A DNA stretch of 64,000 bases. Source: Dehalococcoidia bacterium. GTDB lineage: Bacteria > Chloroflexota > Dehalococcoidia > Lucifugimonadales > UBA3495. Position 1 is the stretch's first letter, and every line of letters starts with the position of its first letter. Below the pieces are notes generated by a model. That model worked only from the letters and a program-made list of their open reading frames with translations, made no database searches and was not told the DNA's origin. Positions 1 to 64,000 of the stretch are shown piece after piece. Both the position numbers and the translations under genes were made by a program. The stretch lies in the NCBI GenBank assembly GCA_965204805.1, contig OZ242013.1, positions 3,059,598 through 3,123,597 of the forward strand. The letters are read 5' to 3'.

Positions 1-112
1 AACCGCGCATGATCATGAGATGGAAGGCCAGAGCTCGTGAAATCTCCTCAAGGGTACTCTCTTCAGGCTGCCTTTCAATTAGCTTGATCAATTCTTCCTT
101 GGGTGTCGACAT
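1..112 (-). CDS. partial small ORF, antitoxin-like helical protein (C-terminus lies outside window)
   Basis: ATG at 112..110 with GAGG just upstream. Reads MSTPKEELIKLIERQPEESTLEEISRALAFHLMIMRG and runs past position 1, so it is absent from the ORF track. Family guess from memory only. Confidence 0.3.
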   Translation of the reverse strand, partial: MSTPKEELIKLIERQPEESTLEEISRALAFHLMIMRG

Positions 113-200
113 CCTCAAGGACCTCTACTCTCTTCTCACATACGGGCGTCCCGTTGGCTGTGGGACGCCCACGACCTTGCTCTCGCTGTTCGACTGGGAC

Positions 201-1424
201 TTACACCGCCACGGGCGCGGGGGCGTTGGGGTTAGCCACACCCTCGGGCCACCAGCGGGTCTCGTAGCCCGGCCAGATGTCGCGGACGTAGGGCATCACC
301 TCGCGGGCGAAGAGTTCGGTGTTCTTCATCGCCAGTTCCTTGGGCATATCGCCGAACTGGAGCAGCAACATCAGGTTGCCCACCTTCAGCTCCTTGATGG
401 CGTGGGTCAGGTGTTCGCGCACCGTCTGCGGCCCGCCGACGATGACGTTGCCCGCTTCCAGGTAGTCGGTCCAGGTGAATTCCTTGAGCTGGTCCTCCCG
501 CGACTGGGTGGTGGAGTTGGCTACCGTGGAGTTGTTGCTGCGCACCGAGCGGTAGCCCGGCGGGTTGCCGAAGCCGGAGTGGATGTGCAGGCACTTCTTG
601 AAGAAGTACTCTATGGATTCCTTGTATTCCTCGGCCTGTCCGTCGGTCTCCGACACCGCCACCAGTTGCAGGAACCCGGCGTGGTAGGGGTTGAACTCCT
701 TGCCCTGCCGGTCCATCTCTTCCCAGAAGCCGTCCAGCACCGTCTTGCCCACCTTGTAGCCGGAGTAGGAGAGGTAGCAGTAGACATAGTCGTTGCGGAT
801 GGTCCAGTCCCAGGTCTCCAGGCTGCCGCTGCCCGGAACCCAGATGGGCGGGCGAGGCTGCTGGTAGGGGCGCGGCCAGATGTTGACGTAGCGCTGCTGG
901 TTGTACTTGCCGTTGAAGGAGAAGGGTTCGCGCTCCGTCCAGGCCTTGACCACCAGGTCGTGGGCCTCCTGGTACTTCTCGCGCAGGGTGATGGGAACCT
1001 GGCCGTAGCCGAAGATGGTGTCCATCGCCGTGCCCAGCGGGAAGCCGGCTATGAGCCGCCCGCCGCTGAGAACGTCCAGCATGGCGAACTCTTCAGCCAC
1101 GCGGATGGGCGGGTTGTATAGCGCCAGGCTGTTGCCCAGCACCACGATGGCGGCGTCGGACGTGTCGCGGGCCATGGCCGAGGCCATCAGGTTGGGTGAG
1201 GGCATCAAACCGTAGGCGTTGGCGTGGTGCTCGTTGACGCAGATGCCGTCGAAGCCCATGGCCTCGGCGAACTTCAACTCATCTAGGTAGTCGGTGTACA
1301 AGCGGTGTCCCTGAGCGGGGTCGAACAGCGAATTGGGAACATCCACCCAAACGCTGTGGTAATCTTGTTCAAAGTTGGCGGGCAGCCCCTGGTAGGGCAT
1401 AAGGTGGAAGAAACACAGCTTCAT
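201..1424 (-). CDS. LLM-class (luciferase-like) flavin-dependent oxidoreductase
   Basis: 407-aa ORF. MKLCFFHLMPY...FDGICVNEHHANAYGLMPSPN...LGNSLALYNPPIRVAEEFAMLDVLSGGRLIAGFPLG fits the luciferase-like monooxygenase pattern. The 370-aa antisense ORF is a GC shadow. Confidence 0.85.
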   Translation of the reverse strand: MKLCFFHLMPYQGLPANFEQDYHSVWVDVPNSLFDPAQGHRLYTDYLDELKFAEAMGFDGICVNEHHANAYGLMPSPNLMASAMARDTSDAAIVVLGNSLALYNPPIRVAEEFAMLDVLSGGRLIAGFPLGTAMDTIFGYGQVPITLREKYQEAHDLVVKAWTEREPFSFNGKYNQQRYVNIWPRPYQQPRPPIWVPGSGSLETWDWTIRNDYVYCYLSYSGYKVGKTVLDGFWEEMDRQGKEFNPYHAGFLQLVAVSETDGQAEEYKESIEYFFKKCLHIHSGFGNPPGYRSVRSNNSTVANSTTQSREDQLKEFTWTDYLEAGNVIVGGPQTVREHLTHAIKELKVGNLMLLLQFGDMPKELAMKNTELFAREVMPYVRDIWPGYETRWWPEGVANPNAPAPVAV

Positions 1425-1530
1425 AACGGTACAATCCTTCAGGGGGGCGTTTTCAGGATTTTACACTGAACGAGAATGCCCCGCCACCGCAGCCTCTCCG
1501 CACTGCCTGAAGAATGAACGGAGCAAAACC

Positions 1531-2364
1531 ATGCCAAGCATCGAACAGCAAGTAGGGTTGGTGAAGACCTTGGTGAACGGCATACGCAATAACACCGCCG
1601 CGTTCACGGCGGAGCAGTTGGCCCGGCCCAGCGCCTGCGCCGACTGGCAGGTGCAAGACGTGCTGAGCCACCTCATCGGCGGGGCCGAGCGTCAGGCCGA
1701 CAGTATGCGCCGGGGCCGCGCCGGGGATTCCGGGCCCGCCCCGGGCTTCACGCCCATGGACAGCACGGCGATGTCGGCCACCAACGCCCAGCGCGACATC
1801 CAGAGGCGCGAGCAGTTGGGCGACGGGCTGCTGTCGGCCTACGACGCCGCCTACGCCAGCCTGCAAGAGCAGATTGACGCCATCGGCCCCAACGACTGGG
1901 AAACCCCCTGCTGGCACCTGCGCCGGGGGGCCATTTCCGCCGCCGATTACTTGGAGCTTCGCATACAGGAGCTGGCCATCCACGACTGGGATATGCGCCA
2001 CGGCCTTGAGGACTCCCCGCAGCTCAACGCCGACTGCGTGTCCACCCTGCTGAGCGCCACCCCCAAGTGGCTGGGGATGTGCTTTCGCCCCAGCGAGAAG
2101 CTGGACGCGCCGGTGGTCTACGAGTTCGACCTAGCCCCGCCCCACGAAACCAGCATAATAGTCCGGGTGCAGGGCGACAGCTTCGACTTACCGGCGAAGG
2201 AAGACGCCCCGGAGCGCTGGACGGTGTGCGCCGAGGCCCCGTCCTTTCTGCTGTTCATCTATGGCCGCATCACCGGGCGGGAGGCCATCGCAGCTAACGA
2301 GTTCGCCATCACCGGGGATCCCGTCCTGCTGGACAGATTCGAGGGATGGTTCCGGGGGGTGTGA
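1531..2364 (+). CDS. DinB-superfamily / maleylpyruvate-isomerase-N (TIGR03083-like) protein
   Basis: 277 aa. N-terminal four-helix signature with ADWQVQDVLSHLIGG, typical of MDMPI_N/DinB-like proteins. Confidence 0.6.
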   Translation: MPSIEQQVGLVKTLVNGIRNNTAAFTAEQLARPSACADWQVQDVLSHLIGGAERQADSMRRGRAGDSGPAPGFTPMDSTAMSATNAQRDIQRREQLGDGLLSAYDAAYASLQEQIDAIGPNDWETPCWHLRRGAISAADYLELRIQELAIHDWDMRHGLEDSPQLNADCVSTLLSATPKWLGMCFRPSEKLDAPVVYEFDLAPPHETSIIVRVQGDSFDLPAKEDAPERWTVCAEAPSFLLFIYGRITGREAIAANEFAITGDPVLLDRFEGWFRGV

Positions 2365-2427
2365 GCAAGGTCTTTTGATTCTTGACGCAATTGTATGAAT
2401 CAGGATTGGAGTAACGTAGTCAAAGAT

Positions 2428-2466
2428 TTCACCCCCAGCCTAACCCTCCCTCTCAAGGGGGAGAGG
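2428..2466 (+). repeat. REP-A copy (hairpin repeat, spurious peptide PLxGEG)
   Basis: ttcacccccagcctaaccctccctctcaagggggagagg; intergenic, directly upstream of the FAD oxidoreductase start and preceded by a family-D' fragment (2391..2407). Confidence 0.85.
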
Positions 2467-2467
2467 A

Positions 2468-3613
2468 TTGTGGGGAGGAGTTGATGCGTTGAGTAACACC
2501 GCCAAAGACGTTGTAGTCATCGGCGCAGGCATCGTGGGCAGTATGAGCAGCTATCTGCTGTCCAGGAGCGGCCTGAGCGTCGCCATGCTTGACCCCGACC
2601 CTTTAGGCAGCCACGCTTCCGGTTTCGCCTTTGGCGGGCTGGACCCGCTGCATGGCATGGGGCTGCCGGAGCCGCTGCTGGATTTCAGCCTCCACTGTTT
2701 CCGGCGACATCAGGATGTGGCGCGAGAACTGCATGGCGCGACGGGAATAGACCATCACTTCCAGACCCGCGACCGTCTGTACCTGGCCTTCGATGAGGAG
2801 GACATCAGGGGGTATGACGCCAACCTGGCCTGGATGAAGGACGTTTCCATGTTCAACGTCAGCCGGGTGGACGGCGACACCGCCCGCCGTCTGGAGCCGA
2901 AAGTGAACCCCGCCTGTATCGGCGCGCTGTACCAGCAGGGGGCGGCTTCGGTGGACGCCCACAGCCTGACCCTGGCCGCCGCCCGCGCCGCCGAGCATTA
3001 TGGTACGGAGCTTGTCTTGCAGCGGGCCATCGGCGTCGAGCATCACGGCGGACGGGTTAGCGCCGCAACCTTCGCGGACGGGAAGATTGAGGCCGGAGCG
3101 GTAATCGTCGCCATGGGGCCGTGGTCGCGGCTGATTGCCGACTGGTGCGATACGGAACTGCCGGTGCAGCCGCTGAAGGGACAGATACTGCGCTTGCGGC
3201 ACGACGGCCCGGCCTTCGACGTAGCCCTGAACTACCGCGGCAACTACGTGGACACCAAGCCCGACGGGCTGGTGTGGACCGGCTCAACCGAGGAAGAAGC
3301 GGGATTCGAGGCCGAGACGACCTCAGCGGCCCATGACACCATCCGGCAGAACGCCGCCCAGATGGCTCCTGATTTGGCCAACGCGCAACTGGTGCGGCAG
3401 ACCGCCTGTCTGCGCCCCGTTACACCTGACGGCATCCCCATAGTGGACCGGCTGCCAGGCTGGGACAACCTCTACGTCGCCACCGGCGCGGGGCGCAAGG
3501 GCATCCTCTGGAGCATTGGAATGTGCGACATCATCACCGGCATGGTGATGCAGGACGGCGCGGAAGTGGCCGGGGCGGAGCACCTGAAGGCCGACCGCTT
3601 CGCTAGTGTCTGA
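2468..3613 (+). CDS. FAD-dependent oxidoreductase (DAO / glycine-oxidase-like family)
   Basis: 381 aa. Rossmann motif VVVIGAGIVGSMSSYLL near the N-terminus; length and C-terminal GAGRKG-type region fit the DAO family. TTG start in track; in-frame TTG at 2489 is also possible. Confidence 0.8.
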   Translation: MWGGVDALSNTAKDVVVIGAGIVGSMSSYLLSRSGLSVAMLDPDPLGSHASGFAFGGLDPLHGMGLPEPLLDFSLHCFRRHQDVARELHGATGIDHHFQTRDRLYLAFDEEDIRGYDANLAWMKDVSMFNVSRVDGDTARRLEPKVNPACIGALYQQGAASVDAHSLTLAAARAAEHYGTELVLQRAIGVEHHGGRVSAATFADGKIEAGAVIVAMGPWSRLIADWCDTELPVQPLKGQILRLRHDGPAFDVALNYRGNYVDTKPDGLVWTGSTEEEAGFEAETTSAAHDTIRQNAAQMAPDLANAQLVRQTACLRPVTPDGIPIVDRLPGWDNLYVATGAGRKGILWSIGMCDIITGMVMQDGAEVAGAEHLKADRFASV

Positions 3614-3648
3614 TCGAGGAGTTGCTCACAAGTGATTCCTGGTCTGAC

Positions 3649-3677
3649 CGTCATTCCCGCTTTCGCGGGAATGACGG
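3649..3677. repeat. REP-B copy (palindrome, spurious peptide IPAFAGMT)
   Basis: cgtcattcccgctttcgcgggaatgacgg, a perfect hairpin between two convergent genes. Confidence 0.85.
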
Positions 3678-3701
3678 GGCAGGCGTATGCTCTGTGGCCG
3701 G

Positions 3702-4406
3702 TTACAGCACATAGCGGCGCAGCGCGTGCTTCCGCGCCACTAGCAGGCCGTCCTCGCGGCTGATGCGCATGGCGAAGTCGTAGCGGTCGGCTTCCAGCGC
3801 CAGGGTTACGTCCTCCGGGTGATACTGCGGCTGGTTGTCGTCAAAGAACTTCTGCGTCGCCCCGCCGGTCATTATCAGCGACTTCACGGCGTCGAAGTCG
3901 GGCTTGCGACCCTCGACGATGTTGCGCAGGTAGATGCCGCACTGCTCGTCCTCGTCGGAGCGCACCCGGCCCTGGTCACCCATGGCGATGATGGACAGCA
4001 CGTCGGGCCGCTGGCGGCGGACAGCGTCGGCGGTGGCCTGGGCCACCACGAAGGAGCCGAGATAGATGACGTCGGCGTTGGCGGCGGCGGCCACGCCCAC
4101 GGTTCCGGCGCGGGTGGACTGCACCAGGCTCTTGCCTGCCACATCAGCCTGCGATATTTCATAGGGCGAGTTGCCGAAGTCGAACCCCTCGGGCCGCTTC
4201 CCGTCCACTTCGCCCATCAGCAGGTCGCCGACGCCGCTGCGGTACAGTTCCAGCGCGTCCTCCGCCTCGGCCACCAGCGTTATCTGCGTCGCGCCCCGGT
4301 CGAAGGCGATGGCGGCGGTGGTGAAGGCCCGGAACACGTCTATGATGATGGCTGTGCCGGTGGCTTCCTGGGCGTCGCGCACTAGGCTGCCCATGCGTAT
4401 TTCCAT
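3702..4406 (-). CDS. 2-phosphosulfolactate phosphatase (ComB) family protein
   Basis: 234 aa. IIIDVFRAFTTAAIAF and FDFGNSPYE motifs plus length match the ComB family. Confidence 0.7.
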   Translation of the reverse strand: MEIRMGSLVRDAQEATGTAIIIDVFRAFTTAAIAFDRGATQITLVAEAEDALELYRSGVGDLLMGEVDGKRPEGFDFGNSPYEISQADVAGKSLVQSTRAGTVGVAAAANADVIYLGSFVVAQATADAVRRQRPDVLSIIAMGDQGRVRSDEDEQCGIYLRNIVEGRKPDFDAVKSLIMTGGATQKFFDDNQPQYHPEDVTLALEADRYDFAMRISREDGLLVARKHALRRYVL

Positions 4407-4440
4407 GTAAAGCCTCGAAGTAGATTTGCCTTTTCAGTGT

Positions 4441-4863
4441 CTAGCTGGCCGACTCGGTAAGCGGCTCAAGTATGTCGAGAAGCTCGGAAATGGAATTCAG
4501 GTCCAATTCAATAGAGTCGGAACTCAACAGAAAATCGCGGACGTAATAGTTGCCGTGCAACTCGTTGGCTATACTTCTCAACCCCGGCAGGCGGGCATTT
4601 CCGGTCAAGCGTCGAGCATTGTCCAAGACCACACTGAATTGACCATGCTTGTGGTATTCCCACCCTTGCGCCGTGGCTACGGCCTTTGCCATCCACGCAG
4701 CCGCGCCCCACCCCTTCTCCGAAGCTTGGTGCAGGTCTCCCTCGGCTAGAAAGGCCCTGCTCCTGACTAGAAATTCCCGGGACTTGCGCCGGTAATCCTC
4801 AATCGCCGCTGGGTCAAAAAAGTCATCAGGGTCGGGAGACCCGTTCCTGGGATGTTGAGTCAT
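4441..4863 (-). CDS. PaREP1 / HEPN-like helical protein
   Basis: FLAEGDLHQASEKGWGAAAWMAKAVATAQGWEYHKHG resembles the PaREP1 family core. ATG at 4863 has a strong SD (GGTGAGGTGA) embedded in the end of the upstream NHL gene, 5 nt after its stop. AT-richer than its flanks by eye. Confidence 0.5.
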   Translation of the reverse strand: MTQHPRNGSPDPDDFFDPAAIEDYRRKSREFLVRSRAFLAEGDLHQASEKGWGAAAWMAKAVATAQGWEYHKHGQFSVVLDNARRLTGNARLPGLRSIANELHGNYYVRDFLLSSDSIELDLNSISELLDILEPLTESAS

Positions 4864-4868
4864 AAATC

Positions 4869-5819
4869 TCACCTCACCTTGGTCAGCTTCTGCAACGAGC
4901 GTATCTCCCGCGGCGGGTTGAGGTGGCTGCCGGTGTGCGTCCAGGATACTTCGCCGACGAAGATGTCGCCCCGAGAGTTGATGCAGACGCCGTGGGGGGC
5001 GATGAAATGCCCTGGTTCCTCGCTCTCCGGAGCGTCGCCCAGTCGGGCCAGCACGTTGCCGGTAACGTCATGGATGGCGACGCGGGGGCCGAGGCCGTAG
5101 GCCTGGGAGTTGGGGCCGATGGCGACGCCCAACTCACCGACGTACACCTTCTGGTCGCCGCTCTGGTCTATGTACAGGCCGCAGGGACGGGCCATGTTCT
5201 TCCACTGCGTCTCGAACTTGCCGTTCTTGTCGAACACCTGGATGCGCTGGTTCTCGCGGTCGGCAACATAGACCCAGCCCTCCTTGTCGGTGCAGACGTT
5301 GTGGGCGATGTTGAACTGCCCCTCGCCGGTGCCGGACTCGCCCCACGAGAACAGCAGCTTGCCGTCTGGCGAATACTTGTGGACGCGGGCGTTGCCGTAG
5401 CCGTCGGACACGTAGAAGTCGGCGGTCTGCGGGTCTATGGCAACGTGGGTGCAGCGGTTGAAAGGGTCGCCGCTCATGAAGGGCGCAGGCGTGCCGGGGA
5501 TTCCCAGCGTGAACAGCACCGTGCCGTCCAGGTTGCACTTGCGGACGGTATGGTCGCCGTCGTCGGTCAGGAAGATGGTATCGTCGGGACTCATGGTGAT
5601 GCCGTGGGCCCGGGGATACAGCCCCTCGCCCCAGGAGCGCAGGAAGTTACCTTCGGCGTCGAACACGATGACCGGATGCTCGCCGCGGTTGAACACGTAC
5701 ACGTTGTCGTTGGCGTCGCAACCGACGGCGGCGCACTCCTTGAACCTCCAACCGTCGGGCAACTTGCCCCAGCCCTCGGCGACTTCGTACTTGTACTGGC
5801 CTTCGCCCAATACCACCAT
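4869..5819 (-). CDS. NHL-repeat six-bladed beta-propeller protein (peptidyl-alpha-hydroxyglycine amidating-lyase-like)
   Basis: 316 aa. Repeated motifs of the form hhVxDxxNxRhxxF (e.g. VYVADRENQRIQVFD, IFLTDDGDHTVRKCN). Confidence 0.7.
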   Translation of the reverse strand: MVVLGEGQYKYEVAEGWGKLPDGWRFKECAAVGCDANDNVYVFNRGEHPVIVFDAEGNFLRSWGEGLYPRAHGITMSPDDTIFLTDDGDHTVRKCNLDGTVLFTLGIPGTPAPFMSGDPFNRCTHVAIDPQTADFYVSDGYGNARVHKYSPDGKLLFSWGESGTGEGQFNIAHNVCTDKEGWVYVADRENQRIQVFDKNGKFETQWKNMARPCGLYIDQSGDQKVYVGELGVAIGPNSQAYGLGPRVAIHDVTGNVLARLGDAPESEEPGHFIAPHGVCINSRGDIFVGEVSWTHTGSHLNPPREIRSLQKLTKVR

Positions 5820-5886
5820 TTCAACGCCTCCCGAATTTTCGGACTTTGGCTGTTATTACTACCGTCTTGACTGGACTCGCCGTTTG

Positions 5887-6465
5887 CTAAAGCTCCCGGA
5901 AGGTAGTGTAGCCCGCCGAGCCTGGAGCGTCGGGCTTGTCATCGTCCGGCCCGGTGGGCCCGCCGCGGCGGGCTTTGGCGTTCCACTCCTCGACCCGCAC
6001 CTCTACCAGCGCGGTCACGCCCAGATCGGATATCGGCGGCGGGTTGTAGTCGCGTTCCAGCAGCCGGTCGGGGAAGTAGCGTTGCACCATTTGGTCGAAC
6101 AGCGCAAACTTCTCGTCGTGGCCGGTCACCTCTCGGGCCGTGCCGAACAGCACCACGCTGCGGTAGTTCATCGAGTGGTTCATCGCCTTCCGCGAATACA
6201 CCAGCCCGTCCGTCAATGTCACTGTGACGCAGACCGGCGCGCCGCTGGCCAACAGTTCCAGGGCGCGGCTGCGAATCGAGCCATGCAGATACAGCCGGTC
6301 GGACCGCTCGCTGTCGTAGTGGTACGAAAGCGGTATCACGTAGGGCAAGCCGTCCTCGATAAATCCCACGTGGGCCACCAGCCCGGCGCTCAGGATTTCC
6401 GCGGCTTCTTCTGGAACAGCGCGTTCCGGGTGATTCTTGATTCGTGTTCGCTCGCTGATTTGCAA
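5887..6465 (-). CDS. pyridoxamine 5'-phosphate oxidase family (FMN-binding split-barrel) protein
   Basis: 192 aa. GLVAHVGFIEDGLPYVIPLSYHYD...LYLHGS pattern typical of the Pyridox_ox_2 family. Confidence 0.75.
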   Translation of the reverse strand: MQISERTRIKNHPERAVPEEAAEILSAGLVAHVGFIEDGLPYVIPLSYHYDSERSDRLYLHGSIRSRALELLASGAPVCVTVTLTDGLVYSRKAMNHSMNYRSVVLFGTAREVTGHDEKFALFDQMVQRYFPDRLLERDYNPPPISDLGVTALVEVRVEEWNAKARRGGPTGPDDDKPDAPGSAGYTTFREL

Positions 6466-6631
6466 CTCTTCGTCCTTATTTCTGCCTGCAACGGCCCACT
6501 ATCCTCGCTGCCAGGCAAGTATCAAAAACAGACTGCGTTGAATTTTAGCACGGCTGCCACTGGCTGCCACGCAATTTGCCAGCCCAGCAGCCCGGTTGCT
6601 AAGATGGCGACAAATCACGGCTATGACAAAT

Positions 6632-6667
6632 CCCCTCTCCCTGAGGGAGAGGGTCAGGGTGAGGGCG
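6632..6667 (-). repeat. REP-A copy
   Basis: cccctctccctgagggagagggtcagggtgagggcg, 10 nt upstream of the hemQ-like ATG (inside its leader). Confidence 0.85.
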
Positions 6668-6676
6668 TTTCCTAAT

Positions 6677-7423
6677 ATGCCGCATCATGAAGAACAGCAG
6701 ACACGACGCGATTTCGTAAAGTACACTTTCTTCAAGGTTGATCCGAAGTGGCGGTGGTCTCCTGAATATGGCGTGGAATACGGAGTTGGTATCGAATATC
6801 AAGAGAACCAGCGGGAGAAAATGAAGGCGGAGTTCGCCTCGGTGCTGGACGAGTTCTCCGGCCGGGTGGACGTTTCCAGCTACAGCCTGGTAGGGACGCG
6901 GGGCGACGCAGATATGATGCTGTGGATGGTCAGCCCCACGTTGGAGGCCATCAATGAGCTTTCGGCACAGCTCAACCGGACGGCGCTGGCGCCCTTCCTT
7001 TCGACGCCCTATTCCTACCTGGCGATGACCCGCCGCTCTCCCTACGTGGTCAACCACCGGCACGAAGGACAGGAAGGAACGTCGTCCACCATGCGCATGG
7101 TGGGCCGCAAGTACCTGTTCGTCTATCCCTTCGTCAAGACCCACGACTGGTATCAGCTTCCCAAGGAAGAGCGGCAGGAGCTGATGAACGAGCATTTCGT
7201 CATCGGCCACAAGTATCCCGACGTGAAAATCAGCACGGCCTACTCCTTCGGCCTGGACGACCAGGAGTTCGTGCTGGGCTTCGAGACCGACGACCCGTCC
7301 AACTTCCTGGACCTGGTGATGGAGCTGCGGGAGTCCAAGGCCCGCCCCTACACCCTGCTGGACACGCCGATATTCTCCTGCATCAGCAAGCCCATCGAGG
7401 CCTGCCTGGACGACCTGGTTTAG
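6677..7423 (+). CDS. hemQ: chlorite dismutase family protein, HemQ/ChdC-like (coproheme decarboxylase)
   Basis: ATG at 6677 (MPHHEEQQTRRDFVKYTFFKVD...). YLFVYPFVKTHDWYQLPKEERQELMNEHFVIGHKYP matches the Cld/HemQ family. The longer track ORF (6596) merely reads through REP-A. Confidence 0.75.
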   Translation: MPHHEEQQTRRDFVKYTFFKVDPKWRWSPEYGVEYGVGIEYQENQREKMKAEFASVLDEFSGRVDVSSYSLVGTRGDADMMLWMVSPTLEAINELSAQLNRTALAPFLSTPYSYLAMTRRSPYVVNHRHEGQEGTSSTMRMVGRKYLFVYPFVKTHDWYQLPKEERQELMNEHFVIGHKYPDVKISTAYSFGLDDQEFVLGFETDDPSNFLDLVMELRESKARPYTLLDTPIFSCISKPIEACLDDLV

Positions 7424-7460
7424 GCTGGCGGCAGAGACAACAGCCTGAATACCGGACCTT

Positions 7461-7500
7461 TTCACCCCCGTCTCAACCTTCCCCCTTGAGGGGGAAGGGG
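7461..7500 (+). repeat. REP-A copy
   Basis: ttcacccccgtctcaaccttcccccttgagggggaagggg, between the convergent hemQ-like and ferredoxin genes. Confidence 0.85.
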
Positions 7501-7550
7501 TTATGCGTGGGAATGGCGGTATTGGGGCGATTCGCCGGGGCAACAGTTTT

Positions 7551-7576
7551 AGGGGCGGGCATACATACCCGCCCCT
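7551..7576. terminator. GC hairpin between convergent genes (weak terminator candidate)
   Basis: aggggcggg-cataca ta-cccgcccct, a 9-bp stem. There is no clear U-tract on either strand, hence the low confidence. Confidence 0.3.
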
Positions 7577-7612
7577 ATATTGTCGCCGGGGGATACTTGG
7601 TTGGGCTGAAAA

Positions 7613-7882
7613 CTACTTGCGCTTCATCTCGGCGGGGTCGGTGTTCTTGAAGTAGTCGTAGTTCTTGGCGATGTAGTCCTGCCACTCTGCCGGGACCGAA
7701 TCCTCGGCGAAGATGGCAGTGACGGGACAGACCGGCTCGCAGGCGGCGCAGTCGATGCACTCGTCGGGGCTGATGTAGTACTGGTCGTCTTCGTCGCGGG
7801 TGTAGATGCAGTCCACCGGACAGACATCGACACAAGCGGAGTCTTTCAGGCCAACGCAGGGCTCGGCGATGATGTAGGTCAT
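7613..7882 (-). CDS. fdxA: ferredoxin (two Fe-S cluster, FdxA-like)
   Basis: 89 aa. CVGLKDSACVDVCPVDCIY and CIDCAACEPVCP cysteine motifs. Confidence 0.85.
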   Translation of the reverse strand: MTYIIAEPCVGLKDSACVDVCPVDCIYTRDEDDQYYISPDECIDCAACEPVCPVTAIFAEDSVPAEWQDYIAKNYDYFKNTDPAEMKRK

Positions 7883-8021
7883 TGCGGTCGGCTCTCTGTC
7901 AAGATTTAGCGCCGGGACTCGCTTCGCCGCTGGCGGGGCGGCAAAGGGTAGGCACTCCGCAGATTATAGCACAGCGCAAGGCGTTTGCAATAAGCCAAGC
8001 GTCGCCCACAGGGACTTTCGG

Positions 8022-8056
8022 TTCTCTCCCGCCCTAACCCCCCCGCTGGGGGAGGG
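8022..8056 (+). repeat. REP-A copy
   Basis: ttctctcccgccctaacccccccgctgggggaggg, just downstream of the Lrp/AsnC pseudogene. Confidence 0.8.
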
Positions 8057-8069
8057 AATAATTGAAGCC

Positions 8070-8512
8070 TTACAGCACCAGGCCATAGGCCCGCTTCTTG
8101 ATAGAGAGGTTTACGAAAGTCTGCGTACCCTGCACGCCGTCCACGACACCGACCTTGGTGCGAAGGAAGGTGCCCAGGCTTTTCTGCCGACTCCAGTCCG
8201 GCCCAGACGAAGACGTCGAAGGAACCCGGTGGTGATGGCGACATAGTGGGCCTCTTCCATGGCGGAGATGGCGTCGGCTACCGCATCGGACTTGCCGGGA
8301 CCGGTGGAAATTCCGATGAGGGCGGTGGTGGCGTAACCCAGCTTCTCCAAATTGGGCACCGCGATCACCTTCACCACGTCCTCTTTGACCAGCCTCCGCA
8401 GTCGCCGGCGCACGGTGCCTTCGCTTACTCCTACTTCACGGGCAATCTTGGCGTTGGAGGCTCTTCCATCCAGTTGCAACAGGGCTATAATCTTGCGGTC
8501 CAGTTCATCCAT
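8070..8512 (-). pseudogene. Lrp/AsnC-family transcriptional regulator interrupted by two 1-nt frame shifts
   Basis: Frame A: MDELDRKIIALLQLDGRASNAKIAREVGVSEGTVRRRLRRLV...HYVAITTG. Frame B: SFDVFVWAGLESAEK. Frame C: LGTFLRTKVGVVDGVQGTQTFVNLSIKKRAYGLVL*. Together these form a complete HTH+RAM protein. The shifts lie near 8219-8230 (GGGTT) and 8173-8187 (AAAAGCC). Confidence 0.75.
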
Positions 8513-8798
8513 CGCGCTACGCTCCCTTTATGCTCCGGCGGCGGCCGCGGGCGAGATGCCGTGTTATCCTGTCCCTCTCGCGACCGTTGGCCGGGGCCGA
8601 CTATGGGGCTGTCCGTTACGACGGAACATCATATTTCCCGCCCCTTGGAGTGTCAATAGCGAATTTCAGCTTTTAAATGCCAATATTAGCGCATTTTCGC
8701 TTGATACAGGCAACTTTGGCGTCTGATTTGGCAAAGTAGGCCCTGTTTTCTCTTGATAAACATTTACAAAACATTCCGCAATGATGCCTGCGACAAGT

Positions 8799-8827
8799 TT
8801 GACAGCAAGGGCCGCGGCTGATAAATT
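8799..8827 (+). promoter_or_regulatory. sigma70-like promoter candidate upstream of the fmdB-like gene
   Basis: TTGACA-17 nt-TAAATT inside the AT-rich 425-nt intergenic region shared with the divergent Lrp/AsnC gene. Confidence 0.4.
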
Positions 8828-8938
8828 ACCTAGTTGTTAGTTGACAGTCACTATGTCCGAGGGCCAACCTCCACCCACCCCCGCCAAGCGCGCAGCCCCA
8901 ACCGGACGCGCCGGGCGCTAAACGCCAGGAGATGATCA

Positions 8939-9277
8939 GTGCCTCGATACGACTACCGTTGCGTTGAGTGTGATAACTACTTCGAGCTGAGGCAGAGCTT
9001 CAGTGAGGCAGGTAAGGGAACCTGCCCCCAATGTTCCGGCGAGGGTCGCCGCGTCTACCACGCCGTGCCAGTGATATACAAGGGCAGCGGCTTCTACACC
9101 ACCGACTACGGGCGCCCCAAGCCCCCCGTAGAAAACGGGGCCAGCAAGAACGGCAGCGACTCTTCCAAGAGCAGCAGCGAAAGCAAGCCCGCCGAGTCGT
9201 CCTCCTCTTCCGACAGCTCGGGAGGTTCCAGCAGCGAGTCCGCATCCGCCACCGCCGGGGCTACCTCCTCCAGCTAG
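8939..9277 (+). CDS. FmdB-family zinc-ribbon protein with Ser-rich tail
   Basis: GTG start after AGGAG. MPRYDYRCVECDNYFE...CPQCSG (CxxC...CxxC) matches the FmdB/CxxC_CxxC_SSSS family. The C-terminal half is low-complexity S/G/A. Confidence 0.8.
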   Translation: MPRYDYRCVECDNYFELRQSFSEAGKGTCPQCSGEGRRVYHAVPVIYKGSGFYTTDYGRPKPPVENGASKNGSDSSKSSSESKPAESSSSSDSSGGSSSESASATAGATSSS

Positions 9278-9399
9278 TCCTTACGTCTCCGGGCTACCCG
9301 GAGGATTCAACTCTGTAGTTGCCAAACCAGCCGGTCGCGCCATTGGGCGGGTCGGCTGGTTTGCTTAATCTCCAACTTTCCGAAAGAGCGTTTCTGCTT

Positions 9400-9864
9400 A
9401 TGCGAGCCTTGGTTCAGCGGGTTGCCCAAGCCTCGGTGGAAATCGACGAAACGGAGGTCGCCCGCATCGGGCGCGGCCTGCTGATACTGCTGGGAGTAGC
9501 TGCCGACGATGAGGAAGCCGACGCCGAATACCTGGTGCCCAAGATAGCCAACCTGCGCATCTTTGCCGACGACACCAACCGCTTCAACCTGTCGGCCCTG
9601 GATGTAGGGGCCGAGGCGCTGGTGGTGAGCCAGTTTACCCTCTACGCCGACACTCGCCGGGGACGCCGCCCCGACTTCACCCGCGCCGCGCCCCCCGAAC
9701 TGGCCGAGCGGCTCTACGAGCATACCGTGGCCCTCCTCCGCGACACCGGACTGACCGTGGCCACAGGTCAGTTCCAAGCCTATATGCAGGTAAAGTCGCA
9801 AAATGACGGCCCGGTCACCATCCTGCTGGACAGCGCGGACCGCCAGCGTTCCCGTTCATCCTGA
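9400..9864 (+). CDS. dtd: D-aminoacyl-tRNA deacylase
   Basis: ATG at 9400. MRALVQRV...GLLILLGV...NLSALDVGAEALVVSQFTLYADTRRGRRPDF...NDGPVTILLDS is the canonical Dtd pattern. The stop codon lies inside repeat C1. Confidence 0.9.
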   Translation: MRALVQRVAQASVEIDETEVARIGRGLLILLGVAADDEEADAEYLVPKIANLRIFADDTNRFNLSALDVGAEALVVSQFTLYADTRRGRRPDFTRAAPPELAERLYEHTVALLRDTGLTVATGQFQAYMQVKSQNDGPVTILLDSADRQRSRSS

Positions 9865-9883
9865 GCTTGTCGAAGGATGAACG
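9853..9883 (-). repeat. REP-C copy (core CCTTCGACAAGCTCAGG, reverse orientation) in a hairpin
   Basis: cgttcatcct-gagcttgtcga-aggatgaacg. Contains the dtd stop codon (9862..9864). Confidence 0.8.
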
Positions 9884-9892
9884 ACAGGCCCT

Positions 9893-10423
9893 TTAGCGGT
9901 GCCAGCCCATGCCGAGGAACAGTCCTCGCAGGTAGGCTATTTGGCCGCCGTGGGCCAGGTTGTCCCACATGACCTGTCCGAAACAGGCGGCGATAGTGCG
10001 CGGCTCCGGCAGCGGCGGCAGGACGATTTCACGGGCCAGTTCCTCCTCGCTCACCTGCGACAGATAGGCGCGGATGGCGGTGTTGACGGCATGGTAGTAT
10101 CCTTCCAGCATCTCGCGGGACGGAGGATTCCAGGCCGCTACCTGCTCGGCGGTCCAGCCTACGCCCCGGTCCTCGATGTCCGGGTTGATGTTGAACTTCT
10201 CGGCCCAGCCTTCCGTCTCCCAGAGCTGTGGCGCGTCCTGTAGACGCAAGTGGATGAACATATCCATTACCCGCGAGAGGTGCCATAGAATCCACGCGGC
10301 GGAGTTGCACTCGGCGGCGGGCGCGCGGGTCAGCATCTCGTCGTCCATGCCCGCGAGGGCGGACTCTATCATGTCCCAATTGCGTTGCAGGCAGTGGCTG
10401 ATGGGGTCGGTGGTGTTGGCCAT
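9893..10423 (-). CDS. DinB-family protein
   Basis: ATG at 10423 (MANTTDPISHCLQRNW...). AAWILWHLSRVMD and HGGQIAYLRG motifs fit the DinB_2 type. The track's extra 27 N-terminal codons are a translation of REP-A. Confidence 0.75.
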   Translation of the reverse strand: MANTTDPISHCLQRNWDMIESALAGMDDEMLTRAPAAECNSAAWILWHLSRVMDMFIHLRLQDAPQLWETEGWAEKFNINPDIEDRGVGWTAEQVAAWNPPSREMLEGYYHAVNTAIRAYLSQVSEEELAREIVLPPLPEPRTIAACFGQVMWDNLAHGGQIAYLRGLFLGMGWHR

Positions 10424-10453
10424 GGTTCCCCCTGATAGTCTGGTAGTGAGGAA

Positions 10454-10491
10454 TTCACCCCCACCCTGACCCTCCCCCTCAAGGGGGAGGG
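10454..10491 (+). repeat. REP-A copy (near consensus)
   Basis: ttcacccccaccctgaccctccccctcaagggggaggg, between the nadC stop and the DinB gene start. Confidence 0.9.
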
Positions 10492-10496
10492 AAAAG

Positions 10497-11351
10497 TTAC
10501 TCAAATTCCAGGTCTAGGCTGATGTCCAGAGCGGACATCGAGTGAGTCAGTTCGCCGATGGATATTAGGTGGACGCCGGTTTCGGCCACGGCGCGAACGG
10601 TGTCGAAGTTGATGCCGCCGGACGCCTCGACCACGGCCTTGTCGCCGATGAAACCCATGGCTTCGCGCATCATGTCCACCGGCATATTGTCCAGCATGAT
10701 GATGTGGGCGCCGGCGTCCAGCGCCTCGCGGGCGGCTTCCAGTGACTCCACCTCAACCTCTACGCGGATAGTGTGGGAGGCGCGCTGCAACGCCAGTTCG
10801 ATAACCTGCCGCAGCCCCATCTCCCGGAAGCGGTTGGCCTCTATGTGGTTGTCCTTGATAAGTATGCCGTCGGCCAGGTTGTAGCGATGGTTGTAGCCGC
10901 CTCCGGCCCGCACGGCGTACTTGTCCAAGTAGCGGTGTCCGGGCGCGGTCTTGCGGGTGTCCACGATGCGCGAGCGGGTGCCTTCCACGGCGAGGACGTA
11001 GCGGTTGGTCAGGCTGGCGATGCCGCTCATCCGCTGCATGAAGTTGAGGGCGATGCGCTCGGCTCGCAGGATGCCCGCCGCCGGGCCGGCCACGCGGGCG
11101 ATGCCGTCGCCGGGGGACAGCGTCGCCCCGTCGGCCAGCAGTGCCTCCAGCTCCAGCTCCGGCTCCACCCGCCGGAACACGGCCAGTCCCACCTCAACCC
11201 CGGCCAGCACGCCGTGGGCCTTGGCCCGCAGTATCCCGACGCCGCGAATCTCCGGCGGCACCACCGCCGCGGTGGTGGGGTCGTTGAAGGTCTGGTCTTC
11301 TGCGATGGCCGCGTCAATCAGGGCGTAGACTTCAGGCGGGAATTGGGGCAA
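10497..11351 (-). CDS. nadC: nicotinate-nucleotide diphosphorylase (carboxylating)
   Basis: 284 aa. ERIALNFMQRMSGIA, DTRKTAPGHR, LIKDNHI and IMLDNM motifs. Confidence 0.9.
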   Translation of the reverse strand: MPQFPPEVYALIDAAIAEDQTFNDPTTAAVVPPEIRGVGILRAKAHGVLAGVEVGLAVFRRVEPELELEALLADGATLSPGDGIARVAGPAAGILRAERIALNFMQRMSGIASLTNRYVLAVEGTRSRIVDTRKTAPGHRYLDKYAVRAGGGYNHRYNLADGILIKDNHIEANRFREMGLRQVIELALQRASHTIRVEVEVESLEAAREALDAGAHIIMLDNMPVDMMREAMGFIGDKAVVEASGGINFDTVRAVAETGVHLISIGELTHSMSALDISLDLEFE

Positions 11352-11381
11352 GGGTTGACCTCCGTGCAGGCCGATATAGAG

Positions 11382-11888
11382 TTACTCCTGAAAGCAAGGC
11401 AGAAGCATTTGGGCAGCGCATTCAAGAGTAAAGCCGTTTAATTCCTGCCCGTCCGCATCTCTGGAAAATGCCGTAAGATGGGCGCCCACATCCCATCCGA
11501 AACTGGCGCCGTTCTCATTCCATAGATCCAATATATCGTTTTCTTGGAAATACCCGATATTGAGGATACTTTGAGGGTTCAGGCCCGGCGATTCGCGCTT
11601 GATTTCAGAGAAGCCCTCTAGTGAAACCATACGAGGCTGCTGCCGCAATCGGAGTCTAATAGATGCAGCATCATATTCGCTCAAGTGAGGCAGAAGCAAT
11701 GCCCGCGCCTGTTCCAAGGTGAAACCCGCCGTTTCACCATCGGCGTCAAGATGCGCAGTTAGTCCTTTGGCGACGCCGTAACTGGAAATAACCTCTTCGC
11801 CGTTGTGGATTTCCAGCGTATCGGTTTCACGGCAGTAGGCAATTCTCAATGGTATTCGAGCGTAATGCATAGGGTCATTTGTCTTCAT
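11382..11888 (-). CDS. tandem DUF2283-like protein (putative antitoxin), cassette 1
   Basis: Two modules: LRIAYCRETDTLEIH...LTAHLDADGETAGFTLE and LNIGYFQENDILDLW...LTAFSRDADGQELNGFTLE. Start at ATG 11888 (overlaps the upstream stop) or 11870. AT-richer than its flanks by eye. Confidence 0.5.
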   Translation of the reverse strand: MKTNDPMHYARIPLRIAYCRETDTLEIHNGEEVISSYGVAKGLTAHLDADGETAGFTLEQARALLLPHLSEYDAASIRLRLRQQPRMVSLEGFSEIKRESPGLNPQSILNIGYFQENDILDLWNENGASFGWDVGAHLTAFSRDADGQELNGFTLECAAQMLLPCFQE

Positions 11889-12141
11889 CGGGAATCTCCC
11901 ACTGCCGGGTGTAGTTTCTGCTGTCGATATAGGCGTTGAGAACTTCATCCCTGTCAACAACGACTTTGAGCCAGTGCCCCCTTTCTCTGATGTACCTCCA
12001 ATACACCATGCGGCCTCGATCAAGACTGCTATGGGTTGGCTTAGCTAGTACGTATGCTACCCATTCCTCTTCGACTTCGGGATGGTCTCTACTGTCAGAG
12101 TGGTAGTAGTTGGCGAATCTCAGATCGTCCGGCGATGACAA
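11875..12141 (-). CDS. small (88 aa) toxin-like protein, cassette 1 (family unassigned; DUF4258/BrnT-like guess)
   Basis: Shares RDHP...GRxVYWRY...WLKVVVD with the 95-aa ORF at 46400..46687. Precedes and overlaps the DUF2283-like gene. Confidence 0.45.
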   Translation of the reverse strand: MSSPDDLRFANYYHSDSRDHPEVEEEWVAYVLAKPTHSSLDRGRMVYWRYIRERGHWLKVVVDRDEVLNAYIDSRNYTRQWEIPDEDK

Positions 12142-12189
12142 GGCGAAAACCCTGCGCGGTGCGCGAGCTTGGAGGAGAGTGGGTAAGGA

Positions 12190-13392
12190 TTAACGCAGCG
12201 CCAGCATCCGGTCCAGCGCCACCAGCGCCTCGCGCTGGATGTTCTCCGGCACCGTGATTTCGTTCCTCACCCGGCCCTCCAGCAGCTCTTCCATCACCCA
12301 CAGCACGTAGGCCGGGTGGATGCGGTACATGGTGGAGCAGGGGCAGGTCACCGGGTCTAGGCAGAAGACGGTCTTGTCGGGGTTGTTCAAGGCCAGGCGG
12401 TTGACCAGGCTGATTTCGGTGCCCACGGCCCACACGCTGCCCGCTGGGGCGTTGTTTATCTGGTTGCGTATGAATTCGGTGGAACCCACTAGGTCGGCGG
12501 CCTGCACCGTTTCCATCACGCACTCGGGATGCACCAGCACGTTCACGTCCGGGAAGCGCTGGCGGGCCAGCTCGATCTGCTTGACGGTGAAGCGGGTATG
12601 CACCGAGCAGTGTCCCTGCCACAGCACCATCTTGGCGCGGCGCAGTTGCTCCGGCGTGTTGCCGCCCATGTTGCGGAAGGGGTTCCAGACCACCATCTCG
12701 TCCAGCGGCACGCCCATCTTCAGGGCGGTGTTGCGGCCCAGGTGCTGGTCAGGCAGGAACAGCACCCGCTTGCCCTGCTCGAAGGCCCACTTCAGCACGG
12801 CGTCGGCGTTGGACGAGGTGCAGACGGCCCCGTCGTTACGCCCGCACAGGGCCTTGATGCCGGCGATGGAGTTCATGTAGGTGACCGGCACGATTTCGCC
12901 CGGGCCCAGGACTTCCATCAGATCGTCCCAGGCGTCCTCCACGTCGTCCATGGGCGCCATGTCGGCCATGGAGCAGCCGGCGGTGATGTTGGGCAGAATT
13001 ACGCGCTGGTGCTCCGCCGACAGTACGCAGGCGGTCTCAGCCATGAAGTGGACGCCGCAGAAGATGATGTAGTCGGCGTCGGGCTTGCTGGCCGCCTGCT
13101 GCGACAGCAGGAAGGAGTCGCCCTGGAAGTCGGCGTACTTGATGACCTCTTCGCGCTGGTAGTGGTGGCCCAGCACCGTCACCGAGCTGCCCAGCTTCTG
13201 CCGGGCGGCGTGGATGCGGGCGTCCAGCTCGTCGGCGGTGTAGTGCAGATACTCGGTGGGAATCTGTTGCCAGCGGACGTTTACGGCCAACTCTTCGGCC
13301 AGGGGCTTGGCGGGCAGTTCGTCTTCAGTCTTGCAGAAGGCTGAGTGTTCCAACTCGGTGATGGGTACGATGGGACGGCGACGGGTTGTCAT
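12190..13392 (-). CDS. nadA: quinolinate synthase
   Basis: 400 aa. FCGVHFMAETA, VTYMNS, HPEC and CPCSTMYRI motifs. Confidence 0.9.
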   Translation of the reverse strand: MTTRRRPIVPITELEHSAFCKTEDELPAKPLAEELAVNVRWQQIPTEYLHYTADELDARIHAARQKLGSSVTVLGHHYQREEVIKYADFQGDSFLLSQQAASKPDADYIIFCGVHFMAETACVLSAEHQRVILPNITAGCSMADMAPMDDVEDAWDDLMEVLGPGEIVPVTYMNSIAGIKALCGRNDGAVCTSSNADAVLKWAFEQGKRVLFLPDQHLGRNTALKMGVPLDEMVVWNPFRNMGGNTPEQLRRAKMVLWQGHCSVHTRFTVKQIELARQRFPDVNVLVHPECVMETVQAADLVGSTEFIRNQINNAPAGSVWAVGTEISLVNRLALNNPDKTVFCLDPVTCPCSTMYRIHPAYVLWVMEELLEGRVRNEITVPENIQREALVALDRMLALR

Positions 13393-13441
13393 CTTCGATT
13401 CCCTCTCGATGGGAATGCGGAGCTATGAAATTGATTGCCAC

Positions 13442-13503
13442 CCTGAGCGAATCGAAGGGGATCTCTTCCGCGGTCCGGATTCTTCGCTTCGCTCAGAATG
13501 ACA
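13442..13503. repeat. REP-C' inverted repeat (spurious peptides HPERIEG / SLRSE)
   Basis: cctgagcgaatcgaagggg...cttcgcttcgctcagaatgac, between the miaB stop and the nadA start. Confidence 0.75.
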
Positions 13504-13522
13504 GCGCTCCGTAATCCTCATT

Positions 13523-14845
13523 CTAATTCGGTTGGCCTTGCAGCGACCACGGCCCGGCCCGGTCAATCGTCACGTTGACCATCTCTCCCAGCCGGTTCCC
13601 GTCGTCCTCTGATATAGGGAAGAACACCAGCTTGTTGGAGCGGGTGCGGCCCTGCCACTTGCCCTTGTTCCTGGCCTCGACCAGTACCTCGAACTCGCTG
13701 CCCACCAGTTCGGCGTTGATCTCGGTGAGGATGCTTTGTTGCAGGGCGTCCACCCGCTCGCGGCGGCTGGTCTTCTCCGCCTGGGGTATGTCGTCTTGCA
13801 TAGTGCGGTCTGCGATGGTGCCGGGGCGGGTGGAGTAGGCGGCGCAATGCACCTTGTCCATCCGCAGTTGCTCCACCAGCTCCAGGGTGCGCTGGAACTG
13901 AGTTTCTGTCTCGCCGGGGAATCCCACGATGATGTCGGTGCTGAGCGACGCGCCCGGCACGGTGTCGCGGATTTCCTCCACCAGCGCGATGTAGTCGGCG
14001 CGGGTATAGTTGCGGCGCATCCGGGCCAGCACTTCGTCGTCTCCGGCCTGCACCGGCAGGTTGATGTGCTCGCACACCTTGGGCAATTCGGCCACGGCTT
14101 CGATGATGTTGCGGCTCATATAGTTGGGGTGCGAGGTCAGGAAGCGTATGCGCTCAAGGCCGTCAACATCGTTCAGCCGCGTCAGCAGCGTTGCCAGGTC
14201 GGGCCTTTCACCCCTTCTCCCCCCGGGGGAAGGTTGGGATGGGGGCGCGGGCAAATCGTGGCCGTAGGCGTCCACCGTCTGCCCCAGCACCGTGACTTCC
14301 CGCACGCCCCGCGACACCAGCAACTCCACCTCTCGCGCCACCTCGTCCACCGGACGGCTTACCTGCCGGCCTCGGCGGTAGGGGATGATGCAGAAGGTGC
14401 ACATCAGGTCGCAGCCGTGGATGATGGGGACGTGGCAGGCGACGTCGGGACGGGTGGGGGCCAGCGCGCCGACGCAGCCCTCCCAGTCCAGGCTCAGCCG
14501 TTCGCCCACCAGGTCCAGCAGCGGCTCGAACTGCTGCGGGCGCATGAACACGTCAACGTAGGGGAAGCGGCGGGCCAGTTGGTCCGACTTCGGCCCCACC
14601 ATGCAGCCCATCAGGGCGATAACCCGGTCCGGATCCTGCTTCTTCAGCCTCGACACCGCGCCGAGGTTGCCGACCACCTTGTCTTCCGCCGACTGCCGCA
14701 CCACGCAGGAGTTCAGGACCACTACGTCGGCATCTTTGGCGTTCCCGGCCGACTCCAGGCCCAATTGCTCCAGCGCGGAGGCGAGGCGCTCCGAGTCGGC
14801 GGTGTTCATTTGACAGCCGATAGTCCAGATGTGATAGCTGTTCAT
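13523..14845 (-). CDS. miaB: tRNA (N6-isopentenyl-A37)-C2-methylthiotransferase
   Basis: ATG at 14845 (MNSYHIWTIGCQMNTADSE). Radical-SAM CDLMCTFCIIP, followed by a TRAM domain. The track's N-terminal extension crosses a MITE and is rejected. Contains an in-frame REP-A copy (PSQPSPGGRRGE). Confidence 0.9.
   Translation of the reverse strand: MNSYHIWTIGCQMNTADSERLASALEQLGLESAGNAKDADVVVLNSCVVRQSAEDKVVGNLGAVSRLKKQDPDRVIALMGCMVGPKSDQLARRFPYVDVFMRPQQFEPLLDLVGERLSLDWEGCVGALAPTRPDVACHVPIIHGCDLMCTFCIIPYRRGRQVSRPVDEVAREVELLVSRGVREVTVLGQTVDAYGHDLPAPPSQPSPGGRRGERPDLATLLTRLNDVDGLERIRFLTSHPNYMSRNIIEAVAELPKVCEHINLPVQAGDDEVLARMRRNYTRADYIALVEEIRDTVPGASLSTDIIVGFPGETETQFQRTLELVEQLRMDKVHCAAYSTRPGTIADRTMQDDIPQAEKTSRRERVDALQQSILTEINAELVGSEFEVLVEARNKGKWQGRTRSNKLVFFPISEDDGNRLGEMVNVTIDRAGPWSLQGQPN
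14206..14245. repeat. REP-A copy inside miaB, in frame
   Basis: tttcaccccttctccccccgggggaaggttgggatggggg, translated on the minus strand as part of HDLPAPPSQPSPGGRRGERPDL. Confidence 0.8.
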
Positions 14846-15017
14846 AATAGCGATAGCGGCGAGTCCGTCGGGATAAAGATAAAGGCAGCGGCGACCGGAA
14901 ACAAAGTAAAACACCATTGTCGCGGCTATCGTCAAACGGCAGGTTCGACGCCTCACCACGATGAAATGATTGTATAGGGCGCTGTGGTGGATAGCAAGCC
15001 CGTCCGGTTCAAAGGGT

Positions 15018-15119
15018 AATTGTCTGAACTCTGATTTATTTGATTTGATGATTGGCATGATTTTTGATCCGAGAATCACGGCAATCAAATGAATCAGGCG
15101 AATCACAGTTCAGACAATT
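15018..15119. mobile_element. MITE-like element, family D (19-bp terminal inverted repeats)
   Basis: Left end aattgtctgaactctgatt; right end aatcacagttcagacaatt (one mismatch as inverted repeats). A second copy lies at 50163..50272. Confidence 0.7.
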
Positions 15120-15230
15120 ACGCCGGGAATCGAAAGTCCCTGCCAACAGGGCGTAGCGATATTCCGTTTCGGGCTGTGGAAGCGGATAATAGGAAGCCGA
15201 TTCGACCGGATACCGGAGCGACGAAACATC

Positions 15231-15947
15231 ATGCGTAGCAAGGACGAAGTGCGCGAGGCAGTGTGGTCGGCTATGGAAGGAGCCCGCGCCGCCCATACCC
15301 GCAAGCTGCACGACAAGATTCCCCATTTCCGAGGCTGCGAGGCCGCCGCCGAGCGGGTGGGCGAACTGGAGGCGTGGCAGAAGGCCCGCGTAATCAAGGG
15401 CAACCCCGACAAAGCCCAGCGGCCGTTGCGGCAGAAGGCACTGGAAGAGGGCAAGACGCTGTATATGGCGGTGCCGCGCCTGCGACAGGAGCAATGCTTC
15501 GTGGAGCTGGATCCGTCCGACATGGGCGCATCACCAGCCGAGGCTTCGACCATCTCGGGGGCCTTCCGGTGGGGGCGGCCGGTGTACGTGGAGGAGATGC
15601 GTCCCGTCGATTTGGTCATCTCAGGCTCGGTGGCGGTGAACCGGATGGGAACGCGCGTGGGCAAGGGCGGCGGGTTCGCCGACCTGGAGTACGGCCTCGC
15701 CATCGCCGCCGGGGTGGTGTCGCCAGAGACGCCGGTGGTGAGCACGGTGCATCCGATGCAGGTGCTGGACGAGGAACTGCCCTACACCCGCCACGACGTG
15801 TTCCTGGACTACGTGGTGACCGCCGACGAAATCGTCGAGTGCGACGGCGATATGCCGCGACCGTCGGGCATCTACTGGGACGACCTCACGCCACAGAAGA
15901 TACGGCAGATTCCGTTGCTGAAGAAACTGCAAGAGCAGGAGGGCTGA
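15231..15947 (+). CDS. 5-formyltetrahydrofolate cyclo-ligase family protein
   Basis: 238 aa. GTRVGKGGGFADLEY motif and overall length fit the family. Confidence 0.7.
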   Translation: MRSKDEVREAVWSAMEGARAAHTRKLHDKIPHFRGCEAAAERVGELEAWQKARVIKGNPDKAQRPLRQKALEEGKTLYMAVPRLRQEQCFVELDPSDMGASPAEASTISGAFRWGRPVYVEEMRPVDLVISGSVAVNRMGTRVGKGGGFADLEYGLAIAAGVVSPETPVVSTVHPMQVLDEELPYTRHDVFLDYVVTADEIVECDGDMPRPSGIYWDDLTPQKIRQIPLLKKLQEQEG

Positions 15948-15974
15948 CGAGGGAATTGGGGGAGGGTATTTGAG

Positions 15975-16265
15975 ATGTGGATAGCAGCCAATACGCTCCT
16001 GGTGAGCGGGATAGCCTCCCTTGCGCTGGGGGTTGGCATCGCAGCGCTTGTAGGTTATGTGATTACCATGGATAACGTCGGCGACTCCACCGCGCTCCGA
16101 ATAACCTGGACCGTAGGGATTTACATGGCGGGCATTGTATTGGGCGGGGGATCACTGATGACGATTACGGGATTGGCGCTCATGTGGACAACAAAATGGG
16201 ACGATGCAGATACAGCAGATACGGAAGAAGAGGGGACCGTATCAGAGGAAACAGAAGAAGAGTGA
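15975..16265 (+). CDS. small membrane protein with acidic tail (hypothetical)
   Basis: 96 aa with three hydrophobic spans followed by DDADTADTEEEGTVSEETEEE. No family recognised. Confidence 0.45.
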   Translation: MWIAANTLLVSGIASLALGVGIAALVGYVITMDNVGDSTALRITWTVGIYMAGIVLGGGSLMTITGLALMWTTKWDDADTADTEEEGTVSEETEEE

Positions 16266-16271
16266 CGCCAG

Positions 16272-16296
16272 TTCCCTATCCCTCTGGGAGAGGGCG
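16272..16296 (-). repeat. REP-A copy (truncated, hairpin only)
   Basis: ttccctatccctctgggagagggcg. Confidence 0.7.
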
Positions 16297-16315
16297 TCCC
16301 CCCGCCGGACGGTCT

Positions 16316-17119
16316 TCAGCCGGACGACGCAGCAGAGCCAATGGCCCTGAGCCGTGGAACTACCAGCCACAGCCCCACCACTATCAGCCAGATGAGGAAG
16401 GCGATGCCGGTTATGCGGTGAACGATGGTAGCGGCGTCCAGCCAGATGAAAAGCATCGCCACTCCCAGCACCACGTCCACGACGGCGGTGACGCGCAGGA
16501 TGCCACCCATCCGCCACTGCGCCGGGGCCAGCGCCACGAGCGCGAGACCGGCGAGGGTGAAGCCCAGCGACCCTGTGATCCACCGGACTCCAAACAGCCC
16601 TTCCTCGACAAAGCCCACGTCCGGCAACATCGGGAGGGTCTGCGCTTCCGGGTCCCCGGGTTGCGCCAGTCTCGCCCAGCCCGACTCGCCGGATGTCAGC
16701 ACGGTCACCGTCTGCGGTTCCGGGGCCACCGCCGCGAGGGTGATGGCGGCAGCGCCGGATACCGCGGAAGCAATTCCTGAAGCCACCAGCAGTACAGAGA
16801 CGACAGTCATCGCGACGGGATGTACCGAACGCAATGTTCGCCACATGAAGAACCCCGCGGCCAGCAACGTCAGCCCACCCACAAGCCTGGCGGCTCCGCC
16901 GGTTCCGTAGGCGAGGCTGGCAGAGCCGATGGCGCGCAGCTTTTCAGATGCTTCCAGCCGGGCAATCTCCACTGCGTCCAGGTTCAGCCGCTGGGCCACG
17001 GAGTCCGTGAACGGCGTATCATCGGCGCCGGCCATCAGGCGCATAGGCACCGAGATAGCGGTGGCCAAGGCAGTCAGGAGGAGGAAGATTCCGGCGGTGC
17101 GGTAAGCGGATGTTGACAT
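16316..17119 (-). CDS. multi-pass membrane protein (hypothetical)
   Basis: About 6 hydrophobic spans. Start at ATG 17119 (MSTSAYRTAGIFLLL) is preferred because the longer version begins inside REP-A. Confidence 0.5.
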   Translation of the reverse strand: MSTSAYRTAGIFLLLTALATAISVPMRLMAGADDTPFTDSVAQRLNLDAVEIARLEASEKLRAIGSASLAYGTGGAARLVGGLTLLAAGFFMWRTLRSVHPVAMTVVSVLLVASGIASAVSGAAAITLAAVAPEPQTVTVLTSGESGWARLAQPGDPEAQTLPMLPDVGFVEEGLFGVRWITGSLGFTLAGLALVALAPAQWRMGGILRVTAVVDVVLGVAMLFIWLDAATIVHRITGIAFLIWLIVVGLWLVVPRLRAIGSAASSG

Positions 17120-17150
17120 ACTGTAGCGAGTTTCAACGCGGGGTTGGGAA

Positions 17151-17187
17151 TCTCCCACACCCTGACCCTCCCCCGCTGGGGGAGGGG
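17151..17187 (+). repeat. REP-A copy
   Basis: tctcccacaccctgaccctcccccgctgggggagggg. Confidence 0.85.
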
Positions 17188-17209
17188 ATTTGATAGGATG
17201 CTCCAGTTA

Positions 17210-17851
17210 TCAGATGAGCAGGTTGTAGCCGATGGGCAGGGCGGTTCTGCCGGTGAGGGTGTTGGCGAGGTCGGGGCCGCGGCCCTCGGCGACAGCTACG
17301 CCGGTCAGCACCTGGAGGGCGACCTGCGTTCCGCTGGCGGGGGGCGTCGCCTCCACGCCCAAAGCGCGGGCGAAGTCGCCGCCGTGGATGACCAGCTCCA
17401 TGGTGCGTAGCTGGAGGTAGTCCACCAGGCGCATACCGCCCTGGGGGGTGGCGAGAATGAAGTCGTCATCCAGCTCGTTGACCCGCTCGCGGGCCATGTT
17501 CAGGAAGCCGCGCACCATCATCTGCGGGTTGTCCATGATTTCCAGTCCGGCGGAGCGGCCCATCTCGGCCACCCGGTCGGGGTCCATGTTCTGACGGACG
17601 TTGACAATCCATTGAGTCGTGGACTCGACGTCCACCTGGGGCGCGGGCTTTTCTGAGTAGCCGACGACGGTGTTGATGGAGCGGTAGGTGTGGCCCGCCA
17701 GGTCGCGCAGCGTCCACTGGCCGAGGGCATGGTCCTCCCAGGCGTCAATGTCAACGCCATCCACCAGCTTGGCGAAGAACTCGGCGGATTCCAAGTAGGC
17801 TTCTCTTATCTTGTCGCCGAAGGGAGTTCTGGTGCTCACTTCTTCCTCCAT
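17210..17851 (-). CDS. DinB-superfamily / MDMPI_N (TIGR03083-like) protein
   Basis: 213 aa. GQWTLRDLAGHTYRSI motif in the N-terminal helical bundle. Confidence 0.6.
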   Translation of the reverse strand: MEEEVSTRTPFGDKIREAYLESAEFFAKLVDGVDIDAWEDHALGQWTLRDLAGHTYRSINTVVGYSEKPAPQVDVESTTQWIVNVRQNMDPDRVAEMGRSAGLEIMDNPQMMVRGFLNMARERVNELDDDFILATPQGGMRLVDYLQLRTMELVIHGGDFARALGVEATPPASGTQVALQVLTGVAVAEGRGPDLANTLTGRTALPIGYNLLI

Positions 17852-17862
17852 GCTGATGGCGA

Positions 17863-18915
17863 TTAAGGTTCGCCCACCAGGTTTTCGACTTCCAGGGACT
17901 TCATCAGCCCGCTAATCTGTTCCCAGGTGTCGTCCTCGACGAAGATACCTTCCTTCCGGCGGCGCTGTTCGGTGCGGTGCTCGATTTCGCCGGGGTAGAG
18001 CACCTCGGTGAAGCCGGCGGCGGGCGGGGAGTCCTTGATGAACTCGACGAACTCGCCCATGTCCTTCTTGAACTCGTCCAGCGGGCGGAAGTGCTCCAGG
18101 TTGAAGGCGGCGATGAAGCAGCCGTCGTTGTGGCGTCCCTCCGGGTCTATGCCGAAGCCGAGGCCGGTGAGCAGGCCGGAGAAGACCTCCACCATAAAGG
18201 AAAGGGCGTAGCCTTTGTGGCCCTGGTCAACGCCGACGGGCAGGATTGCGCCGCCGGAGAAGTAGTCGTTGGGGTCGGTGGTGGGATTGCCGTCGCGGTC
18301 TACAATCCAGCCGAGAGGGATGGACTCGCGGCGGTTGCGGGACAGGGCAATCTTGCCGAGGGCTACTGTGCTGGAGGCCATGTCCATCAGCACCGGGCCT
18401 TCGAGGTCGCTGGGCATACCGATGCAGATGGGGTTGGTGCCCAGCTTGCGGGCCCGTCCGCCGAAGGGGGCGACGTGCTTGGGGGCCGCGCCGGAGTCGG
18501 CGGTAATCAGGCCGATCATGCCCTCGGCGGCGGCCATCGTCGGGTAGTCGCCCAGCCGCCCGATGTGGCTCTGGCTGTGGACGGTGATGGCGGCGACGCC
18601 GTGGGTGCGGGCCTTGTCTATGGCCATGCGCATAGCCCGCTCGGTGACCACGAATCCGAAGCCCCAGTTGCCGTTGATGACGGCGGTGCAGGGGGCCTCG
18701 CGCTCCACCGTGAAGGGCGCGCCGGGGACGATGTGGCCGACATCTATGCGCTCGGCATAGGTGGGAATCTGGATGACGCCGTGGGAGTCGTGGCCGCAAA
18801 GGTTGGCCTTGACCAGGTGCTTGGCCACCGTTTCGGCCTCGGCGTCGGGCGTGCCCTTGGCGCGATATACGTGATAGGCCACTTTCTCCAAATACTCAGC
18901 GGAAAAGACGGGCAT
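17863..18915 (-). CDS. Ldh_2 family (malate/L-lactate/ureidoglycolate dehydrogenase type 2) oxidoreductase
   Basis: 350 aa. LCGHDSHGVIQIPTY, NWGFGFV and HIGRLGDY motifs. Confidence 0.85.
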   Translation of the reverse strand: MPVFSAEYLEKVAYHVYRAKGTPDAEAETVAKHLVKANLCGHDSHGVIQIPTYAERIDVGHIVPGAPFTVEREAPCTAVINGNWGFGFVVTERAMRMAIDKARTHGVAAITVHSQSHIGRLGDYPTMAAAEGMIGLITADSGAAPKHVAPFGGRARKLGTNPICIGMPSDLEGPVLMDMASSTVALGKIALSRNRRESIPLGWIVDRDGNPTTDPNDYFSGGAILPVGVDQGHKGYALSFMVEVFSGLLTGLGFGIDPEGRHNDGCFIAAFNLEHFRPLDEFKKDMGEFVEFIKDSPPAAGFTEVLYPGEIEHRTEQRRRKEGIFVEDDTWEQISGLMKSLEVENLVGEP

Positions 18916-19022
18916 GGCAGGACCTCTGGCGGTGCGGTTGTGTCGGTCAGGGGAAATCGCCCTAAGTCTAGCCTTGCCCCCGGCTATTGTCCAGAATGGG
19001 CGTCAGTTTCAGTTCGGCACAA

Positions 19023-19120
19023 CCGTCATTCCTGCGAAGGCAGGAATCCAGAGCTTCTTTGCCAATGTTGTCCTGGGGGGAACAAAGTCCACTGGATTCC
19101 TGCCTTCGCCGGAATGACGG
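19023..19120. repeat. REP-B composite (two inverted REP-B units about 45 nt apart; MITE-like)
   Basis: ccgtcattcctgcgaaggcaggaatcc ... ggattcctgccttcgccggaatgacgg, upstream of the tRNA pair. Confidence 0.75.
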
Positions 19121-19210
19121 GTTTGTCAGCCTCAAAATCGTAAACCGCCATTGCCCTGGCGCTGGGCTGTTGTTGGGGGCGGGGGCGCGTGCTATCATTT
19201 ATTACAGAGT

Positions 19211-19285
19211 GCCCCTGTAGCTCAGCGGATAGAGTGCCGGCCTCCGGAGCCGGAGACGAGAGTTCGATCCTCTCCGGGGGTACCA
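19211..19285 (+). tRNA. tRNA-Arg (anticodon CCG), CCA encoded
   Basis: Folded by hand. Acceptor GCCCCTG/CGGGGGT (two G-U pairs), D arm GCTC/GAGT, anticodon stem CCGGC/GCCGG with loop CTCCGGA, T arm GAGAG-TTCGATC-CTCTC, then ACCA. Confidence 0.85.
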
Positions 19286-19327
19286 CCGCAACCCTTTCCT
19301 CTCCAAACTTTCCCCTCGCGTTTTATC

Positions 19328-19402
19328 CGGGGCGTGGCCCAGCGGCAGGGCGCCTGGTTTGGGACCAGGAGGTCGGCAGTTCAAATCTGCCCGCCCCGAC
19401 CA
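19328..19402 (+). tRNA. tRNA-Pro (anticodon TGG), CCA encoded
   Basis: Acceptor CGGGGCG/CGCCCCG, D arm GCCC/GGGC, anticodon stem CCTGG/CCAGG with loop TTTGGGA, T arm GGCAG-TTCAAAT-CTGCC, then ACCA. Confidence 0.9.
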
Positions 19403-19429
19403 TTCCTTGCTTCTCAGTCAACTACTTCA

Positions 19430-20308
19430 CTATTGGCCGGGTCTGCGCCGGAAGTCGAGGATGTACTCGAAGGTGGTTCCCATCGTGATGTAGTTGCTGG
19501 GCCAGCCGAATATGCCTATCTTGTTCACTATGTTGGTGCGATCCCAGATTATGGTGTTACGGAACTCGTAGCCGACACTGCGCAGAGCCTCGATCACCGA
19601 CAGGTGTATCGTTACCCGCTCGTTTTCCCACCACATATCCGGGACGTTGACGACGCAGTGTCCACCGGGACGCAGCAGCGGCAGCAGCGCGGCGTAGATA
19701 TCTGCCATTGCATGGGAGTATTCCTCTAGCGGCATCGTGCCAAGATCGCGGGCGTCCTGCGAATACTGCTCGACCTCGCCCAACTGTCCGTTCTTCCTTT
19801 CACGGCGGGACTTGTTCCTGCGCTGGCGGTTCAGCAGGTTGGCGTAGGGGGGCGAGGTTAGAATCAGCCCAACAGAGTCCGGGACTAGGTAATAAGGAAC
19901 AGCTCTGGCGTCGTCCTGCACCGCCACCCGCGCAGAATCCCCAGACTCGCCCAGCCTTTCGGCGGCCAGCCGGACGTAGCTCTCCTGCAAGTCGAAGCCG
20001 ATGGCATTGCGGTTGGCGTCCTGCGCCGCCACCAGGGTAGTGCCACTGCCGACGAAAGGGTCCAGCGCCAGTTCGCCCTCGTGGGTGAACAGTTCTATCA
20101 CCCGCCGGGCCAGAGAGATGGGAAACGTCGCCGGATGCGTCTTCTTGTCCCGCACATCGCGGCGCTCATAGTTGAACCGCCACACTCCCAACTGGCTCTT
20201 TATCCAATCTTTGGCGGTCAGGCAATTGAGATGGCCGAGCTTGCACTGGCAGGCCCTTTCGCCGGATAAGGGAAGAAGGGCGCGGTGAAGGTCATCACCC
20301 TCAAGCAC
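19430..20308 (-). CDS. DNA methyltransferase (N4-cytosine/N6-adenine type), motif I before motif IV
   Basis: 292 aa, GTG start. THPATFPISLARRVIELFT...LDPFVGSGTT (AdoMet motif) lies about 75 aa upstream of LILTSPPYANLL (catalytic motif). No adjacent nuclease gene. Confidence 0.8.
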   Translation of the reverse strand: MLEGDDLHRALLPLSGERACQCKLGHLNCLTAKDWIKSQLGVWRFNYERRDVRDKKTHPATFPISLARRVIELFTHEGELALDPFVGSGTTLVAAQDANRNAIGFDLQESYVRLAAERLGESGDSARVAVQDDARAVPYYLVPDSVGLILTSPPYANLLNRQRRNKSRRERKNGQLGEVEQYSQDARDLGTMPLEEYSHAMADIYAALLPLLRPGGHCVVNVPDMWWENERVTIHLSVIEALRSVGYEFRNTIIWDRTNIVNKIGIFGWPSNYITMGTTFEYILDFRRRPGQ

Positions 20309-20460
20309 CAGTCGTGGAAGGGCTGGCTGGACAGAGCCGGATATGTTGCTGATGGCGGTTTCCAGGGCCGTTCTCCTTGGTATGGATTTGCCGCAAACCT
20401 TACCGGGCGTTATGTTTGGCAGTCAACGGGCAAGTGTCAGTGCAGCCGCATGATTTCGTC

Positions 20461-20471
20461 TATAATGGCGG
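20461..20471 (+). promoter_or_regulatory. -10 candidate TATAATGGCGG
   Basis: Identical 11-mer recurs at 27429 and 35221, each 34-64 nt upstream of a plus-strand start codon. Confidence 0.35.
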
Positions 20472-20499
20472 GCGACAGAAAGAAACCGGAGGCATTGAA

Positions 20500-21252
20500 A
20501 TGCGGCTGGAAGGAAAGGTTGCCATCATCAGCGGCGGCGCTCGCGGCATGGGAGCCGAGGAAGCGCGCCTGTTCGCCCGGGAGGGCGCAAAGGTGGTCAT
20601 CGGCGACGTGCTGGAGGACGACGGGCGGCAGGTGGAGGCGGAGGTCACCGAGGCCGGCGGGGAGTGCGTTTTCGTGCGGCTGGACGTGACCAGCGAGGAC
20701 TCATGGGCCGACGCGGTGGCTACGGCGGTGTCGCGCTTCGGCAAGCTGGACATCGTGGTGAACAACGCCGGTGTGGTGGCCCGGGGCGTGCTGGAGGACA
20801 CCAGCGTCGAGGAATGGGACCGGGTGATGGACGTGAACGCCAAGGGCGTCTTTCTCGGCACCAAGTCCGCGATACCGGAAATGCGGAAGGCCGGAGGCGG
20901 CTCCATCATCAACATCTCTTCGATGTCGGGGATGGTGGGCCAGAGCTACATCCAGCCGGTGTACAACGCATCCAAGGGCGCGGTGCGCATCTTCACCAAG
21001 TCGGCAGCCATCCAGTACGCCAGCGAGAACATACGGGTGAACTCGGTGCATCCCGGCCCCATAGATACGCCCATGGCCGGGGAGCGGCTGAACAACCCGG
21101 AGTTGCAACGGGAGGCCGACGAGCGTTCTCCGCTGGGCCGCACGGCGCACCCCATTGAGGTGGCCTACGGGGTGCTGTACCTGGCGTCGGACGAATCGTC
21201 CTTTGTGACCGGAGCGGAGCTGGTGATTGACGGCGGGGCGACGGCGCAGTAG
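20500..21252 (+). CDS. SDR-family oxidoreductase
   Basis: ATG at 20500. MRLEGKVAIISGGARGMGAE (TGxxxGxG), NNAG, and the catalytic Y in YNASKGAV. Confidence 0.85.
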   Translation: MRLEGKVAIISGGARGMGAEEARLFAREGAKVVIGDVLEDDGRQVEAEVTEAGGECVFVRLDVTSEDSWADAVATAVSRFGKLDIVVNNAGVVARGVLEDTSVEEWDRVMDVNAKGVFLGTKSAIPEMRKAGGGSIINISSMSGMVGQSYIQPVYNASKGAVRIFTKSAAIQYASENIRVNSVHPGPIDTPMAGERLNNPELQREADERSPLGRTAHPIEVAYGVLYLASDESSFVTGAELVIDGGATAQ

Positions 21253-21269
21253 GGCGGTGGGAGACCCCG

Positions 21270-21603
21270 TCAGCCAAGCTCGATGATGCCACGGGCGGGG
21301 TCTTGCTCGAAGGCCATAATTTCGTCGTAGTTGTCCCGAAGCAGGGCTTGGACCACCGTATTCGAAGTATTGCCAGTACGAATCCAGATGACTTTGGGGG
21401 GGTGGCCTCTCTCCCTGTTCAAGCGGCGATAATCAGAGTCCTTGGTGACTATGACGAAGCCGTATTCTCTGGCATAAGACCAGATATTTGTATCCTTAGT
21501 CTCGGCGCGGCAACACCTCACTGATGTGCAGCGAACCTGGAAATTGATCCTGCAATCGTACGCTGAGCTTATCTGACAGATTCTGGTCGACCAGAAATTT
21601 CAT
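21270..21603 (-). pseudogene. DUF5615-family PIN-like toxin gene with one frame shift
   Basis: ATG at 21603 overlaps the upstream stop (ATGA). MKFLVDQNLSDKLSVRLQDQFPGSLHISEV then stops; the next frame continues AETKDTNIWSYAREYGFVIVTKDSDY...VIWIRTG. Shift is near 21500-21525. Confidence 0.65.
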
Positions 21604-22145
21604 TCAGAGACACTGCTCCAGGGCTCGTCAACTACTTCACTCGCCTCTCTTGTCCATTCAACCCCGTGAAGGGGCACCAGCGCGAAGCGGCGCTTTCGGT
21701 CGGCGACGAAGGCAATGCTGGCAAGGATGTCTTCAATGGTGAGATACGGGAAGTCGTCCAGTATCTCTTCATAGGCCATGCCGCCGGCCAGGTACTCCAG
21801 GATGTCGTAGACGGTCATGCGGATACCCCGGATGCAGGGCTGGCCGCTGCGCTTGCCCGGCTCGATGGTGATGATGTGGGAGTAGTCGTTGACCGCCGGC
21901 ATATCCGGCGGCGCTGTCACGCCGCGGCGCTCCCGGGCAGCGGCGAAGGCCAGGCAGGCTTTGATGTCTTCCCTGGTCAAATCCGGGAAGTGATTCAAGA
22001 CCTCTTCCTCGGACATGCCGCCAGCGAGATACGCGAGAACATCCCCCACGGTCACCGGTAGATCGCGGATGCAATGCTTTCCGTATCGCTTGCCGGGTTC
22101 GACGGTGATGATGTCGGTGAAGTCAATTGGGGAGTTGTCGGCCAT
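21600..22145 (-). CDS. tandem DUF433 protein (putative antitoxin, duplicated domain)
   Basis: ATG at 22145 lies 9 nt after AAGGAGG. Two modules: ITVEPGKRYGKHCIRDLPVTVGDVLAYLAGGMSEEEVLNHFPDLTREDI and ITIEPGKRSGQPCIRGIRMTVYDILEYLAGGMAYEEILDDFPYLTIEDI. Confidence 0.7.
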   Translation of the reverse strand: MADNSPIDFTDIITVEPGKRYGKHCIRDLPVTVGDVLAYLAGGMSEEEVLNHFPDLTREDIKACLAFAAARERRGVTAPPDMPAVNDYSHIITIEPGKRSGQPCIRGIRMTVYDILEYLAGGMAYEEILDDFPYLTIEDILASIAFVADRKRRFALVPLHGVEWTREASEVVDEPWSSVSE

Positions 22146-22236
22146 CGCTGGCATCCTCCTTGGGCGCGATGGTTTCATTTTAACATTGCTACGCCGGGCA
22201 AACGGCCCCGGCGCATTTCCCCGGAAGGAGCGAGTC

Positions 22237-23085
22237 ATGCAGGAACGGCCCCTTGACGGCAAGATTGCGATAGTTACCGGCGCGGCCAGCCCCATGGGGC
22301 TGGGGAGGAACATGACCGAGGCCCTGGTGCGCGCCGGGGCGCGGGTGTCCATGATGGACGTGAACCCGGAGTGGCTGGGGCGGTCGTCCAACGACCTGCG
22401 GGAAATCGGCGGGGACGACTGCGTGATGACGCAGGTGGTGGACGTGACGTCGGTGCAAGAGGCGGAGGAAGCGGTGACCCGCACTATCTCCGAGATGGGC
22501 GGACTGCACATCCTGGTGAACAACGCTGGCATCGCGCCGCGCAATATGTTGCTGGGCGGCGACGCCCGCAACAACTTCTGGGAGGTGTCCGCCGCCGAGT
22601 GGGACCGGGTGATGGCGGTGAACGCCGGCGGGCCGTTCTACATGACGCGGGCCGTTGTTCCCCACTTCCTGGCGCAGGGGTGGGGGCGCATCATCGGCGT
22701 CACCACCAGCCTGAACACGATGTACAACCCCGGCGGCACGCCCTACGGCCCGTCGAAAGCGGCCCACGAAGCGTTCATCGCCATGGCGTCGCGGGAGCTG
22801 GAGGGCACAGGCGTCACGGTCAACGTGCTGGTGCCGGGCGGGATGTCCAACACCAACCTGATTCCCGACGATGCCGCGCACCGCCGCGAGAGCATGATCC
22901 AGCCCGACGTGATGCGCGCCCCGGTGGTGTGGCTGGCCTCCGACGCCTCCGGCGGCGTAAACGGCCAGCGCTTCATCGGCTACTACTGGGACGAGTCGCT
23001 GCCGCTGGAGGAGCGCATCCAGCGGGCGGGCGCCCCGGCGGCGTGGCCGCAGCTGGGCGCGCAGGCGGTGCGGCCGGGTGAATGA
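22237..23085 (+). CDS. SDR-family oxidoreductase
   Basis: ATG at 22237 after GGAAGGAG. GKIAIVTGAASPMGLG, NNAG and YGPSKAA motifs. Confidence 0.8.
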   Translation: MQERPLDGKIAIVTGAASPMGLGRNMTEALVRAGARVSMMDVNPEWLGRSSNDLREIGGDDCVMTQVVDVTSVQEAEEAVTRTISEMGGLHILVNNAGIAPRNMLLGGDARNNFWEVSAAEWDRVMAVNAGGPFYMTRAVVPHFLAQGWGRIIGVTTSLNTMYNPGGTPYGPSKAAHEAFIAMASRELEGTGVTVNVLVPGGMSNTNLIPDDAAHRRESMIQPDVMRAPVVWLASDASGGVNGQRFIGYYWDESLPLEERIQRAGAPAAWPQLGAQAVRPGE

Positions 23086-23203
23086 GGACCGTCGGCCTCC
23101 CCATCCGTCGAATCTGAGAATCCTGCCGCTTTTCCCCTCTCTTCAAGCTGGAAGAGGAGGAATTCCTGCGTGCCTGCCAAGCGGATTTTCCAGTCGTCAA
23201 TCG

Positions 23204-23232
23204 TTGACAGCCTCTATACCCGGTGCTAATAT
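23204..23232 (+). promoter_or_regulatory. sigma70-like promoter candidate for the ABC transporter operon
   Basis: TTGACA-17 nt-TAATAT. Leaves a leader of roughly 165 nt before the GTG at 23400. Confidence 0.5.
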
Positions 23233-23399
23233 CCCGCCAGCTTACGAGGGATAAAGTTTTCAAGTCGAAAAATGCTAATCCTGTGGAAGTAGTTATACAG
23301 ATTTGCCCCTGAATTTTTACGAAATCAGTAATTGATTGCGCAGGGGATTCAGCCCTCCTCAATCGGGCCGCATCTTTCATTAGTCAGGGAGGTTCAGCC

Positions 23400-25256
23400 G
23401 TGGGGTTCAGAAGACTCGGGTATGTCAAGGCGATAATTCCGCTCATCCTGGCGCTGGCGTTGGCTGCCATAGTCTCCTGCGGCGGGGCGGCTGAAGAGGA
23501 AGCAGAACCCACTGCAGCGCCCGCGGCCCCGTCGGCTACGACGGCTCCGGCGGCCACTACAGCCCCTGCGGCCACCACAGCTCCGGCGGCAACGGCAGCT
23601 CCGGCGGCTACCGTAGCGCCCGCCGCGACGGCAGCGCCCGCGGCCACCGCTGTGCCGCAACCGGCGGCTACCACCGCACCCGCGCCTGCCGCATCGCACA
23701 CGCCCACCGGCGAGTTGCGGGTGGCGATGGCTACCTTCGGCAACGAGCGGTGGCTTGTCGGCGCATCGGCTGGCGCGGAGGACACTGCCTTCCACTCCAT
23801 CCTTGAGAACCTGCTTACCCGCGATCCGAATACCGGGGACAATATCGGCGAACTGGCGGAGTCGTGGGAGGTACGGGATGGCGGTTTGGTCTGGGAGTTC
23901 CGGCTGCGCGAAGGCCCGCAGTGGCATAACGGAGAAGGCCCGGTGACCTCCTCAGACGTACAGTTCTCCTTCGAACGGTATGCTGCCGAGGACAGCGCCA
24001 ACTCGCGGGCCGGCGTGTTCCGCAAAATTGGCGGCTATGAGACGCCCGACCCGCAGACCATCATTGTCAATTTCAACGAACCGGAAATTCTTTTCGGCGG
24101 CGACCTGAATTCAGGCATCCCCGGAACCCAGTACATCTACCCCAAGGATTACAACGAGCGGGTCGGAGACGAAGTTGCCGACGTGGAACCCATCGCCTCC
24201 GGCCCCTACAAGCTGGTGAACCATGACCGCGGCGTGCGGATGGACTTCGAGGCGGTGCAGGGGCACTGGAAGCTGACCCCGGCCTTCGCCAACATGAGCT
24301 TCCTCAAGACGGTGGAGAATTCCACCCGTGTGGCCCAGCTACGTGCAGGAACTGTGGACATCATTGACATTGGCGTGGACTTCGCCAACGAATTGAAAGC
24401 TGCCAATGTTGAGATCAAGTCCGTGCCGGGATTCGCCACGGTAGGAATCACCCTGGGCGGCCAGTGGGATACCAAGGAAACCTACGATCCGTCGGTGCCG
24501 TGGGCGCAGCCTGACAAGGAGCGCGCCTACAAGGTGCGCAAGGCCTTGGCCCTCGCCATTGACAAGGATACCGTGGTTGACGTGGCGTTGGGCGGCCTGG
24601 GCCGGGCAAATGTTTCCCTGCCCTTCTACTTCCAGGGCGAGCCCTGGACTCTCCCGGAGTTTGAGCCCATCGGATACGATCCGGAAGAGGCAAAGCGGTT
24701 GCTGGCTGAAGCTGGACACGATGGATGCTGGGAGTTCACCATCAACCTGGTGCCGTGGCCTGGCCGCGCCTTCCTTCCAGCCGTAGGCGAAGCTGTGGCA
24801 ACGCAGTGGGAAGCCAACCTGGGCTGCAAGATTACCCGCCGGCCTCTTGACCGGGCGGTGTTCGCCACCGACTTCCGGGAGCGGACCTATCCTGGCGTGG
24901 CCGTACCCTATGCCATGCCCTTTGTGGGGCGGGAACCCTGGCAGTTGCTGCGGCTCAACTCCCACATTGACGGCACGGCAATGCTTGCCTATGAGGACCG
25001 GACATTCAGCGATTACCTGGACCAGTTGGGCGCCACGGCGGACTTCGACGAACGGGTGGTACTGTTACAGGAGATGGGCCGGCACATGTATTCCCAACTG
25101 CCGCGCATTGAAATCGCCGAGGTGTTCGGCCTGTACGGCATAGGCGAGAATGTGAAGACATGGGCCACCGCCCCGGGCAACGGCTTCATTCACAACACCG
25201 CCTATGTCAACCTGAATTGGGCCCCGCCGGGACAGCCGGTGACCCTGGCAGAGTAG
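23400..25256 (+). CDS. ABC transporter substrate-binding lipoprotein (family 5, peptide/nickel type)
   Basis: Lipobox LAAIVSCGG, then an Ala/Pro/Thr linker of about 70 aa (DNA about 23513-23697), then an SBP_bac_5-like body. AGGGAGG SD. Confidence 0.85.
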   Translation: MGFRRLGYVKAIIPLILALALAAIVSCGGAAEEEAEPTAAPAAPSATTAPAATTAPAATTAPAATAAPAATVAPAATAAPAATAVPQPAATTAPAPAASHTPTGELRVAMATFGNERWLVGASAGAEDTAFHSILENLLTRDPNTGDNIGELAESWEVRDGGLVWEFRLREGPQWHNGEGPVTSSDVQFSFERYAAEDSANSRAGVFRKIGGYETPDPQTIIVNFNEPEILFGGDLNSGIPGTQYIYPKDYNERVGDEVADVEPIASGPYKLVNHDRGVRMDFEAVQGHWKLTPAFANMSFLKTVENSTRVAQLRAGTVDIIDIGVDFANELKAANVEIKSVPGFATVGITLGGQWDTKETYDPSVPWAQPDKERAYKVRKALALAIDKDTVVDVALGGLGRANVSLPFYFQGEPWTLPEFEPIGYDPEEAKRLLAEAGHDGCWEFTINLVPWPGRAFLPAVGEAVATQWEANLGCKITRRPLDRAVFATDFRERTYPGVAVPYAMPFVGREPWQLLRLNSHIDGTAMLAYEDRTFSDYLDQLGATADFDERVVLLQEMGRHMYSQLPRIEIAEVFGLYGIGENVKTWATAPGNGFIHNTAYVNLNWAPPGQPVTLAE

Positions 25257-25269
25257 GCTTGGCAGGACA

Positions 25270-25296
25270 GAGGGCGCGGAAGAAACCTGCGCCCTC
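25270..25296 (+). terminator. intercistronic hairpin after the SBP gene (partial terminator / mRNA stabiliser candidate)
   Basis: gagggcgc-ggaagaaacct-gcgccctc followed by gtcaatttg. Confidence 0.4.
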
Positions 25297-25350
25297 GTCA
25301 ATTTGCACCCCATTTGTACCCCATAGGTAGAAGGGAAGAAGGGCGGCGCC

Positions 25351-26268
25351 ATGACCCGTTACATCGCGCTACGGTTCCTTCAGGCCATCATCAGCCTGCT
25401 GGTGGTGATGACCATTGTGTTCATGCTGTCGCGGCTGTCGGGCGACCCGGTGCAGCTCCTGGCCGACATCAGCGCCAGCGAAGAGCAGATGGAGGCCATC
25501 CGCAAAGATCTGGGCTTGGACAAGCCCCTGGCGGTGCAGTGGGGCACCTACGTCCGGGATATGTTCGTATTCGACCTGGGCGAATCGGTGACCAGCCGCC
25601 AGCCGGTGCGGGAGCTAATCTGGCAGCGGCTGCCCAACACCCTGCAACTGGGCTTCGCCGCCATGGCCATCAGCATCATCATCGGACTGCCCATCGGTAT
25701 CTATGCGGCAGTGCATCGAGGTTCACGGTGGGACGGCATAGCCCGGCTGTTCGCCGTGCTGGGTCAGTCCATGCCCTCCTTCTGGCTGGGGGTGCTGCTC
25801 ATCCTCGTCTTCGCCGTCGTCCTGGGCGTGCTGCCGCCGGGGGGCAAGGAAAGCCCCCAGAGCATCATCCTGCCAGCCGTATCCATGGGATACCTCACCA
25901 CCGCGGCGATAATGCGTCTCACCCGCTCCAGTATGCTGGACGTGCTGAACGCCGAATACATCAAGCTGGCCCGCATCAAGGGGCTGAGCGAGACCAAGGT
26001 CATCTGGAAGCACGCGCTGAAGAACTCCCTCATCCCGGTCATCACCTTCTCGGTGGTGCTGTTCACCCTCTTCCTGGGCGCGGCGGTGGTGACCGAAACG
26101 GTGTTCTCCTGGCCCGGCCTGGGCAGCCTGATACTGGACGGCGTACGCACCCGCGACTACCCGCTGATACAGGGCGGCGTGGTGGTGTTCAGCGCCATCT
26201 ACATCCTGGCCAACCTGCTGGTGGACATCCTGTACGGGTATCTTGACCCCAGAATCCGCCTGACCTAG
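25351..26268 (+). CDS. ABC transporter permease (DppB/OppB-like)
   Basis: 305 aa. MTRYIALRFLQAIISLLVV start and EYIKLARIKGLSE EAA-loop motif. Confidence 0.9.
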   Translation: MTRYIALRFLQAIISLLVVMTIVFMLSRLSGDPVQLLADISASEEQMEAIRKDLGLDKPLAVQWGTYVRDMFVFDLGESVTSRQPVRELIWQRLPNTLQLGFAAMAISIIIGLPIGIYAAVHRGSRWDGIARLFAVLGQSMPSFWLGVLLILVFAVVLGVLPPGGKESPQSIILPAVSMGYLTTAAIMRLTRSSMLDVLNAEYIKLARIKGLSETKVIWKHALKNSLIPVITFSVVLFTLFLGAAVVTETVFSWPGLGSLILDGVRTRDYPLIQGGVVVFSAIYILANLLVDILYGYLDPRIRLT

Positions 26269-26276
26269 CGCCCCAA

Positions 26277-26317
26277 TTCCCTCTCCCTTGAGGGGAGAAG
26301 GCCAGGGTGAGGGGGAA
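26277..26317 (-). repeat. REP-A copy between the two permease genes
   Basis: ttccctctcccttgaggggagaaggccagggtgagggggaa. Confidence 0.85.
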
Positions 26318-26340
26318 TAGCCTTGGATTTGGAGTGACTC

Positions 26341-27396
26341 GTGGCCGTAGTCGTTCTCGAACCGCCCCAGCGTACACCGGGGGACTGGATTGGCTTCACC
26401 TATCGCGGGCTGCGCCAGTTGCCGTTGCTGCCTTCGGCCATCCTGGTCTTGCTGCTGGTGACAGCCATCTTCGCCAACTTCATCGCCCCTCACTCACCTA
26501 CCAGGGGCGAACTGAGCGACAGCCTGACTCCCCCGGTCTGGATGGGACAGAGCGTGGAGGAGACCAGGACGGTGGTGGAGGGGCGCGCCCTCGACTTCAT
26601 CACCCAAATCAGCCTCACCGAGGCCCAGCAGGAAATCGAAGACGGCAAGGCGCGGGTGGCCGGCGGCGGCGAACTGGTCCCGGGAGTCGAGCTGGAGTTC
26701 CTCCGACCCGGCGGCACCTGGACGTACATCCTGGGCACCGACCTGCAAGGCCGCGACGTGCTGAGCCGCGTGATTCACGGCACCCGCCCATCGCTGATAG
26801 TATCCGTGGTTGCGATACTGGTGGCGGGCAGCATCGGCACCACCATCGGCCTCATCGCGGGGTTCCGGGGCGGGCTGGCAGATGCCGTCCTGATGCGGCT
26901 CACTGACATCGTCCTGTCCATGCCGCTCATCCTCATTGCGGTGGTGGTGGCGGCCATCACCCAGCCCTCGTTGCAGAACATTATCATCATCATCGGCCTG
27001 CTGCTGTGGCCCCGGTTCGCGCGGCAGGTGCGGGGCGAGGCGCTGGCGCTGAAGCAGCAGGACTTCGTGGCCCGGGCGGTGGTGGCGGGCAGTTCCGGGC
27101 TGCGGATCAGCGTGAAGCACATACTGCCCAACATCGTGCCGTCGCTGCTGGTGATTTCCACCCTGCAAGTGGGCTACGTCATCCTGCTGGAAGGCTCCCT
27201 GAGCTTCCTGGGCGTGGGCGTGCCGCCGCCCCAGCCGGCTTGGGGCCTGATGATCGCCGACGGCCGCGGCCTGCTGGCGACGGCTTGGTGGACGGCCCTG
27301 TTCCCCGGCATCGCCATGGCGCTGACTGTGCTGTCCGTAAACCTTTTCGGCGACTGGCTGCGCGACAAGCTGGACCCGCGGCTACGGCAGATTTAA
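26341..27396 (+). CDS. ABC transporter permease (DppC/OppC-like) with enlarged first periplasmic loop
   Basis: 351 aa, GTG start. LGTDLQGRDVLSRVIHG and DFVARAVVAGSS motifs. No ATPase genes follow. Confidence 0.85.
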   Translation: MAVVVLEPPQRTPGDWIGFTYRGLRQLPLLPSAILVLLLVTAIFANFIAPHSPTRGELSDSLTPPVWMGQSVEETRTVVEGRALDFITQISLTEAQQEIEDGKARVAGGGELVPGVELEFLRPGGTWTYILGTDLQGRDVLSRVIHGTRPSLIVSVVAILVAGSIGTTIGLIAGFRGGLADAVLMRLTDIVLSMPLILIAVVVAAITQPSLQNIIIIIGLLLWPRFARQVRGEALALKQQDFVARAVVAGSSGLRISVKHILPNIVPSLLVISTLQVGYVILLEGSLSFLGVGVPPPQPAWGLMIADGRGLLATAWWTALFPGIAMALTVLSVNLFGDWLRDKLDPRLRQI

Positions 27397-27428
27397 CGGC
27401 GAGGCCAATTGAGATATGCGGCCAGTGG

Positions 27429-27439
27429 TATAATGGCGG
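27429..27439 (+). promoter_or_regulatory. -10 candidate TATAATGGCGG (with TGG extended -10)
   Basis: gtggTATAATGGCGG, 64 nt upstream of the ATG at 27498. Confidence 0.4.
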
Positions 27440-27497
27440 TCAAGCGAAGGCCATGCGCCGGCAATGGCGGCGCATTTCATCATAGAAGTCGAGTTTA

Positions 27498-28016
27498 ATG
27501 GGTATGGGTACGGAAGCCATCGTGGGGCTCGCTGCCGCCTGGGTCACCCTCTTTGGAGTGGTAGCGGGCGCGTTTGTTGGGTTGCTGGGAGTAATCAAGT
27601 CGGAAAACCGGACCCTTCTGGGGTTTTTCCAGTCGGAAAACCAAGCCCTGCGGGCGGAAGTCAAGGGCGAAGTCAACGCTTTCAGGACGGAAGTGCGCGA
27701 GGAAATCAGGGGCGCCCGTGAGGAAATGCGCGAGGAAATCAGGGGCACCCGCGAGGAAATCAGGGGTGTCCGCGAGGAAATGCGCGAGGACAACGCCCGC
27801 CTCCGCGAGGAAATGCGCGAAGAAAACGCCCGCCTCCGCGAGGAAATGCGCGAAGAAAACGCCCGCCTCCGCGAGGACAATGCCCGCCTCAGGCAGGAAT
27901 TGGTGGCGGAAATCCGCGAGGGGAACCAACGAATACTGGATGCTCTGTATAATCACCGCCACGACCCGAATACCGGCGCGACGGTCATCTACCCGCCGCA
28001 GGCCGCCGACGACTGA
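27498..28016 (+). CDS. N-terminally membrane-anchored coiled-coil protein built from tandem repeats
   Basis: 172 aa. TM helix IVGLAAAWVTLFGVVAGAFVGLLGV, then EIRGxREEMREEIRG and three REEMREENARL units. The antisense ORFs are open only because of the repeats. Confidence 0.55.
   Translation: MGMGTEAIVGLAAAWVTLFGVVAGAFVGLLGVIKSENRTLLGFFQSENQALRAEVKGEVNAFRTEVREEIRGAREEMREEIRGTREEIRGVREEMREDNARLREEMREENARLREEMREENARLREDNARLRQELVAEIREGNQRILDALYNHRHDPNTGATVIYPPQAADD
27771..27890 (+). repeat. 33-bp tandem repeat x3 plus a 21-bp partial unit (coding)
   Basis: Units 27804-27836 and 27837-27869 are identical (cgcgaggaaatgcgcgaagaaaacgcccgcctc). Unit 27771-27803 differs at 2 positions. Shorter 21-bp related units lie upstream, from about 27693. 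Confidence 0.9.
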
Positions 28017-28123
28017 CCGCCGAGCCGCCGAGCCGTTGCGCTAATACTCGGAAGCCATCCGTAAGCCGACATAATCGCCTTCCATAATGCTATCCGCCGT
28101 TGATTATTAGGCTTGAATCAGTA

Positions 28124-28152
28124 TTGACAACGGTCTATGCAGCGGCTTAAAT
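28124..28152 (+). promoter_or_regulatory. sigma70-like promoter candidate for the DUF1800 operon
   Basis: TTGACA-17 nt-TTAAAT. Confidence 0.5.
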
Positions 28153-28167
28153 GAATGAGTGAGTAAA

Positions 28168-28217
28168 GGGCAAGCGGCCTTGTGCTTTCGCTTGCCCGTT
28201 GTTCAGTTATCGGGCAA
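28168..28217 (+). promoter_or_regulatory. leader with two mutually exclusive hairpins (attenuator-like)
   Basis: Hairpin 1 is GGGCAAGCG/CGCTTGCCC (28168-28197). Hairpin 2 is TTGCCCG/CGGGCAA (28192-28217). They share 28192-28197. Confidence 0.4.
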
Positions 28218-28306
28218 ATCAGCCTGGAGGGATGCTCACCAAAAGATACGGACTGAAATAACCGCAAGAGGGCAAGACAAGAACAAAGCCGAAAAAGGAG
28301 GAATGG

Positions 28307-29746
28307 ATGACACAGAACGCAGTTTCCCAAGAAGAAATCGCCTTGATGGCCCACTTGCTGCGGCGGGCAGGCTTCGGCGCCAGCCGCGACGAGATTGAGG
28401 TCAGGGCGCGGCAGGGCTACGACAGCGTCGTAGAGGAACTGCTCAACCCCGCCGATGATCCCGGTATTGATGAAGACTTGATGTATCGCGCCTACCCGTC
28501 GTATTTCGACAAGGCGGCTATCGAGACGGGCCAGACCGAGATCGTCTACCGGATGATCAACAACAAGCACCAGCTCAAGGAGAAGATGGCCCTCTTCTGG
28601 CACACCATTCTCTGTGCTGGCGACAACAAGGTGGACAACGCCCGCACCACCTCCATGCAGTACGATACCTTCCGCGAGAAAGGCATGGGCAACTTCAAGG
28701 AATTGCTCCTGTGGCTGTCCACCGACCCGGCGATGTTGTACTACCTGGACAACATCGAGAGCCACAAGACGGCGGTCAACGAGAACTATGGCCGCGAGCT
28801 GCTGGAGCTGTTCTCCCTGGGCGTCGGCATGGACCAGGAGTTCAACTACACCGAGGATGACGTCAAGGCCTGCGCTCGCGCCTTCACCGGCTGGAACCTG
28901 GCCCCGACGATCCCGGTCTTCCCCTATGGCCGCACCCCCTTCGAGTTCCGCTTCGACCCGGCCGACCACGACTACAGCGAAAAGACCTTCCTGGGCGAAA
29001 CGGGCAACTGGAACGGCGACGACGTCGTTGACATCATATGCAAGCAACCCGCCGCCGCCCGGTTCGTCGCCCGCAAGCTCTACGACTTCTTCGTCGCCGA
29101 CGAGCCGCCGGTCCCGGCCTGGCGCCTTTCCGAACCCCGGGACATGGACGCCATCCGGCAACTGGAGCAGGCCTACTTCGACTCCGGCTACGAGATCAAG
29201 GCAATGTTGCGGGTGCTGTTCACCAGCGACTTCTTCAAGGACGAAGCGGTGCGCTACGCCAAGGTGAAGAGCCCGGCCGACGTGGTCATCGGCACCATGC
29301 GCATGGCCCAGGACCACACCGAGCCCAAGCCCGGCCTGTTCTTCGTGGCCATGGAGCCGAAGTACATGGGCATGGACTTGCTCAACCCGCCCACCGTCGA
29401 AGGCTGGCACATGGGCCGCGAGTGGATTAACAGCGGCAGCTTGATCGACCGCATCAACTTCGCCTCCAAGGTGCTGGGCGACACCAGCCTGCCCGGCGTG
29501 CAGTCCATGGTCAACCGGCTGATGGCCCAAGGCGAAAGCCTGACCGCCGAGCAGATGGTTGATGGCTGCCTTGACCTGGTAGGCCCGCTGACCATCTCCG
29601 ACGAGACCCACAGAGAGTTGGTGGGCCACGTGGCCCAGGGAGGCGAGTTGCGCCACGGTACCGAAGAAGAGCAGGCCGACTTCGCCCGCCGCGCCGGCGA
29701 GACCTTCCAGATGATTGCCACCACCTCGGAGTTCCAGTTCGGCTAA
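28307..29746 (+). CDS. DUF1800 domain-containing protein
   Basis: 479 aa. AHLLRRAGFGASRDEIE, LFWHTILC and YLDN motifs typical of DUF1800. GGAGGAATGG SD. Confidence 0.85.
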   Translation: MTQNAVSQEEIALMAHLLRRAGFGASRDEIEVRARQGYDSVVEELLNPADDPGIDEDLMYRAYPSYFDKAAIETGQTEIVYRMINNKHQLKEKMALFWHTILCAGDNKVDNARTTSMQYDTFREKGMGNFKELLLWLSTDPAMLYYLDNIESHKTAVNENYGRELLELFSLGVGMDQEFNYTEDDVKACARAFTGWNLAPTIPVFPYGRTPFEFRFDPADHDYSEKTFLGETGNWNGDDVVDIICKQPAAARFVARKLYDFFVADEPPVPAWRLSEPRDMDAIRQLEQAYFDSGYEIKAMLRVLFTSDFFKDEAVRYAKVKSPADVVIGTMRMAQDHTEPKPGLFFVAMEPKYMGMDLLNPPTVEGWHMGREWINSGSLIDRINFASKVLGDTSLPGVQSMVNRLMAQGESLTAEQMVDGCLDLVGPLTISDETHRELVGHVAQGGELRHGTEEEQADFARRAGETFQMIATTSEFQFG

Positions 29747-29761
29747 ACCACTTCCCCTCAA

Positions 29762-29800
29762 TTCCCTCCCCCTGAGGGGGAGGGTTAGGGTGGGGGTGAA
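29762..29800 (-). repeat. REP-A copy (consensus)
   Basis: ttccctccccctgagggggagggttagggtgggggtgaa. Confidence 0.9.
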
Positions 29801-29835
29801 TGGCCAATGACTGGAAATGACACGATTTGGCAGGG

Positions 29836-29893
29836 TTTCAGAATTTTCGCCATCCTGAAAATCCTAGAATCCGGTAAATCCTGATTCAGACAA
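29836..29893. repeat. family D' repeat (…aatcctgattcagacaaac end)
   Basis: tttcagaattttcgccatcctgaaaatcctagaatccggtaaatcctgattcagacaaac. Related copy at 62645..62713 and a fragment at 2391..2407. Confidence 0.65.
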
Positions 29894-29927
29894 ACCATAA
29901 CAGCACAGACTAAACGGAGGAATAGCG

Positions 29928-31064
29928 ATGGTATCCACCAGCAAGGATCCGGTCCTGGCTGTAGTCTCCCTGTCCGGCGGGAACGACGGGATGAACACGG
30001 TCATCCCCTACACCAACCCGCGCTACCGCGACTACCGCCCGACCCTGGGGATCCCCGAAGAGATGATTGTTCCCCTGAACGACACCCTGGGCCTGCACCC
30101 GGCCATGGCTCCCTTCAAGAAGTATTGGGACGAGGGCAAGCTGGCCATCATCCAGGGCATCGGATACCCCAACGGCAGCCTGTCGCATTTCCGCTCCATG
30201 GACATCTGGGCCACCTGCGAGCCGGTGGAACTGGGCGTGGAAGGCTGGCTGGGCCGCTTGGTCAAGGAACTGGACCCCAACAAGGAAAACGTGCTGACCG
30301 GCGTGAACTTCGGCCGCGGCCTGCCCCGCGCCCTAGCCATGGAAGGCGTCCCCATCGCCTCCGTCGGCGACCTGACCAGCTACGGCCTGCTGACCGAGCT
30401 GGAGAAGGAAGAGCAGCGGAACGAGGCCCTGGACCTCTTCGGCCGGATGTACGGCCCGGCCATCGGACGCGGCGCGGTGGAAGACTTCATCCGCAGCACC
30501 GGCGTCGAGGCCATGATGGGCGCCGACATCCTGGGCACCGCCCCCGGAATGTACCGGGGCGAGGAAGAGTACCTGCTGGGCAACATCGGCGGCTACCTGC
30601 GCGACATGGTGCAGGTGCACAACGCCAACCTGGGCACCCGGGTGTTCTTCACCACGGCTCCCTACAACATCTTCGACACCCACGCCAACCAGGCCGTCGG
30701 CCAGTCCAACCTGCTGAACGACGTGGCCCGCAACGTGGACTCCTTCATGGCCGACCTGCGGCACCACGGCATCGGTGACAACGTGGTGACGCTGCTCTAC
30801 TCCGAGTTCGGGCGCCGCGCCATGGACAACGGCTCCGGCACCGACCACGGCACCGGCGGCGTGGCCTTCGTCATCGGCGAGAACGTCAAGGGCGGCCTCT
30901 ACGGTGAGTACCCGTCCCTGGAGCCCAACGAACTGGAAGACGGCGGCAACCTGCTGCACAACAACGACTTCCGCTCCACCTACGCCACCCTGCTGGAGAA
31001 CTGGATGGGCGTGGACTCCAAGCCCATCGTCGGCGGAACCTGGGAGAAGCACGACTTCATCTAA
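29928..31064 (+). CDS. DUF1501 domain-containing protein (sulfatase-fold)
   Basis: 378 aa. VVSLSGGNDGMNTVIPY, HFRSMDIW, FDTHANQ and GTDHGTGG motifs. No N-terminal Tat/Sec signal is visible. Confidence 0.85.
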   Translation: MVSTSKDPVLAVVSLSGGNDGMNTVIPYTNPRYRDYRPTLGIPEEMIVPLNDTLGLHPAMAPFKKYWDEGKLAIIQGIGYPNGSLSHFRSMDIWATCEPVELGVEGWLGRLVKELDPNKENVLTGVNFGRGLPRALAMEGVPIASVGDLTSYGLLTELEKEEQRNEALDLFGRMYGPAIGRGAVEDFIRSTGVEAMMGADILGTAPGMYRGEEEYLLGNIGGYLRDMVQVHNANLGTRVFFTTAPYNIFDTHANQAVGQSNLLNDVARNVDSFMADLRHHGIGDNVVTLLYSEFGRRAMDNGSGTDHGTGGVAFVIGENVKGGLYGEYPSLEPNELEDGGNLLHNNDFRSTYATLLENWMGVDSKPIVGGTWEKHDFI

Positions 31065-31172
31065 ACCGCCCGCCGGGTGAAACCCGGCCGGTTCAAGCAG
31101 GAAAAGGGATAGACGCCGGAGCGCAGGCAATGAATATCCTGCGTTCCGGCAGGATGAAAAGAGAGTACCAAT

Positions 31173-31391
31173 ATGCCAGAAGAAAACGACGCAACCATGC
31201 CAGAAGAGGGAGGCGGCATCGTCCAGTTCCTTTTGGGAATTGTGAGGGCTGTGGTATCCGCCATCAGGTCCGTAATATCCGGCGCCATGGACGCAGTCAG
31301 AGGCGTCATCAGTTCGCTGATGGAGTGGCTGGTCAACGCCATCAGTTCCATCGCGCAACAGGTTATCGGCCGCCTGGCAACCGACATCTAA
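31173..31391 (+). CDS. small protein with four 11-residue amphipathic repeats (hypothetical)
   Basis: 72 aa. IVRAVVSAIRS/VISGAMDAVRG/VISSLMEWLVN/AISSIAQQVIG. Followed by its own hairpin. SD is weak. Confidence 0.4.
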   Translation: MPEENDATMPEEGGGIVQFLLGIVRAVVSAIRSVISGAMDAVRGVISSLMEWLVNAISSIAQQVIGRLATDI

Positions 31392-31398
31392 TGCGCCC

Positions 31399-31428
31399 GG
31401 CTCCCTTGGACACAGCAGGGAGCCTTTC
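31399..31428 (+). terminator. hairpin after the small ORF
   Basis: ggctccc-ttggacacagca-gggagcc then tttcccc. Confidence 0.4.
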
Positions 31429-31460
31429 CCCGGTAACAGCAACAACTAAGGAGGCAAGCC

Positions 31461-32522
31461 GTGGCAAGTGTATTTCTCGGCATCAACGACCGGACGTACA
31501 CCTACAAGTGGGTCGCCGGTCGCTCCGAGTTCCAAGGCACCGGGTTCCGAAACCCGATGGACTTCGCCTTCGGGCCGGACAAGGCAATGTACGTCGTGAA
31601 CCGCTCCTACGAGTCCCGTTCCGACGGCACCCGCATCAACCTGTTCTACCTGGACGATGAGGGCGCAGAGCAGTACGTAACCGAGTTCGGCGGCTATGGC
31701 GAAGGCCCCGGCCAGTTTATCTGGCCCATGTCCATCGCCCTGGACGACGAGACCAACGTCTACGTATCCGACGAGTATCTGCATCGCATCACCATCTTCG
31801 ACAAGGATGGCAACTACGTCAGCCACTGGGGCGCCCACGGCTCCGGCAACGGCGAGTTGGACCGGCCGGCCGGCCTGGCCATCCGCGACGGCGTGCTGTA
31901 CGTGGTGGACAGCCGCAACCACCGGGTGCAGAAGTTCACCCTAGACGGACAGTACATCTCCCAGTTCGGCAGCTTCGGCAGCGGCCCCGGCGAGCTGAAC
32001 ACTCCCTGGGGCATCGGCCTGGACAAGGAAGGCAACGTCTTCGTCGCCGACTGGCGCAACGACCGCATCCAGTCCTTCACTGGCGACGGCCAGTGGCTAC
32101 AAAGCATCGGGCAGCCGGGCAGCGGCGGAGACGCCTCCATCGCCCGCGACCACGGTGGTTTCCACTTGGTCAACCGCCCGGTGGGCATCTTCAACCGCCC
32201 GACCGGCGTGGCCGTGGATAAGGACGGCGACGTCTACGTGGCCGACTGGCTGAACAACCGGGTGCAGGTGCTGACCCCGGAGGGCCGGTTCATCACCGAG
32301 TTCACCGGCGACGCCGCCCTGTCCAAGCTGGGAGTGCAGAAGATTGAGTCCAACCCTGACATGATTCGCCAGCGCAACGGCGTCCGCGACTTCACCCCCG
32401 AGAAGGTCCTCTGGGCCCCCGTGGCCGTGAAGGTGGACGACGACGGCAATGTCTACATCGCCGACACCACCCGCCATCGCTTCCAAGTCTACCAGAAGAA
32501 TACCGAACCGGTGCTGGTCTAG
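31461..32522 (+). CDS. NHL-repeat beta-propeller protein
   Basis: 353 aa, GTG start after AAGGAGG. Repeats such as VYVSDEYLHRITIFD, LYVVDSRNHRVQKF, VFVADWRNDRIQSF, VYVADWLNNRVQVL and VYIADTTRHRFQVY. Confidence 0.75.
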   Translation: MASVFLGINDRTYTYKWVAGRSEFQGTGFRNPMDFAFGPDKAMYVVNRSYESRSDGTRINLFYLDDEGAEQYVTEFGGYGEGPGQFIWPMSIALDDETNVYVSDEYLHRITIFDKDGNYVSHWGAHGSGNGELDRPAGLAIRDGVLYVVDSRNHRVQKFTLDGQYISQFGSFGSGPGELNTPWGIGLDKEGNVFVADWRNDRIQSFTGDGQWLQSIGQPGSGGDASIARDHGGFHLVNRPVGIFNRPTGVAVDKDGDVYVADWLNNRVQVLTPEGRFITEFTGDAALSKLGVQKIESNPDMIRQRNGVRDFTPEKVLWAPVAVKVDDDGNVYIADTTRHRFQVYQKNTEPVLV

Positions 32523-32530
32523 GAAGCAAG

Positions 32531-32553
32531 TTCCCTCTCCCAGCGGGAGAAGG
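32531..32553 (-). repeat. REP-A copy (truncated)
   Basis: ttccctctcccagcgggagaagg. Confidence 0.7.
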
Positions 32554-32562
32554 ACGCCAAAA

Positions 32563-32597
32563 TTCCCTCTCTCTGGGAGAGGGTTAGGGCGAGGGCG
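32563..32597 (-). repeat. REP-A copy
   Basis: ttccctctctctgggagagggttagggcgagggcg, tandem with the truncated copy 10 nt upstream. Confidence 0.85.
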
Positions 32598-32658
32598 TAA
32601 CCCCCGCCAACAGACAACAGGGGCAGGCTTGATGCCTGCCCCTACTTATGGAGCGCCC

Positions 32659-33507
32659 ATGACGCAGAATCAGGAACAATCCGGCGGCACGTTAGCCCAG
32701 CAGATGTTCGGCCCGCAGGCTGGGGTCTACGCCCAGAGCAAGGTGCATATCAGCGACGACAGCCTGGAATCGGTGCAAAAGCTGACCAACCCGGCCCTTC
32801 GACAAGCTCAGGGTGACGGGCGGCAAACCCAGGACGATGGGGAAGTTGTGACGCCCTACCGGTGGGCCGTGGACATCGGCACCGGGGCGGGATTCACCGC
32901 CTTCGCCATGGCCGAGGTATCGGAGCGCGTAATAGCCAGCGACATCACCCAGCCGATGCTGCGGCAGGCCGGGCGCATCAGTGGTGAGCGGGGGCTGCCC
33001 AACGTCGGGCTGGTGCAGAACGCCGCCGAGTCGCTGCCCTTCGCCGACGGCAGCCTCGACCTGATAACCTGCCGAAAGGCCGCCCATCACTTCCGCGACT
33101 TCGAGGCGGCCCTGGACGAGGCGCAACGCGCGCTGCACCCCGGCGGCTCGCTGGTGATGGCCGACACCGTAGCCCCGGAGGATGACGACATCGCCCGGTG
33201 GCAGAACGAAATCGAGCTGCGCCGAGACTTCAGCCACGTTGAGGACCGCAAGATTTCCGTCATCCGGCGGATGCTGGCCGACCGTGGCTTCGAGGTGGTG
33301 GGAAGCGAAGACGAGCGGGTATACCTGTGGTTCAACGACTGGGTGATGCGAACAGGGGTGCCGGAAGACGAGGTTGCCGCCCTGCGCCGTGAGTTCCAGG
33401 AGGGGGCGCCGGAAATCAAGGAGGCGTTCCAGGTGGGCGAACCGGAGGAGGACGGGGATTTTCTGTTCTCGTTCCCAGTGTGGGTGTTCCGGGCATTGAA
33501 GAGGTGA
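32659..33507 (+). CDS. class I SAM-dependent methyltransferase
   Basis: ATG at 32659 after GGAG. VDIGTGAGFTA (motif I) and LDLITCRKAAHHF. Contains an in-frame REP-C copy (ALRQAQGDG). Confidence 0.8.
   Translation: MTQNQEQSGGTLAQQMFGPQAGVYAQSKVHISDDSLESVQKLTNPALRQAQGDGRQTQDDGEVVTPYRWAVDIGTGAGFTAFAMAEVSERVIASDITQPMLRQAGRISGERGLPNVGLVQNAAESLPFADGSLDLITCRKAAHHFRDFEAALDEAQRALHPGGSLVMADTVAPEDDDIARWQNEIELRRDFSHVEDRKISVIRRMLADRGFEVVGSEDERVYLWFNDWVMRTGVPEDEVAALRREFQEGAPEIKEAFQVGEPEEDGDFLFSFPVWVFRALKR
32795..32813 (+). repeat. REP-C core inside the methyltransferase gene, in frame
   Basis: cccttcgacaagctcaggg, read as LRQAQG. Confidence 0.8.
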
Positions 33508-33522
33508 GCTACCGTGTGCGAT

Positions 33523-33692
33523 TCACCCAAGAAATTTGAGTATGAGGGTGAGGGCGGCAATTCCGATGCCGATGCCAGTCATTGTCCAGCGAAGGCCACG
33601 CATTTCCCCCGCAAGTCGGCGATGTCTTCCTTAGTAGCTAGATGCGGGATTATCCCTTCGATGCGGCTGACGCGTTCCTCAATGGTCGCCAT
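33523..33692 (-). pseudogene. small C-terminally anchored coiled-coil protein (DUF1640-like) with a 1-nt deletion in a G5 run
   Basis: MATIEERVSRIEGIIPHLATKEDIADLRG then stops. The adjacent frame continues EMRGLRWTMTGIGIGIAALTLILKFLG*. The junction is at the C5 run 33606-33610. Resembles the gene at 55284..55544. Confidence 0.4.
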
Positions 33693-33797
33693 GGATACCT
33701 CAGGGGAGTCAGCAATGCTTAATGCACTGCGAATTATTCGTGGAATTCATATCTTTAGAGCTCAGGATAAAATACGGATCCCTGATTTGCAAGCTCA

Positions 33798-34466
33798 TTA
33801 TGTCGGCCACTGCTCCAGCTTCCAGGCCATGTCCCAGAACTGGTACTCCAAGCGCAGGCTGGTGACGTAGGCCGTCTCCATCGCTGCCTGCTCCGCCGGT
33901 GATGATGCGCCGCCCAGGCCGTCGGTCAGCGTCCGCAGGCGCAGGGCGAGGTCGCGGAACTCGTCGGACGAATACATACCCACCCATTCGGCGTAAAGGG
34001 GCGCGTGAGCCGGCGCTCCCATGCGGGCCAGATGCTCGCCAATTTCCCAGTAGCCCCACTGGCAGGGCAGCAGTGACGCAGCCAACTCGCCGAAGCTGCC
34101 TTGCGACGCCACCCGCAGCAGGTAGCTGGTGTAGGCAACGGTGGCCGGCGCGGGACGGGTGGCCTCCAGTTCCTCGCGGCTGATGCCGAACTGGGCGCAG
34201 TAGCCCCGGTGCAGCTCCATCTCGGTGTTCAGCGTCTCGTCCAGCAACCCGGCGAACCATGACATTACCTCCAGCTCCGGAGCCCGCGCCGCCCCCAGCG
34301 CCAGCACGCGGGCGTAGTCAATCAGGTACACATAGTCTTGGGCGACGTAGAACTTGAACCGCTCCACGTCCAGGTCGCCCCGCCCGATGCCCGCGACGAA
34401 GGGATGCTCCAGGATGGCCCGGCGCACGGGCAGACAGCGTTCCTCTACGCCTTCGATGAAGCCCAT
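33798..34466 (-). CDS. tenA: TenA-family thiaminase II / aminopyrimidine aminohydrolase
   Basis: 222 aa. HPFVAGIGRGDLDVERFKFYVAQDYVYL and LLPCQWGYWEIG motifs. Confidence 0.8.
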   Translation of the reverse strand: MGFIEGVEERCLPVRRAILEHPFVAGIGRGDLDVERFKFYVAQDYVYLIDYARVLALGAARAPELEVMSWFAGLLDETLNTEMELHRGYCAQFGISREELEATRPAPATVAYTSYLLRVASQGSFGELAASLLPCQWGYWEIGEHLARMGAPAHAPLYAEWVGMYSSDEFRDLALRLRTLTDGLGGASSPAEQAAMETAYVTSLRLEYQFWDMAWKLEQWPT

Positions 34467-34476
34467 AGTCGCCCCC

Positions 34477-35076
34477 TTATTCGTCCTCGTCCCGAGGCGG
34501 GCGCTGGCGGTGGCGAAATACGTCGGCCAGCGGAATGGTCAGGCCCGGCAGCAGCGGAGTAGTCAGAGTGTCCTCGGCAGTCAGCACGGCCCGCTCCACG
34601 TACTCGCCATCCCGCAGTTCCAGTTGCGTCACTGTGTCGTTGCGAGGGTCAACGGGCCAGTACTCCAGCACGCCCGCCTCGGCGTATATCTGCCGCTTGC
34701 GGACCAGGTCGTGGCTGCGGTCGGTGGACAGTATCTCGATTGCGATGTCCGGCGGGGCTTCGACACGGCTGCGGCCTACAATGTCTCGGCGCTCGTTGAG
34801 GATGATGACTATATCCGGCTCCGGGGCGCGTTGCAGTTCCCGCGACAGAATGGTGGTCATTTCTTGGTAGAAGTGCGCCGGTGGCTCATCGAACCCATTC
34901 AAGTAATTCTGGAAGTGCCAGCCGAATTGAAAATGGAGAAATTGGTGGCCAGGTGTGCCAGAAGCCATGATGTAAAGCTTTCCGTCGTCGAGTTCCCATT
35001 TGCCGTCGGTCTTGCCCATACTCAGGAACTCGTCGAGGGACATACGCATTCCGGTGCGATATTTCGTGGTGGTCAT
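34477..35076 (-). CDS. Uma2-family (DUF820) restriction-endonuclease-fold protein
   Basis: 199 aa. PDIAIEILSTDRSHDLVRKRQIYAEAGVLEYWPVDP signature. Confidence 0.8.
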   Translation of the reverse strand: MTTTKYRTGMRMSLDEFLSMGKTDGKWELDDGKLYIMASGTPGHQFLHFQFGWHFQNYLNGFDEPPAHFYQEMTTILSRELQRAPEPDIVIILNERRDIVGRSRVEAPPDIAIEILSTDRSHDLVRKRQIYAEAGVLEYWPVDPRNDTVTQLELRDGEYVERAVLTAEDTLTTPLLPGLTIPLADVFRHRQRPPRDEDE

Positions 35077-35220
35077 TACCGGCTCCGTGTCCGCGCATTT
35101 GGGAATCCCGCACGATACCAGGTGATTGTATCAGAGGGTAATTACTCAAAAGGCATTGGCCGGCGTTTTCCGCCCCAATCCGGTGACGCCCGCCGCTTTC
35201 GCCGCGCCCCGCTGTCGGCG

Positions 35221-35231
35221 TATAATGGCGG
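35221..35231 (+). promoter_or_regulatory. -10 candidate TATAATGGCGG
   Basis: 37 nt upstream of the rplI ATG. Confidence 0.35.
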
Positions 35232-35262
35232 CAATCCCAATAACGCCACGGATGTGATTCCT

Positions 35263-35712
35263 ATGGAAGTTGTTTTCACCCAAGACGTGCCCAACAAGGC
35301 CCGCGCCGGCGAGGTGCGGCGGGTTCCCGACGGGTACGCCCGCAACTATCTGCTGCCCCAGGGCCTGGCGCTGATGGCCACTCCCGAAGTGCTGAAGCGC
35401 CTGCACAAGATAAAGTCGGCGGGCGACCAAGTGCGTATGCGCGAGACCCAGGTGCTGGAAGAGATACGGGAGGCCCTGGACGATACCGAGATCACTGTGC
35501 AGGCCCGCGTGACCCCCACCGGACGCTACTACGGCGCTATCACCAGTACCCACATCTCCATGGCGCTGGCCGAGGTCACCGGGCGCGAGGTGGAGCGCCG
35601 CTGGATCGAGGTCTCCGAACCCATCCGCGAGCCGGGCGAGTACGACATCACCCTGCGCTTCTCCACTGAAATCGCCGCGACGATTCACGTGACCGCCGAG
35701 ACTGAAGAGTAA
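35263..35712 (+). CDS. rplI: 50S ribosomal protein L9
   Basis: ATG at 35263. MEVVFTQDVPNKARAGEVRRVPDGYARNYLLPQGLA is the canonical L9 N-domain. The 452-aa track ORF is an upstream read-through. Confidence 0.9.
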   Translation: MEVVFTQDVPNKARAGEVRRVPDGYARNYLLPQGLALMATPEVLKRLHKIKSAGDQVRMRETQVLEEIREALDDTEITVQARVTPTGRYYGAITSTHISMALAEVTGREVERRWIEVSEPIREPGEYDITLRFSTEIAATIHVTAETEE

Positions 35713-35726
35713 TCGTGGCCCGCCAT

Positions 35727-35745
35727 CCTTCGACCGGCTCAGGAC
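35727..35745 (+). repeat. REP-C variant
   Basis: ccttcgaccggctcaggac, between rplI and dnaB. Confidence 0.6.
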
Positions 35746-35758
35746 GAACGGTTTCGCC

Positions 35759-37135
35759 ATGACCATGTACGCGGAAAGGCTGCTGCCTCACAACCTGGAG
35801 GCGGAGGAAGCGGTCATCGGCTCGCTGCTGATTGACGGCGAGTGCTTCACTCGGATCGCCCCGGTGCTGCAACCCGGCGACTTCTACCGCGAGCGCAACC
35901 AGCTCTGCTTTGCCGCGGCTCAGGCTCTGTTCCAGCGGGACCAGGCCATTGACCAGCTCACCCTGGCCGGGGAGCTGCAACGCACCGAAAAGCTGGACGC
36001 CGTGGGCGGGATGGCCTACCTCTCGCACCTGGTGTCTATCACCCCCACGTCGGTGCACTCCGAAGAATACGCCGAAATCGTTTCCCGCACCGCCACCATG
36101 CGCAAGCTCATTGACGCCGCGGCCCAGATTTCGGCACTGGGCTACAACGACACCGACGACGTGGAAGGCACGCTGCGGCAGGCGGAGGACGCGCTGTTTG
36201 CCGTCCGGGGCGCAGGCCAGACTAGAGGGTTCGTACCGCTGCGGCAGATTTACGACCAATATCTGCAAGACCGGGCGGGAGTTGCCGAGCCGCTGCTGGA
36301 CATGGGCGGGCCGGTGATGTCGGGCTACGCCGACCTGGACGAGTTGCTGGGCGGCATCCAGCGGTCGGACATGGTAATCCTGGGCGCGCGCCCATCCCTA
36401 GGCAAGAGCACCCTGGCCCTGAACATCTGCCTCAACGCCGCCCGCAACGGCTCCACCTCCGGCATCTTCAGCCTGGAGATGAGCCGCGAGCAACTCGGTA
36501 TGCGCATCCTGTCCTCAGAGGCTGAGGTTGACTCCCACCGGCTGCGGCTGGACCTGACCACCTTCGCCGAGCAGCAGCGCATCATTGACGCCATCGGTCA
36601 GCTCTCAGACCTGCCGGTGTACATAGACGACACGCCCTACCAGGGCATGGTGGAGATGCGAAGCAAGGCCCGGCGGCTGTCGCTGGAGCACGGCCTCGAC
36701 CTGCTGGTGGTGGACTACCTGCAGCTGGTGGAGGGTCCGAGGCGCGGCGGCTACGGCGCCAACCGGGTGCAGGAAATCAGCGAGATTTCCCGTTCCTTGA
36801 AAGCGATGGCCCGCGACCTGGGCGTCGCTCTCATCGCCTGCTCGCAGTTGAGCCGCTTGGTGGAGAACCGCCCCAGCCACCGGCCTCTGCTCTCCGACCT
36901 GCGCGACAGCGGCAGTATCGAGCAGGACGCCGACGTGGTGATGTTCATTCACCGCGAGGACGTATACACCACCGAAGAGGAATGGGAGCAGCAACGCCCC
37001 GGACAGCCCTACCCCAGGAACATAGCCGACATCATAGTAGCCAAACACCGCAACGGCCCCACCGGGAACATACAACTGGAGTTCCGCGACAACCTGGTGC
37101 GCTTCGACTCCTTCGCGCGCGTCCCTGATTATTAG
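35759..37135 (+). CDS. dnaB: replicative DNA helicase
   Basis: 458 aa. LPHNLEAEEAVIGSLL, GARPSLGKST (Walker A), LLVVDYLQL and SQLSR motifs. Confidence 0.95.
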   Translation: MTMYAERLLPHNLEAEEAVIGSLLIDGECFTRIAPVLQPGDFYRERNQLCFAAAQALFQRDQAIDQLTLAGELQRTEKLDAVGGMAYLSHLVSITPTSVHSEEYAEIVSRTATMRKLIDAAAQISALGYNDTDDVEGTLRQAEDALFAVRGAGQTRGFVPLRQIYDQYLQDRAGVAEPLLDMGGPVMSGYADLDELLGGIQRSDMVILGARPSLGKSTLALNICLNAARNGSTSGIFSLEMSREQLGMRILSSEAEVDSHRLRLDLTTFAEQQRIIDAIGQLSDLPVYIDDTPYQGMVEMRSKARRLSLEHGLDLLVVDYLQLVEGPRRGGYGANRVQEISEISRSLKAMARDLGVALIACSQLSRLVENRPSHRPLLSDLRDSGSIEQDADVVMFIHREDVYTTEEEWEQQRPGQPYPRNIADIIVAKHRNGPTGNIQLEFRDNLVRFDSFARVPDY

Positions 37136-37142
37136 AAAGATC

Positions 37143-37174
37143 TTCGTGATTCCCGCTTTCGCGGGAATCACGAA
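37143..37174. repeat. REP-B copy
   Basis: ttcgtgattcccgctttcgcgggaatcacgaa, between dnaB and the DnaD-like gene. Confidence 0.85.
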
Positions 37175-37186
37175 ACAGAGACAGCC

Positions 37187-37981
37187 ATGGCCTTCGACGG
37201 TTTCCCCCGCGACACGCTCTACACGCCCACCCCCGACCCGTTCTTCGGCCCGCTGCTGGAGGAAGTCCACGACATCGTGGAGCTGAAGGTGACGTTGCGG
37301 GGCCTGTGGCTGCTGCACCACAAGCGGCAGAGCGTGCGGGCCGTCTCACTGGACGAATTTCTGACAGACACGACCCTGCTGCGGGGGTTGCGTCCGTCGA
37401 CTGGCGCAAGCCCTTCGACAAGCTCAGGACAAACGAGGCCGGAACCCGGAGACGCCGCGGAGGAAATCCGGCGCGGGCTGCGCCTAGCGGTTCGCCGGGG
37501 CGTCTTCCTGGCCCACGAAGCCGGGCCGGGAAAAGTGTATTTCGCGCTCAACAATGAGGCCGGACGCCGGGCCATTGCCCGGCTGAAGGAGACGGGCGCC
37601 AATCCCAGCGACGGCGCACCAGGGGCTGACGAAGCCCCGGCGGGAGTGCGGGAGCGTCCCAACATCTTCGCCCTGTATGAAGACACCATCGGGATGCTGT
37701 CGCCCATCGTTGCCGAGCGGCTCAAGGAAGCCGAAGAACGCTACCCGCCGGGCTGGATTAGGGAAGCATTCGAGATAGCAGCGCTGGAAAACAAGCGCAA
37801 CTGGCAATACATTGACGCCATCCTGAAGCGCTGGGGTTCGGAGGGCAAGGGCGGATGGAAGGGGGGAAGCAATGACGATGGAAAGCCTGGGCGACATTCT
37901 CCGCAGAATCAGCGCCAGAAGTATAGCCAGGACTACCAACGGCGGCGGCGCAGCTCACCCGCCCGAAACAGCCGAAGCTGA
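37187..37981 (+). CDS. DnaD-domain replication protein (3' end uncertain)
   Basis: NIFALYEDTIGMLSPIVAERLKEAEERYPPGWIREAFEIAALENKRNWQYIDAILKRW is a DnaD C-terminal domain. As written it overlaps the next gene by 110 nt (see finding on the G6 run at 37861-37866). Contains an in-frame REP-C copy. Confidence 0.7.
   Translation: MAFDGFPRDTLYTPTPDPFFGPLLEEVHDIVELKVTLRGLWLLHHKRQSVRAVSLDEFLTDTTLLRGLRPSTGASPSTSSGQTRPEPGDAAEEIRRGLRLAVRRGVFLAHEAGPGKVYFALNNEAGRRAIARLKETGANPSDGAPGADEAPAGVRERPNIFALYEDTIGMLSPIVAERLKEAEERYPPGWIREAFEIAALENKRNWQYIDAILKRWGSEGKGGWKGGSNDDGKPGRHSPQNQRQKYSQDYQRRRRSSPARNSRS
37411..37430 (+). repeat. REP-C core inside the DnaD-like gene, in frame
   Basis: cccttcgacaagctcaggac, read as PSTSSGQ. 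Confidence 0.8.
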
Positions 37982-39251
37982 CCGCTGCGCCACCTGCAAC
38001 GGCTCCGGCTGGGTGACCCGCCGTATGCCCGTCGGCCACCCGGATTTCGGCCAGGCTGTCCCTTGCCCGTCCTGTCGCAACGACGAGGAATCCCCTTCCA
38101 GGCGCGAGTCCCTGCGGCGGTACAGCAACCTGGGCGCGCTGTCCGGCGTCACTTTCGCCGCCGCTCGGACGGAAGGTCCACTGGCCGACCCCGGCGCCCG
38201 GCGTATGTTCGCCGAGGCCTTTACCCAAGCCGCAGCTTACGCCGAAAATCCGCAGGGTTGGATGGTGCTGACCGGTCCCTCCGGTAGCGGTAAGACTCAC
38301 CTCGCCGCCGCCATCGCCAACCGCTGCATCGAGCGGCAGCAGACCACCTTCTTCATCATGGTAGCCGACCTGTTGGACCACCTGCGCGCCACCTACGCGC
38401 CCGACAGCCCCACCACCTACGACGAACTGTTCGAGCAGGTGCGCAACGCGCCGCTGCTGGTTCTCGATGACCTGGGCGTCCACAGCGCCACCCCGTGGGC
38501 GCAGGAAAAGCTGTTCCAGGTCATCAACCACCGCCACAACAACAATCTCCCCACCGTGGTGACCGTACGCGGGCCGCTGCCCCGGCTGGGGGAATCGCTT
38601 CGCACCCGGCTGGAAGCCGCCGACGGTCGTTCCACGGTGTTGCAGTTGGGCCACTTCAACACCCGCCTGGCCCTGGGTATCGGGGAAGTGCGCCCCGAAA
38701 TGCTGGAGCGGATGAAGTTTACCAACTTCAACCCGGCGGGCAGCCCCAAGGCAACAGAGAAAGACCGCGATACGCTGGCCCACGCCGTCAGCGCCGCCCG
38801 TACTTTCGCCACCTTTCCCGAGGGCTGGCTGCTCTTCACCGGCGCCCGCGGCTCCGGCAAGACGCACCTGGCGGTGGCCATAGCCGGAGAGAGCTTGCAA
38901 CAGGGGCGGCAGGTGTTCTTCGCCTTCGTGCCAACACTGCTGGACCACCTCCGCACCACCTACAGCCCAGACAGCGCCGTGGGCTTCGATGAGCTTTTCG
39001 AGCAGGTACTGAACGTCTCGCTGCTGATTCTCGACGACCTGGGCGCGGAAAACAGCACAGCATGGGCTGAGGAGAAGCTCTACCAGATAATCGTCCACCG
39101 CCATGAGGCCCGGCTGGCCACGGTCATCACCACCGCCTCGACCATGGAGGAACTGGAGGAAGCCAAGCCCCGCATCGCCTCCCGCCTGGTGGACTGGCTG
39201 GTGGTGGACTGGGTGCCGATAGACGCCCCCAACTACCGCGACCAGCGTTAG
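37872..39251 (+). CDS. helicase-loader-like protein with Zn ribbon and two tandem DnaC/DnaI (IstB-like) AAA+ modules
   Basis: CATC...CPSC. Module 1: WMVLTGPSGSGKTHLAAAIAN...LLVLDDLG. Module 2: WLLFTGARGSGKTHLAVAIAG...LLILDDLG. The modules are collinear and similar. Confidence 0.75.
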   Translation: MTMESLGDILRRISARSIARTTNGGGAAHPPETAEADRCATCNGSGWVTRRMPVGHPDFGQAVPCPSCRNDEESPSRRESLRRYSNLGALSGVTFAAARTEGPLADPGARRMFAEAFTQAAAYAENPQGWMVLTGPSGSGKTHLAAAIANRCIERQQTTFFIMVADLLDHLRATYAPDSPTTYDELFEQVRNAPLLVLDDLGVHSATPWAQEKLFQVINHRHNNNLPTVVTVRGPLPRLGESLRTRLEAADGRSTVLQLGHFNTRLALGIGEVRPEMLERMKFTNFNPAGSPKATEKDRDTLAHAVSAARTFATFPEGWLLFTGARGSGKTHLAVAIAGESLQQGRQVFFAFVPTLLDHLRTTYSPDSAVGFDELFEQVLNVSLLILDDLGAENSTAWAEEKLYQIIVHRHEARLATVITTASTMEELEEAKPRIASRLVDWLVVDWVPIDAPNYRDQR

Positions 39252-39979
39252 CGCTGTTCCGAGTAAGGGATGACGAAGACCGTCACTCCCTCCGCCTCTG
39301 CCTGTTCGGAGCGCGCGTCGTCTATCCGGGCGGTGATAACCACTGGGGTTACGCCACCGCCGGTAATGGTGTCCAGGATATTGGCCCGCTGCTTCGCCCG
39401 CCGGATGTCGTGGGCATCCGCCGTGAGAGAGATCTCGAATACGGCATGGCGGTTCTCTTCGTCCGAGATAATCAGATCGGTCTCAAAGAGGTCGCCGGAA
39501 TCTGCGATAGTTACCAGGCTCTCCCGGATGGCATGGGTGATGGCGCTGACCAGGCTCGGTGCGGCTAGACCCTCTTGGTGCAGGGCAACGTAGGGGGCTT
39601 CAAAGCCGAACTGAATATGGGTGCGAGCCAATGCCTTGGTGCGAACCATCCCCTCGTACTGCGCGCCCTCAAAGTTTCCGAACCGGCCCTCCAGTCTGGT
39701 AAACCGGCCTTCCAGACTGGTAAGCCGTTGCCTGGTGTCGTCGCTAATCTCCTTCAGCTCAGCCAGCATTTCTGATTGCTGGGTTATCAGTTCAGACAGG
39801 CGGCGGTTGGTTTCCTCTTGGCGCTGGTTGGTTTCCTCCTGGGATTGGATGAAACGGTCGAACCGGGCGGGCAGATCGAGCAGGTCCTCGGTGAGCAACA
39901 CCGCCCTGACGGCTTCGGCCCAAGCAGGCTGCTCTCTCAGGATTCGGACCAAGTCTTCGATGGTGTTTATCGTAGTCAT
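39248..39979 (-). CDS. coiled-coil protein with C-terminal restriction-endonuclease-like (PD-(D/E)xK-like) region (hypothetical)
   Basis: 243 aa. QEETNQRQEETNRRL and LEGRFTRLEGRF heptads, then ETDLIISDEENRHAVFEISLTADAHDIRRAKQRA. Fold guess only. Its stop overlaps the dnaC-like stop (TTAG). Confidence 0.4.
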   Translation of the reverse strand: MTTINTIEDLVRILREQPAWAEAVRAVLLTEDLLDLPARFDRFIQSQEETNQRQEETNRRLSELITQQSEMLAELKEISDDTRQRLTSLEGRFTRLEGRFGNFEGAQYEGMVRTKALARTHIQFGFEAPYVALHQEGLAAPSLVSAITHAIRESLVTIADSGDLFETDLIISDEENRHAVFEISLTADAHDIRRAKQRANILDTITGGGVTPVVITARIDDARSEQAEAEGVTVFVIPYSEQR

Positions 39980-40129
39980 ATCCCAATTGTAACCTAGTTC
40001 GGATGGGATATGGAGTAGACTGAAAGGCCCGACAATCTAATGCCGCGCGGTTGCTAACCGATAGTCGCCGTGATAGAATCAACCCGGAAGTTAGATAAAG
40101 AAGAAGCAAGAGAAGCGAAGACGCGCCAA

Positions 40130-40396
40130 ATGCTAGACGGTGAAACCAAAGCCAGTATCATCCGCGAGTACCGCATCAACGACCGGGACACCGGTTCCGC
40201 CGAGGTTCAGGTAGCAATCCTTACCGAGGACATCAAGAGGCTTACTGATCATCTGCGGACGCACCGTAAAGACGTACACTCCCGTCGCGGCTTGCAGGGC
40301 ATGGTCTCCAGGCGGCGGCGTCTGTTGAACTACCTGAGCAAAGAAGATGTCAACCGCTACCAGACACTCATAACAAGGCTTGGCCTGCGCCGGTAG
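40130..40396 (+). CDS. rpsO: 30S ribosomal protein S15
   Basis: ATG at 40130. [36 protein letters not shown] is canonical S15. Confidence 0.95.
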
Positions 40397-40409
40397 TTTC
40401 GGTTTCCAC

Positions 40410-40439
40410 CAGCCCCGACGCCTAATCGGGGCTGTTTTA
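40410..40439 (+). terminator. rpsO terminator / pnp leader hairpin
   Basis: cagccccga-cgcctaa-tcggggctg followed by tttta. Confidence 0.6.
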
Positions 40440-40510
40440 CGTCTAGCCACGTCCCCTCCCCTGCTGTCTTCCCGCCTAACTCACCTTTGTGTGAGGTCAT
40501 GCGTTTTATT

Positions 40511-42826
40511 ATGGCAACTCAACTTGCAACTCCCACAGTGGTCCACCACGAAATCGGCGGGGAAACCCTGGTCCTCGAAACCGGCCGTTTGGCCTTCCAG
40601 GCTCACGGCGCGGTCACCGTCCGCTACGGCGAGTCCATCGTGCTGGCAACCGCCGTCATGTCCGACCGTACCCGCGCCGAGGACATAGACTTTCTGCCCC
40701 TGACCGTGGACTATGAAGAAAGGCTGTACGCCGCCGGGCGCATTCCCGGCAGCTTCTTCCGCCGCGAAGGCCGCCCCGGACAGGAAGGCATCCTCGCCTC
40801 GCGGCTCACCGACCGCTCCATACGTCCCCTGTTCCCCAAGGGCCTGCACAACGACGTGCAGATTACGCTCACGGTTCTCTCCGCCGACCAGGAAAACCCG
40901 CCGGAAATCCTGGCGATGGTGGGCGCATCCGCGGCCCTGGCAATCTCGCAGATACCCTTCGAGGGCCCCATCGGCGCCTGCCGCATCGCCTACCGCAACG
41001 GGCAGTACGTCATCAACCCCACTTACCAGGAAAGCGACGACAGCGCCCTCAGCATGGTAATCGGGGGCACCCGCGACGCGATAATCATGGTGGAAGCCGG
41101 CTCCGACGAGGTGTCTGAGGAAGTCATTCTCGAAGCCATCCGCCGGGCGCAGGAAGCCAACTCAGAGATTATCGGGCTGATTGAAGAGCTGGTCGCCAGC
41201 GTTGGGCAGCCCAAGGTTGAGGTCAAGACCGACAAGGAAGCCGCAGCAAAGCTCGACGGCAGCATTCGCGGCGTCGTGGGAACCCGCTTGGCCGACGCGC
41301 TGGAGGAAAACCTGGACAAGGTGGCGCTGGAAGCCCGTGAGAACGCTCTGCGCGACGAAGTGTCAGAGAAGCTGGCAGAGGAATATACCGGCAAGGTTCT
41401 CTCCGAGGGCTTCAAGAGCGTGATGCGCGACGAGGTGCGCCGCCGTATCCTGCAACAGCACATCCGCCCCGACGGGCGCTCGTTGGAAGAGATTCGCTCC
41501 ATCACCTGCGAGGTGGGCGTCCTGCCCCGCACCCACGGCTCCGGCCTGTTTACGCGCGGCATGACCCAGGTGCTGTCCACCGTGACCGTCGGTTCGCTGG
41601 CGATGAAGCAGACCCTGGACACCGTGGGGCCGGACAACACCAAGCGTTTCATGCACCACTACAACTTCCCGTCCTTCTCTACCGGCGAGGCCCGCCGCGT
41701 GGGGTCGCCGGGCCGCCGCGAAATCGGCCATGGCGCACTGGCGGAGCGGGCCATCCTGCCCGCCCTGCCCTCGGAGGACGAGTTTCCCTATGCCATTCGC
41801 GTGGTCTCGGAAGTGCTCTCCTCCAACGGCAGCACCTCCATGGGCAGTGTCTGCGGCGCGTCGCTGGCGCTGATGGACGCCGGCATCCCGGTCAAGGCCC
41901 CGGTGGCCGGCATCGCCATGGGCCTGGTGACCAACGACGACGGCCAGTACGCCATCCTCAGCGACATCCAAGGCATCGAGGACTTTCTCGGAGACATGGA
42001 CTTCAAGGTCGCTGGCACCGCCAACGGCGTGAACGCCCTGCAAATGGACATCAAGTGGACCGGGCTGACCCAGGAAATCCTGGCTCAGGCCCTGGAGCAG
42101 GCCCGCGTGGGGCGGCTGTACATCATGGACAAGATGGCCCAGGCCATCACCAACCCCAACAATCAGATGAGCCCCCACGCGCCCAAGATGATCAGGCTGA
42201 AGATCAACCCCGACAAGATAGGCGCCCTCATCGGCCCCGGCGGGCGGGTGATTCGCGGCATCCAGGAAGAGACCGGCACCAACATTGACGTGCAGGACGA
42301 CGGCACGGTCACCATCGGCGGTGTGGACCAGACCAAGCTGGAGATGGCCCATTCCAAGGTGGACAGCCTGACCCGCGAGCTGGCCGTCGGCGACATCTTC
42401 ACCGGCAAGGTGGTGCGGCTGACCAACTTCGGCGCCTTCGTCGAGCTGGTGCCGGGCCGCGACGGCCTCATCCGCAACGGCGACCTGGGCGACCTGGAAG
42501 AGGACCTGACCGAGGGCCAGGAAATCACGGTGATGATCCACGAAATAGACTCTCAGGGCCGGGTCAACCTGTCGCGCCGCGCCCTCTTCGGCGACGACAG
42601 CCCGCCCGCACCACGCACTGACTCCCCCCGGCCGGCCTTCGACCGCGGAGCACGCGGCGGCGACCGGGGAGGCCGCAACGGCGGCTTCGGCGGCGGGCGC
42701 GGCGGCAACGGTGGCGGTGGACGGCGCAACGGCGGTGGCGGCGGGCGCCCCATGGGCGGCGGACGCGGCCCCGGCGCCGGCCAGGAACGCCGCTTCGACG
42801 GCGGTGGCCGCGGCCCGCGCAGCTAG
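40511..42826 (+). CDS. pnp: polyribonucleotide nucleotidyltransferase (PNPase) with Arg/Gly-rich C-terminal tail
   Basis: ATG at 40511. Two RNase PH domains, KH (LIGPGGRVIRGIQEETG), S1 (GDIFTGKVVRLTNFGAFVEL), then an RGG/GGN tail of about 70 aa. Confidence 0.95.
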   Translation: MATQLATPTVVHHEIGGETLVLETGRLAFQAHGAVTVRYGESIVLATAVMSDRTRAEDIDFLPLTVDYEERLYAAGRIPGSFFRREGRPGQEGILASRLTDRSIRPLFPKGLHNDVQITLTVLSADQENPPEILAMVGASAALAISQIPFEGPIGACRIAYRNGQYVINPTYQESDDSALSMVIGGTRDAIIMVEAGSDEVSEEVILEAIRRAQEANSEIIGLIEELVASVGQPKVEVKTDKEAAAKLDGSIRGVVGTRLADALEENLDKVALEARENALRDEVSEKLAEEYTGKVLSEGFKSVMRDEVRRRILQQHIRPDGRSLEEIRSITCEVGVLPRTHGSGLFTRGMTQVLSTVTVGSLAMKQTLDTVGPDNTKRFMHHYNFPSFSTGEARRVGSPGRREIGHGALAERAILPALPSEDEFPYAIRVVSEVLSSNGSTSMGSVCGASLALMDAGIPVKAPVAGIAMGLVTNDDGQYAILSDIQGIEDFLGDMDFKVAGTANGVNALQMDIKWTGLTQEILAQALEQARVGRLYIMDKMAQAITNPNNQMSPHAPKMIRLKINPDKIGALIGPGGRVIRGIQEETGTNIDVQDDGTVTIGGVDQTKLEMAHSKVDSLTRELAVGDIFTGKVVRLTNFGAFVELVPGRDGLIRNGDLGDLEEDLTEGQEITVMIHEIDSQGRVNLSRRALFGDDSPPAPRTDSPRPAFDRGARGGDRGGRNGGFGGGRGGNGGGGRRNGGGGGRPMGGGRGPGAGQERRFDGGGRGPRS

Positions 42827-42835
42827 AGTTTTCGA

Positions 42836-42927
42836 TTAAACGCCGAGAACGCCGAGTGCGCCGAGTGCGCCGAGTGCGCCGAGAACGCTAAGTTTTCCTT
42901 CATATTCTCGGCGCACTCGGCGTTTAA
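42836..42927. repeat. family E: 9-bp tandem array (cgccgagtg/cgccgagaa x5, 42841-42885) forming a long hairpin with a downstream inverted arm
   Basis: ttaaacgccgagaacgccgagtgcgccgagtgcgccgagtgcgccgagaac...ttctcggcgcactcggcgtttaa. Probable pnp terminator. Confidence 0.85.
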
Positions 42928-42947
42928 TTTAATTTGGAGGTGTTGAG

Positions 42948-43733
42948 ATGGCTGCGATTCGAGTTGTGATTCATGGCGCAACAGGCAAGATGGGCGTCGA
43001 GACCGTCGCCGCCGTCTGCCGCGAGGTTGATATGGAGCTGGTGGGCGCGGTCTGCCGCACCGACCGGGGCGGCGCGCTGTCCACGCCGTCGGGCGACGTG
43101 CCGCTGTCCACCGACCTGGCGCAGATGCTGGACGATACCCGCCCCGACGCTATGGTGGACTTCACCAACTCCGCCGCCTGCATGGAGGCCGCCCACGCCG
43201 CTGCCGCCCGCAAGGTCAACCTGGTGCTGGGCTCCAGCGGCCTGAACGCCGACCACCACGCTCAGCTCGACGCCCTCGCCAACGACAACGGCGTGGGTAT
43301 CATCGTCGCCCCCAACTTCGCTCTCGGCGCTATCGTGCTGAAGAAGTTGGCCGAGCAGGCCGCGCCCTTCTTCGACTACGTGGACATCGTGGAGTCCCAC
43401 CACGAGATGAAGATAGACGCGCCCTCCGGCTTCTCCCTGGCCCTAGCCAACAGCCTGGCCGGGCAGAAGCAGTTCACGCGCAATGTGACCGAGAAGGAGA
43501 ACCTGCCCGAAACCCGCGGCGGCAGCGTCAACGGCGTCACCGTCCACAGCGTCCGCCTGCCCGGCCGGAGCGCACATCACGAGGTGGTTTTCGGCGCGGC
43601 GGGCCAGACCGTAACCCTGCGCCACGACACGCTGGGCCGCGACTGCTATATGCCCGGCGTCGTGCGCTGCATCCGCGAAGCGGCCGCCAAGCCCGGCTTG
43701 ATGGTGGGGTTGGAGAACGTGCTGGGGCTATAA
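42948..43733 (+). CDS. dapB: 4-hydroxy-tetrahydrodipicolinate reductase
   Basis: 261 aa. VVIHGATGKMG, APNFALGA and ESHHEMKIDAPSG motifs. GGAGG SD. Confidence 0.9.
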   Translation: MAAIRVVIHGATGKMGVETVAAVCREVDMELVGAVCRTDRGGALSTPSGDVPLSTDLAQMLDDTRPDAMVDFTNSAACMEAAHAAAARKVNLVLGSSGLNADHHAQLDALANDNGVGIIVAPNFALGAIVLKKLAEQAAPFFDYVDIVESHHEMKIDAPSGFSLALANSLAGQKQFTRNVTEKENLPETRGGSVNGVTVHSVRLPGRSAHHEVVFGAAGQTVTLRHDTLGRDCYMPGVVRCIREAAAKPGLMVGLENVLGL

Positions 43734-43817
43734 AAGGGCTCTAACTAGAACGCCGCTCGTTTGGTAGTTGTCCGTCTGGTATAGTAATTTGGCGGTTTCC
43801 AAAATTTTGATTGAAGG

Positions 43818-44873
43818 ATGAAAGGTGTTCCCGTGGAAGACTTGACCATTGCCGTTGTTGGCGCTACCGGAGCCGTGGGCGCAGAGTTCCTGCGCATCGT
43901 CGGGCAGCGCTATGCCAAGCCGCCCCATCTGCGGCTCATGGCATCCAAGCGCTCCGCCGGCAAGCGCATCAACGTCGGCGGCGAGGAGCTGGTGGTCGAG
44001 GAAGCCACGAAGGACTCCTTCGAGGGCGTGGACGTGGCCTTCATATCGGCCAGTTCCGCGGTCAGCCGCGACCTAGCTCCCCATGCCGTGGCCGCCGGGG
44101 CGGTGGTCATAGACGACGGCTCGGCCTTCCGCATGGAGGCCAACGTGCCGCTGGTGGTTCCCGAGGTCAACGGCGAAGACGTGGAGTGGCACGAGGGCAT
44201 CATCTCCATCCCCAACTGCTCCACCACGCCGCTGGTGATGGCCGCCCACCCCCTGCGCGAGCTTGCGCCCATCCGCCGCGTCATCGCCGACACCTACCAG
44301 TCGGTTTCCGGCGCCGGGGCGTCGCTGGTGGCCGACTTGCGCGAGCAGTCGGAACGGCTAATCGACGCCGACCACGCCGCCACTGCCAGCGAGCCGGGGC
44401 AGATAGCCTACAACCTGATTCCGCAGATAGACCGCTTCATGGACACCGGCTATACCTACGAAGAGCAGAAGATGCGGCAGGAGTCGCAGAAGATTCTCCA
44501 CGACCCGGAGCTGCGAATCTCCGCCACCTGCGTCCGCGTGCCGGTGTACGTCTCTCATAGCGCGGCGGTGCACCTGGAGTTCGAGCGGCCCGTGTCCGTG
44601 GGCGAAGCCCGCGAAGCGCTGGCCGCCATGCCCGGCCTGACGGTGCTGGACGATCCGGCCAACAACGTCTACCCCATGCCGTGGGACGTTTCCGGCGAGG
44701 ACGACGTGTTCGTGGGCCGCATCCGGCAGGACATCTCCAACCCCAATGGCCTGGCGATGTGGATTGTCTCCGACAACTTGCGCAAGGGCGCGGCGTTGAA
44801 CAGCCTCCAGATAGCGGAGGAACTGGTAGCGCGGGGGCGGCTGAAGCCGCGCGCCGCCAAGGCTGGCGTCTAG
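43818..44873 (+). CDS. asd: aspartate-semialdehyde dehydrogenase
   Basis: 351 aa. IAVVGATGAVG, active-site NCSTTPLV and QSVSGAG motifs. Alternative GTG start at 43833. Confidence 0.9.
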   Translation: MKGVPVEDLTIAVVGATGAVGAEFLRIVGQRYAKPPHLRLMASKRSAGKRINVGGEELVVEEATKDSFEGVDVAFISASSAVSRDLAPHAVAAGAVVIDDGSAFRMEANVPLVVPEVNGEDVEWHEGIISIPNCSTTPLVMAAHPLRELAPIRRVIADTYQSVSGAGASLVADLREQSERLIDADHAATASEPGQIAYNLIPQIDRFMDTGYTYEEQKMRQESQKILHDPELRISATCVRVPVYVSHSAAVHLEFERPVSVGEAREALAAMPGLTVLDDPANNVYPMPWDVSGEDDVFVGRIRQDISNPNGLAMWIVSDNLRKGAALNSLQIAEELVARGRLKPRAAKAGV

Positions 44874-44932
44874 CCTGGCGGCTTTGCCCATCATTACTAC
44901 CAAACGCTCCACAACCCCGGCTCCCCACAGGG

Positions 44933-44960
44933 TTGCGGCTATGTCAACCGCGCGTATAAT
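44933..44960 (+). promoter_or_regulatory. promoter candidate for dapA
   Basis: TTGCGG-16 nt-TATAAT. Leaves a leader of only about 45 nt, too short for an L-box. Confidence 0.45.
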
Positions 44961-45008
44961 GAGCGCAAACGCGAACATCCAAGACATTCAAATAAAGGGA
45001 GGGCAGTC

Positions 45009-45899
45009 ATGGCTGAGATAGGCAGGCTCATAACGGCGATGGTCACACCGATGGACTCCGAAGGGAAGGTGGACTACGAACAGGCCAAGCGCCTTGCCAA
45101 CGCCCTTCTTGACTCCGGCAGCGACGGCGTCATCGTTTCAGGCACTACCGGCGAGTCTCCCACACTGACTACCGATGAGAAACTGCGCCTGTACGCCGAG
45201 GTCAAGGAGTCCGTCGGCGAGCGGGGCGCGGTCATCGCCGGCACCGGCAACTACAGCACCGCCGAGAGCATCGAACTGACCATGGAAGCCGAAAAGACCG
45301 GCGTGGACGGGTTGCTGCTGGTGGTGCCCTACTACAACAAGCCGCCGCAGGAAGGGCTGTACCAGCACTTCAAGGCCATCGCGGGGAGCACCAGCCTTCC
45401 CGCCATCGTCTACAACGTGACCAGCCGTACCAGCCTGAACATGACCCACGAGACCACCATCCGCCTCAGCGAAATCGAGAACATCGTGGGCATCAAGGAA
45501 GCGGGCAGCGACATGGACCAGATAACCCGCATCATAGACGGGGCCAAGCCCGGCTTCCTGGTGTGGAGCGGCAACGACAACGAGACCTTCTACATCATGG
45601 CCACCGGCGGCTACGGCGTGGTCAGCGTGGCCTCGCACCTCATCGGCAGCCAGATAAAGCAGATGATGGGCCTGCTGCTGGAGGGCGACGTCGAGGGAGC
45701 CGCGGCCGAGCACCGCCGGATGCTGCCGATGTTCAAGGTGCTGTTCGTCGAGTCCAACCCCATCCCGGTCAAGTACGGGCTGAACAAGGCGGGCTTCAAC
45801 GTCGGCAACCCCCGCCTGCCCCTGATTCCCCCGTCCGAAAGAGCCGCCGCCGAGATCGACAAGGTGATGTCGCAGTACACCATTGACCTGCCGGTCTAG
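45009..45899 (+). CDS. dapA: 4-hydroxy-tetrahydrodipicolinate synthase
   Basis: 296 aa. VTPMD, GTTGESPTLT, YYNKP and IVGIKEA motifs. Confidence 0.9.
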   Translation: MAEIGRLITAMVTPMDSEGKVDYEQAKRLANALLDSGSDGVIVSGTTGESPTLTTDEKLRLYAEVKESVGERGAVIAGTGNYSTAESIELTMEAEKTGVDGLLLVVPYYNKPPQEGLYQHFKAIAGSTSLPAIVYNVTSRTSLNMTHETTIRLSEIENIVGIKEAGSDMDQITRIIDGAKPGFLVWSGNDNETFYIMATGGYGVVSVASHLIGSQIKQMMGLLLEGDVEGAAAEHRRMLPMFKVLFVESNPIPVKYGLNKAGFNVGNPRLPLIPPSERAAAEIDKVMSQYTIDLPV

Positions 45900-45924
45900 G
45901 GACTACATAACAGGGGAAAGTGAG

Positions 45925-45954
45925 ATAGGGGGCGTATGCCCCCTATACTTTTTT
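45925..45954 (+). terminator. rho-independent terminator after dapA
   Basis: atagggggc-gtat-gccccctat followed by actttttt. Confidence 0.7.
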
Positions 45955-45983
45955 GGAACTCCAGCAAAGCCCTACACTACCCG

Positions 45984-46403
45984 TCAAGCACGACTGGGCT
46001 TAGAACATTGGAGTAGAAGCGGAAGTATAAGTTCCGACACCTTTTCCAAAGTGAACCCCACTGGGTCTCCCTCAGCGTCAAGGTGAGCTATGCAGTGGTC
46101 CAAGACATTCTCGCTGTAACTCACTAGCTCACTGTTGTGAAAAGACAGCGTGTCGGACTCTTTGCAATAGACAATTGTTAAGTCTTCTTTCCCGATGTCA
46201 GGTTTTGCAAACTCGTTTGGGCGCAAGTACGGCAAAAACAAATCCGCCGCGTCTAGGAACTCAAAGCCAATACATCGTCCTTTGGTGTCAAAATCCGCCA
46301 TCAAATCAAATGCAACGGCTGCGGATTCCTGGTAGTCCCCTCCGGTTGACAAGGACAGGATGTCGAGACCGCTGTCGTAGGTGTACGGCGTAGCATTTTT
46401 CAC
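45984..46403 (-). CDS. tandem DUF2283-like protein (putative antitoxin), cassette 2
   Basis: 139 aa. YTYDSGLDILSLS...DFDTKGRCIGFEFLDA and LTIVYCKESDTLSFH...IAHLDAEGDPVGFTLE. ATGA overlap with the upstream ORF. Confidence 0.55.
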   Translation of the reverse strand: MKNATPYTYDSGLDILSLSTGGDYQESAAVAFDLMADFDTKGRCIGFEFLDAADLFLPYLRPNEFAKPDIGKEDLTIVYCKESDTLSFHNSELVSYSENVLDHCIAHLDAEGDPVGFTLEKVSELILPLLLQCSKPSRA

Positions 46404-46687
46404 GACAACATCCTTCTTCTGCGTTCGCTTCTATCCGGCGAAGCTGAGACCACTATGCGCGGTTCATCGTGAGGGTCAACAATTACCCTCAAGTAATTGC
46501 CATGATTACCCAATTCGGGGAACCATCTCCAGTATATGACTCGACCGTACCTTCCAGGCCCTCTCCGTTCCGGGGACTCTATCGTATCCCTGATTCGGTC
46601 AACAGTGACCAAGCCAATCCTATTGGGATGGTCCCGCCAGATATGCTCGGCAACCTCGTATAGCTGCCCATTGATAGTAAAGGACAT
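46400..46687 (-). CDS. small (95 aa) toxin-like protein, cassette 2
   Basis: Paralog of 11875..12141 (RDHP...GRVIYWRW...YLRVIVD). Its ATG lies 1 nt after the mutS2 stop codon. Confidence 0.45.
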   Translation of the reverse strand: MSFTINGQLYEVAEHIWRDHPNRIGLVTVDRIRDTIESPERRGPGRYGRVIYWRWFPELGNHGNYLRVIVDPHDEPRIVVSASPDRSERRRRMLS

Positions 46688-46688
46688 T

Positions 46689-49259
46689 TTAGCGCAACTG
46701 CGCCACCGTCACCCCCTCGCCGCCGGACCCTTCGCCGTCGCTGGCGGCGGACACCAGCGGGTGGTCGGACAGGTACTCGCGGATGGCGCGGCGCAGCGCT
46801 CCCGTCCCCTTGCCGTGGATGATGCGGAGCAACGATGCGCCATCAAGGGCCGCGTCGTTGAGCGCCGTGTCTACGCGGGCGACGGCTTCGTCCACCCGCA
46901 GACCGCGCAGGTCCATCTCCGGGTCGGGACGGCGCGGCGCGGGCGTCCGATTGGCCGCCCGGTCGAGGTAGACACCCTGACGCGCCGCCGTCGGATGACC
47001 TTCGGCGAGACTCTGCAACTGATAGACGGGAATCTTGGCCCGCATGGTTCCCAGCAGCACCTCCACCCGCTGCGCTTGCGCCGGATTCCCGCCTTCGCGG
47101 GAAGAGCGGGAATGACGGACGGGTTCGGGCGGCGTGATGACCTCTACCGGCTGGCTGATGCCCCGCACGTACACTCGGTCGCCGCTCTTGAGCCGCTCCT
47201 GCCAGGGCGCCCGCCTGATTTCGATGGGCTGCCAGTTGGCGGTGTCCAGCTCGCGCTGCACCTCGCGCAGATCGCGCTGGCTCTCCCGCAGGTTCTCCCC
47301 GCTCTCCCGTCCGGCGGAAGGTGCGCGGATATGCCCGGCGGCAGGCTGTAGAGCGGCGGCGCTGGCCGCCAACTCCATGGACCGCTCCGCCCGTTGCAGG
47401 CGGTCTACGATGTCGGCAGTCCGCAGTTGCAACTCGCGGCGGGCCTCCTCGACCAGCTCGGTCTTGGTGGATTCCACTGACGCCAGTTGTTCCTCAAGCT
47501 GCTGTTGCAGCCTCACGGCGGCCAGCCGCGACGACTCTGCCTCCTCTTTCAACTGCTCCACGGTGCGGCGTTCCTGTTGCAGTTCCCGCAGCAGCGTCTC
47601 GGTGGCCTGCTCCACCGGCGACACCCCGGCGCTGGCGTCCTCGATAATTTCCTGGGGCAGCCCCAGCCGAGCCGCGATGGTCAAGGCGTAGCTGCGGCCC
47701 GGCAGCCCGACGGTTAACTGGTAGGTGGGCGCCAGCGTCACCGGGTCCAGGTCAACGCTGGCGTTCAGCATTCCCGGGTGTTCCTGCACCGTGCGGGCCA
47801 CGCCGCGCTGGTGAGTGGTGCCGACCAGGAACACGCCCATGCGCTGGAAGTGGCGCAGCACCGCGCTGGCCAGCGCTGCCCCTTCCTCCGGGTCGGTGCT
47901 GGTGCCTAATTCGTCCACCAGCACCAGCGAGCGGCCAGTGGCACGGCGCATAATGTCCAGCAGGTTGGTGATGTGGGAGCTGAACGTCGAAAGCGACTGC
48001 TGGATGCTCTGCTGGTCGCCAATGTCGGCATAGATGCCGTCGAACCCCGGAAAGCGGGCATCATCAGCTGGGATATGCAGTCCGGCATGAGCCATCATCG
48101 CCAGTAGCCCGACGGTCTTCAGCGCCACCGTCTTGCCCCCAGCGTTGGGGCCAGTGATGAGCAGCACCCCGCTCTCCGAGTCGAGCGACAGGCTAATAGG
48201 CACCACGTCGCCGCCCTTCGACTGGCTCAGGAGCAGGGGATGCCGGGCGCGGCTCAATCGCAGGCGTCGCGGCGCAGGCGCATCGTACTGCTCCACGTCA
48301 ACAATTCCCTCTCCCTCTGGGAGAGGGTTAGGGTGAGGGCCTCCCCCCACATCCTCAATAACCGGCGGCGTGGCCCGCAGCGCCGACGAGTAGCGCGCTT
48401 TCGCCACGTCCAGGTCCAGCCGGGCCACGATGTCCAGCGCCAGCAGCAGGTCCTCGCCGGTGTCGCCGACGCGGTTGGTCAGGTGGCGCAGCACCCGCTC
48501 CACCTCGCGCTCCTCGGCCAGGCGAGCCTCGCGCCAGCGGTTGCCCATGTCCACCGCCGCCATCGGCTCCACGAACACCGTCGCGCCGCTGTCGGAAACG
48601 TCGTGGACGATACCCGGCACACGGTAGCGCATCTCGGTCTTGATGAGCAGCACCATACGCCCGTTGCGCTGGGTGATGATGGGCTCCTGCACCACCTCTG
48701 ACCGCTGGAACCGCCGCAGGTTGCGCTCCATTATTTCGTTCAGGCGGTTCTGCGCCTGCCGCGACTCGGCCCGCAGCCGGCCTAGCAGCGGGCTGGCGTA
48801 GTCCAGAACCTCCCCGGCCGGGCTGATGGCGGCTCCGATTTCGCTGTCCAGGTGCCCCAGCTCCGGGATGTTGCTGGCGAGGCTCGACAGCAGGGGCAGG
48901 TCGTATCCTGAGCTTGTCGAAGGGCGGCTGAGTTCGTCGCGGTCGTAGCGGGCAGCGCGGGCAAAGGTCCGGACGGCGTATAGCTCCTCGCCGCGCAGCA
49001 GACCGCCCAGCATGGCGCGGTGAATCAGCTCGGTGATGTCGTTCTCCGGCCCGAACTCCAGCGAGCCGCCGCCGTCAATATAGCGGCGTGTCTCTGTGGT
49101 CTCCTGCTGCCGCGTCGCCACCTCCAGCAGGTCCTCCGACGGCTCCAGCGCCGTCACCTTCTCCCGCCCCAGCGACGTGCGGCAGTACGACGCCACCTGC
49201 GCCAGCACCTGGTCAAATTCCAGCAACCGCCCGGCCTGCTCAAATCCGCCCAGAGTCAT
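46689..49259 (-). CDS. mutS2: endonuclease MutS2 (MutS-family ATPase with C-terminal Smr domain)
   Basis: 856 aa. ITGPNAGGKTVALKTVGL, LVLVDELGTSTDP and Smr DLRGLRVDEAV...IIHGKGTGALR. Carries in-frame copies of REP-A, REP-B and REP-C. Confidence 0.9.
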   Translation of the reverse strand: MTLGGFEQAGRLLEFDQVLAQVASYCRTSLGREKVTALEPSEDLLEVATRQQETTETRRYIDGGGSLEFGPENDITELIHRAMLGGLLRGEELYAVRTFARAARYDRDELSRPSTSSGYDLPLLSSLASNIPELGHLDSEIGAAISPAGEVLDYASPLLGRLRAESRQAQNRLNEIMERNLRRFQRSEVVQEPIITQRNGRMVLLIKTEMRYRVPGIVHDVSDSGATVFVEPMAAVDMGNRWREARLAEEREVERVLRHLTNRVGDTGEDLLLALDIVARLDLDVAKARYSSALRATPPVIEDVGGGPHPNPLPEGEGIVDVEQYDAPAPRRLRLSRARHPLLLSQSKGGDVVPISLSLDSESGVLLITGPNAGGKTVALKTVGLLAMMAHAGLHIPADDARFPGFDGIYADIGDQQSIQQSLSTFSSHITNLLDIMRRATGRSLVLVDELGTSTDPEEGAALASAVLRHFQRMGVFLVGTTHQRGVARTVQEHPGMLNASVDLDPVTLAPTYQLTVGLPGRSYALTIAARLGLPQEIIEDASAGVSPVEQATETLLRELQQERRTVEQLKEEAESSRLAAVRLQQQLEEQLASVESTKTELVEEARRELQLRTADIVDRLQRAERSMELAASAAALQPAAGHIRAPSAGRESGENLRESQRDLREVQRELDTANWQPIEIRRAPWQERLKSGDRVYVRGISQPVEVITPPEPVRHSRSSREGGNPAQAQRVEVLLGTMRAKIPVYQLQSLAEGHPTAARQGVYLDRAANRTPAPRRPDPEMDLRGLRVDEAVARVDTALNDAALDGASLLRIIHGKGTGALRRAIREYLSDHPLVSAASDGEGSGGEGVTVAQLR
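47083..47118. repeat. REP-B copy inside mutS2, in frame
   Basis: ggattcccgccttcgcgggaagagcgggaatgacgg, read on the minus strand as VRHSRSSREGGNP between VEVITPPEP and VEVLLGTMRAKIP. Confidence 0.8.
48305..48340 (-). repeat. REP-A copy inside mutS2, in frame
   Basis: ttccctctccctctgggagagggttagggtgagggc, read on the minus strand as PHPNPLPEGEGI. Confidence 0.85.
48907..48924 (-). repeat. REP-C core inside mutS2, in frame
   Basis: cctgagcttgtcgaaggg (reverse complement of the 18-mer core), read as PSTSSG. Confidence 0.8.
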
Positions 49260-49306
49260 CCAACATCTCCATATTTATATGGTTATTTAACGCAGAGAAC
49301 TCCCTG

Positions 49307-49345
49307 TTCCCTCCCCCTGAGGGGGAGGGTTAGGGTGGGGGTGAA
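49307..49345 (-). repeat. REP-A copy (consensus)
   Basis: ttccctccccctgagggggagggttagggtgggggtgaa, between the VLRF1-like gene and mutS2. Confidence 0.9.
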
Positions 49346-49359
49346 ACCCTGACAGAAAA

Positions 49360-50130
49360 CTATGCGTTGAAATCAATGGTCCAAACCCGGCTTTCGGTCA
49401 GCATCTCGGCGACCTGCGGCAGGGTATCGCGTTTTGGATCGCGTATGTTGAGCCGCCGCTTCAGCGTGATGGGCTGGAGTGAGTCCAGCGCCGGGCACTC
49501 CTTCAATAAACCGTTGAGAGTGAACCGCTCGCCGCCCAGAACCAAGTAGTCCAGTTGCGCCGTAGGAGGCATCAGGTGGGCGCGGGTTTCCTCGCACACC
49601 TTGTCGTACAGCCGCTTGATCTGCCCGTCACGCACCCGCGTATACCGCAACTGTGATGTGCCGCCCGCGTGATGCCTGCCCTTCACATACCGCGAGTCCG
49701 TCTTGGAGTCCAGTAGCTCCCCGCCGCGAAATACCGCCACCGAGAACCGCCCCAGCCGCACCAGCACCACGCCCACGGTAACGTCGGCGTCCAGGATGTT
49801 CCGCAGCGGCTGATCGTCCCAATCCGTGGACAGATAGGTTTCCGTAACGGGAAAGGGCGGAGCAATCAGCAGCCCGCGCTCGCCAGCGCGCAGGCCCACC
49901 AATCCGCAGCCGTCGCGCAACGCGCCTTCCCCAAACTCGGCCAGGGGAGTTGCCCATCCTGTAGCGGCCATCGCTGCCGGGTCTGGGCTATGGCCGGGAG
50001 CAAGGTACAGCGACGACGCTCCCTCCCCGGAGTTCACACCCAGGGCATTCAGCATCCGCCGCAGCCGGGCCGCGGAAACCGTTTCCCCGGCCATCGTGTT
50101 TCTGACGCTCATACATAACGATTGTATCAT
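49360..50130 (-). CDS. VLRF1-family (Vms1/ANKZF1-like, eRF1-fold) peptidyl-tRNA hydrolase homolog
   Basis: 256 aa. VGVVLVRLGRFSVAVFRGGELLDSKTDSRYVKGRHHAGGTSQLRYTRVRDGQ matches, from memory, the VLRF1 core (RxGxFAxxxF...K[ST]...RY.V[RK]...GGxSQ with catalytic Gln). Start codon uncertain (M1/M7/M13). Confidence 0.6.
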   Translation of the reverse strand: MIQSLCMSVRNTMAGETVSAARLRRMLNALGVNSGEGASSLYLAPGHSPDPAAMAATGWATPLAEFGEGALRDGCGLVGLRAGERGLLIAPPFPVTETYLSTDWDDQPLRNILDADVTVGVVLVRLGRFSVAVFRGGELLDSKTDSRYVKGRHHAGGTSQLRYTRVRDGQIKRLYDKVCEETRAHLMPPTAQLDYLVLGGERFTLNGLLKECPALDSLQPITLKRRLNIRDPKRDTLPQVAEMLTESRVWTIDFNA

Positions 50131-50162
50131 CGCCGCCTTGCCGCTCGCGCCAGTAAGGAAGA

Positions 50163-50272
50163 CATCTGAACTGTGATTAGTTTGATTAAGGGATTTCTCT
50201 GATTTCGTCGCCTTTGGAATACACTAGCAACCATGGCAATCATATAATCAAACGAATCACAGTTCAGACAAT
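50163..50272. mobile_element. MITE-like element, family D
   Basis: catctgaactgtgattag ... cgaatcacagttcagacaat. Same termini as 15018..15119. Confidence 0.7.
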
Positions 50273-50287
50273 ATTAAGGAGAAGCCT

Positions 50288-51085
50288 TTGACCCCCGAAG
50301 AAAGAGAGTCAATCCTGCAAAGGCGCGATGCGGCCCTGAAACGCCTCGACGAAGGGCATCAAATCCTGCTGCAATCCCTGGAGGGGCTGGAAGCCGAGGA
50401 AGCCTTTCTCGCGCAACGCTGGTCGGTGCGCGACGTGCTGCTGCACTTGGACTCGGAGCGGTACGTGGACGCCCTCGAGAAGATTGCCCGCGGTGAGATG
50501 GAAATGCTGCCGCCCTTTTCCAGCCGCGAGGAGCATTTCCGGCAGGAGCGGGAGAACCAGGAGGCCACCCACCAGCGGTTTCGCGCCCTGCTCACCGAGC
50601 TGACCCCGGAACAGTTGGCCCGCCCCGCGACGCCGCCCAACCCGTCCAACTCCTTCCCCGGCCTGACCCTGCTGGAACTGCTGGAACGCTCGGCGGGCCA
50701 CGAGGCCAGCCACTCCCGCCAGATTGACCTCACTCGCCAGTTCATCGCCGCCTTCCGCTCCCAGGAACGGGCGCTGAACATCGCCGCCCTGGGCGCCGGC
50801 GACCCGGCCCGCCTGTCGCAACAAGTCAAGGACCTGCTGAACATGGCCGACTACGTGGTGGGCGAACCGGAGGCCCTGGCCGCCGTCGGCCACCTGGTGC
50901 GGGGAGTCCGGCTCACGATGCATCCCGGCAACCGCGAGGAACTGGTGAACCGCGCCGCCCGCGAGACCCGGGAGGGCCTGTGGGCCATAGTCTGCGTCAT
51001 GGGCGACGGCGGAGACGACGACGCAACGGTGGCCCTGGGCCGTCAACACGCCGACACCGTGGAGGTGCACCGGCCGACGGTGTAG
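50288..51085 (+). CDS. DinB-like N-domain fused to a short tetrapyrrole-methylase-like segment (hypothetical)
   Basis: 265 aa, TTG start. WSVRDVLLHLDSE and SAGHEASH (DinB-like), then LNIAALGAGDPARLSQQVKDLLNMADYVVGE, which resembles only the N-terminal part of TP_methylase. Confidence 0.45.
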   Translation: MTPEERESILQRRDAALKRLDEGHQILLQSLEGLEAEEAFLAQRWSVRDVLLHLDSERYVDALEKIARGEMEMLPPFSSREEHFRQERENQEATHQRFRALLTELTPEQLARPATPPNPSNSFPGLTLLELLERSAGHEASHSRQIDLTRQFIAAFRSQERALNIAALGAGDPARLSQQVKDLLNMADYVVGEPEALAAVGHLVRGVRLTMHPGNREELVNRAARETREGLWAIVCVMGDGGDDDATVALGRQHADTVEVHRPTV

Positions 51086-51089
51086 GGGC

Positions 51090-52270
<1,181 letters not shown>

Positions 52271-52280
52271 ACCAGAAAAA

Positions 52281-52308
52281 TTCCCTCCCCCTTGAGGGAG
52301 AGGGAGAA
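52281..52308 (-). repeat. REP-A copy (truncated)
   Basis: ttccctcccccttgagggagagggagaa. Confidence 0.7.
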
Positions 52309-52446
52309 TTGCGCCCGCCAATGCCGCGCTTTCGTATGGCGGGGTTCTTTGCTATACTTGATACTTGTGTTGCCGCGCCCTTTACGGGGACGGCATCCTT
52401 TTGCGCGGGGCGTACTTTAATTGTTGTTATGTAAGGCGGTTCAGGA

Positions 52447-53748
52447 ATGCCGGCATACGCCGTTATCGGGGGCCAGTGGGGCGACGAAGGCAAGGGGAAG
52501 GTTATTGATTACCTTGCCGGGGAGGTGGACAGCGTAGTCCGCTATGCAGGCGGCAACAACGCCGGCCATACCGTGGTCAACGAGCAGGGAGAGTTCCAGC
52601 TCCACCTGGTCCCGTCGGGCATCTGCTGGCCCGACTGCGACGGCATCATCGGCAACGGCGTGGTGGTTGACCCCGACGTGCTGCTGGACGAGATGGAGAT
52701 GCTGCGCGGGCGCGGCATAGACACCGGCAAGCTCCACGTCAGCGAGCGCGCCCACGTCATCATGCCCTACCACGTGATGCTGGACGCTCTGGAAGAGCAG
52801 GCCCGCGGCTCCGGGGCCATCGGCACCACCGGACGCGGCATCGGCCCAGCCTACGTGGACAAGACCGGACGTGACGGCATCCGCGTCGGCGACCTGCTGG
52901 ACTGGGATTCCCTAACGCCGAAGCTCAAGCGCGTGCTGGAGCGCAAGAACCAGCTCATCACGAAAATCTACGGCGGCGAGGCCCTTTCCCTGGAAGACCT
53001 CAAGGACAGATGCCGCCAGTGGGCTGAACAACTACGCCCCTACGCCCACCCTACCGAGCAGATTGTCCAGGACCGGCTGGCCGAAGGGAGACGGGTGCTG
53101 CTGGAAGGGGCGCAGGGAACACTGCTGGACCTGGACCACGGTTCCTATCCGTATGTCACATCATCGTCGCCGTCGATCGGCGGCGCCTGCACCGGCCTCG
53201 GCCTCAACCCCCAGGCCATCAAGGGAGTGCTGGGCGTGTTCAAGGCCTACTCCACCCGGGTCGGCGGCGGCCCCATGCCCTCGGAAATGGACGACGACAC
53301 CGCCGAGAGGATACGCGAGATTGCCCAGGAATACGGCACCACCACCGGACGGGCGCGGCGCATCGGCTGGTTCGACGGCGTGGCCGCCAAGTACAGCCAA
53401 CTGGTCAACGGCTTCACCGGGCTGGTGCTGACCCGCCTCGACATCCTCGACGGCTTTGAGTCGGTGAAAATCTGCGTCGGCTACCGGGCCGACGGCCCCG
53501 ACAATACCATTGAGGAAGTCTCCCGCTTCCCGGCCAACACATCCCTGCTGGCCCGCTGCCAGCCGGTGTACGAGGAACTGCCGGGATGGGACCAGCCGAC
53601 GGCCAGCGCTACCCAGCTATGCCAGCTACCCGCCAACGCCGCGGCCTACATCCGCCGCATCGAGGAACTGGTCGGCTGCCGCGTCCAGATAGTCTCCACC
53701 GGCCCCAGCCGCGCCGAGACCATCCAGTTGAGCCCGGTGTTCGAGTAG
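52447..53748 (+). CDS. purA: adenylosuccinate synthase
   Basis: 433 aa. GGQWGDEGKGKVIDYL, GGNNAGHTV and TTGRGIGPAY motifs. Confidence 0.95.
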   Translation: MPAYAVIGGQWGDEGKGKVIDYLAGEVDSVVRYAGGNNAGHTVVNEQGEFQLHLVPSGICWPDCDGIIGNGVVVDPDVLLDEMEMLRGRGIDTGKLHVSERAHVIMPYHVMLDALEEQARGSGAIGTTGRGIGPAYVDKTGRDGIRVGDLLDWDSLTPKLKRVLERKNQLITKIYGGEALSLEDLKDRCRQWAEQLRPYAHPTEQIVQDRLAEGRRVLLEGAQGTLLDLDHGSYPYVTSSSPSIGGACTGLGLNPQAIKGVLGVFKAYSTRVGGGPMPSEMDDDTAERIREIAQEYGTTTGRARRIGWFDGVAAKYSQLVNGFTGLVLTRLDILDGFESVKICVGYRADGPDNTIEEVSRFPANTSLLARCQPVYEELPGWDQPTASATQLCQLPANAAAYIRRIEELVGCRVQIVSTGPSRAETIQLSPVFE

Positions 53749-53762
53749 GGAGCTTCCATTAG

Positions 53763-53797
53763 TTCCCTCTCCCCCCGGGGGGATTAGGGTGGGGGCG
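53763..53797 (-). repeat. REP-A copy overlapping the 3' end of the deoxyribosyltransferase gene
   Basis: ttccctctccccccggggggattagggtgggggcg. The gene's last codons (…GTPPP*) and its stop (53784-53786) lie inside the repeat. Confidence 0.85.
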
Positions 53798-54260
53798 TCC
53801 CCTCGCGCGCCCACTTGGCCAGCGCCTTTTCGGGACTGCCGATTTCCTCGATCGCAGTGTAGTAGTAATCCCGCCATTCGTCCTGCGGCATTCCGGTGAA
53901 GAGCATAAGGTTCAGCGGGTACTCCTCGCTGTCGGTCACCTTGCGGAAGTCGTCGCGGAAGAGGAAGGTGGGCTTGCCCAAGGCGATGGCGATGCCCAAC
54001 TCCACCATCACCCCCTCGTCCGGGGGCGTGCCGTTGACCACGGCGAAGATGGCGTCGGCCTGTTCGACATCCCTCTTGTCGGCCTGTCCTATCCGGTAGG
54101 CCCAACCCGGCTCGGAGAAATCGACCTGGTTGTTCCGCTGGAAGGGTTCCCAGACCTCCAGCCCCAGCGCCTCCAGCGCTTCGACTAACTCCGGGAGGAG
54201 CCGCCGCTTCTGCTGTGCCGAGAACCCGTAGGGGTTGGCGAGGTATATCGATCTTGTCAT
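53784..54260 (-). CDS. nucleoside 2-deoxyribosyltransferase family protein
   Basis: 158 aa. IYLANPYGFS, DAIFAVVNGTPPDEGVMVELGIAIALGKP. Confidence 0.75.
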   Translation of the reverse strand: MTRSIYLANPYGFSAQQKRRLLPELVEALEALGLEVWEPFQRNNQVDFSEPGWAYRIGQADKRDVEQADAIFAVVNGTPPDEGVMVELGIAIALGKPTFLFRDDFRKVTDSEEYPLNLMLFTGMPQDEWRDYYYTAIEEIGSPEKALAKWAREGTPPP

Positions 54261-54269
54261 TATTAAAAG

Positions 54270-54306
54270 TCCCCTCCCCCTTAAGGGGAAGGGTGGGGGT
54301 GAGAGG
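54270..54306 (-). repeat. REP-A copy
   Basis: tcccctcccccttaaggggaagggtgggggtgagagg. Confidence 0.85.
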
Positions 54307-54357
54307 CAAGGGAGTAAAGAGCCGCCGCGAAGGCTGGCGCCGGTTTTGAAACAGTTT

Positions 54358-55161
54358 CTAAATTCCCTGAAACCACGGCTGCCGTCGCCCGGCGAAGGCT
54401 CGTATGCCCTCCTGGAAGTCGCGGGTCATGGCCGTCCTGGCGAAGGCTTCGGTTTCGGCGTCCAGTTGCTCTTCGAGGGTGGAGTCCCAGGAACGCTCGT
54501 ACAGCTCCTTGACGCGGCCATAGGCGACGGTGGGGCCGTTGGCCAGGCGGGTGGCCGTTTCCAGCGCGTGGCGGTCCAGCTCCTCGTCGGAGCACACCTG
54601 CGACACCAGCCCCAGCTCCAGCGCCCGGGGCGCGCCGATGGGCTGGCTGGCCAGGTACAGCTCCAGCGCCCGCCCGGCCCCCAGCAGGCGTGGCAGCAGC
54701 CAGGTGGAGCCGCCGTCGGCCGGCGCGCCGATGTTGGCGTAGGCCATCAGGAAGCGCGAGCTCTGGGACGCCACGCGCAGGTCGGCGGCCAGGGTCAGGC
54801 TGAACCCGGCGCCCGCCGCCGCGCCGTTGATGCCCGCCACCACCGGCTTGGGCAGGCGACGCAGGGGCAGCACAACCTGGCTATGCAGCGCATCGGCCAG
54901 TTCGCGGATGGCTTGGGTGATGCCCTCCGGCCCCTTGTCGTCCAGCGTTGCCACCAGGTCGCGCACGTTGGCCCCGGCACAGAACGCGCCGCCCGCGCCG
55001 GTGAGCAGCACGGTCCGCACGTTGGGCGAGGCGCACCCCTCCACCGCCTTGCCAAGCTCGCCAATCATTTCAGGGGTGAGGGCGTTGCGCGACTCGGGCC
55101 GGTTGAGGGTAATGGTCCCCACCGCGCCAGATACCTGGAACTTGACCGATTCTTCCGCCAT
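54358..55161 (-). CDS. enoyl-CoA hydratase/isomerase family protein
   Basis: ATG at 55161 (MAEESVKFQVSGAVGTITLNRPESRNAL) lies 10 nt after GGAG; a TTG at 55182 is the track start. GAFCAGANV and INGAAAGAG motifs. Confidence 0.85.
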   Translation of the reverse strand: MAEESVKFQVSGAVGTITLNRPESRNALTPEMIGELGKAVEGCASPNVRTVLLTGAGGAFCAGANVRDLVATLDDKGPEGITQAIRELADALHSQVVLPLRRLPKPVVAGINGAAAGAGFSLTLAADLRVASQSSRFLMAYANIGAPADGGSTWLLPRLLGAGRALELYLASQPIGAPRALELGLVSQVCSDEELDRHALETATRLANGPTVAYGRVKELYERSWDSTLEEQLDAETEAFARTAMTRDFQEGIRAFAGRRQPWFQGI

Positions 55162-55283
55162 AGCCAGCTTCTCCGTTCCCAAACAAAGAATTGCCCTCGC
55201 TTTACACCCGCTTCGGCGTAAAGTATATTTCGACTAAGCGAGCCTATGTGCGCCTCTCCAAAAGGCGAATGGATGAACACTCA

Positions 55284-55544
55284 ATGGCTGCCCTTCTGTT
55301 CGACACACATAAAGCCGTCAAAGAACTTCAGGAAGCGGGTTTCGACGAAGCCCAAGCGGAAGCTGTGGTCGCCACGGTAGGAACTGCCATCATCGGAAAC
55401 GTCGCCACCAAGCAGGACGTCACAGACGCACGCAACGACCTGCGTTCCGAGATGCAGGCGATGGAGTTGCGAATCACGCTGCGTATGGGCGGCCTGATTG
55501 TCGCCGGTGTCGCCCTGATAATCGCTTTGGATAAGCTCCTTTAA
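55284..55544 (+). CDS. DUF1640-like small coiled-coil protein with C-terminal membrane anchor
   Basis: MAALLFDTHKAVKELQEAGFDEAQAEAVV...VATKQDVTDARNDLRSEMQAMELRITLRMGGLIVAGVALIIALDKLL. Start at 55284 or 55269. Confidence 0.5.
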   Translation: MAALLFDTHKAVKELQEAGFDEAQAEAVVATVGTAIIGNVATKQDVTDARNDLRSEMQAMELRITLRMGGLIVAGVALIIALDKLL

Positions 55545-55691
55545 TTCCCTAGCTTCTCCCGCTCTCTGTAATCAACCCCTTTTCTGTCCAAATCATCCCA
55601 GCCCAGTCAGCTTCATCTGCCGTGCATAGCAGCCGCCGGAGATAGCACGCGCTCCGAAGCGCATCTGTGCCGATTCACCGGGTATGGGAGA

Positions 55692-56867
55692 TCAGCCCTC
55701 GGCTCCGCTGGTGGCCCATTCATCGGCGCAGGCTTTTGCTACGGCGGCGGAGACGGCGCGGTCGAGGGACCAGGGGATAACCCGCTCCGGCGTCGGCTCC
55801 GGTATCAGGGCCGCCAGCGCCTCGCCGGCCGCCAGCTTCATGCTGGTGGTGATGCGGGACGCCTTAGCGTCCAGCGCGCCCCGGAACACGCCGGGGAAAA
55901 CCAGGCTGTTGTTGATCTGGTTGGGGAAGTCGCTGCGGCCCGTGCCCACCACCGCGGCCCCGGCGGCCTCGGCCAGGTCGGGCATAATCTCCGGCACCGG
56001 GTTGGCCATGGCAAATACGACGGAGTCCTTGGCCATTGACGACACCATTTCAGGCGTCACCATATCGGCCACGGCCAGGCCGATGAATACGTCTGCGCCG
56101 CGCATGGCCTCGGCGATGCCGCCGCTGCGGTTCTCCGGGTTGGTGGTGTCGAGCATGGAGGACTTGATGGGCGTCAGGTCGGTGCGTCCCCGGTGGATGA
56201 TGCCCACGCTGTCCACCAGGGTGATGTTGGTGGCGCCGTAGTCCAGCAGCAGCTTGGCGGAGGCGATGCCGCCGGCCCCGGCCCCGGCAAACACGAAGGA
56301 GGAATCTTCTATCTTGCGCCCTGTTACCGCCAGCCCATTGATGACCGCGGCCAGGACGGCGATGGCCGTGCCATGCTGGTCGTCGTGGAACACGGGGATG
56401 CCCAGGTCCTGCAGGGCTTCCTCGATGTCGAAGCACTTGGGAGCGGCGATGTCCTCGAGGTTGACGCCGCCGAGACTGGGAGCTATGGCCCGCACTGTCC
56501 TGATAATTTCGTCGGGGTCTTGGGAGGCGACACAGATAGGATAGGCGTCCACCCCGGCAAGGTTCTTAAACAGTATGGACTTGCCTTCCATAACAGGCAT
56601 GGCCGCTTCGGCGCCGATGTTGCCGAGGCCCAGCACTGCGGATCCGTCGGTCACCACTGCGATGGTGTTGCCCCGGTTGGTCAGGTTGTAGGACTCGGTC
56701 GGGTCGGCGTGAATAGCCATGCACACCGAGGCCACGCCAGGAGTGTAGGCTATGGACAGTTCCTCCAGCGTTTCCACGGTCATCTTGGAGTTGATGCTGA
56801 CTTTGCCGCGGCTCTCCCGGTGCCGCCGGATGGCCTCTGTTCCATAATCCGTTGTCATGGTAAGCAC
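55692..56867 (-). CDS. NAD(P)-dependent malic enzyme
   Basis: 391 aa. [33 protein letters not shown] and GAGAGGIA motifs. Confidence 0.9.
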
Positions 56868-56903
56868 TCCTGACGTGGTTGGTGTAGGGTTGCCGGTTCG
56901 ACT

Positions 56904-57221
56904 TCATGGCAACAAGCCCAGTGCAAACCGTAACGCATCATCAATTGCTTCCATTTTCTCGCGGTTGAGACTGGAAATTTGCGTACGCAAGCGGGACTTG
57001 TTGATTGTGTACAAAGTGTCCAGGTTGACCGCTGAAGGTCTGGATAATCCGTCTTCAAGACCCAAGGCAACTTCGGCTGTAATTCCGCGAACTCTTGTAG
57101 ACACCGGGGCGACTATTATTTGTTGGCGAGTTGAATAGGCTTCCTCCCGAGAGACCAGGACTACTGGGCGAATTCCGATTGGGGGATCCAAAGTTACCCA
57201 CCAGATATCCCCTCTATTCAT
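56904..57221 (-). CDS. mazF: type II toxin, PemK/MazF family endoribonuclease
   Basis: 105 aa. MNRGDIWWVTLDPPIGIRPVVLVS...IVAPVSTR...SAVNLDTLYTI. Confidence 0.85.
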   Translation of the reverse strand: MNRGDIWWVTLDPPIGIRPVVLVSREEAYSTRQQIIVAPVSTRVRGITAEVALGLEDGLSRPSAVNLDTLYTINKSRLRTQISSLNREKMEAIDDALRFALGLLP

Positions 57222-57492
57222 TTAAGTCGGGCCACGGAGGCTCATCTTTGTAGAATTCCCGCAGCCCGGACATAGATGCCTGCTCCACCCAGGCATCCAG
57301 TTCCTCTTCGGTCTCTTCCCGAGACCAGAACAGCCTCTCCTTCTCTTTTTTTACCGCCTCCTCGATTCGCAGGTACTTCGCCAACGCGAAATGGATAAAC
57401 TCGCTACGGCTGACCAATGGCATAGTCTCTCCGCATCGCTCATCAATCGAATTGAGCAACTCGACCGGCAGGTCTATGGTTATCTTCGTCAC
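57214..57492 (-). CDS. ribbon-helix-helix antitoxin (MazE/CopG-like)
   Basis: 92 aa. KITIDLPVELLNSIDE...SRSEFIHFALAKYL. 8-nt overlap with mazF. Confidence 0.7.
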   Translation of the reverse strand: MTKITIDLPVELLNSIDERCGETMPLVSRSEFIHFALAKYLRIEEAVKKEKERLFWSREETEEELDAWVEQASMSGLREFYKDEPPWPDLNE

Positions 57493-57526
57493 CCTCTTCC
57501 TCCTGTCCGGCGCTTTTCTACCCGGC

Positions 57527-59206
57527 CTACCGCGTCACCGCGCCCTCCGACGCCGAGGACGCCAGCTTGGCGTACTTGGCGAGGGCGCCGGTGGTGTAGT
57601 TGGGCGGGAGAGGCTGCCAGTTGGCGCGGCGGTCGGTCAGCTCTTCTTCGGTCAGCATGACGTTGAGCTGGCGGGCCGGGATGTCGAGGACAACCTCGTC
57701 GCCCTCCTGGAGCAGCGCGATGGGGCCGCCCACCGCTGCCTCGGGGGCCACGTGGCCCACCATCGGGCCGTGGCTTGCGCCAGAGAAGCGGCCGTCGGTG
57801 ACCAGCGCCACATCGTCGCCCAGGCCCTGGCCGACGATGGCGGAGGTAACCGCCAGCATCTCCTGCATTCCCGGGCCGCCCTTAGGGCCTTCGTAGCGGA
57901 TGATTACGATGTCTCCGGCCTTGACCTGGCCGCCCTGGATGGCCCGGAAGGCGGCTCCCTCCTGGTCGAAGACCCGGGCCGGGCCCTGGTACACCTTCTC
58001 TTGGTGTCCGGCCACCTTGATGACCGCGCCGTCCGGGGCCAGGTTGCCGCGCAGGATGGCCAGGCCGCCCGTCGGGCTGCGGGGCGTGTCCACCTGGGTG
58101 ATTATGGGCTGGTCGTCAACGACGGTGATGCCTTCCAGGTTTTCGGCCACGGTCTTGCCGGTGACCGTCATGGCGTCGCCGTGGAGCAGGCCCGCGTTCA
58201 GCAGCCGCTTCATCACCAGCGCGATGCCGCCGTAGCGCGACAGGTCGGCCATCACGTAGCGGCCAGCGGGCTTCATGTCGGCGATGTAGGGCGTGCTGGC
58301 GCTGATGCGCTCGAAGTCCTCCAAGCCCAGCGGCACCCCGGCCTCGTTGGCGATGGCCAGCAGGTGCAGGACGATGTTGGTGGAGCCGCCCATGGCGACG
58401 CCTACGGTGATGGCGTTCTCGAAAGCCTGCTTGGTCATTATGTCCCGGGGGCGGACGTCCTCTTCCAGCAACCTCAGCACGGTGCGTCCCGCGTCGCGGG
58501 CCTCGCCCAGCTTGCGGGGGTCAATGGCAGGCAGCGAGGCGTCGCCCGGCAGCGACATTCCCATAACCTCGATGGCGGTGGACATGGTGTTGGCGGTGAA
58601 CAGTCCGCCGCAAGAACCCTCGCCGGGACAGGCAACGCACTCCAGTTCCCGTAGCTGGTCCAGGCTGACGTCGCCCTTGGCATAGCCGCCCACGGCCTCG
58701 AACACGTCCTGGATGGTCACGTCCCGGCCAGCCAGTTGGCCGGGCATGATGGAGCCGCCGTACATAAATATGCCGGGGACGTTGAGGCGCGCCAGAGCCA
58801 TCATGCAGCCGGGCATATTCTTGTCGCAGCCGGCGATGGTGATGAGGCCGTCCATGCGCTCGCCGAAGGTGACCAGCTCGATGGAGTCGGCGATGACCTC
58901 GCGGCTGACCAGCGAGGTCTTCATGCCCTCGGTACCCATGGATATGCCGTCGCTGACGGTGATGGTGCCGAATTCGAAGGGCACTCCATCGGCGGCGCGG
59001 ATGCCTTCCTTTGCGCCATTGGCGAAGCGGCTGAGGTGGACGTTGCAGGGGGTGACGTCGCTGGCCAGGTTGGCGATGGCGACGAAGGGCTTTTCCATGT
59101 CTTCGTGGGTGATGCCCATGGCCATCAGCATGGCGCGGGCCGGCGCGCGCTGCGGGTCGTGGGTTATCTCGGCGCTGCGGTGCTTGGTCCTGGCGGGCTT
59201 GGTCAT
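57527..59206 (-). CDS. ilvD: dihydroxy-acid dehydratase
   Basis: ATG at 59206 ([17 protein letters not shown]). [22 protein letters not shown] and LVTDGRFSG motifs. The upstream 35 codons of the track ORF are rejected. Confidence 0.95.
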
Positions 59207-59471
59207 GGTGGCCACAGGGTCATCTCCGTCGGGAAAGGTTGGGGTGTCGGCGCAGCGGACCGAAGCCGCCTTGCGCCACAAGGATACATAACAGGAATGC
59301 CTGTCGCGCAATTATAGGTTGCGGCATAACCAGGCACAAGGCGGGGATGGTGGTTCGCCGGGGCGACCGCTGACGTTCGGCCATTGACTATAAGGGCGGA
59401 TGTTGCTTACAGTTGCCCGCAAATCGCCAGCCGCAAGCCGGTGCGATGACGAAATGACGGAGCGATAGCCG

Positions 59472-60341
59472 ATGCAGAAATCCCGCAGAGTTTCGCCATC
59501 GAAACGCAGAAACGGGAAAAAGATAGCTTTCGGTTGGTATGGCGGGAAATTCAGTCACCTGGATTTTCTGCTCCCCCACTTGCCCGACGACGCCCGGCAC
59601 TTTTGCGACGTGTTCGGCGGCTCGGCTGCCGTGCTGATTAACCGTGAACCCGCCCCGGTGGAGACCTACAACGACCTTGATTCGGAACTGGTCAACTTTT
59701 TCGCCATCCTGCGCCACTCGGAAATGGGGGAGCAACTGTTGCGGGAAATCGCGCTAACTCCCTTTTCCAGGGAAGAGTTGACCCTTGCCTGCACCCCGGA
59801 AGAGGGTTTGGGGCCGGTAGAGCGGGCGCGGCGGTTCTACGTCCGGGCCCGTCAGACTCGAACCGGACTGGCGCAAACTTCCTCAACGGGGCGATGGGCT
59901 CATTGCATCCTGACTTCGCGCTCCGGCATGGCCGGGGCCGTATCCCGCTGGATCGGAGCCATTGACGGCCTTCCCCCGATCATAGATCGGCTGCTCCGGG
60001 TTCAGATTGACAATGCCCCCGCTTTGGAAGTCATCGAACGCTACGATACGCCGGATACTCTCTTTTACCTGGATCCCCCTTATGTCCACGAATCGCGGGG
60101 CGACAAACACGCCTATTTTGGCGAGATGTCCGATGTGGACCACACGGAATTGGCCCGGTTGCTCCACAATATCCAGGGCCGCGCCGCCATATCCGGCTAC
60201 CGGAGCGATTTGTACGATTCAATATATGCAGACTGGCGCCGGGTGGACGCGCCGGAAAAGACTTGCCACTCGGTGCGTCAGCCCCGCCAGGAATCGCTCT
60301 GGATAAACTACGAGCCGCCATGCCAACTGCCGATGACATAG
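59472..60341 (+). CDS. DNA adenine methyltransferase, Dam/D12 class
   Basis: 289 aa. FGWYGGK, DVFGGSAAV and FYLDPPY motifs. Confidence 0.85.
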   Translation: MQKSRRVSPSKRRNGKKIAFGWYGGKFSHLDFLLPHLPDDARHFCDVFGGSAAVLINREPAPVETYNDLDSELVNFFAILRHSEMGEQLLREIALTPFSREELTLACTPEEGLGPVERARRFYVRARQTRTGLAQTSSTGRWAHCILTSRSGMAGAVSRWIGAIDGLPPIIDRLLRVQIDNAPALEVIERYDTPDTLFYLDPPYVHESRGDKHAYFGEMSDVDHTELARLLHNIQGRAAISGYRSDLYDSIYADWRRVDAPEKTCHSVRQPRQESLWINYEPPCQLPMT

Positions 60342-61420
60342 ACGAAGAACAAGCCCAAGCTGACCCAGCCGGGCTTGCGCTTTTACGCGCTCTCTGGAAC
60401 GAAGCACTGGCTACCTCGGACGAGGACGTTGACCCGGCGATACACGAACTCATTACCTGCCAGGTAGTGAGCATCCGCTACGCCCTGTTGACGCAATTGT
60501 TGGGGAAAGCGGTTGAGCCATCGCGGGACGCTCTGAGCATTCAACGCGGGGATACGACAACTGCCGAATCAGCAGGACGGTGGGACGCCCGGAGCTTTTG
60601 CAGTTCCAATGTCGTGCCGTGGGTTAGCGAATCCGGGCAGGTATTGGGAACCAGTCCCGACCCCTACGTAAACAATCCCCTGCGAAGGGCGCGGCTCGAC
60701 AGTGGACAGGAGCCGGTAAGGAATCGAACCCTCTGGAACAGTCTGGTTGCGCTGCTTGCCGAGGTTCAGGAACAAGACACCCCGGAATTCACTGAATCAC
60801 GGCTACGCTCCTGTTTGGCGTCGCTTGCTTCAGTATATCGGCAACTGACGGTTGAGTTCGACGTCCCGCAGCGCATTTCGTTGGAGGCTACCGCCAAGCT
60901 GGTAGCGGATTTTCTCAGCGAACAGAGCGGCGGTGAAAGGCCGCAGATTGTGGCCGCTGCCCTTATGCGAACCGTCGGCGACCGGTTCAGAATCTTCGAC
61001 AGAGTAACCAGGTTAGGAATAAACGAAGCGGATTCGGCTGCTGACAGCCCCGGCGACATACTTTGCTATTACCAAGACTCTTTGGTCCTGGCCGTCGAGG
61101 TCAAAGACCGAACCTTGGAGCTTCACGACATCGAAACCGCGATAGGCAAGGCGAGGCGGAGCGGCGTAAACGAGATACTGTTCACTACGGCAACGACACA
61201 GGCCAGCGAGCCGTTAATATCAGACCGGGCGGAACGGGAATTTGCCCTGGGGATAAACGTCTACCGGCTGAGTATCGACTCTTTGCTTCGGGTAGCGTTG
61301 TCCATAGCGGGAGAGTCCAGCCGCGTACAATTCCTGGCGCTGGTGGGTGAGGAGCTAAACGACCGCGTAACGCAACCCGCCCACAAGCTGGCATGGCAAG
61401 GACTGCTTCAGAATATCTGA
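60320..61420 (+). CDS. putative type II restriction endonuclease (PD-(D/E)xK candidate)
   Basis: ATG at 60320 overlaps the MTase 3' end by 22 nt. SPGDILCYYQDSLVLAVEVKD supplies a D...EVK motif. No family recognised. Confidence 0.5.
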   Translation: MPTADDIDEEQAQADPAGLALLRALWNEALATSDEDVDPAIHELITCQVVSIRYALLTQLLGKAVEPSRDALSIQRGDTTTAESAGRWDARSFCSSNVVPWVSESGQVLGTSPDPYVNNPLRRARLDSGQEPVRNRTLWNSLVALLAEVQEQDTPEFTESRLRSCLASLASVYRQLTVEFDVPQRISLEATAKLVADFLSEQSGGERPQIVAAALMRTVGDRFRIFDRVTRLGINEADSAADSPGDILCYYQDSLVLAVEVKDRTLELHDIETAIGKARRSGVNEILFTTATTQASEPLISDRAEREFALGINVYRLSIDSLLRVALSIAGESSRVQFLALVGEELNDRVTQPAHKLAWQGLLQNI

Positions 61421-61433
61421 ACTGCCCGCAGCG

Positions 61434-61934
61434 TTAGTCCGCAGCGCCACTCAACCGCTTCTCATAGCACAGGCTCACCGGGTCGTCCCAATAACCCCCG
61501 AAGGGCGGAATCCGGTAGTAGCCGCTGGCTTCGTACAGCCCCACGGCCTCCGGCTGGCGGGTGCCGGTCTCCAGCCGCATCGTGGTCACGCCCTTGTCCG
61601 TCGCCAGTCCTTCCAGATGCGCCAGCAGCCGCTTGCCAAAGCCGCGGCCACGGAACTTATCGCGGACATACATCCGCTTCAGCTCGCCGTAGGCGCCCTC
61701 AGTCCCCTGCCTATCGTCGAAGAACTGCACGCCGCCGCAGGCCGCCGGTTCGCCGTCGTGGTACAGCACGAAGAACTCCACCCGCTGCTGCACCAGCTTC
61801 TCGATGCTGTATCCGTGCTGGCTTTCCTGCGGATACAGGGGCGACAGGTAAGCGTCCAGCTCCGCGATGAGCATGGACGCGGCTTCGGTGCCGGGGTGTT
61901 CCCGGCGGATTGTGACGGAATCGCTGCTTTCCAT
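61434..61934 (-). CDS. GNAT-family N-acetyltransferase
   Basis: 166 aa. ELKRMYVRDKFRGRGFGKRLLAHLE (motif A). Confidence 0.85.
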   Translation of the reverse strand: MESSDSVTIRREHPGTEAASMLIAELDAYLSPLYPQESQHGYSIEKLVQQRVEFFVLYHDGEPAACGGVQFFDDRQGTEGAYGELKRMYVRDKFRGRGFGKRLLAHLEGLATDKGVTTMRLETGTRQPEAVGLYEASGYYRIPPFGGYWDDPVSLCYEKRLSGAAD

Positions 61935-62053
61935 AATTCCAGTCTAGCATCCGCTGTTAAGCCTGCGCCAGAAGCGGGTGGCGGGTTGCGTAGCAGGCGG
62001 ATTTCCTTTAACCTTTTGGCGGTTCGGATTCAGATTTTCGGATATGGAGGGGC

Positions 62054-62527
62054 ATGATGTTCAACCCCATCGGGTGGTTCAAGCCTGCGACAGCCAAGGC
62101 CCATTGCGACATTCCCTGCGGCATTTATGACCCCATCGCGGCCAAGATTGCGGCCCAGACGGTGCAGAAGATGGTGCTGCGGATGCAGAACCTCGAGCAC
62201 CCGGCGCCCGGCTCCGAGATGTCGGCGCACCAGGCCTTCGCCAACACCTTCAGCCGCTACGTACAGGTGAAGGAAGAGCACGCCGAGAAGTGCAAGGAAG
62301 AGCTGCGCATCCTCTGGGCCGACTACGCCTGGCCCAACACCGACGCCGCCGAAATCGCCGGCAAGTTCAACGCCGCCCTCAAGCTGGCCGGCCAGTGCAA
62401 GCAGACCGTCAGCATGGAGAACGCCGAGAACCTCGTCGCCGCCTGCGACGACATCGCCGCCGCCTTTTGGGCCACCAAGAACCAGGAGTACAGCGACCCC
62501 CTGGCCGCCGCCCGCTACGGCACGTAA
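62054..62527 (+). CDS. sodN: nickel superoxide dismutase precursor
   Basis: 157 aa. A leader of about 16 residues followed by the Ni-hook HCDIPCGIYDP. Confidence 0.9.
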   Translation: MMFNPIGWFKPATAKAHCDIPCGIYDPIAAKIAAQTVQKMVLRMQNLEHPAPGSEMSAHQAFANTFSRYVQVKEEHAEKCKEELRILWADYAWPNTDAAEIAGKFNAALKLAGQCKQTVSMENAENLVAACDDIAAAFWATKNQEYSDPLAAARYGT

Positions 62528-62530
62528 AAA

Positions 62531-62590
62531 TTCCCTCTCCCTCTGGGAGAGGGTTAGAGCCTGCCCCCGCGAAAGCGGGGGGTGAGGGCG
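62531..62590 (-). repeat. REP-A copy split by a nested hairpin
   Basis: ttccctctccctctgggagagggttag-[agcctgcccccgcgaaagcgggggg]-tgagggcg. Confidence 0.8.
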
Positions 62591-62618
62591 TACCCCTTAG
62601 CCTCTGAAAACGCCGACA

Positions 62619-62648
62619 GGGGCGCACGGTTGTGCGCCCCTTGTTTAT
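62619..62648 (+). terminator. rho-independent terminator candidate after sodN
   Basis: ggggcgcac-ggtt-gtgcgcccc followed by ttgtttat. Confidence 0.6.
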
Positions 62649-62713
62649 CTGAATCAGGATTTAGCCGGATTTCAGGATTTCTCCAATCAAGTGAATGGCG
62701 CAATCCTGATGGG
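62645..62713. repeat. family D' repeat
   Basis: ttatctgaatcaggatttagccggatttcaggatttc...aatcctgat; internal inverted repeat atcaggatt/aatcctgat. Confidence 0.65.
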
Positions 62714-62730
62714 AGTTCGCACTTGAGGAT

Positions 62731-62768
62731 TTCACCCCCACCCTACCCGCCCCCTCGAGGGGGTGGGG
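62731..62768 (+). repeat. REP-A copy
   Basis: ttcacccccaccctacccgccccctcgagggggtgggg. Confidence 0.85.
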
Positions 62769-62780
62769 ATAGTTCTGGGA

Positions 62781-63260
62781 TTAGCTGCCCTCGACGGCCG
62801 CCGGGCCCTCGGCGACCTTGACGTCGAACTGCTTGGCCCGCTTGGCCTCGGCCTTGGGCAGGGTGACGGTCAGGACGCCGTGCTCGTAGCGGGGTTCGGC
62901 CTTGTCCTGGTCCACAGTGTCAGGCAGGCGCAGGGAGCGGTGGAACGAGCCGCTGCGCCGCTCCCGCATCAGGTAGTTGCCCTCGCTGGTCTCGAAGTGG
63001 GACGCCGTCTTGCCCCGGATGGTGAGGACCTTGTCCTCGATGGACACCTGGATGTTCTCCGGGGCCACGCCGGGCATGGAAGCGCGGACGACGAAGTCGT
63101 CACCGTGGGCCACCACGTCCAGCGGGGCGGCCCAGGCTTCGAAGCCGTTGCTGTCGTCGTGGTTGAAGGAGCCGAAACGTCTCCACATACGGTCCATGTT
63201 CTCCTGCATCTGACGGAGTTCGCCGAAGGGGCTGAAATGGTTTCTTCGCTGCAACATCAT
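62781..63260 (-). CDS. Hsp20/alpha-crystallin small heat-shock protein
   Basis: ATG at 63260, 8 nt after AGGAG. AAPLDVVAHGDDFVVRASMPGVAPENIQVSIEDKVLTIRG...FHRSLRLP...GVLTVTLPK. Confidence 0.9.
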   Translation of the reverse strand: MMLQRRNHFSPFGELRQMQENMDRMWRRFGSFNHDDSNGFEAWAAPLDVVAHGDDFVVRASMPGVAPENIQVSIEDKVLTIRGKTASHFETSEGNYLMRERRSGSFHRSLRLPDTVDQDKAEPRYEHGVLTVTLPKAEAKRAKQFDVKVAEGPAAVEGS

Positions 63261-63305
63261 TAGATACACTCCTATTGACTTGCTTTGGTGGCTGATGCGA
63301 GGGCT

Positions 63306-63343
63306 TTCACCCCCACCCTAACCCTCCCCCTCAAGGGGGAGGG
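63306..63343 (+). repeat. REP-A copy (consensus)
   Basis: ttcacccccaccctaaccctccccctcaagggggaggg, between the 66-aa ORF and hsp20. Confidence 0.9.
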
Positions 63344-63358
63344 AAATGGTTCTTCTTC

Positions 63359-63559
63359 CTAGAAGTAGTAGCGCACGCCGGGGCTGGGCACGCGGTAGGC
63401 CAGCTCGGGCTGCCGGACACGCACCGGGACGAGTTCCCGTTCAGCGGCCTCTTCCAGAATCTGGGAAACCTGCTGGGCGACCTTGGCGCTCATCTCCTGA
63501 GCGCCGGTTTCTTCCGCTGCCGCGGTCCTGTTGCTCAATTCTGTCGTTGTCATCTCCAT
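63359..63559 (-). CDS. small acidic protein, first gene of the hsp20 transcription unit (hypothetical)
   Basis: 66 aa. Strong SD (AGGAGGAACG-ATG). Lies directly downstream of a good promoter. Confidence 0.5.
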   Translation of the reverse strand: MEMTTTELSNRTAAAEETGAQEMSAKVAQQVSQILEEAAERELVPVRVRQPELAYRVPSPGVRYYF

Positions 63560-63583
63560 CGTTCCTCCTGGCTGTATGAGAAG

Positions 63584-63612
63584 ACTATATCAGTTGATAT
63601 AAGTCATGTCAA
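63584..63612 (-). promoter_or_regulatory. promoter of the small-ORF/hsp20 unit with a palindromic operator in the spacer
   Basis: Minus strand: TTGACA-17 nt-TATAGT. The spacer and -10 contain TATATCA-AC-TGATATA (63586-63601). Lies in a conspicuously AT-rich island. Confidence 0.5.
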
Positions 63613-63672
63613 GTATATTACTACAAATTATATGTATATGAATTGTAACGACTCAGAGACAATATACTGTAT

Positions 63673-63702
63673 TTGACATATTCCTGCCCTTATAGGTATA
63701 AA
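63673..63702 (+). promoter_or_regulatory. promoter candidate for the HspR/MerR-like gene
   Basis: TTGACA-18 nt-TATAAA. Divergent from the hsp20 promoter. Confidence 0.45.
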
Positions 63703-63740
63703 CAGGTATGCTGGATGCTGTCCGGGAGAGAGGACTGGCA

Positions 63741-64000
63741 ATGGCGATGCAGCAGACACGAGGCATATACCTGATCAGCGTGGTGGCGGATACGCTGGAT
63801 ATGCACCCGCAGACGCTTCGTAAGTACGAGCGGGCCGGGTTCGTGGTCCCGCTGCGAATGGGGGCTCTGCGCACCTACTCGGACGAAGACGTGGCCCGGT
63901 TGCGGCTCATCAAGCACTTCGTTGACGACATGGGCCTGAACCTGTCGGGAGTGCAGCTTGCCCTGCAAATGACCTCGGAGCTTCTGGCCCTGCGCCAGGA
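63741..64000 (+). CDS. hspR: MerR-family heat-shock regulator (HspR-like), 3' end outside window
   Basis: Not in the ORF track (no stop in window). MAMQQTRGIYLISVVADTLDMHPQTLRKYERAGFVVP...RTYSDEDVARLRLIK. ATG 63741 lies 6 nt after AGAGGA; the in-frame ATG 63708 would be leaderless. Confidence 0.8.
   Translation, partial: MAMQQTRGIYLISVVADTLDMHPQTLRKYERAGFVVPLRMGALRTYSDEDVARLRLIKHFVDDMGLNLSGVQLALQMTSELLALRQ

Follow-up and report, generated by a model that had tools for sequence, protein, structure and literature searches.

The mutS2 gene in the 64-kb window (the whole stretch of Dehalococcoidia DNA analyzed here) raises the question of how copies of dispersed repeats come to be read in frame inside a conserved gene and are retained there. 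The coding sequence (46689..49259, minus strand) runs for 856 aa with no interruption, carries the Pfam domains MutS_V (residues 367-544) and Smr (residues 783-856), and its product matches B. subtilis MutS2 (7QV3/8QPP) with E=1e-132. Strong purifying selection acts on the gene (dN/dS about 0.1), with values of 0.07-0.12 against relatives that are alike in carriers and non-carriers of inserts. The gene is intact, and its predicted role is in DNA repair and ribosome rescue. Three orthologues without the Smr domain (P0080, P0081, and P0087) have a frameshift downstream of the KOW domain, away from the repeat sites, and these frameshifts are probably sequencing errors.

Repeat segments in mutS2

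An earlier note on this DNA described in-frame copies of three repeat families (REP-A, REP-B, and REP-C) in the uninterrupted 856-aa frame. Repeat copies in the window were censused by nhmmer profiles, and the gene was compared with 120 protein orthologues (79-93% identical) and 74 DNA loci. All three copies were recovered, together with a fourth, a degenerate REP-C at 48214-48231, which had been overlooked. The four short in-frame segments thereby identified are copies of the three dispersed families.

Site A lies in the linker preceding the ATPase domain and holds a REP-A copy (48301..48346, minus strand; nhmmer E=4e-13) that is read GPHPNPLPEGEGI. Its 34-mer CCCTCTCCCTCTGGGAGAGGGTTAGGGTGAGGGC spans 48307-48340, and the motif is laid out as CCCTCTCCC-TCT-GGGAGAGGG-TTA-GGGTGAGGG. 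The copy had been placed at 48305-48340; it is indeed present, but these coordinates are about 2 nt off, because residues 308-319 (PHPNPLPEGEGI) are encoded by 48303-48338. The linker has a constant length of 24 aa in all 57-66%-identical orthologues and 28-62 aa in the window's clade; in L064, an orthologue further removed (50% identical), it reaches 93 aa. B. subtilis MutS2 lacks an equivalent of residues 306-332, the whole of site A amounting there to about one residue. Among orthologues REP-A is read in two different frames at this site, and some relatives carry REP-B and REP-C there as well. REP-C is nested within REP-A in L008, and L019 shows a 24-nt triplication.

Site B holds REP-B (47081..47118, minus strand; residues 714-726, read VRHSRSSREGGNP) in the hairpin loop of the KOW domain. 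The element is laid out as CGTC, a ATTCCCGC stem, a GAAG loop, GCGGGAAT, and CCG, and consists of a single unit with a 9-nt internal duplication; the window allele has gained 18 nt relative to the empty allele and differs by the 9-nt duplication from L073. Distant orthologues have a 6-aa turn at this site, close "empty" alleles 12 aa, and carriers 18-36 aa. The encoded peptide forms a loop with pLDDT<50 between predicted strands 705-709 and 731-736. The proposal that REP-B splits a KOW-like strand pair thus stands as regards the two flanking strands, but no strand is split, because the loop was already present. The REP-B core is identical in the window, L073, and L047 despite a dS of 0.34-0.47, and recent independent insertion, gene conversion from other copies, or hairpin constraint is therefore indicated; simple old neutral residence would not predict such identity.

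REP-C occurs twice. At site C, in the loop joining two helices of the N-terminal domain, its 18-nt core (48907..48924, minus strand) encodes residues 113-118, read PSTSSG, and matches 32795-32812 and 37411-37428 exactly and 9860-9877 with one base different. Most relatives have a loop of 5 aa (SRKED, the empty allele). The window allele has 10 aa, and alleles with two or three of the 18-nt units have 16-22 aa; the net gain is 15 nt in the window and 33 nt in L072. B. subtilis MutS2 has 4 extra residues in this loop, which is length-variable there. Site D, between ARHPLL and VVPISL, contains the degenerate core CCTGAGCCAGTCGAAGGG (48214..48231, minus strand; E=0.003; read LSQSKG), which has 2 mismatches to REP-C and runs opposite to the copy at site C. 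Ancestrally the site comprised 3 aa (SGD/TGK); the insert is shared by about 35 close relatives, and other lineages carry REP-C here in reverse orientation.

AlphaFold gave a poor model of the full-length protein (pLDDT 46.8) because the alignment was shallow, with all sequences >79% identical, and of that model only the secondary structure was used, cautiously. A C-terminal fragment was modeled with a pLDDT of 64.3 and gave a Foldseek match to the KOW and Smr domains of B. subtilis MutS2, and in an alignment to the solved B. subtilis protein sites A and C fall at gaps or loops. Taken with this alignment, the weak models (pLDDT 47 and 64) suggest that the inserts lie in surface loops and linkers. 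GGGPHPNPLPEGEGIVDVEQYDAPAPR is the MutS2 stretch whose tryptic peptide would span a repeat junction.

Lineage-specific origin

Each segment is a lineage-specific insertion, and the loop or linker that received it was there beforehand. In distant orthologues the loops at the insert sites are short and do not vary in length, and presence or absence varies at all mutS2 sites among the 120 orthologues, as do copy number, reading frame, orientation, and nesting of the inserts. The ortholog alignment proposed in the earlier note bore out its reading: between allele pairs with 94-95% DNA identity, the differences are clean blocks of 33, 15, and 18 nt that are coextensive with the repeats. On a neighbour-joining tree of 117 orthologues, the minimum number of state changes was 5 at site B, 13 at site C, and 35 at site A.

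Repeat inserts in mutS2 follow the repeat abundance of the flanks. In the close clade the flanks have a REP-A density of 0.61 per 10 kb, and mutS2 contains 10 copies; in the 57-66% clade neither mutS2 nor the 172 kb of flank contains any. Homologous residues in repeat-free genomes, which would have spoken against the insertion reading of the earlier note, were thus not what we found: where the flanks are free of REP-A, the segments are absent too. The comparison accordingly documents that the segments arose in particular lineages, are polymorphic, and have a predicted location in loops, that the gene is under purifying selection, and that there is a link to genome-wide repeat abundance.

At filled/empty junctions no direct repeats or target-site duplications were seen, and no clean junction could be defined. 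Every filled site also carries a few substituted boundary bases, so that some of what is called "insertion" may be patch repair from a template.

Repeat families and other genes of the window

REP-A has about 20 copies within the window, among them an intergenic copy, the reference copy of the family, between the acVLRF1 gene and mutS2 (49304..49349, plus strand; nhmmer E=9e-14) that forms a 9-bp hairpin. The intergenic reference copy of REP-B, CGTCATTCCCGCTTTCGCGGGAATGACG (3649..3676), folds into a hairpin of -33.7 kcal/mol (z=-6.4), and further copies lie at 19007-19051, 19092-19136, and 37145-37172. REP-C has a core of 17-18 nt; the copy at 9860..9877 (plus strand), with a 10-bp stem around a conserved loop, overlaps the 3' end of the D-Tyr-tRNA deacylase gene (9319-9864) and its TGA provides the stop codon of that gene. 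An Rfam gathering scan returned only two tRNAs and no RNA family over the repeats, and literature queries with DNA strings and translated motifs found no description of REP-C. Its readings PFDKLRA, SLSKG, ELVEG, and LRQAQG are, we presume, common in hypothetical proteins of many phyla.

The families are not otherwise confined to intergenic DNA of the window, as had been thought, and in-frame copies are not peculiar to mutS2. A REP-A copy (14211..14247, minus strand) is read APPSQPSPGGRRGE in the radical-SAM domain of miaB (coding sequence about 13523-14845, also minus strand), where most orthologues read HDLPDEDGGRPDL and another lineage has REP-A reversed at the same loop, read NPLPLRGRVGVGVNF. 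A REP-C core (32795..32812, plus strand) is read ALRQAQG in a SAM-methyltransferase gene (32659-33507, plus strand, 282 aa), whose empty allele is TGPDFLEGTTPY (269 aa) and whose carriers have 275-296 aa, with tandem expansions. No more than five of the ~30 strong repeat copies are intragenic, even though ~83% of the window is ORF. Stop-free frames number three of six for REP-A, four to five of six for REP-B, and five of six for REP-C.

Selection, targeting, and other explanations

We consider it very probable that the three abundant, short, structure-forming families (REP-A a triplex/hairpin motif, REP-B a CGTC-type hairpin, REP-C a core of 17-18 nt) insert in this Dehalococcoidia (SAR202-like) lineage and that selection leaves in-frame copies in loops as neutral passengers. 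Copies of REP-A, REP-B, and REP-C would land across the genome, genes included, and purifying selection would remove those that shift the frame, introduce a stop codon, or disturb a folded part of the protein. What survives would be copies that keep the frame and sit in surface loops and linkers where length can vary; in MutS2 these would be the N-terminal helix-helix loop, the pre-ATPase linker, the turn that follows ARHPLL, and the KOW hairpin loop. Resident copies may then change by replication slippage in whole-codon steps (9, 18, 21, and 24 nt), gain nested inserts of other families, decay by point mutation, and disappear. The peptides that they encode, rich in Pro, Gly, Ser, Arg, and Glu, most likely ride along as neutral, disordered passengers. 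Both the role of selection as a filter on repeat insertions and the neutrality of the peptides are inferred here.

Recurrent hits on the same loops could instead reflect targeting, with a machinery that prefers DNA motifs or structures at loops, such as the CGTC tetranucleotide, in the way that IS200/IS605-type enzymes insert beside a short motif. Such targeting, which is compatible with the selection filter, seems possible to us if rather doubtful. Independent inserts occupy one site in both orientations (REP-C at site D, REP-A in the miaB loop), empty site B alleles, which read GACCCGTCGGGCAGC, have CGTC at the junction, and REP-C is nested at one fixed REP-A position in several orthologues. 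However, CGTC is just 4 nt and common in DNA of 63% GC, and neither a transposase, among the part of the window's ORFs that was scanned, nor a target-site duplication was seen. Site A moreover receives REP-A, REP-B, and REP-C, and since different families share one loop, a filter at permissive sites fits better than sequence targeting.

We also think it unlikely that the three cross-phylum families, which have no known transposase, are actively and recurrently copied to few sites by a shared mechanism based on DNA structure. A candidate would be fork stalling at hairpins or triplexes with subsequent templated repair. With its many near-complete genomes and its wealth of filled/empty, nested, and both-orientation alleles, the clade would be a natural system for learning how CGTC REPs and triplex motifs spread.

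There is little to recommend the idea that the segments are adaptive and tune recombination suppression or ribosome rescue by MutS2, for example by producing hyper-recombining or mutator variants, an effect of REPs in repair genes on which Di Nocera et al. (PMC3733652) speculated. One gene does contain four inserts, conservation of the REP cores exceeds that of synonymous sites, and intragenic REPs have a published bias to replication and repair genes (PMC3733652). Against this, the same repeat DNA is read in different frames (PHPNPLPEGEG versus ALTPTLSQRERE; PSTSSG versus LSQSKG versus ALRQAQG), and therefore no consistent peptide is selected. The peptides are of low complexity, dN/dS is equal in close relatives with and without inserts, and miaB and a methyltransferase gene have been struck as well.

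An assembly artefact, or removal of the segments after transcription or translation, has a very slight chance of being correct: all data come from metagenome-assembled genomes, but many assemblies made independently in different projects share these alleles. Intein and intron readings are ruled out by the size of the segments (15-39 nt) and the absence of diagnostic features, and there is no Rfam hit. We dismiss the notion that the segments merely resemble repeats, or that the repeats came from mutS2, for which no evidence emerged and which is refuted by distant orthologues without segments and by the E. coli TMECO match described below, REP-A and REP-B being found also in E. coli, Rickettsia, and Neisseria, and by the lack of any match to the three repeat patterns in 100 dinucleotide-preserving shuffles.

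Comparison with known systems

By its layout REP-A is TMECO/PIT, an intrastrand-triplex motif first met here from E. coli work (Holder et al. 2015, PMC4666352). It follows the same plan of a pyrimidine block, a 3-5-nt loop, a complementary purine block, a linker (TTA or CCG in TMECO; PMC4666352, Table 1), and a G-rich mirror block. It shares the three 9-nt blocks and TTA linker of E. coli type A, and the first loop and the final base are its sole differences from TMECO no. 17. For REP-A the Watson-Crick hairpin was computed, and the triplex is putative by sequence. The E. coli copies, linked to local sequence instability, are "always located intergenically" (PMC4666352), a descriptive and not a defining trait. 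In contrast, REP-A copies at 48301-48346 and 14211-14247 lie within the mutS2 and miaB coding sequences, in two frames and both orientations.

REP-B is, to judge from its features, a CGTC-1 REP, of the family of Rickettsia RPE-6 and Neisseria dRS3. At the terminal tag the gene strand of mutS2 reads CCGTC-ATTCCCGC and the copy at 3649 reads CGTCATTCCCGC. The 8-bp stem ATTCCCGC/GCGGGAAT has complementary A/T at the first two positions, the 4-nt loops are GAAG, CTTC, or TTTC, and, relative to the CCA consensus, the tail reads GGAATCCAG at 19040-19051 and GGAATCCGG, one base off, in mutS2. The inverted pair 19007-19051 / 19092-19136 (82% complementary) is a head-to-head dimer, the sole one in the window. 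CGTC REPs likewise combine a CGTC tag, an 8-bp stem opening with AT, a 4-nt loop, and a short tail, with no dedicated transposase known (PMC3733652).

In-frame residence had been taken as undescribed for GC-rich repeats. It is not new, because Di Nocera et al. described in-frame REP insertions in 2013, notably in DNA-repair genes of GC-rich bacteria (PMC3733652), and REP-B is of the RPE-6 family. Intragenic GTAG/CGTC REPs occur in GC-rich bacteria, many of them in replication and repair genes; in that survey, however, CGTC REPs were not found in Chloroflexi and mutS2 is absent from the targets (0 occurrences) (PMC3733652). What is new here is the host lineage (Dehalococcoidia/SAR202-like), the presence of predicted in-frame coding copies of both the triplex motif and REP-C, and the repeated use of particular loops as insertion sites. 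"Selfish DNA inside proteins" of the Rickettsia type would thereby extend to GC-rich, large-genome Chloroflexota, a new phylum with new repeat types, and a triplex motif earlier described solely as intergenic is now placed inside genes. The dense presence/absence polymorphism supplies unusually clean filled/empty pairs from which the movement of transposase-less REPs may be learned. The inserts mark insertion-tolerant loops of MutS2, MiaB, and other proteins; they also inflate "hypervariable regions" in alignments and may mislead domain annotation and phylogeny.

MITEs, as in the Coxiella QMITE whose insertions create in-frame fusions, are similarly non-autonomous repeats that overlap ORFs and add residues or supply stop codons (PMC5896051). 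At 150-400 bp they are much longer than the elements here (17-39 nt), which have no terminal inverted repeats and no direct repeats at filled/empty junctions, and a MITE reading was rejected.

A close likeness, as the earlier note had suspected, is to the Rickettsia RPEs (Ogata et al. 2000), which like the mutS2 inserts are short palindromic repeats, in frame in functional housekeeping genes; RPEs are tolerated in loops, where the mutS2 inserts are predicted to lie as well. The mutS2 inserts are in frame and lineage-specific in a gene that is otherwise conserved. RPE-6 and REP-B share the same architecture and a nearly identical sequence: uvrC and a tRNA methyltransferase of R. conorii read CHSRESG(D/N)P where REP-B here reads RHSREGGNP, and the other frames read VIPAKAGI and IPAFAGMT. 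RPE-1 is about 100-150 bp in size, far above the 15-39 nt of the mutS2 inserts. Rickettsia are intracellular, with reduced, AT-rich genomes, whereas the host here is a free-living or symbiotic, GC-rich member of the Chloroflexota with a genome of ~4.7 Mb. Unlike in the RPE case, several unrelated families share one gene and even one loop. The nesting of one repeat inside another, as with REP-C and REP-A, resembles the small dispersed repeats of cyanobacteria, which Elhai and colleagues reportedly described as nested in 2008.

In-frame repeat copies in mutS2

The mutS2 gene (46689-49259, minus strand) is an unbroken ORF of 856 amino acids with MutS_V and Smr domains, and its product aligns with the solved B. 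subtilis MutS2 (7QV3, 8QPP, 8R55) with an E-value of ~1e-132. Three dispersed repeat families are read in frame within it, all on the minus strand: REP-A at 48305-48343 as PHPNPLPEGEGI, REP-B at 47081-47118 as VRHSRSSREGGNP, and REP-C at 48907-48924 as PSTSSG. The earlier note had located these copies to within 1-2 nt, and its interpretation of them as real, RPE-like in-frame insertions proved correct. In dinucleotide-preserving shuffles (100 per pattern), the REP-A, REP-B and REP-C patterns had 0 matches.

We refer to the loops or linkers holding these copies as sites A, B and C. At a further one, site D, a REP-C core with two mismatches (48214-48231, CTGAGCCAGTCGAAGGGC) lies in the orientation opposite to that at site C. 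Between ARHPLL and VVPISL, the window has LSQSKGGD versus three ancestral residues (SGD/TGK); this REP-C-derived segment is a fourth insert. Close relatives also differ by 6 and 12 nt in an Ala-rich linker that follows the coiled coil (~47330-47360, residues ~630-645), a fifth place prone to indels. This linker did not resemble any of the repeat families, and its length changes are probably simple slippage.

Anatomy of the repeat families

Using nhmmer profiles built from the window copies of each family, we counted in the 64 kb ~20 copies of REP-A, 5 of REP-B and, for REP-C, 5 strong and 2 weak ones. REP-A consists of CCCTC(T/C)CCC, a 3-nt loop, GGG(A/G)GAGGG, TTA, and GGGTG(A/G)GGG; its first two blocks pair as a perfect 9-bp hairpin, and the third is G-rich. 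REP-B has the architecture CGTC-ATTCCCGC-(GAAG/TTTC)-GCGGGAAT with a short tail. For the intergenic copy at 3640-3685 the folding energy is -33.7 kcal/mol (z = -6.4); in the mutS2 copy the stem is retained and 9 nt are duplicated internally. REP-C has a conserved 17-18-nt core, CCTGAGCTTGTCGAAGG; in intergenic copies this core is a hairpin loop closed by a stem that varies by copy (10 bp at 9853-9881). The copies at 9853-9881, 32778-32833, and 35722-35755 keep the loop sequence and differ in their flanking stems (e.g. GTTCATCC/GGATGAAC); such a constant loop on a changing stem suggests a structured DNA or RNA element and not a plain sequence repeat. The mutS2 REP-C copies consist of the core alone and showed no folding (z = +0.4). 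Stop codons are absent from 3/6 frames of REP-A, 4-5/6 of REP-B, and 5/6 of REP-C.

Filled and empty sites among orthologues

The relatives of the window are metagenome-assembled genomes of Dehalococcoidia/SAR202-type Chloroflexota. The gene was compared with its orthologues as proteins (120 orthologues, 79-93% identity) and as DNA (74 loci, 50-90% identity). Site C is 5 aa long (SRKED) in most relatives, 10 aa in the window, and 16 or 22 aa in others, the latter two lengths reflecting a doubled or tripled 18-nt unit. Site A is a constant 24 aa (e.g. AAINAVAPWVSDQEVADRHLKLVR) in all 57-66%-identical orthologues and spans 28-62 aa in the window's clade; in one more distant orthologue (L064, 50% identical) it is 93 aa. 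Its variants include REP-A in either of two frames (PHPNPLPEGEG, ALTPTLSQRERE), oppositely oriented REP-B (EIPAFAGMT), REP-C (PSTSSG), REP-C inside REP-A (RPHS[LDKLGTSS]NPLPGGEG, locus L008), and a 24-nt triplication (L019). Site B is a 6-aa turn (TPPDEQ) in distant orthologues, 12 aa in close "empty" alleles, and 18-36 aa in carriers. The 12-aa loop of the empty close relatives (e.g. L002, L074) reads TPPDPSGSAAQA, includes CCGTCGGGCAGC, and may, speculatively, be the remnant of a CGTC REP that inserted earlier and has since decayed. Site D in other lineages holds REP-C turned the other way (AGDEGFSGPSTSSG), with three units in protein P0083; the presence of both orientations shows independent hits on one site.

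The closest allele pairs differ by whole blocks: L071 and L072 (95% nt identity) by a 33-nt REP-C block, L073 and L074 (94%) by a 15-nt REP-C and an 18-nt REP-B block, and the window and L073 by the 9-nt duplication within REP-B. No target-site duplication was visible at the filled/empty junctions of these pairs, and a few bases were substituted at each.

Structural setting

B. subtilis MutS2 has nothing equivalent to site A (residues 306-332), its residue 300 being directly followed by 302; at site C the B. subtilis protein is 4 residues longer than the empty allele. The full-length AlphaFold model was poor (pLDDT 47); that of residues 661-856 was better (pLDDT 64) and matched B. subtilis MutS2 KOW+Smr chains in Foldseek. 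The REP-B peptide (residues 715-725) is predicted as a loop (pLDDT <50) between strands 705-709 and 731-736, so the remark in the earlier note that this copy splits what looks like a KOW-like strand pair holds, except that the insert enlarged a pre-existing turn.

History and selection

When the site states were mapped by parsimony onto a neighbour-joining tree built from 117 orthologues, the minimum number of changes was 5 for site B (shuffled-tip mean 18), 13 for site C (shuffled-tip mean 33), and 35 for site A. The tree is that of one gene only, so recombination could explain part of the patchiness of the inserts. Insert presence in mutS2 follows the repeat load of the flanking DNA: close-clade flanks contain 0.61 REP-A and 0.84 REP-B copies per 10 kb, with 10 REP-A within mutS2, and the 57-66% clade has 0 REP-A in 172 kb of flank and 0 in mutS2.

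Purifying selection on mutS2 is strong: carriers and non-carriers alike have a dN/dS of 0.07-0.12. Although ORFs make up ~83% of the window, only 5 of its ~30 strong repeat copies fall inside genes. The 26-nt REP-B core (within 47081-47118) is identical in the window, L073, and L047 despite a mutS2 dS of 0.34-0.47. Such identity is unexpected and suggests that the core was inserted independently and recently, underwent gene conversion by other copies, or is constrained as a hairpin.

Repeats in other genes and neighboring elements

REP-A is also in frame in miaB (~13523-14845, minus strand), read as APPSQPSPGGRRGE; most orthologues have HDLPDEDGGRPDL in this loop, and in another lineage the loop holds an oppositely oriented REP-A. 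A SAM-methyltransferase gene (32659-33507) contains REP-C read as ALRQAQG; its empty allele is 269 aa long and its longest 296 aa. The D-Tyr-tRNA deacylase gene (CDS 9319-9864) has as its stop codon a TGA within the REP-C core at 9860-9877, making the final residues of the protein repeat-derived.

Directly upstream of mutS2 lies a gene (49360-50130, minus strand) for an acVLRF1/baeRF family-10/eRF1-like release factor (Pfam E=1e-28), a pairing kept in four relatives. The two look like a ribosome quality-control gene pair, given that MutS2 is a sensor of collided ribosomes. Copies of a fourth, AT-rich, MITE-like family (~100-110 nt, terminal inverted repeats ATTGTCTGAACTGTGATT...AATCACAGTTCAGACAAT) lie upstream of this pair (50163-50272) and of miaB (15019-15118). 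An inverted, head-to-head REP-B pair (19007-19136) immediately precedes the tRNA-Arg(CCG)/tRNA-Pro(TGG) pair at 19211-19402. Two intragenic tandem arrays are unrelated to the REP families: 23509-23709 within ORF 23400-25256 (GC-rich, 9/18-nt units) and 27663-27898 within ORF 27498-28016 (21/33-nt units, recurring CGCGAGGAAAT).

Comparison with known systems

CGTC-1 REPs, equivalent to Rickettsia RPE-6 and Neisseria dRS3, are defined by a CGTC tag, an 8-bp stem starting with AT, a 4-nt loop, and a short tail (Di Nocera et al. 2013, PMC3733652), and REP-B has every one of these features. Its peptide readings are likewise those tabulated there for intragenic copies: CHSRESG(D/N)P in R. conorii uvrC and a tRNA methyltransferase, VIPAKAGI, and IPAFAGMT. 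In-frame insertion of GC-rich repeats, which the earlier note took to be undescribed, is already known. REP-A matches the TMECO/PIT intrastrand-triplex motif, which is tied to local instability and in E. coli is "always located intergenically" (Holder et al. 2015, PMC4666352); apart from the first loop and the last base, the mutS2 copy is identical to E. coli TMECO no. 17. For REP-C, no description was found in the literature searched. What is new is the host lineage, two element types without an earlier report as translated inserts, one gene with four inserts from three families, the nesting of one repeat family within another, and the same loops being hit independently in both orientations.
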